Origin: Candidatus Jordarchaeia archaeon
GTDB taxonomy: Archaea > Asgardarchaeota > Jordiarchaeia > Jordiarchaeales > Jordiarchaeaceae
NCBI GenBank assembly: GCA_029856435.1
Contig: JAHQXB010000125.1
Location: 1-32,693 of the forward strand
DNA: 32,693 nucleotides
Reading direction: 5' to 3'
Below, one piece after another: positions 1 through 32,693 of this stretch. The first letter of the stretch is position 1. Each line of letters opens with the position of its first letter. The notes beneath the pieces were generated by a model, which saw only the letters and a list, made by a program, of their open reading frames with translations, was not told where the DNA came from and did not search any database. The position numbers were made by a program, and so were the translations under genes.

Positions 1-64
1 TTTGCGTCGTGGCGCCCAGTGGTTGTTTTGCCTCTTTGAGGGTGTATAATCGCTCCATAGGCAT
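1..64 (-). mobile_element. 5' fragment of a probable IS607-family serine-recombinase transposase (TnpA), running off the left edge
   Basis: Minus strand from ATG at 64 (or 58) reads MPMERLYTLKEAKQPLGATTQ..., resembling the MerR-like N-terminal HTH start of archaeal IS607 TnpA. A TTTAAATA TATA-like box lies at 95-88. Only about 21 codons are visible. Confidence 0.55.
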
Positions 65-227
65 CTTGCTGTAGTTCAGCATAATTCTATTTAAACCGCT
101 ATTTTAGAACTGTTAGCATGGGCTTTAAATGGGATAGGTTTCATAAAAGTTTTTCTGGCAAAATGAGATTGTATATGAGAAAAGATGGGCCTGTTTCACG
201 GGGTGAACTCGAAGACGCTTGTATTTT

Positions 228-1271
228 TCACGAAGTTTTCACGTCCAAAAACTTTTGGTCTTCGATTAACCGCATTAATCTTTTCAATCTTTCTTCGAGG
301 GGTGGGTGCTTTTTAAGTAGGGATTTATATTTTTTGAAAAGGTGCATAACCGCCTTGTTTTTTATCAGTATCCCGGAGTCGTCGGTATTTTCTGCTATTT
401 TAATTAGGGCTGATGCTAGGGCTTCCGGCTTCTTGGTGATGCGGGAGGAAACCATGTCTGCGAGAAATTCTCGTTCTCGGTAGATAGCGGACTCTATAAA
501 GTATCCGAGAGGGTTGTAGAACATAACTGCTCTGAGAAATGAGGATGCTTTTCTAACAAAGCCATCTCTATTCAGTATGTGAGCTGATTCGTGGCCCAAG
601 CAAGCTTCCAATTCCTCCTCGTCTAGTAGGTCGAGTAAACCGCTTGAAATAACTATGAGAGGTTTTTTCCTTCTATCATCTACAGTAAACACTATGGGTC
701 TCCCAAGCTTGAAAATGAAGAGTTCCGGTACAGGTATTTTCATCAGTTGGGCGAGTTTTTTAGTTATTTTTTTTATCTGGCTGTGGCTCGTAAAATTATT
801 ATTGTGTGTAGCGACGAGTTGGGATTTAAATAAATGGGTGCGGCTACCAAAAAGTTTTATTCCTTTGAACATGAAAACGAATACAAAACAAGCAACAACT
901 AGTTGGAAGCCGCAGTAAATTAAGAAATCGACACTTAATTTTTCAATCATTGGGGCAAATGAGTAGTTGTGAAGGAAAAAGTAAACTTGGAAAATTACTG
1001 CTCTTATAGGGAAAAAAAGAAGGGGTAGCAAAAGAGCGAAAAACCAAACCTTGGTTTTTATCGAGTAAGCGTCTTGTTTCACAATTTTACAAATGATAAG
1101 CGATATAAGGGGCATAGAAAGAACCAAACACACTAAAAATGATTGAATCATCTCGAGGGGCATAACAAATTGGTGATAGCCGAGCAGGAATTGGATATTG
1201 GTTTTTAGGGTTTCTTGAATAAATCTGACAATGAATTCTAATAGCTTAGAAAGTTCCTGAAACAGGTTCAT
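228..1271 (-). CDS. Membrane zinc metalloprotease, M48/M56 (HtpX/BlaR1-like)
   Basis: N-terminal hydrophobic helices, HEXXH (GHESAH), downstream EREFLAD ligand motif and C-terminal HPPLEERL. The start overlaps the upstream repressor stop (ATGA). Confidence 0.88.
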   Translation of the reverse strand: MNLFQELSKLLEFIVRFIQETLKTNIQFLLGYHQFVMPLEMIQSFLVCLVLSMPLISLIICKIVKQDAYSIKTKVWFFALLLPLLFFPIRAVIFQVYFFLHNYSFAPMIEKLSVDFLIYCGFQLVVACFVFVFMFKGIKLFGSRTHLFKSQLVATHNNNFTSHSQIKKITKKLAQLMKIPVPELFIFKLGRPIVFTVDDRRKKPLIVISSGLLDLLDEEELEACLGHESAHILNRDGFVRKASSFLRAVMFYNPLGYFIESAIYREREFLADMVSSRITKKPEALASALIKIAENTDDSGILIKNKAVMHLFKKYKSLLKKHPPLEERLKRLMRLIEDQKFLDVKTS

Positions 1272-1714
1272 TTATTAGACTCGCCCCTACTCCTTATCTT
1301 TTTTAGTTGTCTTTTTATTTCCTCTATCACCTCAGGGTTATTTAAATTTAGGTTTTCGAGCAAAAACATAATTGTGGGTTCCTCAAATGATTCGAAGAGC
1401 CCGCTGAGAACATTTCTTGCAACTAGCTCCTCAAATTCTTTCCTAGTAAGGGCAGGAGAATAAACATAGTATATCCCTCCCTCTCTAATGAGCTCCCTCT
1501 CCACAAGCTTTTTCTTATATAGCCTGTCCAGAATCGTAGCCACAGTGTTAAAAGCTACAGGTCTCCTAACTCTTATATCTTCGTGGATAGCTCGAACAGA
1601 AGCTTTTTTAAGCCTCCAAACAGTCTCCATCACTTCCGATTCTAGATCACCCAAAACCGTAGACAAATCCTTCTCATGGGGTTTGAATTCGTAAACTTTA
1701 GGTTCGTCAACCAA
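1268..1714 (-). CDS. BlaI/MecI/CopY-family transcriptional repressor
   Basis: LGDLESEVMETVW...VAFNTVATILDRLYKKKLVER...YVYSPALTRKEF is the BlaI winged-helix pattern. The probable start is TTG at 1714 after GGAGG; the ORF track starts at 1744. Confidence 0.88.
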   Translation of the reverse strand: MVDEPKVYEFKPHEKDLSTVLGDLESEVMETVWRLKKASVRAIHEDIRVRRPVAFNTVATILDRLYKKKLVERELIREGGIYYVYSPALTRKEFEELVARNVLSGLFESFEEPTIMFLLENLNLNNPEVIEEIKRQLKKIRSRGESNK

Positions 1715-2111
1715 AGTTATTCTTCCCTCCACTCTTTTAAACAAAAACGTGTAAAAAACTTAAGGGCAAATCAATTTTGTCCCCTCTTTCCCATTGGCAC
1801 AGCGTAATGGGAGTGTTTTTGCTCTGGGTAATACCTGTATATTCTTCTTGATTGTTGAGGGTGTAAAAGAGGTACAAGTTCTCACATTCAAATCCAAGAC
1901 TCGCTAGAAAAGCTGGATGAAACACTCCCATGCCTTCAAACAAAGCTCTTCACCCTTCTACTATTTTTATTTGGTGACTTAGGATATTAGTGGCTCATTT
2001 TGAGGCTGGTACTTAAATAGGCTTTAACAATACTCTTTGGGTTTGAGTGAGTTTAATTGGCTTTTTTGTTTTACCGTAATTTTTATATACCCACGCCGGA
2101 CATATAAATTT

Positions 2112-2147
2112 AACTACGAAATGTAGTTTATACTACGAGCAATAGTT
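2112..2147. promoter_or_regulatory. Tandem dyad operator, probable binding site of the BlaI-like repressor
   Basis: Perfect AACTAC-GAAAT-GTAGTT (2112-2128), then imperfect ACTAC-GAGCA-ATAGTT (2132-2147), just downstream of TATA-like ATATAAAT (2102-2109). Confidence 0.7.
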
Positions 2148-2174
2148 TAATCAAGAAAAGGAAAAGGAAAAACA

Positions 2175-2861
2175 ATGAAGAAAAACCCACTACTACTATT
2201 AATACTAGTACTAACCATAAGCCTGTCAATACCCCTACTAACAGCCCAAACCCAACAAGTCTACGCCCAACCCGTAAGCCACACATACACATTCACAGAA
2301 ACCGTACCCGGAGACCACACAAACGTTGAAGTAAATTTCACCGTGACCACCGACACCGGAATTCTACTAGAGGGCAACATAGCAGTATGGATCCTCAGAA
2401 TCAACGCCAAAAGTAGCAGCACCATAAATAACATAACCATTAACGGTGAGTCCAAAGGAACGAAAATAAGCCTAGGACTACTGCTACCACTTTCTGACGC
2501 CTTTTCCTCCGACACAAATATGACCCCACTACCCCCCCTCCGAAATAGCTTTACCCTTGCGAAGTCTGAAAACGTGTTATTATTTACAGGTATTGCGGGT
2601 CTCCCCGCTCAGATTTCATTTAATCTCAGCGTAACCATAGAACCTTCATCTGGAAGTCCGACGACTGTTTATTTGGCTAGTGACGTGCCAACGGTGTCTT
2701 TGATACTACCCAATCCGGGCAATGCTCCGCCGGTAATTAACTATTACCTCATATTATTGTACTCCATGGTTTTTCTTGTGCCTATATCGATGATTCTCTC
2801 AAATCGCTGGTTGAGGAATCGCAAAATGAAGAAAGAAGTAGTTGGAGGAGGTGCAGTGTGA
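2175..2861 (+). CDS. Hypothetical surface protein with signal peptide and C-terminal membrane anchor
   Basis: MKK plus hydrophobic N-terminus, Thr/Ser-rich beta-like middle, and a C-terminal TM helix followed by a basic tail. First gene of the ABC operon. Confidence 0.8.
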   Translation: MKKNPLLLLILVLTISLSIPLLTAQTQQVYAQPVSHTYTFTETVPGDHTNVEVNFTVTTDTGILLEGNIAVWILRINAKSSSTINNITINGESKGTKISLGLLLPLSDAFSSDTNMTPLPPLRNSFTLAKSENVLLFTGIAGLPAQISFNLSVTIEPSSGSPTTVYLASDVPTVSLILPNPGNAPPVINYYLILLYSMVFLVPISMILSNRWLRNRKMKKEVVGGGAV

Positions 2862-2862
2862 G

Positions 2863-3573
2863 GTGCGGAACAGAATTTTAGTTTTCCTTGTGGCACTCGC
2901 TGTGATTGTAGGCATAACTTCTGCGGTTTATTTCCAGGCAGAACCTACACCAACTTATCCCAACACCCCCTTTGTATTGTATTATCTTAAGTATGACTAT
3001 ACTGTGCAGAGTAACGGTACCGCTACTACAAGTGGGTTAACATCGAGTGTGGTTTGGTTTGAGGGTTACGCTGATCCAAACACGGTTGTGGTTGCTGAGA
3101 GAGACGGCTTTTCGCCAATTCAATATAGTGAGGTAAATCTTTACACGCGGGAAACAAATACCACTGGAGTGCACTTTCTGTGGTGGATTCCTCCCTGGTT
3201 GCCGATTGGGGCTCCTGTGAGCATAGGTAATAATACTGGTGTTATCGTGGGTGAAACTGAGTTAAAGGCGCAACAATTGGTGAGAAATACAAAGACGGCC
3301 TTTTATTCAGGGTCGGATAGAACTATTATCGCTAACTATGATACAAATAGTGGTTTTCTAATCCAGTTAGAAATCAAAGAAGGAGAAAAGATAAGCATTT
3401 ACCAACTGCAATCCACTCTCGGAGCTTCTCTTGGAGTCTCCAACTATTACTATGCGCGTGTAATCTTCCTATGCTTATTCATACCTGCCTTGGTGATTTT
3501 CATATTGACACTTCCTTGGCCTTGGAGAAGGTGGAGTCAGAGCTTATCTAAATTTCTAAGAAAGGAGGTTTAG
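2863..3573 (+). CDS. Hypothetical membrane protein with TM segments at both ends
   Basis: Hydrophobic segments at both termini around a soluble domain. Probable GTG start at 2863, immediately after the upstream stop; the ORF track starts at 2842. Confidence 0.78.
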   Translation: MRNRILVFLVALAVIVGITSAVYFQAEPTPTYPNTPFVLYYLKYDYTVQSNGTATTSGLTSSVVWFEGYADPNTVVVAERDGFSPIQYSEVNLYTRETNTTGVHFLWWIPPWLPIGAPVSIGNNTGVIVGETELKAQQLVRNTKTAFYSGSDRTIIANYDTNSGFLIQLEIKEGEKISIYQLQSTLGASLGVSNYYYARVIFLCLFIPALVIFILTLPWPWRRWSQSLSKFLRKEV

Positions 3574-3584
3574 GTGGCATCGGC

Positions 3585-4529
3585 ATGTTAGCTATCGAAA
3601 CAAAAAATCTAAAAAAGAGGTTCGGAAACTTTCACGCTCTAAGGGGAATCAACTTGGAAGTTGAGAAAGGAACCTGCTACGGTCTTCTAGGACCCAATGG
3701 AGCCGGAAAAACAACTACTATTAAAATCATACTGGGCCTGTTGTCACCAACAGAAGGCGAAGTCAAAGTTTTTGGGTACAAGGCGGGTTCATTCCAAGCC
3801 AGACAGAAAATAGGCTATTTGCCAGAGAGGGTAGGATACTATGCCCACGTTAAAGCCATTGACTTCCTGCGCTACATTGGAATCCTATCAAACATGTCAT
3901 CAGTAGACTTAGATGCCCGCGCAGAGGAACTACTGGAGTGGGTTGGACTCGGAGGTTGGGGTGAATCACCCATAGGTAATTTGAGTGCCGGAATGAAGCA
4001 GCGTCTCGGACTAGCTATGGCAGTAATGGGTGAACCCGAACTAGTGATTCTTGATGAGCCAACTAGTAATCTTGATCCTATAGGGAGAAGCGAGATACTG
4101 GAGAAAATAAAGGAGATAACTGAAGAGGGAAGAACTGTGTTTATTTCCAGTCATGTTCTTCCTGAGATCGAGGTTGTCAGCGACTACGTGGGAATTATTC
4201 ACAGAGGAGAAATGATAAAACAGGGCAAACTGAAAGACATAAAGAAGGCCGAATTGAGAAAAGGGAAGCACGACTACGAGCTCATTGTTGATAAACCCGA
4301 GGCGATTATTTCCGAGTTACAAAAGGCGCCCTTTGTTGCAAGTGTAACCCGAAGCGACGACCGCATACTCATAAAAGCAACAGATTTAGACCAATTGGGC
4401 CAGAACCTACCAAAAATACTAGTCGACGCAAAAGTTCAATTAGTCAAATTCGCCCCTCTGGGTGAAAGCCTCCAAGACATTTTCCTACAAATAATGGGGG
4501 AAACACAAAATGAGCAAAAAAAGAGTTAA
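3585..4529 (+). CDS. ABC-2 type exporter ATP-binding protein
   Basis: Walker A GPNGAGKTT, signature LSAGMKQR, Walker B LILDEPT, H-loop SSH. Confidence 0.95.
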   Translation: MLAIETKNLKKRFGNFHALRGINLEVEKGTCYGLLGPNGAGKTTTIKIILGLLSPTEGEVKVFGYKAGSFQARQKIGYLPERVGYYAHVKAIDFLRYIGILSNMSSVDLDARAEELLEWVGLGGWGESPIGNLSAGMKQRLGLAMAVMGEPELVILDEPTSNLDPIGRSEILEKIKEITEEGRTVFISSHVLPEIEVVSDYVGIIHRGEMIKQGKLKDIKKAELRKGKHDYELIVDKPEAIISELQKAPFVASVTRSDDRILIKATDLDQLGQNLPKILVDAKVQLVKFAPLGESLQDIFLQIMGETQNEQKKS

Positions 4530-5556
4530 AACCAGAACGGTTCCAGAAAAACCAATAACAGTAGAGGAATCTTTAAGCGATAGAGCAGTCAACCTTTTAA
4601 ACCAGTCTATACGCCTCTGTTGGGAAGAAGTGAAAAACGCCTATAGGACAAAATCCTTCGTCGCCTTCGCTGCACTAATGGTGCTGCCCATGATAATAAT
4701 CCTCGTATCCTATGCAGTTACACAGTATCCCGACATGTTTAACCAGGTGCAAATCAGCCTATTCCTAAACGGCATATATGGAGAGGACGGAGCAATACTA
4801 ACCTTCAGAGACATTTTCGCAGGAACAATGGGCATAAGCACAGGACTCAGGGGTGGAATGGGCGGCTTTGCAACAATATACTACCTTGGGGTACCGATAA
4901 TCGCCATAGTAACAATTCTTACCTCCGGGATTATAGCTGGAGACCGCGAACATGGCACCCTACCCATATATGTCTCAAAACCAGTCTACAAAATTCAACT
5001 CGTTCTAACCAAGTTCTTGGGATTCGCTTTTATCAGCCTAATCTTAACCGGCCTAGTTTATTACACAATGTACTTCATATTTGCATTTTCTATCCTCGAA
5101 CCACTAGGAATACTAATGGAGGGCATAAGCTACACAATATACGTCCCAAACAATTTAACCATGGTAACCTGGCTTTTCATTTTAACAGTCGGCTCCGTCA
5201 CCACACTGTTCTCATCCATAATCGACCGCCCAATTCTTGCCGGCGTCATCGCCCTAATATATTTACTTGTTGTATCCTTCTTCTCAAGCTTCCTAATGTT
5301 TTTCCTAGGATCAATCGCCGACGCATTAAAATATCTTGACCTCGGGGGTTTAGCAACCAACATACTAAACGTAAACATTCTAGGATTCGAATACTACCAA
5401 GCAATATGGAACATAATCTCAAGCTTCGGCTTCATGGCACAACAACTACTAGGACAACTAGTAGACCCAACTACCGCCACCACAATACTAATCTCAATAT
5501 TACTTGTAACCCTCGGAGCAGCCTGCATAATAACACAGATACGCGAAGTAAAATAA
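4510..5556 (+). CDS. ABC-2 type exporter permease
   Basis: Multiple TM helices, IAGDREHGTL...SKPV ABC-2 motif, 20-nt overlap with the ATPase gene. Confidence 0.9.
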   Translation: MSKKRVKTRTVPEKPITVEESLSDRAVNLLNQSIRLCWEEVKNAYRTKSFVAFAALMVLPMIIILVSYAVTQYPDMFNQVQISLFLNGIYGEDGAILTFRDIFAGTMGISTGLRGGMGGFATIYYLGVPIIAIVTILTSGIIAGDREHGTLPIYVSKPVYKIQLVLTKFLGFAFISLILTGLVYYTMYFIFAFSILEPLGILMEGISYTIYVPNNLTMVTWLFILTVGSVTTLFSSIIDRPILAGVIALIYLLVVSFFSSFLMFFLGSIADALKYLDLGGLATNILNVNILGFEYYQAIWNIISSFGFMAQQLLGQLVDPTTATTILISILLVTLGAACIITQIREVK

Positions 5557-5671
5557 CCCCCCACTATTATTTTTTTATTCAAACAAAATCAAAGCAACCC
5601 CCTAAAAAAGGAAAAACAACATCTAAAGCTGGCGCTCGCCCACTGAACCAAGTCAAAATAAAAAAGAAGAT

Positions 5672-6472
5672 TCAGGTTTTAATTTTGCCCATATTCTTCA
5701 AAATATCTAAGGCCACCTTTCGACCGCTAAGCATGACTCCTCCAAAAATTGGTCCCATTCTGGGTCCGCCGGAGACTGCATTCGCTGCCATTCCTGCTAC
5801 ATATAGGCCGGGGTATACTTGTTTTGTGTATGCTACAAGCATTTTTTCTCCTATGTCTGCCCACATGGGCTTTTCTCCTATGATTTTTCCAGTTTCTGTT
5901 TCTAGTTTTGCTCCTGGGATTTTTCTTTGGACTATTTGGCATATTTCGGCAGCGTGTCCTGTTGCGTCTACTACATATTTGCATCTGATGGTCATAGGGT
6001 CTACGTGCAATTTGGCCATGTTTACCGCTGTCCACTGTATTACTACTCCGGTGATTTTGTCCGCTTCTCGAATCATGACGTCTTCGATGCCTATTAGGTT
6101 GAAAATCTTGGCTCCGGCGTCTATCGCGCCTGCTGTTAGTTTTGCTACGGTTTCCAAAGAGTTTGCTACAAAGTAGCCTTCTTGGAGTTCTTCGGTCTTT
6201 ATGCCAAACTCGTCCAGTATAAATTTGCCCTCTTTTTGCACTACTATTTTGTTGAACATCATTCCCCCACCGTGGCATCCTCCTCCAGTGCTGAGTTTTC
6301 TTTCGAACACCACGGTTTTGGCCCCTCCCTCCGCAAGATACTTGGCTGCTACTAGTCCTGAGGGTCCAGAGCCGGCGATTACGACATCTACATCTGTAGA
6401 GTCAATTAGTTCCTTCATGTACGCGTTTATTATTAGTTTGGTTATCACAATTTCGTCTAAACCAGTTGCCAT
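5672..6472 (-). CDS. thi4: Thiazole synthase Thi4, sulfide-dependent (His-type)
   Basis: Dinucleotide-binding VVIAGSGPSG, LHVDP (His where Cys-type enzymes have Cys), and C-terminal GPRMGPIFGGVMLSG. Confidence 0.93.
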   Translation of the reverse strand: MATGLDEIVITKLIINAYMKELIDSTDVDVVIAGSGPSGLVAAKYLAEGGAKTVVFERKLSTGGGCHGGGMMFNKIVVQKEGKFILDEFGIKTEELQEGYFVANSLETVAKLTAGAIDAGAKIFNLIGIEDVMIREADKITGVVIQWTAVNMAKLHVDPMTIRCKYVVDATGHAAEICQIVQRKIPGAKLETETGKIIGEKPMWADIGEKMLVAYTKQVYPGLYVAGMAANAVSGGPRMGPIFGGVMLSGRKVALDILKNMGKIKT

Positions 6473-6649
6473 CTTTTTTCCTCCAAACCGTAAAGATTTT
6501 AATTACTCGGTGGGTTGTTTTTTAAGCTTAGCTAATTATCATATAAATCTAACGAAAAAATTTTTGGCTTTCTCGTGTGATTGTTCTACAAACATTTGTT
6601 TAACATTTATTATAAATTTAAATAGGTTTATGGTAGGAGAGATTTACTT

Positions 6650-7084
6650 ATGAAGCAGGTTGGAAAGTATCTATTCGCAGAGGAATTGTATTATACTAAG
6701 GATCATCTTTGGGCAAAAATTGAGGAAAATAACTATGTGAGGGTAGGCTGGAGTGACTTCGCTCAAAAGATTGCGGGGAAAGTTGTCTATATTAAGGTTA
6801 AAGAAGTAGGAACAAAATTGAAGCAGGAAGACGTGTTTGGCTCGATAGAAACTGGTAAGTATGTGGGAAAATTGTTTGCTCCTGTGGGTGGCATAATAAG
6901 GGAAATTGGTAAGGCTGTAAAAAATCCTAAGCTGGCAAATACTGATCCTTATGGGGAGGGTTGGTTTGTGCTTATCGAAGCTACAAATTTGGAAGAGGAC
7001 TTGGAGGAGCTGCTGCACGGTGAGGAAGCTCTTGAGTGGCTAAAAAGGGAAATAAAAGACAAAACCGGGGAAGAAGCGCAATAA
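6650..7084 (+). CDS. gcvH: Glycine cleavage H protein / lipoyl-carrier protein
   Basis: LYYTKDHLWA, VRVGWSDFAQ, lipoyl-Lys motif GSIETGKYVG, NTDPYGEGWF. Confidence 0.88.
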   Translation: MKQVGKYLFAEELYYTKDHLWAKIEENNYVRVGWSDFAQKIAGKVVYIKVKEVGTKLKQEDVFGSIETGKYVGKLFAPVGGIIREIGKAVKNPKLANTDPYGEGWFVLIEATNLEEDLEELLHGEEALEWLKREIKDKTGEEAQ

Positions 7085-7237
7085 TTGGGATTTGCTACGT
7101 TGCATCTTTTTTTAATTTATTTGGTTTGTAGTTTTTAGAAATTGTTTATTTGGCTTGTCTGTGTATTTAATTTGAAAATTGTTTCCGTTTGGTTTAAAAT
7201 TGTTTTAGGTATACTTCTTATTGGAGGGTTATTATAT

Positions 7238-8401
7238 TTGGTTGATCTTCGTCCTTGGGTTTTGGATAGTCATATTTCTCGGATTGCTTCTGAGATCCAA
7301 GAGTTGGAGTTGGGTCGTGGGAGGCTTGCGGAGACTTTTCGCAGGGTAAAGGAGAAGGATATTTTTGATATGGTGGATCGCGGCGGATTCCTCGATGTTT
7401 TTGAGAGGAGGTTATCCTACCCGGTGATTCCTGCAAAACTTGATGGGTTAAAGGTGGCCGCAGTAGATGGTGGAATGATAAGTAGAACTTTCCACGGAGT
7501 TGACTTAATGCTTATTAGGGCAGTTGCCGCAATCTTCACTTATGAATCCGAGGGAAGGGTTCAGGTGGAGTATTTCCCAAAGGAGTATCCCCCTCCCGCT
7601 ATTGTTTCCAATTTGGAGCCTCTATCTCGAAGCGACTTTGAAGTGTCATCGTCCTTAGAGCGTCTAATGGCTGAAATTAAAGTAGCCATTGATTGCCAGG
7701 AGAGGCATCCAGTAGATATTCTTATCTTGGATGGAGCCATACTTCCTTTGGCGAGTGATAGACCTTCATCGACCTCTCTGTTTAAAAAATATGAGGGCGT
7801 AGTAAAACTATTTGAAAAGCTTTACAAGGTTTCTTCCGATAATGGGATTCTACTCGCAGGGGTAGTTAAGGACAGTAGAAGTACTAGATTTGTTCAGATA
7901 CTCTCAAGATTAGCTCCCCTACTCATAAATAAGATTGAGGAGCTGAAGAACTTGTTGACATTTGATTATCGACGAGTAATTCAGCGTTCTAGGGATACTG
8001 AATTTTTATACCGTTTTCTCGATGTGGGGGAAAGAACAACAGTCTTAAAATACGTGGAGAACTACGAGAAATATCCCCCACTGAAGGACCTCAGGGAGGA
8101 GTGGGCTGAAAGACTTAACATTTTTTATCTTAAACCTGTTGAGTTAGACACTCCTCTAAGGATTGAATACCTCTCAGAGGCGCCAAACACTTTAGGCTCC
8201 AAAATTGTCCAAAGAATCTCCTCTCTCATCTACTCCCTGTCCCGTCACCACGCAGAATTCGGACTACCCTCAGTGCAAGTTGAGGCGCATTACCAAGCCA
8301 AGCTGCTGGAAACCGACTTGGACTTCATATATGATCAAATAATAGAGAAGACGGGAATGAGCGTTTCACTTATGAAAATAAAAAAAGCGTATGGTTTATA
8401 A
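7238..8401 (+). CDS. nurA: NurA 5'-3' nuclease
   Basis: AAVDGG, ILDGAI, GVVKDSRS and C-terminal EAH motifs, directly upstream of herA. Probable TTG start at 7238 after GGAGG; the ORF track starts at 7142. Confidence 0.85.
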   Translation: MVDLRPWVLDSHISRIASEIQELELGRGRLAETFRRVKEKDIFDMVDRGGFLDVFERRLSYPVIPAKLDGLKVAAVDGGMISRTFHGVDLMLIRAVAAIFTYESEGRVQVEYFPKEYPPPAIVSNLEPLSRSDFEVSSSLERLMAEIKVAIDCQERHPVDILILDGAILPLASDRPSSTSLFKKYEGVVKLFEKLYKVSSDNGILLAGVVKDSRSTRFVQILSRLAPLLINKIEELKNLLTFDYRRVIQRSRDTEFLYRFLDVGERTTVLKYVENYEKYPPLKDLREEWAERLNIFYLKPVELDTPLRIEYLSEAPNTLGSKIVQRISSLIYSLSRHHAEFGLPSVQVEAHYQAKLLETDLDFIYDQIIEKTGMSVSLMKIKKAYGL

Positions 8402-8489
8402 CTCCAAATCTACAATTAAGAGGAGAAGGACGCTTTTAAGATATGTTTAAATGGATTCGTCATTAGAGTTTTTTTGAGGAGTGTAGGGA

Positions 8490-10031
8490 ATGAACTTTCT
8501 AGGGACTGTGATTGCATCAAGTTATCCGCCCGGCCCAACCACTTCAAATTTCAGCTTTGTTGTTACCAATAATGAGCCTATACCCGTAAGGAAGGGCCAG
8601 TTTGTTCAGATTAACACCGAGGACGGTTTACTTTTAGGTATGGTTCAAGAGATAGTTAAAACCAACCGCTTCTACTCCCATCCAGAATACGTTAGGGAAT
8701 ACGAGAGGGGCGGGCAGCCTTTAACCTCAATATTTCCATGTGATAGGTGGGATATGCTCATCGCAAATGTGAAACCCTTGGGTGTTTTCACCAATGGAAT
8801 TTTTGACAAAGTGAGTTTTCCCCCTTCACCTGGAGAGAAGGTTTACATAGCCGACGATGAAGTTCTCATAAATTTACTTGGGCTAGATGTGGAAAATGGA
8901 CTGAATTTGGGAAGTCTACGCTTCCATGACCTGCCGGCCTCGTTGAATATGACTAGACTGTTACAGAAACACTTGGCCATTCTGGCTATGAGTGGAAGTG
9001 GAAAATCTTACCTAGCCACAGTAATAATTGAGGAACTACTATCCAGAAAACCCGAAAGTGGAAGAGTAGCAGTAATCATCGTTGATGTTCACGGAGAATA
9101 CTCGTCAATTGCCAACAAGCCCGAAAAAAATGGTCAGCTTGACCTTTCCGAAAAAGTAACCGTCATAAAAAGTCCATTTGTTCAGTTCGCAACGCCACTC
9201 ATTTCAAATAGGTGGTTCGGAACATTCCAACCAGAAATGTCTCCCATACAGGTTCGAGAATTAGGACGAATAATCACCGAAATGAGGAGAGAACACCAAA
9301 ACAAATCCTACTCCCTAAAAGATCTACTAACCTACATAGAAAACGATGCAAAAATTCCGCAAAGGTCAAAAGAGGCGCTTCTAGGCTGGTTATACGAGCT
9401 GGAAGAAACAGACCTATTCGGAACAGAAGAAGCCCCTAACTTGGAGAATCTAGTTAAACCGGGACATGCAATAATCTTAGATTTAAGCGAAGCCACCAGC
9501 CTCAAGAAAAAACAATTAATTGTAGCCTACATTGCAACCAGACTATTTGGCCTTAGAAGAAGAGGAGTGATTCCTCCATTCACTATGATCCTTGAAGAAG
9601 CTCACCAATTCTGCCCCCAAGCGAGACAGGAACTAGCAATCTCCCAAAAAATTATTGAGCAAATAGCAAGAGAAGGAAGAAAATTCTACGCATCACTCTG
9701 CCTTATCAGCCAAAGACCCGTAAGACTTTCAACCACCATTCTCAGCCAAGCCAATACCCACATCATACTAAGAATATCTAACCCCAATGATTTGGACACC
9801 ATTAAAGCCAGCTCCGAAATGATAACCTCAGAAATTATCTCAATGATCACCAGCCTACCAGTAGGAGAAGCCCTAATCGTGGGCAGCGCCGTAAACTACC
9901 CTATCTTTGTGAAAATAAGACAACGTTACACTAAGGAATCCGCCTACGAGGTAGATTTGGAAAAAGCAGCTAAACTATTTGAAGAACAGTCAAATCCTGA
10001 AGAAACAAATAAAATAGCTAAAAAACACTAA
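8490..10031 (+). CDS. herA: HerA helicase/translocase (FtsK/HerA ATPase)
   Basis: N-terminal HAS-barrel-like region, Walker A AMSGSGKS, DVHGEY, Walker B ILEEAH, REGRKF, ISQRP. Confidence 0.92.
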   Translation: MNFLGTVIASSYPPGPTTSNFSFVVTNNEPIPVRKGQFVQINTEDGLLLGMVQEIVKTNRFYSHPEYVREYERGGQPLTSIFPCDRWDMLIANVKPLGVFTNGIFDKVSFPPSPGEKVYIADDEVLINLLGLDVENGLNLGSLRFHDLPASLNMTRLLQKHLAILAMSGSGKSYLATVIIEELLSRKPESGRVAVIIVDVHGEYSSIANKPEKNGQLDLSEKVTVIKSPFVQFATPLISNRWFGTFQPEMSPIQVRELGRIITEMRREHQNKSYSLKDLLTYIENDAKIPQRSKEALLGWLYELEETDLFGTEEAPNLENLVKPGHAIILDLSEATSLKKKQLIVAYIATRLFGLRRRGVIPPFTMILEEAHQFCPQARQELAISQKIIEQIAREGRKFYASLCLISQRPVRLSTTILSQANTHIILRISNPNDLDTIKASSEMITSEIISMITSLPVGEALIVGSAVNYPIFVKIRQRYTKESAYEVDLEKAAKLFEEQSNPEETNKIAKKH

Positions 10032-10195
10032 AAAACTACATTTACCCAACTTATTAAACGTTTATCCTTGTAGACTCCTTTTTTGATAAGTGCACTTAAG
10101 TGTGGAAATTATGCTTTAGAATAAGTTTATAATATAAAATAATTACATACAGTTCGTTTATTTATAATTCGTAAACTTTTGGAGTGTTAAATACT

Positions 10196-11194
10196 ATGAG
10201 CCTAAATTTTGGAGAAGGAGTAGATAGGGTCAGAATTAGGGTTTTAACAGAAAATACAACTGATATTACCCTTCTAACAGATGAAAAATTTAGGGACAAA
10301 GTTCAGCAGCCGGGAGCTTCCACACTGTTGTGTATGGCGGAGCATGGTTTGGCACTGCTTTTTGAGGTAACCAAGAACAGTTCCACGCACACATTCTTGA
10401 TGGATGCTGGAGGACTAATAGGCTCCATAGCCAACAATATGAAATTTCTTCAGGTTGACTCAAAAAAGATTGAAAAATTCATTCTCTCACACGGGCACTT
10501 TGACCATTTCGGAGGGCTGAACCATATTATTAACCAATTTTCTACAGGGACCGAAATCATAACATCTCAAAACGCTTTTCTCCCCAAGTGGGCTCTCACA
10601 GGCGATTTATCAGGTAAACAAATCCAACTCGATAAAGAAAAATTGGAACAATTACAGAGGGAACAAAAAATTAGACAGCTGCCCGGTATTAATAGGGCTC
10701 TGTTTGATGAACAAATAAAGAACAATAATTTAAAACTTATCGAAACTAACAAGCCGGTCCAGTTGGCTCCGGGAGTTTGGACTAGCGGTGAAATAGAAAC
10801 TTCAATAAAAGAGGAGTTAACTGCTGGATTGTACGTTCAAAAAAATGGAGAAATTCTTTTTGACGACTTTAGAGATGAAATATCAGTAATTATTAATGTT
10901 AAGAATAGGGGACTGGTTATTCTCACAGGATGCGGACACACGGGAATAATGAATACTGTAAAAATGGCCCAAAAACTGTCAGGGATTGACAGAGTCTACG
11001 CCTTAATCGGAGGCTACCACATGAATTGGGCAAGCGAGGAACAAATCAAAAGAACTATAGACTTTCTAAAAAAATTAAAGGCAAAAGTTCTATGTGCTAT
11101 GCACTGCAGTGGATTTAGATTTACAGCGCGTATGATGAACGAGATTCCTGAGGCGGCAGTTCAGGGAATTGTGGGAACCGTTTTCAATCTATAG
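10196..11194 (+). CDS. Metallo-beta-lactamase-fold hydrolase, COG1237/MJ0301-like (dihydropterin/methanopterin pathway family)
   Basis: AEHGLA, MDAG, LSHGHFDHFGG, TGCGHTG, IGGYH and MHCSG motifs. Confidence 0.82.
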   Translation: MSLNFGEGVDRVRIRVLTENTTDITLLTDEKFRDKVQQPGASTLLCMAEHGLALLFEVTKNSSTHTFLMDAGGLIGSIANNMKFLQVDSKKIEKFILSHGHFDHFGGLNHIINQFSTGTEIITSQNAFLPKWALTGDLSGKQIQLDKEKLEQLQREQKIRQLPGINRALFDEQIKNNNLKLIETNKPVQLAPGVWTSGEIETSIKEELTAGLYVQKNGEILFDDFRDEISVIINVKNRGLVILTGCGHTGIMNTVKMAQKLSGIDRVYALIGGYHMNWASEEQIKRTIDFLKKLKAKVLCAMHCSGFRFTARMMNEIPEAAVQGIVGTVFNL

Positions 11195-11375
11195 GAAATA
11201 TTAAATCTAATTTTCCCCTTATCTTTTTTCTATCTTCAGGAAAAAGTGTTACTTATAAAAAAGGAATGGTGTTATTAACTAGTGTTTAAATGGAATTTTC
11301 TTTCACGTTATTTGTTGTTTGGCTTTAGTTCTCCTCCCGCATTTGCCATATACCTTTAATTATTTTTTGGTTATT

Positions 11376-11651
11376 TTAAGAAATTATAATCTGTATTTTT
11401 TCTACTGCAGGTTCGCAGACCTTACGGACTCCATGTTCTCCTGGTTCGTAGTGGGATTTTAGTAGTCCTGCCTTCTCTAGAATTTTTACTTGGGCTGAGA
11501 CATTGGCCTCTGTTTGTTTTAATGTTTCTGCTATTCTGCTAACATCCATTTTCTTTTCTCTGAGGAGTCTTAGAATTTCCCACCTCGTTTGGGAAGCTAG
11601 AGCTTTTGCAATTTTAGCTACATCCTCATTTTTAACAATTAATTCTGACAT
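11376..11651 (-). CDS. ArsR-like winged-helix transcriptional regulator
   Basis: KALASQTRWEILRLL...IAETLKQTEANVSAQVKILEKAGLL. ATG at 11651. Confidence 0.85.
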   Translation of the reverse strand: MSELIVKNEDVAKIAKALASQTRWEILRLLREKKMDVSRIAETLKQTEANVSAQVKILEKAGLLKSHYEPGEHGVRKVCEPAVEKIQIIIS

Positions 11652-11725
11652 TATCTTCACCGTTTTTAATTCTTCTTAAAAAGAATAGTACTTATAACTC
11701 TTTTTAAATTTATCTTGCTTTTAAA

Positions 11726-11851
11726 TATACTTTTACCATATCTTTTATGTGTTATAATTTTTCATAATATTAGTACTCTATACTTTTACCTATTATCACT
11801 CATAGTATAACTTTAAAAAACTCCTATATGTTTAAGTATACACATTTTACC
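11726..11851 (+). repeat. Dispersed direct repeats in an AT-rich intergenic region
   Basis: TATACTTTTACC at 11726-11737 and 11779-11790; variant TATACACATTTTACC ending at 11851. Confidence 0.6.
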
Positions 11852-12030
11852 TTTTTTTCTTTTATTAAACCTTCTATTCAATTGGTTAATTTGATTATTT
11901 AAGTGTAAAATAACCATTTTCTTTTTAATTTGAATTGCAGAAATATGTCTCTAATAAAAATAGTTTAAAATAGAGGCCACTCTATTTTTTAATGAATTTT
12001 GGTTTTTTCCAGTTAGCCCGGTGTGGTTCA

Positions 12031-12897
12031 ATGGAGAAGGTAATCAGATCCTTTAAACAACTGGAGAGTGAAGATTTCAGGATCTTGGCTACTGTAGAAA
12101 GAGGGATGGGCAGCTATGAATACGTCCCTATAGACTACATTACAAAAAGTTTCCCTAAAAATGTGAGTGAAACCATTTCCCGGTTAGATCGTCTTCACAA
12201 GTTGAAGCTGCTTGTCCGCTGGATTGGCGCCTACATTGGCTACAGATTAACTCTTTCTGGGTACGACATTTTAGCTCTTGGTTCACTTGTTTCTTCTAAT
12301 ATCATTTATGCCTTCGGCCATAGGGTAGGTATAGGAAAAGAATCAGATGTTTACGATGCTTTAACCCCCTCTAACGAGAGGGTTATAGTTAAACTTCACA
12401 GGCTGGGCAGAACCAGTTTTAAGCAAGTACGACGGCTACGCAGCTATGTTCATAATAAGGGTGGTTCTTGGTTCTTTGCTAGTCGTGGCTCCGCAGAAAA
12501 AGAGTATTCGGCACTTCAAATTCTTTTCGAAGCGGGAATTAATGTTCCCCGACCTAGGGGGCAGAACAGACACGCAATAGTTATGGATTTTGTAGAGGGA
12601 GATGAACTATACTTAATCAGGAAATTGCCGAATCCATTAAAAATTCTCAACGAAATTTTAGATAATGTGAAACTATCATACCGTGTGGGTATAGTGCATT
12701 CGGATCTTAGTGAACACAACGTTATCGTTAAACCCGATTTTCACGTGGTTCTAATAGATTGGCCACAGTGGTTGCCAGTTAAACATGTGGAGGCTTTGCG
12801 ATATTTAAGAAGAGATGTCTCTAATATTCTCAGATTTTTTGAGAGGCGGTTCGGCGTAAGGAAAGATTTGGAAGAAACTATGAAAAAAATTCTTTAA
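12031..12897 (+). CDS. rio2: RIO2 atypical Ser/Thr kinase
   Basis: N-terminal winged helix (GYRLTLSGYDILAL), GIGKESDVY, VKLHRLGRTSF, HSDLSEHNV, IDWPQ. Confidence 0.93.
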   Translation: MEKVIRSFKQLESEDFRILATVERGMGSYEYVPIDYITKSFPKNVSETISRLDRLHKLKLLVRWIGAYIGYRLTLSGYDILALGSLVSSNIIYAFGHRVGIGKESDVYDALTPSNERVIVKLHRLGRTSFKQVRRLRSYVHNKGGSWFFASRGSAEKEYSALQILFEAGINVPRPRGQNRHAIVMDFVEGDELYLIRKLPNPLKILNEILDNVKLSYRVGIVHSDLSEHNVIVKPDFHVVLIDWPQWLPVKHVEALRYLRRDVSNILRFFERRFGVRKDLEETMKKIL

Positions 12898-13058
12898 ACT
12901 TTTTGTGATGACTTAATTTTATGCGGTGAAGCATTAATAATTGAATTATATAATAAAGGTGATATTTGTACAGACGATAAAGGTAAAAACATAGTTGGTT
13001 TTTTTTAAATTGAGGAAGGACTATTCAGCTTTCTGTTTTTAGAAACTGGTGGTTTAGC

Positions 13059-15122
13059 TTGTCGAAAATTGTATCGGGCTCCTGCATTATGGGCGTTGAT
13101 ATTCTACCTATGAGTTCTCCATCCTCAATGCTAAGTCGTAGGTATGCGGCCTTTCTATTAAGTAAGGATGCCAATGAAACCTTTGAGAAACTGACCTTAA
13201 GAGAACTCTTAAAAATCATCAACGAGGTAAAGCCAGATATTGTCGCGTCCGATAACATTTTTGAATTCGCGCCAAATCAGAGGGGGATAATATACCTGCT
13301 TAGAAGGTTTCCTCCCAGCACAAAGCTTGTACAGGTTACTGGTTCGCCTGCGGGTGGAATGGAGCCATTAACCAGTATTGCGGCAAAATACGGTCTAACT
13401 ATTTCTTCAAAGTTGAGTCCTACGGAGGCTGCTGAAGTTTGTGCTCGGCTCGCCGCCAAGGGTGTTGGCTACATTGTTTATGCCTTTGAGAATGAGACCA
13501 AGATTATCGTTTCGCGGGGTAGAACCTTAGGGCCGGGAGGTTCTAGTTCTGAGAGGTTCCGAAGGAGGCTGCATGCCCTAGTTTCACAAACTACCCAGGT
13601 GATTAAAAATATACTGGATGACGCTAGGATAGATTATGACCTCTATACCCAAGAATCTGAACATGGTTTAAAACAAAGTAAATTTCTGGTTTACGCGGAT
13701 AGGGCTAGACTAGGAAGTTTAGTAAAACCAAGCAGAGGGCGGGACGTTCAAGTTAAAGTTGAACCAGTGGTTCTTGATAAATTGGAATGGATTCCTCTCA
13801 TCCCCAAAGTTGTTACACCAGTATCAAAGAAGGCTCTTATTCTGGGAATAGATCCCGGAATAACCTGTGGTCTAGCCGTTTTGGATTTAGATGGAAACCT
13901 ACTTTTGCTTCGGAGCGAGAAGGAGTTAACACGAAAAAAGATTATAGAGGAAATTTCAAATTTTGGTGTTCCCATATACATTGGTTCAGATGTTTATCCC
14001 CCTCCAGAATTCGTTAAAAAACTAGCCAATTCCGTTAACGCCAAAATATTCTCTCCCTCACACACTATGAGTGTTGATGAGAAAAGGGAAATAACTAGGA
14101 AATTCCTAGATGGAAAAAGTTTAAAGGCCCGAGACTCCCATCAACGCGATGCTTTAGCTTCCGCTATAAAGGCATACCAATATCTAAAAAATAAATTTGA
14201 ACAGGTGGAGGCACACGTTAAAGAAATGAATGTAGATGTGCCTCTTGATCAGGTGAAAGCCTCAGTCGCCAAGGGTGCTTCCATAAGTGAGGCTATAGCG
14301 TCATTTTTGGAAGAGGAGGAGCTTGAGGAAGCCGAAGAAGTTAAGGCGGTATCGGAAGAAAAGCCTGAAGAAACGATTGATAAACTCAGGAAAAATCTGG
14401 AGCAGCTTCGCTGCAAATTCCGCAGGTGCAGAGAAAAGAACCAGAGGTTGGAGCAACAAATTTTACAATCTCAGGAAACGATTAACAGTTTGAAGGAGGA
14501 AATCAAGGCGCTAAATAACCAGTTGGAAGTGCTACGATCCGAAAATTTTGCAGAGATTAAGCTCAATCGGTTGCACACCAGGTATCATGAGGAGAATGCC
14601 AGATTAAAGGCGGAGTTAGCCAGAATTAAAAGCGAACTAGCCTCAGTAAGACTTCAACTATCCGGCCTCAGAAGAATAAAACTCATGGAGTCAAGAGGAC
14701 TCGTCTACCCCTTAAAAGTTGTGAAATCCTTTACTCAAGAGGAAATTCGTAAAGCAGATGAACTTCTGGGAATAAAGGCAGGAGACATAGTTTTTCTCGA
14801 AGACTCTACAGGAGGGGGACGCCAAACAGCTGAAATCCTAGTGCAGAAACGAATATCGGCTGTTATCTGCGGTTCCGGAATTTCTCACATAGCGCTGGAA
14901 AGATTTCTGGAAGCAGATATACCCATTATTCCACGTGAAGACATCAACATAAAACAAGTAGATGAATTTGCCATTGTAGATAAGGAAGAGTTGGAGAGAG
15001 TGCTAGCTAAGTATAAGCAGAAAACACTAGAACAGAAGAGGGCCCAAGCAGAGAAATTACTTGAAACCGTTGTCAAACAATATAGAGAAGAACGGCAACG
15101 TGAACTATCTGAGAACCATTAG
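13059..15122 (+). CDS. DUF460-family protein (RNase H-like module plus coiled coil)
   Basis: IMGVDIL N-terminus, LVQVTG, ILGIDPGITCGLAVLDLDG, HQRDALASAIKAY, then a long heptad-rich region. Confidence 0.82.
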   Translation: MSKIVSGSCIMGVDILPMSSPSSMLSRRYAAFLLSKDANETFEKLTLRELLKIINEVKPDIVASDNIFEFAPNQRGIIYLLRRFPPSTKLVQVTGSPAGGMEPLTSIAAKYGLTISSKLSPTEAAEVCARLAAKGVGYIVYAFENETKIIVSRGRTLGPGGSSSERFRRRLHALVSQTTQVIKNILDDARIDYDLYTQESEHGLKQSKFLVYADRARLGSLVKPSRGRDVQVKVEPVVLDKLEWIPLIPKVVTPVSKKALILGIDPGITCGLAVLDLDGNLLLLRSEKELTRKKIIEEISNFGVPIYIGSDVYPPPEFVKKLANSVNAKIFSPSHTMSVDEKREITRKFLDGKSLKARDSHQRDALASAIKAYQYLKNKFEQVEAHVKEMNVDVPLDQVKASVAKGASISEAIASFLEEEELEEAEEVKAVSEEKPEETIDKLRKNLEQLRCKFRRCREKNQRLEQQILQSQETINSLKEEIKALNNQLEVLRSENFAEIKLNRLHTRYHEENARLKAELARIKSELASVRLQLSGLRRIKLMESRGLVYPLKVVKSFTQEEIRKADELLGIKAGDIVFLEDSTGGGRQTAEILVQKRISAVICGSGISHIALERFLEADIPIIPREDINIKQVDEFAIVDKEELERVLAKYKQKTLEQKRAQAEKLLETVVKQYREERQRELSENH

Positions 15123-15195
15123 CTTCCTCCCCATTCACGAACCACATATGATGCGAATTACATCAAATCTAAAAGAAGTGCTATGAACTTCGGTT

Positions 15196-15495
15196 CTACT
15201 TTTTGCCTTTAACTTCCTTACCCTTTTCCTTTTCTTTCTCTTTGGTTTCCTCAGCGAAATCAAGGGCCCCAGCATCTGGTTTTATGAATAAAATGTTATT
15301 TCCACGTATGAACACTTCGCCATATCTTGCTATTGGTTCATCACCGTCTAGTTCCTCAGCGCTTGTGAGACACAGGTTCATGTAGGAGTCACAGTGGGAT
15401 AATCTGCCTTGAAATGTTTTCCCATCTTTTAGTTTAACTTGAACTACGTTATTTATTGATTTTAGAAGTATTTGTAATGGCTGACGTTCAGACAT
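15196..15495 (-). CDS. Sm-like (Lsm/SmAP) RNA-binding protein with a charged C-terminal tail
   Basis: Sm1 VQVKLKDGKTFQGRLSHCDSYMNL and Sm2 YGEVFIRGNNILFI. ATG at 15495. Confidence 0.92.
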   Translation of the reverse strand: MSERQPLQILLKSINNVVQVKLKDGKTFQGRLSHCDSYMNLCLTSAEELDGDEPIARYGEVFIRGNNILFIKPDAGALDFAEETKEKEKEKGKEVKGKK

Positions 15496-15749
15496 TTTTT
15501 CAACTCCAAAAACCTGAGAAATATAGGTAAACATTAATTTTAAAACCTATTCTTTCACTTAAAAATGTTTGCTAACACACTTCCGCAACAATAATATTGG
15601 GCTAAAAATATTTTTAAACCCTTGTGAAAAGCAATAATCTTCTGCTTGGAAATATTTTTAATTTTGTACTCGTTTACATACGTGAAGATTATTAATGGGA
15701 AAACTTAAAGGTGTACACACTATTTTTGAAGGAAGGAAGTGTAGAAATT

Positions 15750-17060
15750 TTGACGACCCAGATACAATTAGCGAGGAAAGGAATAGCTTCAAGCGAGGCA
15801 ATACAAGTTGCAAAGGACGAAGACTTCCCACTAGACAAACTATTAAAACTAATAGCATCGGGTAGAGTTGTTATAACCCGAAATGTGAAGCGGGAGAACG
15901 TTAGGCCACTAGGAATAGGGGAAGGCCTCCGCACAAAGATAAACGCAAACATAGGTTCCTCAGCAGACTTCTGTGACATAGATTACGAATTGAGGAAGGC
16001 CAAAATAGCTGTTGAGTATGGCGCGGACACAATAATGGATTTGAGCACCGGTGGAGACATCGACGCCATAAGAAGGAAGGTGATAAAAAACATTAACGTA
16101 CCCCTAGGTACTGTTCCCATTTACCAAGCGGCGATAGAGGCGGGCAAAAGGAAGGGCGCCATAGTGGACATGGACGAGGATGACATGTTCAAAGCCATAG
16201 AGAAACACGCTGAGGACGGTGTAGACTTCATGACGGTACACGTTGGAGTAACCAAAAAAACAGTAGACCTACTGGTTAAACGCAAAAGAATAATCCCCAT
16301 GGTAAGCAGGGGAGGAACTTTCCATGCAGCTTGGATAATACATAATGGCCAAGAAAATCCACTGTACTCCAACTTTGATTACCTCCTCGAATTAGCTAGA
16401 AAATACGATTTTACTCTCAGCTTGGGGGACGGTCTAAGACCGGGTTGCATTCATGATGCAAGCGATGAGCTTCAGATGCAGGAGCTTTTAACAATAAGCG
16501 AACTTGTTGAGAGAGCAAGGGAGGGAGGGGTGCAAGTAATTGTGGAGGGACCGGGGCATATACCGATCCACCAAGTTGGGGCCAATGTTAGAATACAGAA
16601 GGCCCTATGCAAGGGCGCTCCCTTCTATGTGTTGGGCCCCCTAGTAACAGATTTAGCGCCCGGTTATGACCACATTACAGGAGCCATCGGAGGCGCCATA
16701 GCTGCAATGGAGGGTGCCGACTTTCTATGCTATGTCACTCCTGCTGAGCATCTAGGTCTACCTAACGAAGACGACGTTAAACTGGGTGTTATAGCCTCAA
16801 AAATTGCGGCTCACGCAGGAGACATTGCAAAACTCGGGGAAAAGGCATCTTATCGAGATGATGAAATGGCTCGCGCCAGAATCGCAATAGACTGGGAAAA
16901 ACAGTATGAACTATCTTTAGACCCCCGAAGGGCACAGTTATACCACGAAAGAGTGAAGGCCAAAGAGCCCAAGTCCTGCACAATGTGTGGACAGTTCTGC
17001 GCCATGAAGATTATTTCAGAAGCCCTCAACAACCCCAATATAGAAAAAATGAAGTGCTAG
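15750..17060 (+). CDS. thiC: Phosphomethylpyrimidine synthase ThiC
   Basis: TKINANIG, MDLSTGGD, GTVPIYQA, SRGG, SLGDGLRPG, EGPGH, YVTPAEHL and C-terminal CTMCGQFC. Probable TTG start at 15750; the ORF track starts at 15711. Confidence 0.96.
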   Translation: MTTQIQLARKGIASSEAIQVAKDEDFPLDKLLKLIASGRVVITRNVKRENVRPLGIGEGLRTKINANIGSSADFCDIDYELRKAKIAVEYGADTIMDLSTGGDIDAIRRKVIKNINVPLGTVPIYQAAIEAGKRKGAIVDMDEDDMFKAIEKHAEDGVDFMTVHVGVTKKTVDLLVKRKRIIPMVSRGGTFHAAWIIHNGQENPLYSNFDYLLELARKYDFTLSLGDGLRPGCIHDASDELQMQELLTISELVERAREGGVQVIVEGPGHIPIHQVGANVRIQKALCKGAPFYVLGPLVTDLAPGYDHITGAIGGAIAAMEGADFLCYVTPAEHLGLPNEDDVKLGVIASKIAAHAGDIAKLGEKASYRDDEMARARIAIDWEKQYELSLDPRRAQLYHERVKAKEPKSCTMCGQFCAMKIISEALNNPNIEKMKC

Positions 17061-17161
17061 AAAGTTTTCGACCTTAGACTCAATGAGGACTTACAAAATC
17101 GTTGGCGAGAGAGCCTCCAACTAGTCGTGGGGATTGTCAACTATTAAGTCACCCTACTTCA

Positions 17162-18412
17162 TTATGGTGGGGCTCGAAACAAGTAGACTTTGACTTCCTC
17201 TCCTTCTTCGATGAATTGTACTTCTGATCCTATCTCTATGTATCCCTGCGACAGGGCTAGTGTAGTTATGGCTTCGGAGCCTGTAGGAACTGGATAAGCT
17301 ACAAGCTTTTCTTTTTCCAGTTGAAGTCGGACTGGTTGGAAATTTAATCTTCCCCTTTCAGAGTAAATTCTCTTTCCAGTTACTGCTTTGACTTGTGGTC
17401 TACTGGTGGGAGGGAGGCCTGCCCACCTTCTAATTTGTGGGTCTACAAGAGTGTAGTATACCATAAGTGCCGATGTGGGGTATCCAGGTAACATAAAGAC
17501 TGGTTTTCCATTGTATGCTGCTACTGCTGTTGGTTTTCCTGGTTTTATTGATATTCCATGTATCAGAAAGTCTGGTTTGCTCACCTCACTGAGTGCTGTT
17601 GGCACGGTGTCGCCTGGACCCTTTGAGGTTCCTCCCGAAAATATGGCAATATCCGCGTTTACTAGGGAGTATTTAATGGATTTTATTAATTCCTCTTTAT
17701 CGTCTGGTATGATCCCCCTATATATGGGGGATCCGCCTGATTGTTTGACGGCTTGTGTTATGGTGACTGAGTTAATGTCGTAGATTTTTCCGTATTCCAG
17801 TTTAGAGCCTGGAGTTATTATTTCGTTTCCGGTGCTGGCGACTGTCACCAATGGTTTGGAGTAAACATTTACTTCTGTAACGCCGGTTGCCGAGATTACC
17901 CCCAAATCTTGGATGCTTAGCACGGTTCCTTTGCTCAATATTTTCTGCTCTTTTCTTATGTCGCGGCCGATTTTAACCACATTCTCCTCGGGAGACACAG
18001 GTCGGTAAATTCGCACTTGGTCATCTTCCTCCTCGGTGTACTCTACCATTACAACAGCATCCGCGCCTTCTGGTATGGGTGCTCCTGTGGCTATTTTAAC
18101 GCATCCACCTTCTTCTACGTGTAGATTACTCTTTTCTCCCGCTTTTATTTCTCCCAAAATTCTCAGAATTTTCGCCTCCTCCTCTTCCGCCCCGAAGGTG
18201 TCACTTGCCCTAACTGCATACCCATCTCTTGCGGCTCTTTGAAAGTGGGGTACATCAATTGGTGAAAAGAAGTCTTCAGCAAGAACTCGCCCCAAAGCCT
18301 CATTTATGCTAATTTTTTCAATTTTCCTCTTTATGCTTATTTTGGACAAGGCTTGAATCACGTCTTGGAGAGAAGTTGTGGTGTAAAAACTCTTCTTAGC
18401 TTCCTCTCTCAT
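17162..18412 (-). CDS. moeA: Molybdopterin metal insertase MoeA, paralog 2
   Basis: ALGRVLAED, ARDGYAV, STGNEI, SGGTSKG, IKPGKP, LPGYPTS. Confidence 0.93.
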   Translation of the reverse strand: MREEAKKSFYTTTSLQDVIQALSKISIKRKIEKISINEALGRVLAEDFFSPIDVPHFQRAARDGYAVRASDTFGAEEEEAKILRILGEIKAGEKSNLHVEEGGCVKIATGAPIPEGADAVVMVEYTEEEDDQVRIYRPVSPEENVVKIGRDIRKEQKILSKGTVLSIQDLGVISATGVTEVNVYSKPLVTVASTGNEIITPGSKLEYGKIYDINSVTITQAVKQSGGSPIYRGIIPDDKEELIKSIKYSLVNADIAIFSGGTSKGPGDTVPTALSEVSKPDFLIHGISIKPGKPTAVAAYNGKPVFMLPGYPTSALMVYYTLVDPQIRRWAGLPPTSRPQVKAVTGKRIYSERGRLNFQPVRLQLEKEKLVAYPVPTGSEAITTLALSQGYIEIGSEVQFIEEGEEVKVYLFRAPP

Positions 18413-18426
18413 TCTTTGTCTCCTCT

Positions 18427-19683
18427 TTACACTACGATGTGGGGGAAAAGGGCAACTCTTACAATTTCCCCCTCATTTATACCCTCCACATTTTCTGGAA
18501 TTTCCACAATTCCATCGGCGTTTACCATACTACTTATTACCCCTGAACCGCCTACCCTTATGGGCAATGCTAGTACGCCCTCCCGGGTTTCCTCTATTTT
18601 GACGCGGACAAAATCCCGTCTGCCCAGAGTTGAAGCAACTTTCTTGGACATCTTTGCCTCAACAAATATGCGGGGATCCAGTTTTTCGGCTCCCAGCATT
18701 TTTCTTATGGTGGGCGCAACAAAGACTGTAAAGGCGATCATGGTTGCCACCGGATAGCCTGGTAGACTAAAAATTGGTTTACCGTTGAGGAATGCGGCAG
18801 CCGTAGGACTCCCCGGCTTCATAGCCACTCCGTGAAAAATTAACTCCCCCCTCTTTTTTAGAAGATCTGGAGTGTAATCATATTTTCCCACTGAGGTTCC
18901 GCCTGAAAAAACTCCCATATCATATTTTAAGACTTCATCTATGGCCTTTTCAAGCTCTTCCGGTCGGTCCGGGTATATCCCAAGAATCTTAGGTTCGCCA
19001 CCATAGACTCTCACAAGAGAAGCCAGGGTATAACTATTGGTGCAAACAACCTTTCCCACATCGGGAGTAGTGTAAATATCAACAAGTTCGCTACCGGTGG
19101 AAACAATTGCTACTTGAGGTTTTTTCGTCACCTTGACTTCCGTAATTCCACATTGTAGGAGCATTGCCTCCTCTTGGGGTCTTACCTGTTTACCACTACT
19201 TATAATTTTTTGACCCATTTTCACATCCTCTCCAACCCTAGAAATGTTTTGGCCGGGTGTTACCGGACTGTAAACTTCTACCTCATCATTGATACGCTTA
19301 GTGTATTCAACCATAACTACGGCGTCAGCCTCTGGAGGTATAGGGGCTCCGGTAGCGATTTGAGCCGCCCACCCCCTAGACACTTTAATGCTGGGCGGTC
19401 TTCCCACAACCACTTCCCCTACCACCTTGAGTTTGATGGGATTATGCTGGCTGGCGCCGAAGGTGTCCCGTGCTATCACGGCGTAGCCATCCATAGCAGA
19501 CCTATCAAAGTGTGGAATATTTCTCGGAGAATAAATATCCTCATAGATTATTCTTCCCAAAGATTCTGTTACCGGAATTATCTCCGGCTCTAACCTCTTA
19601 ATTCTGCTGATTATCCTGTTTAGCGCTTCATTAACTAGGGTGTACTCAGCAAAACCTCTCATACGAGTGCTGAACTCATCCAA
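18427..19683 (-). CDS. moeA: Molybdopterin metal insertase MoeA, paralog 1
   Basis: FDRSAMDGYAV, STGSELV, SGGTSVG, MKPGSP, LPGYPVA. Confidence 0.94.
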   Translation of the reverse strand: MDEFSTRMRGFAEYTLVNEALNRIISRIKRLEPEIIPVTESLGRIIYEDIYSPRNIPHFDRSAMDGYAVIARDTFGASQHNPIKLKVVGEVVVGRPPSIKVSRGWAAQIATGAPIPPEADAVVMVEYTKRINDEVEVYSPVTPGQNISRVGEDVKMGQKIISSGKQVRPQEEAMLLQCGITEVKVTKKPQVAIVSTGSELVDIYTTPDVGKVVCTNSYTLASLVRVYGGEPKILGIYPDRPEELEKAIDEVLKYDMGVFSGGTSVGKYDYTPDLLKKRGELIFHGVAMKPGSPTAAAFLNGKPIFSLPGYPVATMIAFTVFVAPTIRKMLGAEKLDPRIFVEAKMSKKVASTLGRRDFVRVKIEETREGVLALPIRVGGSGVISSMVNADGIVEIPENVEGINEGEIVRVALFPHIVV

Positions 19684-19684
19684 A

Positions 19685-20245
19685 CTACTTTTCCTCCTTG
19701 GAGTCTTTGGAAATTTTAGTTTTCATGTGGCTGATAATATGTTCTATTTCTGGAAGAATTAAACTGGTGAGGGCAGTGTGCACGGCGTTAGGTGATCCCG
19801 GTAAACAAAAAATCACCGCACCTTTATAGGTTCCCGCCTCGGCCCTAGTTAACATGGCGGCTGTCCCAATATCCTTGTAGCTCTCGAATCTGAAGATTTC
19901 CCCGAATCCAGGTATCCTCTTCTCAAACAGGGGAGTAATGGTTTCTATGGTTACATCTCTGGGTGAGAGGCCGGTTCCTCCGCTGGTTATTATTACCAAT
20001 ATTCTCCTTCCTACAAATTCGTTAAGAGATTTAATTATGAGTTGGGGTTCGTCAGGAACGATAGAAACTGAAGCCAGCTTGTGGCCCGCTTCTTCTATTA
20101 GCTTCCTCGCTATGGCGGTTGTTTCATCAGTGCTTTTTGCGCCAGTTTGAATTTCCCGGTAGCGTGTATCGCTGATCACTATTAATCCAAAGTCTAGAGT
20201 CCCAACTGGTACTCTGTGTTTTTCATGGGTGCTTTTGGGTTTCAT
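19685..20245 (-). CDS. moaB: Molybdopterin adenylyltransferase MoaB/Mog
   Basis: VISDTR, IVPDE, TSGGTGLSPRDVT, IPGFGEIFR, LPGSP. Confidence 0.92.
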   Translation of the reverse strand: MKPKSTHEKHRVPVGTLDFGLIVISDTRYREIQTGAKSTDETTAIARKLIEEAGHKLASVSIVPDEPQLIIKSLNEFVGRRILVIITSGGTGLSPRDVTIETITPLFEKRIPGFGEIFRFESYKDIGTAAMLTRAEAGTYKGAVIFCLPGSPNAVHTALTSLILPEIEHIISHMKTKISKDSKEEK

Positions 20246-20711
20246 GTTGTTCTCTACCTTGACTATTTTTTGTTGGCTGTTTAGTTTTACTCACCACCCT
20301 AATTTCCTCTATTTCTGTGTCGGGGTACTGTCCTTCTTGGTCTTTTTCGTAGGGTTTAACCATGTCCCAAACTGTGAGTAGGGCAACAGAAGTTGCAACA
20401 AGTGCCTCCATTTCTACGCCTGTTTTGGACAACGACTGTACTGTGGATTCTACTGTAACCGTACTATTTCCAACAGAGATTTGGACATCAACTTTGGTTA
20501 TTGGAATAGGGTGACATAAAGGTATTATCTCTGGGGTTTTTTTGGCTGCCAGAATACCCGCTATCTGGGCAGTGGTGACGACATCACCCTTCCCCAAAGT
20601 TTTTTCCCTAATTCTTTGGATAGTTTCAGGCTTAAGTTTGATGGCGCCTCTCGCAGTTGCAATACGCAGAACATCTTCTTTACCACTAATGTCGGCCATA
20701 TCAATACTCAA
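20223..20711 (-). CDS. moaC: Cyclic pyranopterin monophosphate synthase MoaC
   Basis: MADISGK, AAKKTPEIIPLCHP, TGVEMEAL, WDMVK. Confidence 0.95.
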   Translation of the reverse strand: MSIDMADISGKEDVLRIATARGAIKLKPETIQRIREKTLGKGDVVTTAQIAGILAAKKTPEIIPLCHPIPITKVDVQISVGNSTVTVESTVQSLSKTGVEMEALVATSVALLTVWDMVKPYEKDQEGQYPDTEIEEIRVVSKTKQPTKNSQGREQHETQKHP

Positions 20712-20845
20712 AATGTTCCATCCTCCATATACGCCTCTTAAACCTAGAAAACCATAACATCAGTTAAATAAAAAGTATTCTAACGCCCTTTTATTATATT
20801 TCACTTAGATTTTTGAGGAAAATGGTTATCCTTTTATTGAGAAGA

Positions 20846-20865
20846 GGTTATTACGTTTAATAACC
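20846..20865. promoter_or_regulatory. Perfect inverted repeat in the moaC/mobB divergent promoter region
   Basis: GGTTATTA-CGTT-TAATAACC. Confidence 0.55.
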
Positions 20866-20909
20866 ATTAAAGTTTCGATTGCAGGTAATTCTAAGTTGGG
20901 AGGAATAAT

Positions 20910-21692
20910 ATGATTTTCCAAATAGTTGGCTACCAGAGACACGTGGGCAAAACGTCTACAGCGGTTAGTTTAATTCAAGAGTTTAAAAAGAGAGGGTTTC
21001 GAGTTGCCGCCATAAAACATTCTCACAAATATGACGTCAGCCAAGACACTAGGGGAGCGCTGGGCTCGAAAGACACGGAAAGATATTTGGAGGCGGGGGC
21101 AGATGTTTGTGGAGCGATTACAGATAGCAGCCTAGTTTTGATAACTCCCGAAAATTCTCTTAATTGGGCCTTAAATATGGTGGCTCCCTTTTCTGACATA
21201 GTAATTTTGGAGGGATTCCGAGAGGAGCGCCGTCCAAGAATAATCGTGGCGGAATCAGCAGACCAATTTTTTGAGCTCTATGTTGAAAACCTAGTGGTGG
21301 CGGTCACTGGCGTTATCGCAGAGAATGAGAGCGAAAAAGAGAAGGTTAAGGGGGCTTATCCTAATATCCCCATAGTTTCTAAAGCATCAGAGTTAGCTGA
21401 TCTTTTACTCTCCAGATTTGTGGATGAAGTGATTAGCCGGCTAGAAAAGAAAACTTGTGCGGTGTGCGGTTATCCAAACTGTGACGAATACGCCAAAGCA
21501 CTAATAAGGGGAGAGGCCAAGCTATCCGCATGTCCTCAAAATGTGGCTCAAACAGTTTTATATGTTAATAACAAGAGAATTGCCATTAATCCCTTCGTAC
21601 AGAGAATTATCAGCGCCACAATTCAAGGAATGCTATCCACTCTAAAAAACATAGACAAACTCGAGAACATTTCTATCCACATAAAAAGTTGA
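20910..21692 (+). CDS. mobB: MobB-like P-loop protein with a C-terminal Fe-S domain
   Basis: GKTS P-loop, VAAIKHSH, KDTERY..AGA, VILEGF, and the Cys cluster CAVCGYPNC...CP. Confidence 0.85.
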   Translation: MIFQIVGYQRHVGKTSTAVSLIQEFKKRGFRVAAIKHSHKYDVSQDTRGALGSKDTERYLEAGADVCGAITDSSLVLITPENSLNWALNMVAPFSDIVILEGFREERRPRIIVAESADQFFELYVENLVVAVTGVIAENESEKEKVKGAYPNIPIVSKASELADLLLSRFVDEVISRLEKKTCAVCGYPNCDEYAKALIRGEAKLSACPQNVAQTVLYVNNKRIAINPFVQRIISATIQGMLSTLKNIDKLENISIHIKS

Positions 21693-21774
21693 GCATCAAG
21701 TGAATCAAATGAAAAAGGTAACTTAAAAGATGTTTTTTGCTTCTTTATGCAGTAAGGTAAGGAGACGGGAACAG

Positions 21775-22587
21775 TTGCGATACGCCGTTAGGCTGGCGTA
21801 TATCGGCGAGAACTACTCTGGTTTCCAGAGGCAACCCAATATGAAAACGGTTGAAGGCACAGTTATCGAAGCCTTAAGAAAGGTAGGATGGATTGAAGAT
21901 GAAGAAAAAGCAAACTATAACCATGCGGGACGCACGGACCAAGGTGTGAACGCCCTCAGCCAGACCATTGCCTTCAACACTTCAGAAAAAATTATTTTAC
22001 CGGCTTTAAACAACAGCCTCCCCAGAGATATATGCTGCTGGGCTTACGCTTCCGTTGCCGAATCCTTTGATCCGCGCAGAGATGCTCTGCTCCGCACATA
22101 TAAGTACTATGCCATTTACGAAGGAGAAAACTTACGAGTAATGAAGAAGGCGGCATCCCTACTTAAGGGAACACATGACTTTAAAAACCTGTGCACTCCC
22201 AAACCGAACAGAAGAACCATTAGAACCCTACTTGAATCAAAAATCGAAAAAAGAGGAGACCTACTCATTTTCACCTTCTCTTCCAAAGGATTCCTAAGGA
22301 AAATGGTAAGAAAAATGGTCACCGCCCTACGAAAAATCGGCTCTGGCGAGAAAAACCTGCAATATTTAAAGGATTTGTTAAACCCAAATTATGAGCCTAG
22401 AGGAGGAGTTGCCCCCGCGGAGCCAAGCGGACTAATACTCTTTGACATAAAGTATCCCTTCGATTTTCTCGTAGATGAAGTCAGCAGAAAAATATTTTTA
22501 AAAACTTTGTATAAAAACTACATTCACGAGAGGATAAAAGCCCAGATTTGCAAAGTCATAATTTCCGAGCTTGAAAAGGCGAGCTAA
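21775..22587 (+). CDS. truA: tRNA pseudouridine(38-40) synthase TruA
   Basis: YSGFQRQP, AGRTD (catalytic Asp), GTHDFKN, FLRKMVR. Probable TTG start at 21775; the ORF track starts at 21730. Confidence 0.93.
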   Translation: MRYAVRLAYIGENYSGFQRQPNMKTVEGTVIEALRKVGWIEDEEKANYNHAGRTDQGVNALSQTIAFNTSEKIILPALNNSLPRDICCWAYASVAESFDPRRDALLRTYKYYAIYEGENLRVMKKAASLLKGTHDFKNLCTPKPNRRTIRTLLESKIEKRGDLLIFTFSSKGFLRKMVRKMVTALRKIGSGEKNLQYLKDLLNPNYEPRGGVAPAEPSGLILFDIKYPFDFLVDEVSRKIFLKTLYKNYIHERIKAQICKVIISELEKAS

Positions 22588-22589
22588 AC

Positions 22590-23846
22590 CTAGCTCTTCA
22601 GCTCCTTCATTATCTTGTTGTAGGTCTTCTTATCACCTGAAATTTCTTCAATTAATTCCTCCTCAAACTCAAAAAATCTACATATTTTAGCAGCCCTCTT
22701 AGGATCAGCCTGGAAAATCACCTTCAAATAGGGAAGATAATACTCTACTCCTTCCAAAGAGGAGGCGTGACACTTCGCCCCTATCTTATTCCCAATGAGC
22801 GATAATTTGTCGCGAATGGATTTGGTTCTGCTCAGATTCCTTATCCAGGTTGGAAACTGATACTTAACATAGCCGGGTCTGCTAACTGTCCTTGATAGAG
22901 AAACACCAGCTGACATAAGCTCAAAAACATAGGAAAGTAAACCCCAGTGCTGCCTATTTTTAATTCGGCCCAAAAAAACGTCGGCCCTAGATATCATATT
23001 ATATGCCTCGCTTAATTCTTTTGCATCGCTCATATGTTGGGAAATGTTTTCGTTAATCCAGTGCATCATCATCTCGTAATCCACATCAGTTGAGGAAACT
23101 TCGTCCACAATCGCTCGGGCGTTGCTTTCCTTAAAAATTTTAGCTAACACTTCAAATATGCTTTTCATTTTGTCTCGCGAGTATACCTCTACATCTTCCA
23201 ATGTTAATTCTGCCTTGTTCTGGCCAAGGGCTTGTAAATCGTTAATTGCTGCACGCAAATCCCCCTCCGCATTATTTGCTATAGCTTCCAAAACCTGTTC
23301 CTCTACACGAATCCCCTCCTGATCACATATTCTTCTTAGGACTTTTACAATGGTAGGAGTACGTATCTTGTTGAAGGACACCATTTCACAGTACTGTCGT
23401 AAGGATGAGAACTTGAGATCCCAAGGATTATTTGCGGTTAGCACAACAGGATACTCAGTATTCCTAATTACTGATATTATGGCCCCCACTCCTCCCCTGT
23501 CCTCAGATCCACTCAGCCCATCTACCTCATCTATCAGCAACACTTTACCTTTTACCGGAAAAAGAGTGCTCATAGTTGACGCTGAGCCAACAGTGCGTTG
23601 AACCATCTCCAAGTTTCTCTTGTCACTTGCATTCACTTCAACAACTTCCAAATCCAAATCTTTGGCTACAGCATAAACAGAAACAGTCTTACCATTACCG
23701 GGAGGACCGTGGAGAAGTATGGCCTTCTTATCCCTATCTCTCCTCCAGCCCTTCAAAAAATTTAGCAACTGAGAGACCGCCTGATCGTTACCCACAACCT
23801 GTGATGTTTTTAGTGGCTTGTACTTCTCAGTCCAAGGTAAACTCAT
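22590..23846 (-). CDS. rfcL: Replication factor C large subunit
   Basis: PWTEKYKP, GPPGNGKT, EVNASDKR, IDEVDG, GDLRAAINDLQ. Confidence 0.93.
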   Translation of the reverse strand: MSLPWTEKYKPLKTSQVVGNDQAVSQLLNFLKGWRRDRDKKAILLHGPPGNGKTVSVYAVAKDLDLEVVEVNASDKRNLEMVQRTVGSASTMSTLFPVKGKVLLIDEVDGLSGSEDRGGVGAIISVIRNTEYPVVLTANNPWDLKFSSLRQYCEMVSFNKIRTPTIVKVLRRICDQEGIRVEEQVLEAIANNAEGDLRAAINDLQALGQNKAELTLEDVEVYSRDKMKSIFEVLAKIFKESNARAIVDEVSSTDVDYEMMMHWINENISQHMSDAKELSEAYNMISRADVFLGRIKNRQHWGLLSYVFELMSAGVSLSRTVSRPGYVKYQFPTWIRNLSRTKSIRDKLSLIGNKIGAKCHASSLEGVEYYLPYLKVIFQADPKRAAKICRFFEFEEELIEEISGDKKTYNKIMKELKS

Positions 23847-23856
23847 AAAATCACCA

Positions 23857-24843
23857 TTATTTGCCTTGAGTCTTCCCTAATTCTTGTCCCACTAGGCTGA
23901 ACTGGGCGAGTAGTGCGCTTAGCTGAATCTCCTCATGTGCCCCCTCACTCATGCGGAAATCAATCTCTCCAACTATGTCTGCTATGCGTACCTTCCATAT
24001 TTCTGGAATGTTAATGTTAAAGGTTTCCCTATGTACCTGCCTGACCACATCAATTCCCGATAGACCATAGTTTATCAAAAGCTCATGTAATTTTTTTCTA
24101 GCCTGCACAAAATCGCCACTTAAAGCTAATTCCAACATCTGCCTAACCTCCTCGGGCCTCGCCTTCCCGGTAACTTTGTAAACCGAGTCCGCATCAACTG
24201 CTACGCCCAAGGCAGAGGCTGCCTGAAGAGTGTTAATAGCCTTGCGCAAGTCTCCCTCAGAAACATACAAAACCGCCTCAACTCCATCATCCTTAAGCTC
24301 TACTCCCTCATTTTTCGAGATGAATTTAAGCATGCCAACGATGTCCTCTTTACTAAGGCGGGAGAAACGAAACAAGGCACACCTTGACTGGATAGGCTCA
24401 ATTATCTTGCTTGAATAATTTACAATCAAAATAAAGCGACAAGTACGAGTGTAGCGTTCCATGGTACGCCTTAGAGCCTGTTGCGCCTCCGATGTGAGGG
24501 CATCAGCTTCGTCCAGAACCAGAATCTTAAAGGGGATATCTCCAAGTGACATAGTTCTCGCAAAATCCTTTACCGTTGTTCTTATTACATCGATTCCCCT
24601 AGCATCGCTAGCATTCAATTCAAGAAAATTACCATAGAAATATTCCCGGAATAAGTCGTGAGCCAAACAAAGAGCCGCCGTGGTCTTACCTGTGCCAGGG
24701 GGGCCTGCAAATAGACAGTGGGGAAGATCCTTTTGAGCCACAAATCCTTCAAGGCGACTCACAATCTCCTTCTGATTAACTATTTCCTTCAAAGTTTTGG
24801 GCCTATATTTCTCAGTCCACATCTGAATTTCTTCACTCAACAT
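23857..24843 (-). CDS. rfcS: Replication factor C small subunit
   Basis: WTEKYRP, GPPGTGKT, LELNASD, LDEAD, SRC motif. No intein. Confidence 0.96.
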   Translation of the reverse strand: MLSEEIQMWTEKYRPKTLKEIVNQKEIVSRLEGFVAQKDLPHCLFAGPPGTGKTTAALCLAHDLFREYFYGNFLELNASDARGIDVIRTTVKDFARTMSLGDIPFKILVLDEADALTSEAQQALRRTMERYTRTCRFILIVNYSSKIIEPIQSRCALFRFSRLSKEDIVGMLKFISKNEGVELKDDGVEAVLYVSEGDLRKAINTLQAASALGVAVDADSVYKVTGKARPEEVRQMLELALSGDFVQARKKLHELLINYGLSGIDVVRQVHRETFNINIPEIWKVRIADIVGEIDFRMSEGAHEEIQLSALLAQFSLVGQELGKTQGK

Positions 24844-25130
24844 TTGCACCGCCTGTTAATGGTCACTTTATACCATACCCAGAGTTTTTATAACAACCCT
24901 CCAAACCAGAATGAACGGTAAGGGCTCGATATACTGTGACATACTTAATTTTAAAAAACTTTGTATAAACTCCACTCCTTACCCCAATAATCCCCCTTTA
25001 AAATTAAAGAAAAAAAATAGTCCAATCACAAATCAGACCATTCAGTTACCTCCCTGAACATTTGTTCACCCTTTCTGGAAAAAATTAAATATCTGATTAC
25101 AAAAAATTGTTACAGGTGGTGCTATATACT

Positions 25131-25574
25131 TTGGCAATAGACAAGATAGATAAGGCGATACTAAAAGAGATACTTAAAAACTCAAGACAGTCACACAGAG
25201 AGATAGCCAAAAAAATTGGAGTATCAGTGGGAACCGTAGTCTCTAGAACCAAAAAAATGGAAGAAGAGGGAATAATCAAAGGATACACGGCGATTCTAGA
25301 CTATGAAAAGCTGGGATACGACTTAACAGTGGTAACCGAAATAACGGTTTCCCAAGGCAAACTACTAGAAGTAGATAGAGAAATTTCCCAAAACCCCCAC
25401 ACAGTCGCAGTCTACGACGTAACTGGAACCGTAGACGCAATCATCATTGCCAAATTTAAAAACAGGAATGAACTAAGCAACTTTACGAAAAGTTTACTAT
25501 CAATCCCCTACGTGGAAAGAACCAACACCCACGTAGTTCTAAACACCATAAAAGAAAACTTTGAAATACTATAA
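25131..25574 (+). CDS. Lrp/AsnC-family transcriptional regulator
   Basis: IDKIDKAIL...HREIAKKIGVSVGTV...GIIKGY and a RAM domain with VYDVTG. TTG start at 25131 after AGGTGG. Confidence 0.92.
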   Translation: MAIDKIDKAILKEILKNSRQSHREIAKKIGVSVGTVVSRTKKMEEEGIIKGYTAILDYEKLGYDLTVVTEITVSQGKLLEVDREISQNPHTVAVYDVTGTVDAIIIAKFKNRNELSNFTKSLLSIPYVERTNTHVVLNTIKENFEIL

Positions 25575-25609
25575 AACATGGTTTCCCGTTTCCCGAAAAT
25601 ATATCGCTT

Positions 25610-25624
25610 CACAAAAATTTTGTG
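25610..25624. promoter_or_regulatory. 15-bp palindrome with an AT-rich centre (Lrp-type box)
   Basis: CACAAAA-A-TTTTGTG between lrp and glnA. Confidence 0.4.
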
Positions 25625-25967
25625 GTGCTTTTGGATATCTGTTGTCTTTCTTTAGTGCGCGGAAAAAGGATTTTTTGAACTTCTGTCAAAAGAGACTTAA
25701 GATGAGTAGTGGTTGGTTGTTTCGGACGAAAAAAAATTTAGTACCATTTTAAGCCGTTCCTCACACACAGTGTCGTTTTTTATTCTTTTGTGCCTCGAAT
25801 AATTGGAGGTTTTTGGTCCTGTAGCCCTGGGAAATTATTGAATATTTGTCTACTAAATGACTCATAAAAGGGAACATTTATATATAAAAAAGATAGAAAT
25901 ATTTATAAATATAAAAGATTTGATTATGTTAATCAACAAGTATACAACTTTTTAGAGAGGCGAAAGA

Positions 25968-27308
25968 ATGCAATCCAAAGAAGACCTGAAGCAACAAATT
26001 ATTGAAAAGGTAAAATCCAGCGGAATAAGCCTCATTACCCTACAATTTGTAGACATATTCGGCACAGCAAAAACCTGTGCAATACCCCCCAGACAACTGG
26101 AAGAAGCCCTGGACAACGGCGTAGGCTTTGACGGCTCCTCAATTGAAGGATTTGCAAGGATCTACGAAAGTGATATGCGCTTAATTCCTGACCTCACCTC
26201 CTTCACAATCCTATCTCCAAGGATAACGGACAAGAAGGTAGCCACAATTTTTTGCGACGTATATAGACCAGAGGGCAAACCATTCGAAGGAGACCCCCGA
26301 TATGTTCTAAGAAGAAATCTAGAAGAAGCAAAGAAAATGGGCTTCAACTACTATGTGGGACCAGAACTAGAATTCTTCCTATTCAAACAAACAGACGGAA
26401 TAGAGCCAGTTCCCCAAGATCACGGGGGCTACTTCGATCTCGCACCCCTAGATTTAGCCTTTGAAGTTCGCGGGGAAGCCGCCGCAACCCTTGAAGATAT
26501 GGGCATAAATGTGGAAATGGGACACCACGAAGTGGCACCCGGACAACACGAAATTGACTTCAAATATGGCGACGCTCTGCACATAGCAGACGCTGTGATA
26601 ACCTATAAATATGTGTTAAAGGCCATCGCTAGGAAGCATAACCTTTTTGCGTCATTCATGCCTAAGCCGCTCTTTGGAGTAAATGGTTCAGGAATGCATG
26701 TTCATCAGAGTCTTTGGAACGGAAATAAAAACACCTTCTTTGATAAGAATGGAAAATATGGGCTTTCTGAGACTGCGCTTTACTTTATAGGCGGCCAGCT
26801 ACAATACATTAAAGAAATAATTTCTATTTTAGCGCCTACAGTAAACTCCTACAAGAGACTAGTTCCCGGATACGAAGCCCCAGTATACATATGTTGGGGA
26901 AGAAGAAACAGATCCGCCCTAATCCGGGTCCCAGAGTACTTCATTGGAAGAGAAAAATCTATTAGAGCTGAGCTTCGTTGCCCCGATTCTTCAACCAACC
27001 CCTACCTAGCATTCTCAGTGATGCTCAAAGCAGGCATTGAGGGAATTAAGAACAAGATAGAACCACCAAATCCCGTAGACGAAGATGTTTATGAATTCGA
27101 CGACGCCCAACTAAGAGAGTTTTATATTGATCAACTCCCCGGCTCACTTGGCGAAGCAATAAGCTACACAGAAAAAAGCAAGCTAGCCAAAGAAGCATTG
27201 GGAGACCATATCTTTTCAAGGTTCATAGAGGGCAAGAAGAAAGAGTGGAAAGAATTTTCAATGGCAGTAACCAGCTGGGAATGGCAAAGATACCTGCCAA
27301 TACTATGA
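25968..27308 (+). CDS. glnA: Glutamine synthetase type I
   Basis: FDGSSIEGF, GPELEFFLF, HHEVAPGQHEI, FMPKP..GVNGSGMH, NSYKRLVPGYEAP, NRSALIRVP, ELRCPD. Confidence 0.97.
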   Translation: MQSKEDLKQQIIEKVKSSGISLITLQFVDIFGTAKTCAIPPRQLEEALDNGVGFDGSSIEGFARIYESDMRLIPDLTSFTILSPRITDKKVATIFCDVYRPEGKPFEGDPRYVLRRNLEEAKKMGFNYYVGPELEFFLFKQTDGIEPVPQDHGGYFDLAPLDLAFEVRGEAAATLEDMGINVEMGHHEVAPGQHEIDFKYGDALHIADAVITYKYVLKAIARKHNLFASFMPKPLFGVNGSGMHVHQSLWNGNKNTFFDKNGKYGLSETALYFIGGQLQYIKEIISILAPTVNSYKRLVPGYEAPVYICWGRRNRSALIRVPEYFIGREKSIRAELRCPDSSTNPYLAFSVMLKAGIEGIKNKIEPPNPVDEDVYEFDDAQLREFYIDQLPGSLGEAISYTEKSKLAKEALGDHIFSRFIEGKKKEWKEFSMAVTSWEWQRYLPIL

Positions 27309-27336
27309 TTAATTCTTTGGAATGAGTTAGTTTTAT

Positions 27337-27454
27337 CAGCGTTACTTTTAATGCTGTTGTCCGAAATTTTTACATAAAAAACATCCCTAGTAGGGTTTTA
27401 ATTCCCACTTAAAAGGGGGAGCGCCGCCTCTTTGGCTTGGGCCTCCCCACTTTT
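27337..27454. other. Cluster of hairpins downstream of glnA (terminator or structured RNA)
   Basis: CAGCGTTA-CTTT-TAATGCTG (27337-27356), CCCTA-G-TAGGG (27385-27395), and AAAAGGGGGAG/CTCCCCACTTTT (27411-27454) followed by a T-rich run. Confidence 0.5.
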
Positions 27455-27849
27455 GTGTTTTAGAGTCTCTGTCCAACTGGTAGCAACAATAGTATGGTTC
27501 AACTCCGCGGGGTGTGTTAAGCTTAAGCCTAAAAAGTCTTTTCCATAGAATCCAAAAAGGATAAGGACTTGTAAAAAGATGAAATTTGGCTGACTTGTGG
27601 AATGTGCGTCGCAGCTCCTTATGTTGAATGTGTGCGGTTTTTCTTCGAACTTTTTATTGTCCTCATATACCTTTTTTGTTGCCATGTATATTCGTTTAAA
27701 AATTACTAATAAGCATAATCTTTTTAGAAAAATATATAAATTAGTAATGGAATGTTCCCAACTAATCCGGCAACTAATATATAGACAGGTGACGAGTGAT
27801 CAGCTTCAGCACACGAAGTGATTTACAAAAAGCTGGAGGACAAATAAGC

Positions 27850-27912
27850 ATGGAAACGGATAGAGCTCGGAAACGAATAGTATTATTCTGGGTGACATAT
27901 GTTTTTTCTTAG
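27850..27912 (+). CDS. Candidate 20-aa small protein or leader peptide METDRARKRIVLFWVTYVFS
   Basis: GGAGGA at 27835-27840, 9 nt before the ATG. Lies downstream of TATATAAA (27733-27740) and 48 nt upstream of the hdrBC start. Confidence 0.35.
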   Translation: METDRARKRIVLFWVTYVFS

Positions 27913-27960
27913 AAATCGGTAACATGTTGAATAATGAACATTTTTTCTATCGGTGATTGA

Positions 27961-29256
27961 ATGAGATACGCTCTATTCTTGGGTTGTTTGATTCCTTATA
28001 GACTTCCCTCGTTAGAGATGACTGCAAGAAGGGTTCTAAAAATTTTAGATGTGGAACTTGAAGATTTATCTGATTTCTCTTGCTGTCCGAACACTATAGC
28101 AGTGGAGTCTGTAAATGAAGATTATTGGTACTCCTTGGCAGCAAGGAATCTTGCATTGGCTGAAAAGAGTGGGCTTGACATTCTGTGTCTGTGTAGTGGT
28201 TGTTCTGAAAGCCTTAAAAGAGCTAACTATGAATTGAAAAGGAATTATGCTTTAAGGGAGAGAGTAAACTCTAAACTTTCAGAAATAGGTTTAAAGTATG
28301 AGGGAAGCATTGAAGTGAAACATTTTGTGGAGGTTTTAATTGAAACAGGGTTAGATACTATAAGAGAAAAAATTGTTTATCCCCTAAATGGTTTGAAGGT
28401 TGCCTGTCACTATGGTTGTCATCTTCTCAGACCCAGCGAAGTAATCTCCTTTGACAATCCTTTGAAACCAGTGTCTCTGGATAAGTTGGTTCAAACTTTG
28501 GGAGCAGAAACCGTTAATTATGAAAATAAAATGCTTTGTTGCGGTAGCGGTCTCAGTTTAGTGAAATCGGATAAGGCGCAAATATTATCAAAAAGAAAAC
28601 TGGACGAGGTTAAGAATAAGGCTGACTGCTTGGTTGTCGTCTGCCCTTCCTGTTTCCAACAGTATGACTCGGTCCAGAAGCTGATGAAGGAAAAACCAGA
28701 CGTTCCAATATTTTATTATCTGGAATTATTAGGATTAGCGCTAGGAATAGAACCTGAAAGTCTAGGATTATCCGCCCACAAAATAAGCGTTTCGAACTTG
28801 GTAAGTAGAATTTACGGGAGTATAGAGTCCTTAAAGGTTCTGTCCAAATTTTTTGACCTAGCAGTTCTCAAAAATTGTGCCAGATGTGGCGCATGTTCCT
28901 CTGATTGCCCAGTAGTAGATGAGACTTTCAACCCTCATAATATAGTTAAAATGCTCTTGGAGGGAAAGCTGAAAGAAGTCTTGGATGCAGGAGAATTCTG
29001 GCGATGCACCCAATGTTATACCTGCCACGAGCTTTGCCCCCAAAACATGGGGCTAATAGAAATTTTTTCAAAACTAAAAAGCATAGCCTCTCAAAAAGAG
29101 CGCATTCCAGAAGACATCAGAAACCAAATTGCCAATGTTTTGAATAATGGCTTCGCTATTCCTCCCTCTCAAGTGCTAAGAAAACGTTTTGATCTTCCCG
29201 AACCACCTAAACCGAATCTGGAAAAGATTAAGAAATTGGTGAAAAGCAATGTCTAA
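27961..29256 (+). CDS. HdrB-HdrC fusion (two CCG domains followed by a 2x[4Fe-4S] domain)
   Basis: HdrB motifs FLGC, SCCP, CSGC, CHYGCH, CCGSG, CPSC; HdrC motifs CARCGACSSDCP and WRCTQCYTCHELCP. Confidence 0.9.
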   Translation: MRYALFLGCLIPYRLPSLEMTARRVLKILDVELEDLSDFSCCPNTIAVESVNEDYWYSLAARNLALAEKSGLDILCLCSGCSESLKRANYELKRNYALRERVNSKLSEIGLKYEGSIEVKHFVEVLIETGLDTIREKIVYPLNGLKVACHYGCHLLRPSEVISFDNPLKPVSLDKLVQTLGAETVNYENKMLCCGSGLSLVKSDKAQILSKRKLDEVKNKADCLVVVCPSCFQQYDSVQKLMKEKPDVPIFYYLELLGLALGIEPESLGLSAHKISVSNLVSRIYGSIESLKVLSKFFDLAVLKNCARCGACSSDCPVVDETFNPHNIVKMLLEGKLKEVLDAGEFWRCTQCYTCHELCPQNMGLIEIFSKLKSIASQKERIPEDIRNQIANVLNNGFAIPPSQVLRKRFDLPEPPKPNLEKIKKLVKSNV

Positions 29257-30309
29257 AGTAATAGATGGCTGTGGAATTAGTGGAATTATGAGTACGAAGA
29301 AAAAATTGATTCCCGGAAGCGAGATAGTTACTTCCATAGACTCGATGAACTTTAGGTATAATGGGTTGGGTGGAGGATTTGCGGGTTATGGAATTTACCC
29401 CGACTACAAGGAGTACTACGCGTTCCATTTAAATTTCGAGGATCAGGAGGCAAAGACTAAAACAGAAAACTTTCTCTATGAGCGCTTAAGAGTCATAGAC
29501 GATGAACCGATTCCTATAAAAAAATCTGGGCTTATCGACGACACCAAATCTATAAGTTGGCGTTACTTTGTAGGTCCACCAAAGGATATAGAAAACGCTG
29601 ATGACTATATTGTTAAGGTGGTTATGCATATAAATGAAAATATTCCTGGAGCCTATGTTTTTTCGAGCGGGAAAAATATGGGGGTTTTCAAGGCGGTTGG
29701 TTATCCCAAAGCTGTGGCAGACTATTTCCAAATCGAGGATTATTCGGCGTATATTTGGATAGCTCACGGAAGATATCCCACCAATACACCTGGGTGGTGG
29801 GGAGGGGCACATCCGTTTAACATTCTGGACTGGTCAGTGGTCCATAACGGTGAGCTTAGTTCTTACGGCACTAATAAGAATTTCTTAGAAATGTGGGGGT
29901 ATAAGTGCACCTTACTGACTGACACCGAGGTTTTAGCATACTTGTTTGATCTACTGGTAAGGAGGCACAAGATTCCCGTAGAAATTGTATGTAATGTTAT
30001 GACTCCTAAGTTTTGGGACGAAATTAATTCTGATACTAGCCCGAGAGGAAAAGCTCTTCGAGCGTTAAGAATGACATATGGGGGGCAATTGTTAATGGGC
30101 CATTTAGCATAATTGTGGCCACTAACCGTTTCATGTTTGGATTAACGGATAGGATCAAGCTTCGCCCATTAATAGCAGCTAGAAAGGACGACCTCTTCTA
30201 CATTGCTAGCGAAGAGTGCGCGATAAGAAGTGTCTGTGAAAATCCAGACATTGTTTGGGCACCTAGAGGGGGAGAACAGGTGATTGCATATGTTCAAGAG
30301 GTGACCTAA
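29249..30309 (+). CDS. Glutamate synthase amidotransferase subunit (GltB domain 1), split by a -1 frameshift at G6 30080-30085
   Basis: GCGISG (catalytic Cys8 behind a short propeptide), RYNGLGGG, AHGRYPTNT, HNGELSSY, TDTE. One extra G joins the two ORFs as YGGAIVNGPFSII...DRIKLRPL...ASEE. Confidence 0.88.
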
Positions 30310-31802
30310 TGTTTCCTCCTCAATTCAGTGTGGTAATTGACAATGATAAATGTGAAAAATGCAAGAGATGTACGATAAACTGCTCTTTTGAAGCCTTATC
30401 ATACGACGAGAAAGAAGATAAGATAGTCTCAAATGACCAAAAATGTGTTGCATGTTTAAGGTGTGCCAGTAAATGTCCTAAAGGCGCCATAACTATTAAA
30501 AAGAACGAAATCACCTTTTCTCCACATCCAACTTGGACTCCTGAAATACGATTGGACATAATTAAGCAAGCAGAAACCGGCGGCATGATAATCGCTGGCT
30601 GTGGAAACGACCTAAACTATCCCTGCTTATTCGACAGAATAGTTATTGATGCTTGCCAGGTGACTAACCCCTCCATAGACCCTTTAAGAGAACCAATAGA
30701 AGTATCTACCTATCTTGGCAAAAAACCCAAACAGTTGAAAATTGGAGACGATTTCAGTTTAGAAACAGAAATAACTCCAAACATTATGATTAATACTCCC
30801 ATAATCATCGGTCACATATCATATGGCGCCATCAGTCTTAACGCCCATAAAGCTTTAGCCATGGCGGCGAGCAAAGCTGGAACCCTAATGGGCTCAGGTG
30901 AAGGAGGCTTACACCCTGACCTTTACGAATTCGGAGACCATATAATAGTACAAGTGGCTTCTGGGCGTTTCGGCGTTCACTCCAAATATTTAGAGGTTGG
31001 CGCCGCCATAGAAATTAAAATAGGGCAGGGCGCAAAACCGGGAATAGGAGGTCATCTACCTGGGGAGAAAGTCACCGAAGATATTGCTGAAACTAGAATG
31101 ATACCAGTTCATACAGATGCCTTATCACCAGCTCCCCATCACGACATCTACTCAATTGAGGATTTGTCTCAGCTAATCTATGCTCTCAAAGAAGAAACAG
31201 ATTACATGAAACCTGTCTTCGTTAAAATAGCCGCAGTTCACAATAGCGCAGCCATAGCCAGCGGAATTGCTCGGGCAGGAGCAGACGCAATAACCATCGA
31301 TGGTTTCAGGGGAGGAACTGGCGCAGCTCCCAAAATTGTTAGAAACCATTTAGGTATACCCATAGAGGTAGCTATTGCCAGCGTAGACAAAAGGCTGCGC
31401 GATGAAGGAATAAGAAATGAAGTTTCACTCATCGCCAGTGGAAGCATAAGATCTGCTGCTGATGTCGTCAAGGCCATAGCTCTTGGGGCTGACGCTGTAG
31501 CAATTGTTACACCAGCTCTCATAGCTATGGGTTGCACGGTGTGTCAACAGTGCTATAGGGGGACGTGCGCGTGGGGAATTTGTACAACCCGACCAGATTT
31601 GGCTAGAAGACTTGATCCAGAAGTCGCTTCGCGAAAAGTTTACAACTTGATTAGCGCTTGGACTATGGAAATTAAAGAAGTCCTAGGAGCTTTGGGAATG
31701 AATGCAATTGAAAGTCTACGATACAATAGAGAACGCTTGAGAGGAGTAGAGATTGACCAAAAGACTTTAGAAATCTTGGGAATAAAAGCGGCAGGTGAAT
31801 AA
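30309..31802 (+). CDS. gltB: Glutamate synthase FMN-binding subunit (GltB domain 2) with N-terminal 2x[4Fe-4S] ferredoxin domain
   Basis: CEKCKRCTINC and CVACLRCASKC, SYGAIS, GSGEGG, QVASGRFG, EIKIGQGAKPGIGGHLPG, IDGFRGGTGAAP, CTVCQQC...C. Confidence 0.94.
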   Translation: MFPPQFSVVIDNDKCEKCKRCTINCSFEALSYDEKEDKIVSNDQKCVACLRCASKCPKGAITIKKNEITFSPHPTWTPEIRLDIIKQAETGGMIIAGCGNDLNYPCLFDRIVIDACQVTNPSIDPLREPIEVSTYLGKKPKQLKIGDDFSLETEITPNIMINTPIIIGHISYGAISLNAHKALAMAASKAGTLMGSGEGGLHPDLYEFGDHIIVQVASGRFGVHSKYLEVGAAIEIKIGQGAKPGIGGHLPGEKVTEDIAETRMIPVHTDALSPAPHHDIYSIEDLSQLIYALKEETDYMKPVFVKIAAVHNSAAIASGIARAGADAITIDGFRGGTGAAPKIVRNHLGIPIEVAIASVDKRLRDEGIRNEVSLIASGSIRSAADVVKAIALGADAVAIVTPALIAMGCTVCQQCYRGTCAWGICTTRPDLARRLDPEVASRKVYNLISAWTMEIKEVLGALGMNAIESLRYNRERLRGVEIDQKTLEILGIKAAGE

Positions 31803-31804
31803 AA

Positions 31805-32539
31805 ATGCAAATAGATGCTAAAGGCCTTAGCTATACTGAGTTGAACAGGAAATTAAAAGAGCTTGTATCAAAAAAAGATGCTTTAGAAATAGACGTATTG
31901 AATGTTAATGGTCACCGTTACATAGGAACCGGATTAGAAAACTGTAAGGTAATTCTACGTTTGTATGGTGTTGCTGGAAATGATTTGGCAGCGTTTATGA
32001 ACGGTGGTTCAATATTTGTTTATGGAAATGCTGAGGACGGTGTGGGAAACACCATGAATGCAGGATTAGTTGTTATCCATGGAGATGCAAGAGACGTGGT
32101 AGGTTACTCCATGAGAGGAGGGAAAATTTTCATTAAAGGCAACGTGGGCTACCGAGCGGGTATCCATATGAAAGCCTATAAGAACCATTTCGCAAGTATA
32201 ATAGTTGGGGGAAAAGCCGAAGATTTTCTAGGAGAATATATGGCCGGTGGAATAATAGTAGTCCTGAATTCTAATAATGAGAAACATCCTGTAGGAAAAT
32301 TCACTGCAACTGGAATTCACGGAGGAACAATATTCGTTAGAGGCAAAATTTCAGAAGAAAATCTAGGAATCGGCGCCGAAATAGGGGCACCTAATGAAGA
32401 AGAACTAAGCCTTCTGAATGATCTAATTTCTGAATATTTCTCATATTTCCAAGTCGATGGAAATTTGGATGGCTCTGAATTCACCAAAATTTACTCTAAA
32501 AGTCACCGCCCATTTGCAAAACTCTACGTCTTAGAGTAG
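31805..32539 (+). CDS. Glutamate synthase GXGXG beta-helix subunit (GltB domain 3)
   Basis: GHRYIGTG, GVAGNDLAAFMNGG, GNTMNAG, GYRAGIHMK, FLGEYMAGG. Confidence 0.9.
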   Translation: MQIDAKGLSYTELNRKLKELVSKKDALEIDVLNVNGHRYIGTGLENCKVILRLYGVAGNDLAAFMNGGSIFVYGNAEDGVGNTMNAGLVVIHGDARDVVGYSMRGGKIFIKGNVGYRAGIHMKAYKNHFASIIVGGKAEDFLGEYMAGGIIVVLNSNNEKHPVGKFTATGIHGGTIFVRGKISEENLGIGAEIGAPNEEELSLLNDLISEYFSYFQVDGNLDGSEFTKIYSKSHRPFAKLYVLE

Positions 32540-32693
32540 TTACTTAGAAAAATAGTGTTTCTATTCACTTTCCGCACTCTTGGTTTATTTTTTTCTATTT
32601 TGCGGAGTTTGCATGGCGATATGGAGGATGCCCGCCTTTACCGAACAATTCTTCGGAAACCCCCAAATCCCTGCAGAAGAAATGAGCAGAAAT

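Follow-up and report, generated by a model that had tools for sequence, protein, structure and literature searches.

An HdrB-HdrC fusion as the probable electron-input subunit of a split glutamate synthase in an Asgard archaeon

The locus analysed here raises the question of how electrons reach a glutamate synthase (GOGAT) whose operon begins with a gene for an HdrB-HdrC fusion (HdrBC) and has no adjoining GltD. The window is a 32,693-nt stretch of DNA from an Asgard archaeon that is Freyarchaeia/Jordarchaeia-like and no methanogen, its closest relatives bearing the names Freyarchaeota and Jordarchaeia. An earlier note on this DNA had proposed a thiol-driven GOGAT with HdrBC as its input.

Operon layout and the glutamate synthase core

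After glnA (25968-27308, + strand; type I glutamine synthetase, TIGR00653 537.7 bits against a cut-off of 429, PF00120 and PF03951), whose product is the source of the glutamine consumed by the GOGAT, lies a compact four-gene operon on the same strand. It encodes the 431-aa HdrB-HdrC fusion, the proposed electron-input subunit (27961-29256; assigned by Pfam, NCBIfam, PDB 5odc_B/5odc_C and invariant cysteines), a class-II Ntn-type GOGAT amidotransferase (29249-30309; PF00310), a synthase subunit with a ferredoxin domain, an FMN/2-oxoglutarate domain and a C-terminal four-Cys motif (30309-31802; PF01645, 460.5 bits; FdFMN), and the GXGXG (C-terminal domain) subunit (31805-32539; PF01493, 100.2 bits). 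These placements, the adjacency to glnA, the 8-nt overlap of the amidotransferase start with the fusion stop and the 2-nt gap between the FMN and GXGXG genes were confirmed by ORF coordinates, as the earlier note had them. The TAATG overlap that it described between the amidotransferase and FMN genes appears only once a 1-nt deletion is corrected, and not in the assembly as given.

As assembled, the amidotransferase is split into two ORFs (29249-30112 and 30115-30309) by a frame break at a G-run (30080-30085). Relatives encode an intact protein of 352-358 aa and carry an extra base at this run in the DNA alignment. Because an independent Logan contig (depth 74), from what is probably the source sample, shows one more G after position 30079, the deletion is an assembly artefact. 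The catalytic Cys follows a 7-residue leader, and both the leader and the motif SGC[GAS][IL]SG are conserved in relatives. An N-terminal 2x[4Fe-4S] domain (Fer4 families, residues 8-62) is also part of the FMN subunit, whose C15/18/21/25, C46/49/52/56 and C409/412/415/420 are invariant among 17 relatives.

NAD(P)H-GOGAT (GltB-GltD) and ferredoxin-GOGAT have the same amidotransferase, FMN/2-oxoglutarate and GXGXG domains and the same overall reaction, but here the domains are separate proteins, no GltD adjoins them, and the FMN subunit adds the 2x[4Fe-4S] domain and the four-Cys motif C409-C420. At the site corresponding to this motif, three Cys of bacterial GltB hold a [3Fe-4S] cluster. Profile matches across the genome placed no GltD beside the GOGAT genes, in agreement with the earlier claim for the operon (one Fer4_20 protein is encoded elsewhere in the genome), and no flavin- or F420-binding input protein was found within the window's operon. 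The genome has a single GOGAT, the FMN subunit being its only strong Glu_synthase match (second match 27 bits).

The HdrB-HdrC fusion and its linkage to glutamate synthase

The fusion comprises two CCG domains within its first ~285 residues (PF02754, 88 bits; top-scoring stretch 147-234), which are the predicted sites of two non-cubane [4Fe-4S] clusters, and a 2x[4Fe-4S] HdrC-like domain at residues 303-362. The cysteine ligands that the earlier note reported as retained were all found: the ten CCG cysteines (C9/41/42/78/81 and C153/193/194/228/231) and both CX2CX2CX3C motifs (C306-316 and C349-359) are present and invariant among 17 relatives. Residues 1-284 align with Methanothermococcus HdrB (5odc_B, E 2e-66) and residues 299-414 with HdrC (5odc_C, E 1e-17), with cysteines matching one-to-one in both. 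Because the HdrB part can be aligned over its whole length with an HdrB of known structure and has all cluster cysteines, thiol/disulfide chemistry is plausibly retained. The methanogen HdrABC-MvhAGD complex (PDB 5ODC, 7BKB, 8RVU, 9SFI) likewise has both CCG and both cubane motifs, and probably shares with the fusion the interconversion of thiols and disulfides at the non-cubane clusters; here, in contrast, B and C form one chain within a GOGAT operon, without an hdrA or mvhD partner and in a host genus without detected MCR.

The fusion does not reach the curated cut-offs for HdrB and HdrC. Its residues 164-167 form a motif specific to its clade, FDDP, in place of the LGSA of Methanothermococcus HdrB. 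The genome holds only one fused copy, together with seven separate HdrB paralogs, each with an HdrC-like gene nearby; in a quick tree, it fell into a clade of 81 GOGAT-linked fusions that stands apart from these paralogs (SH-aLRT 94). The best family match, TIGR03288 (HdrB of CoB-CoM heterodisulfide reductase; 280.9 bits), would fit CoM-SH plus CoB-SH as the donor, as in thiol:fumarate reductase, and so would a homologue of ComA (phosphosulfolactate synthase) in all six genomes of the genus and the presence of the operon in Methanoperedens and Methanosarcinaceae. However, the match lies below the HdrB cut-off of 345, MCR was not found among the six genomes of the genus, ComA also occurs in the controls Bacillus and Corynebacterium, which make no CoM, and most operon carriers are bacteria (Actinomycetota, Bacillota, Nitrospirota, Armatimonadota). 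These two thiols, around which the earlier note had framed its proposal, are thus an extremely improbable donor for this Asgard host.

The survey of hdrBC-gltB synteny proposed earlier was carried out on the best 80 of 480 confirmed hits from 185,579 species genomes. The linkage is conserved across archaea and bacteria and is far from unique to this genome: the fusion lies beside split GOGAT genes in about 70 of these 80 loci, from Asgard, Bathyarchaeia, Methanoperedens, Actinomycetota, Bacillota, Nitrospirota and others, and in about 30 glnA is at most 6 kb away from the hdrBC-GOGAT genes. Fusions adjoining split GOGAT include those of Freyarchaeota (86% identity), a Thermoproteota MAG (55%) and Methanoperedens (46%), and the linkage holds down to 38% identity and survives rearranged gene order (L063, L073, L057). 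Identities of the fusion and FMN subunit drop in parallel (91/96, 83/94, 60/81, 47/66 and 39/58%).

Co-folding of the FdFMN subunit with HdrBC, another of the suggested checks, gave weak support for an interaction, with an ipSAE of 0.49 (runs 0.54, 0.43 and 0.49) against 0.00 for the best of three controls; runs shared at least 85% of contacts, and partner pLDDT was at least 84. Among 80 solved complexes, 58 passed the ipSAE mark applied; among 110 mismatched pairs, 2 did. Only seven of these solved complexes passed it with values of 0.60 or below, as did both passing mismatches. Part of the signal may reflect likeness to solved Hdr complexes. The weakness of this signal would suit a fusion that is merely co-regulated with GOGAT and is no physical or functional part of the enzyme, a reading made highly unlikely by the 8-nt gene overlap, by adjacency that persists in both archaea and bacteria and despite reshuffled gene order, and by a sample of 151 Asgard genomes in which all 12 fused copies occur in genomes with a full-length FdFMN subunit, 11 of them adjacent to it.

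Electron input, candidate donors and direction of flow

The same Asgard sample contains four full-length FdFMN genes without an adjacent fusion. At three of these, a 460-aa Pyr_redox_2/Rubredoxin_C NAD(P)H flavoprotein fills the slot overlapping the amidotransferase start, and a 158-aa polyferredoxin follows the GXGXG gene. Because this flavoprotein and polyferredoxin take the place of the fusion in other Asgard genomes, the slot appears to be the electron-input position, and HdrBC is probably the GOGAT subunit for electron input. A swappable fourth subunit has precedent in the putative F420-dependent GOGATs of methanogens (FGltS I/II; PMC3448663, PMC3087415), which have the same three-piece core and, like HdrBC-GOGAT, are predicted from gene context; their fourth subunit is FrhB/FpoF-like (F420H2 dehydrogenase) where the present operon has the HdrBC fusion.

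Candidate donors are suggested by ten mostly Bacillota loci in which lipoyl-related genes (dihydrolipoyl dehydrogenase (Lpd), lipoyl ligase, lipoyl synthase and/or a 77-aa lipoyl carrier) lie directly upstream of the fusion, in several cases between GOGAT genes. Dehydrogenase and carrier are both present in seven of the ten. Gene order is GATase-FdFMN-GXGXG-Lpd-LplA/B-LipA-lipoyl carrier-HdrBC in L047 and L053, and glnA-GXGXG-Lpd-carrier-HdrBC-GATase-FdFMN in L057, L060, L069, L084 and L092. L046, L051 and L073 hold subsets, with Lpd adjoining the fusion without a carrier in L073 (Desulfotomaculum copahuensis). The Lpd proteins of these loci score 503-570 bits against TIGR01350 (cut-off 408.8) and have the CLNRGC disulfide, and the carriers keep the lipoyl-lysine motif.

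On balance, we favour the reading that the four genes encode a single enzyme, a dithiol-fed split GOGAT that receives electrons through HdrBC, with a lipoyl protein as the likely feeder; that the donor is a dithiol can be held with similar, measured confidence. In the HdrB part, the two non-cubane clusters would oxidise the dithiol to a disulfide. Electrons would exit singly by way of the HdrC part's two [4Fe-4S] clusters, pass to the [4Fe-4S] pair of the FMN subunit's N-terminal ferredoxin domain, then to the cluster at its C-terminal Cys motif and on to FMN, which would reduce 2-iminoglutarate made from 2-oxoglutarate and glutamine-derived ammonia. The thiol-driven GOGAT of the earlier note thus gains from synteny, the Asgard slot exchange and the Bacillota lipoyl genes, and loses its CoM/CoB framing. 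Judging from relatives, the most likely dithiol is a protein-bound dihydrolipoyl group; dihydrolipoamide was listed in the note only as an assay option. In Bacillota this group would sit on the dedicated 77-aa carrier, which dihydrolipoyl dehydrogenase would re-reduce with NAD(P)H. A lipoyl carrier protein as electron source would be a route into nitrogen assimilation for which, as for an HdrBC-linked GOGAT, our literature search found no paper.

For the window's archaeon the donor is inferred from relatives, since its operon has no lipoyl gene; genes for lipoyl functions, Lpd, thioredoxin or other thiol proteins were found neither in nor beside the window's operon, nor in the Asgard, Methanoperedens and Actinomycetota loci. 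The window's fusion belongs to a separate deep Asgard/Bathyarchaeia subclade and the Lpd/lipoyl-linked fusions to Bacillota subclades, so that carrying the lipoyl donor from one to the other is an extrapolation. The genome encodes three GcvH-type proteins, any one of which could be the carrier, 12 LplA-like ligase homologues and one Lpd-like flavoprotein (389 bits against the curated cut-off of 408.8). Because the Lpd-like gene adjoins genes for a glutaredoxin and a ferredoxin:thioredoxin-reductase-like protein, other thiol carriers are equally possible. GcvH is present in all five other operon-bearing genomes tested, and 10 of the 14 control genomes also have a match above its family cut-off; being common in prokaryotes, it makes a weak test. 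A lipoyl protein as donor in this archaeon is accordingly a tentative proposal, with the balance leaning somewhat against it.

Alternatively, HdrBC could be a wire by which the GOGAT core docks onto a flavoprotein (HdrA-type or other, and perhaps electron-bifurcating) whose gene lies elsewhere, with 2-oxoglutarate amination replacing the heterodisulfide as high-potential acceptor and no thiol oxidised. The many Hdr paralogues of the genome, the lack of a thiol-related gene in the window's operon and the role of HdrC in linking HdrA to HdrB in HdrABC (PMC9012536) are in keeping with this, yet neither hdrA nor mvhD lies beside the fusion in any of the best 80 loci, the Bacillota operons hold a complete NAD(P)H-to-lipoyl system adjoining it, and the ten CCG cysteines and most clade-invariant residues shared with true HdrB, superfluous for a wire, are kept. 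We regard a wire as unlikely.

Flow could also run in reverse, reduced ferredoxin delivering electrons at the ferredoxin domain of the FMN subunit and HdrBC spending a share of them on reducing a disulfide such as lipoamide or a protein disulfide, or HdrBC could be a thiol/disulfide-sensing regulator of GOGAT. Disulfide reduction is the usual role of HdrB, and a ferredoxin-like domain for electron entry is already part of the FMN subunit, also when that subunit occurs with other partners (58% identical, L102-L104). Both variants are nonetheless improbable: the module that fills the slot in other Asgard operons is an NAD(P)H-oxidising flavoprotein, and a disulfide-reducing HdrBC would be redundant beside an adjoining Lpd. 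CCG modules are moreover able to oxidise thiols, thiol:fumarate reductase being one that runs in this direction.

Relation to other CCG systems and the upstream region

Methanothermobacter TfrAB is a functional precedent for the direction of flow in the favoured, dithiol-fed GOGAT, in that a CCG/Fe-S module draws electrons from thiols for a flavoenzyme reductase; in TfrAB these electrons go from CoM-SH and CoB-SH to fumarate. The CCG-to-Fe-S domain order of the fusion is the reverse of that in TfrB, GlcF and LdhH, whose profiles are matched by the CCG part of the fusion in their C-terminal half (TfrB, with Fe-S domains first and CCG last, at 263-483, 84 bits against a cut-off of 385). Hdr-like CCG complexes of sulfur oxidisers have been linked to lipoate-binding proteins (PMC6067878). 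In this sHdr-LbpA system (PMC6067878, PMC11094781), an Hdr-like CCG protein is genetically linked to a lipoate-binding carrier with its own ligase and radical-SAM maturation genes, much as in L047 and L053; it serves sulfur oxidation with sHdrA and sulfur transferases, whereas here the partner is GOGAT, and its LbpA is GcvH-like, whereas the Bacillota carrier is a 77-aa biotin/lipoyl-type domain with Lpd encoded alongside.

Upstream of the fusion gene, a candidate conserved region (27730-27960, + strand) is weakly supported by 73% identity to L014 (about 400 nt) and L016 (144 nt; alignment A5). It contains a TATA-like sequence, AAATATATAAAT (27730-27741, + strand), a candidate hairpin (27798-27823, + strand) kept in three sequences with one compensatory change, and two copies of GGAAACG (about 27852-27880, + strand). 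A putative ribosome-binding site, GGTGAT, precedes the ATG of the fusion.

Gene organization of the operon in the window

The glnA gene (25968-27308, + strand) is followed by a 650-nt spacer and then by four genes on the same strand: the HdrB-HdrC fusion (HdrBC, 431 aa, 27961-29256), in which two CCG (non-cubane-cluster Cys) domains precede a 2x[4Fe-4S] domain; a class-II amidotransferase (PF00310) starting at 29249; the Fd/FMN subunit (497 aa, 30309-31802), which begins with a 2x[4Fe-4S] ferredoxin domain and matches PF01645 at 460 bits; and the GXGXG subunit (PF01493, 31805-32539). PF00310, PF01645 and PF01493 on consecutive separate genes mark an archaeal-type split glutamate synthase (GOGAT), and no further ORF of at least 80 aa was found on the + strand between 27309 and 32693. 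ORF and domain searches thus recovered, with corrections, the four-gene operon after glnA described in the earlier note, including the 8-nt overlap of the amidotransferase start (29249) with the HdrBC stop (29256). The domains in the operon were CCG/Fer4, GATase_2, Glu_synthase and GXGXG only, and an FrhB/FpoF-like F420H2 dehydrogenase subunit was absent from it. GltD (Fer4_20 plus FAD/NAD(P)H domains) was not present in the operon, the sole Fer4_20 match of the genome lying on contig C4, and hdrA was not found near the fused HdrBC ORF; the reported absence of GltD and HdrA from the operon agrees with this inventory.

In the assembly as deposited, the amidotransferase frame is broken in a six-G homopolymer (30080-30085). 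DNA alignment placed one more base at this position in three close relatives, and a Logan contig of word depth 74, from what is probably the source sample, carried a G inserted behind 30079, giving seven G. Because the relatives and this independent contig agree on the additional G, the frame break was attributed to an assembly artefact, and a pseudogene or a programmed frameshift was ruled out on the same grounds. With the G restored, the amidotransferase is 353 aa, as in relatives, and ends in the TAATG overlap with the FMN gene that had been described earlier; this overlap does not exist in the assembly as given.

Several smaller features of the operon were recorded. The amidotransferase start (29249-29275) and those of its relatives encode a conserved leader of 6-12 residues before the catalytic Cys, with the pattern xSGC[GAS][IL]SG, and a conserved leader before an Ntn-type catalytic Cys implies propeptide removal. 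Residues 409-420 of the Fd/FMN subunit hold four invariant Cys (CxxCxxCxxxxC) at the site where bacterial GltB binds a [3Fe-4S] cluster on three Cys; in this subunit the site may hold a [4Fe-4S] cluster rather than a [3Fe-4S] cluster. The region 5' of hdrBC (27730-27960) is conserved with two relatives and contains a TATA-like box (27730-27741), a hairpin (27798-27823) with one compensatory change, two copies of GGAAACG and a ribosome-binding site (GGTGAT), and may be a regulated 5' leader. An Rfam scan of the 650-nt region upstream of hdrBC gave nothing beyond a snoRNA match at chance level (E 0.42), and no RNA data set was listed for the window. A Freyarchaeota relative (locus L009) carries a nitroreductase-family gene between glnA and hdrBC (L009:7339-7848), of which no remnant could be traced in the window.

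Conservation of the linkage and the proposed electron-input position

The same four-gene order was found in a Freyarchaeota contig (fusion 86% identical), a Thermoproteota MAG (55%) and Methanoperedens (46%). A pattern scan with one genome per species yielded 480 confirmed HdrBC relatives; split GOGAT genes adjoin the fusion in about 70 of the best 80 of these 480 loci, most of the remainder being cut by contig ends, so the linkage extends well beyond the window's own genome. The best 80 loci derive from archaea (Asgard, Bathyarchaeia, Methanoperedens and Methanosarcinaceae) and from bacteria (Actinomycetota/Coriobacteriia, Bacillota, Nitrospirota, Nitrospinota, Planctomycetota and Armatimonadota). 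The linkage persists through rearrangement of gene order (loci L063, L073 and L057), and the identities of the fusion and of its GOGAT partners drop in parallel across loci. By these observations HdrBC-GOGAT is a widespread variant of a known enzyme.

The position occupied by HdrBC was compared across 151 Asgard genomes, in which 16 full-length Fd-FMN subunit genes were found (15 genomes). Fused HdrBC accompanies 12 of the 16, adjacently in 11 cases. In three of the other four, the gene that overlaps the amidotransferase start in this slot encodes an NAD(P)H flavoprotein of 460 aa (Pyr_redox_2 plus Rubredoxin_C), and the GXGXG gene of these operons (L102:1659-6932, L103 and L104) is followed by one for a Fer4_11 polyferredoxin of 158 aa; the last (L105) lacks both flavoprotein and polyferredoxin. 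In methanogens, FrhB- or FpoF-like F420H2 dehydrogenase subunits are reported to stand beside the same GOGAT core (PMC3448663, PMC3087415). Since a flavoprotein takes this slot in Asgard archaea and FrhB/FpoF-like subunits accompany the core in methanogens, the GOGAT core is constant and its input module exchangeable, and the slot of HdrBC is probably the electron-input slot of GOGAT.

Other genes recur around these loci. Just 3' of GOGAT, Asgard and Thermoproteota relatives encode two or three stand-alone proteins of 80-90 aa with the Lrp/AsnC ligand-binding domain (L009:12678-13201, L011:12698-13528 and L014:6640-7157); the window ends before the corresponding point. At L057:1236-1841, L065:3764-5798 and about 20 other bacterial loci, hdrBC-GOGAT is preceded by a gene for an ANTAR response regulator, which is accompanied in Actinomycetota by a PdtaS-like histidine kinase and probably exerts nitrogen-responsive antitermination control. 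In Methanoperedens (L023:9894-10151, L029, L033, L039 and L059), a variable insert of 200-380 nt separates gltB2 from gltB3, and the repeat RMTRIGRIFTD shared by its spurious ORFs suggests a small repeated element; a fifth GOGAT subunit encoded by these small ORFs was rejected on account of this resemblance and of their lack of any Pfam match.

Family assignment of HdrBC and predicted association with GOGAT

Residues 1-284 of HdrBC give an end-to-end alignment with HdrB of Methanothermococcus (5odc_B, E 2e-66), and residues 299-414 align with HdrC. All ten CCG Cys (C9/41/42/78/81 and C153/193/194/228/231) are present, match 5odc_B and are invariant in relatives, as are the two CX2CX2CX3C motifs (C306/309/312/316 and C349/352/355/359); of the earlier statement that the ligands of both non-cubane clusters and both cubane motifs are retained, the Cys part holds in full. 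HdrBC scored 280.9 bits against TIGR03288 (HdrB), under the curated cut-off of 345.15, and 74.1 bits against TIGR03290 (HdrC; cut-off 160). The CCG part (residues ~1-284) precedes the Fer4 part (303-362), whereas HdrD, TfrB, GlcF and GlpC have the Fe-S part first and the CCG part last; these domain positions confirm the order opposite to the HdrD type noted earlier. Against the TfrB, GlcF and LdhH profiles, the CCG part aligns with the C-terminal half. The CoB-CoM system described by TIGR03288 has a separate HdrB together with hdrC and hdrA in an MCR-containing host, in contrast to the single fused ORF here. HdrBC is the only fused copy in the genome, which also encodes seven separate HdrB paralogues. 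In a quick tree, 81 GOGAT-linked fusions formed one group apart from these paralogues (SH-aLRT 94), with HdrBC of the window within an Asgard/Bathyarchaeia subclade.

Co-folding of the Fd/FMN subunit with HdrBC gave an ipSAE of 0.49 (runs 0.54, 0.43 and 0.49; best of three controls 0.00). Of 80 solved complexes, 58 reach the mark of the test, and of 110 mismatched pairs 2 do so; passing scores of 0.60 or less come from just 7 of the 80 solved complexes and from both of these mismatches. The runs agreed in at least 85% of contacts, and partner pLDDT was at least 84. The tool rates such a score as weak support; given the strong synteny prior, the predicted interface is mildly supportive of association.

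Lipoyl genes, candidate dithiol donors and host context

To our knowledge, the electron donor of split archaeal-type GOGAT has never been established biochemically. Neighbor clustering identified a dihydrolipoyl dehydrogenase (Lpd; TIGR01350 503-570 bits, cut-off 408.8; CLNRGC redox disulfide) in nine Bacillota-type loci. At L047 and L053 the order is amidotransferase, Fd/FMN subunit, GXGXG subunit, Lpd, LplA/B-type lipoyl ligase, lipoyl synthase, 77-aa lipoyl carrier and HdrBC; in five Peptococcaceae/Thermacetogeniaceae loci Lpd and the carrier stand between the GXGXG gene and hdrBC, and hence inside the GOGAT operon. The carriers retain the lipoyl-lysine motif. Altogether, lipoyl carrier or lipoylation genes stand beside the CCG protein in ten mostly Bacillota relatives. 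Electrons in Bacillota would pass from NAD(P)H through Lpd, the dihydrolipoyl carrier, the HdrB clusters, the HdrC clusters and the ferredoxin domain to FMN. With a potential of ~-290 mV, lipoamide equals NAD(P)H as a reductant for the GOGAT reaction, which is strongly exergonic.

Neither the window nor the Asgard, Methanoperedens and Actinomycetota loci have a lipoyl carrier or lipoylation gene beside HdrBC, and the Lpd-linked fusions sit in other subclades of the quick tree than HdrBC of the window; for both reasons, a lipoyl donor in the Asgard enzyme is something we infer. The proposal of a thiol-driven GOGAT with HdrBC as input is partly supported, by the conserved synteny, the exchangeable slot and the lipoyl neighbors in relatives; the operon in the window contains no lipoyl gene. 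Hdr-like CCG proteins of sulfur oxidizers are known to depend on lipoate-binding proteins (PMC6067878); this sHdr-LbpA system has its lipoyl carrier and lipoylation genes beside the CCG protein, unlike the operon in the window.

The genome (a 3.54-Mb MAG, 97.8% complete, 5.7% contamination, of which the window is one contig) shows an unusual expansion of GcvH-type carriers (three) and of LplA-like ligase homologues (12); Biotin_lipoyl (PF00364) was not found in this 97.8%-complete genome. GcvH also occurred in 5/5 other operon-bearing genomes tested and is common in general. One GcvH-type carrier, with an ETGK lysine motif, lies in the window (6650-7084, + strand) as a stand-alone gene outside any gcv operon, between a Thi4-family gene (5672-6472, - strand) and NurA/HerA (7142-10031, + strand); its assignment to a glycine-cleavage operon was rejected from these neighbors and from the location of gcvP/gcvT on contig C180. 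A thiol-redox cluster elsewhere in the genome (L094, contig C97, 2176-6525) might offer another dithiol donor: the gene for a class-I disulfide oxidoreductase resembling Lpd (389 bits, just below the TIGR01350 cut-off) is followed there by one for a glutaredoxin and by one in which the catalytic subunit of ferredoxin:thioredoxin reductase is fused to rubredoxin.

The proposed mechanism of HdrBC-GOGAT is read from gene context. We tentatively entertain, with more doubt than confidence, a GOGAT class in which a protein-bound dihydrolipoyl group reduces the HdrB clusters, fed in Bacillota by NAD(P)H through Lpd and a dedicated lipoyl carrier and in this Asgard archaeon perhaps by GcvH, with HdrB-type sites acting on lipoamide generally. 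In this archaeon, dihydrolipoyl-GcvH from glycine cleavage could pass its electrons straight to GOGAT and so link glycine catabolism with ammonium assimilation independently of NAD. Such a class would stand beside the NAD(P)H, ferredoxin and putative F420 enzymes, link GOGAT to the sHdr-LbpA system and give lipoate an electron-shuttle role. Non-cubane Hdr cluster chemistry would then reach past methanogenesis and sulfur oxidation, and a function would be found for some of the many Hdr paralogues that are orphans in Asgard and ANME archaea and in anaerobic bacteria. GOGAT is the central ammonium-assimilation enzyme in many anaerobes, and at the 480 confirmed HdrBC-type stretches nitrogen assimilation would be fed by the thiol/disulfide pool and not by NAD(P)H, ferredoxin or F420 directly. 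A full-text literature search, in a library with few subscription journals, returned no paper connecting glutamate synthase with an HdrBC/CCG protein or with lipoate; a 2021 review (PMC8097209) states that single-GltS-domain ORFs occur in Archaea and nothing further.

The closest relatives of the genome are named Candidatus Freyarchaeota and Jordarchaeum. None of six genomes of the genus, including this 97.8%-complete one, gave a match to MCR (MCR_alpha), and a methanogen host was ruled out from this result and the Asgard relatives. A homologue of ComA (phosphosulfolactate synthase; contig C65:7323-8051) is present in 6/6 genomes of this MCR-less genus, so CoM itself may occur in the host; ComA is also found in bacteria making no coenzyme M. 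The genome inventory comprised one GOGAT, two or three glutamate dehydrogenases and, elsewhere, one GltD/Nfn-like protein. One bacterium with the operon, Desulfotomaculum copahuensis, has been isolated in culture.
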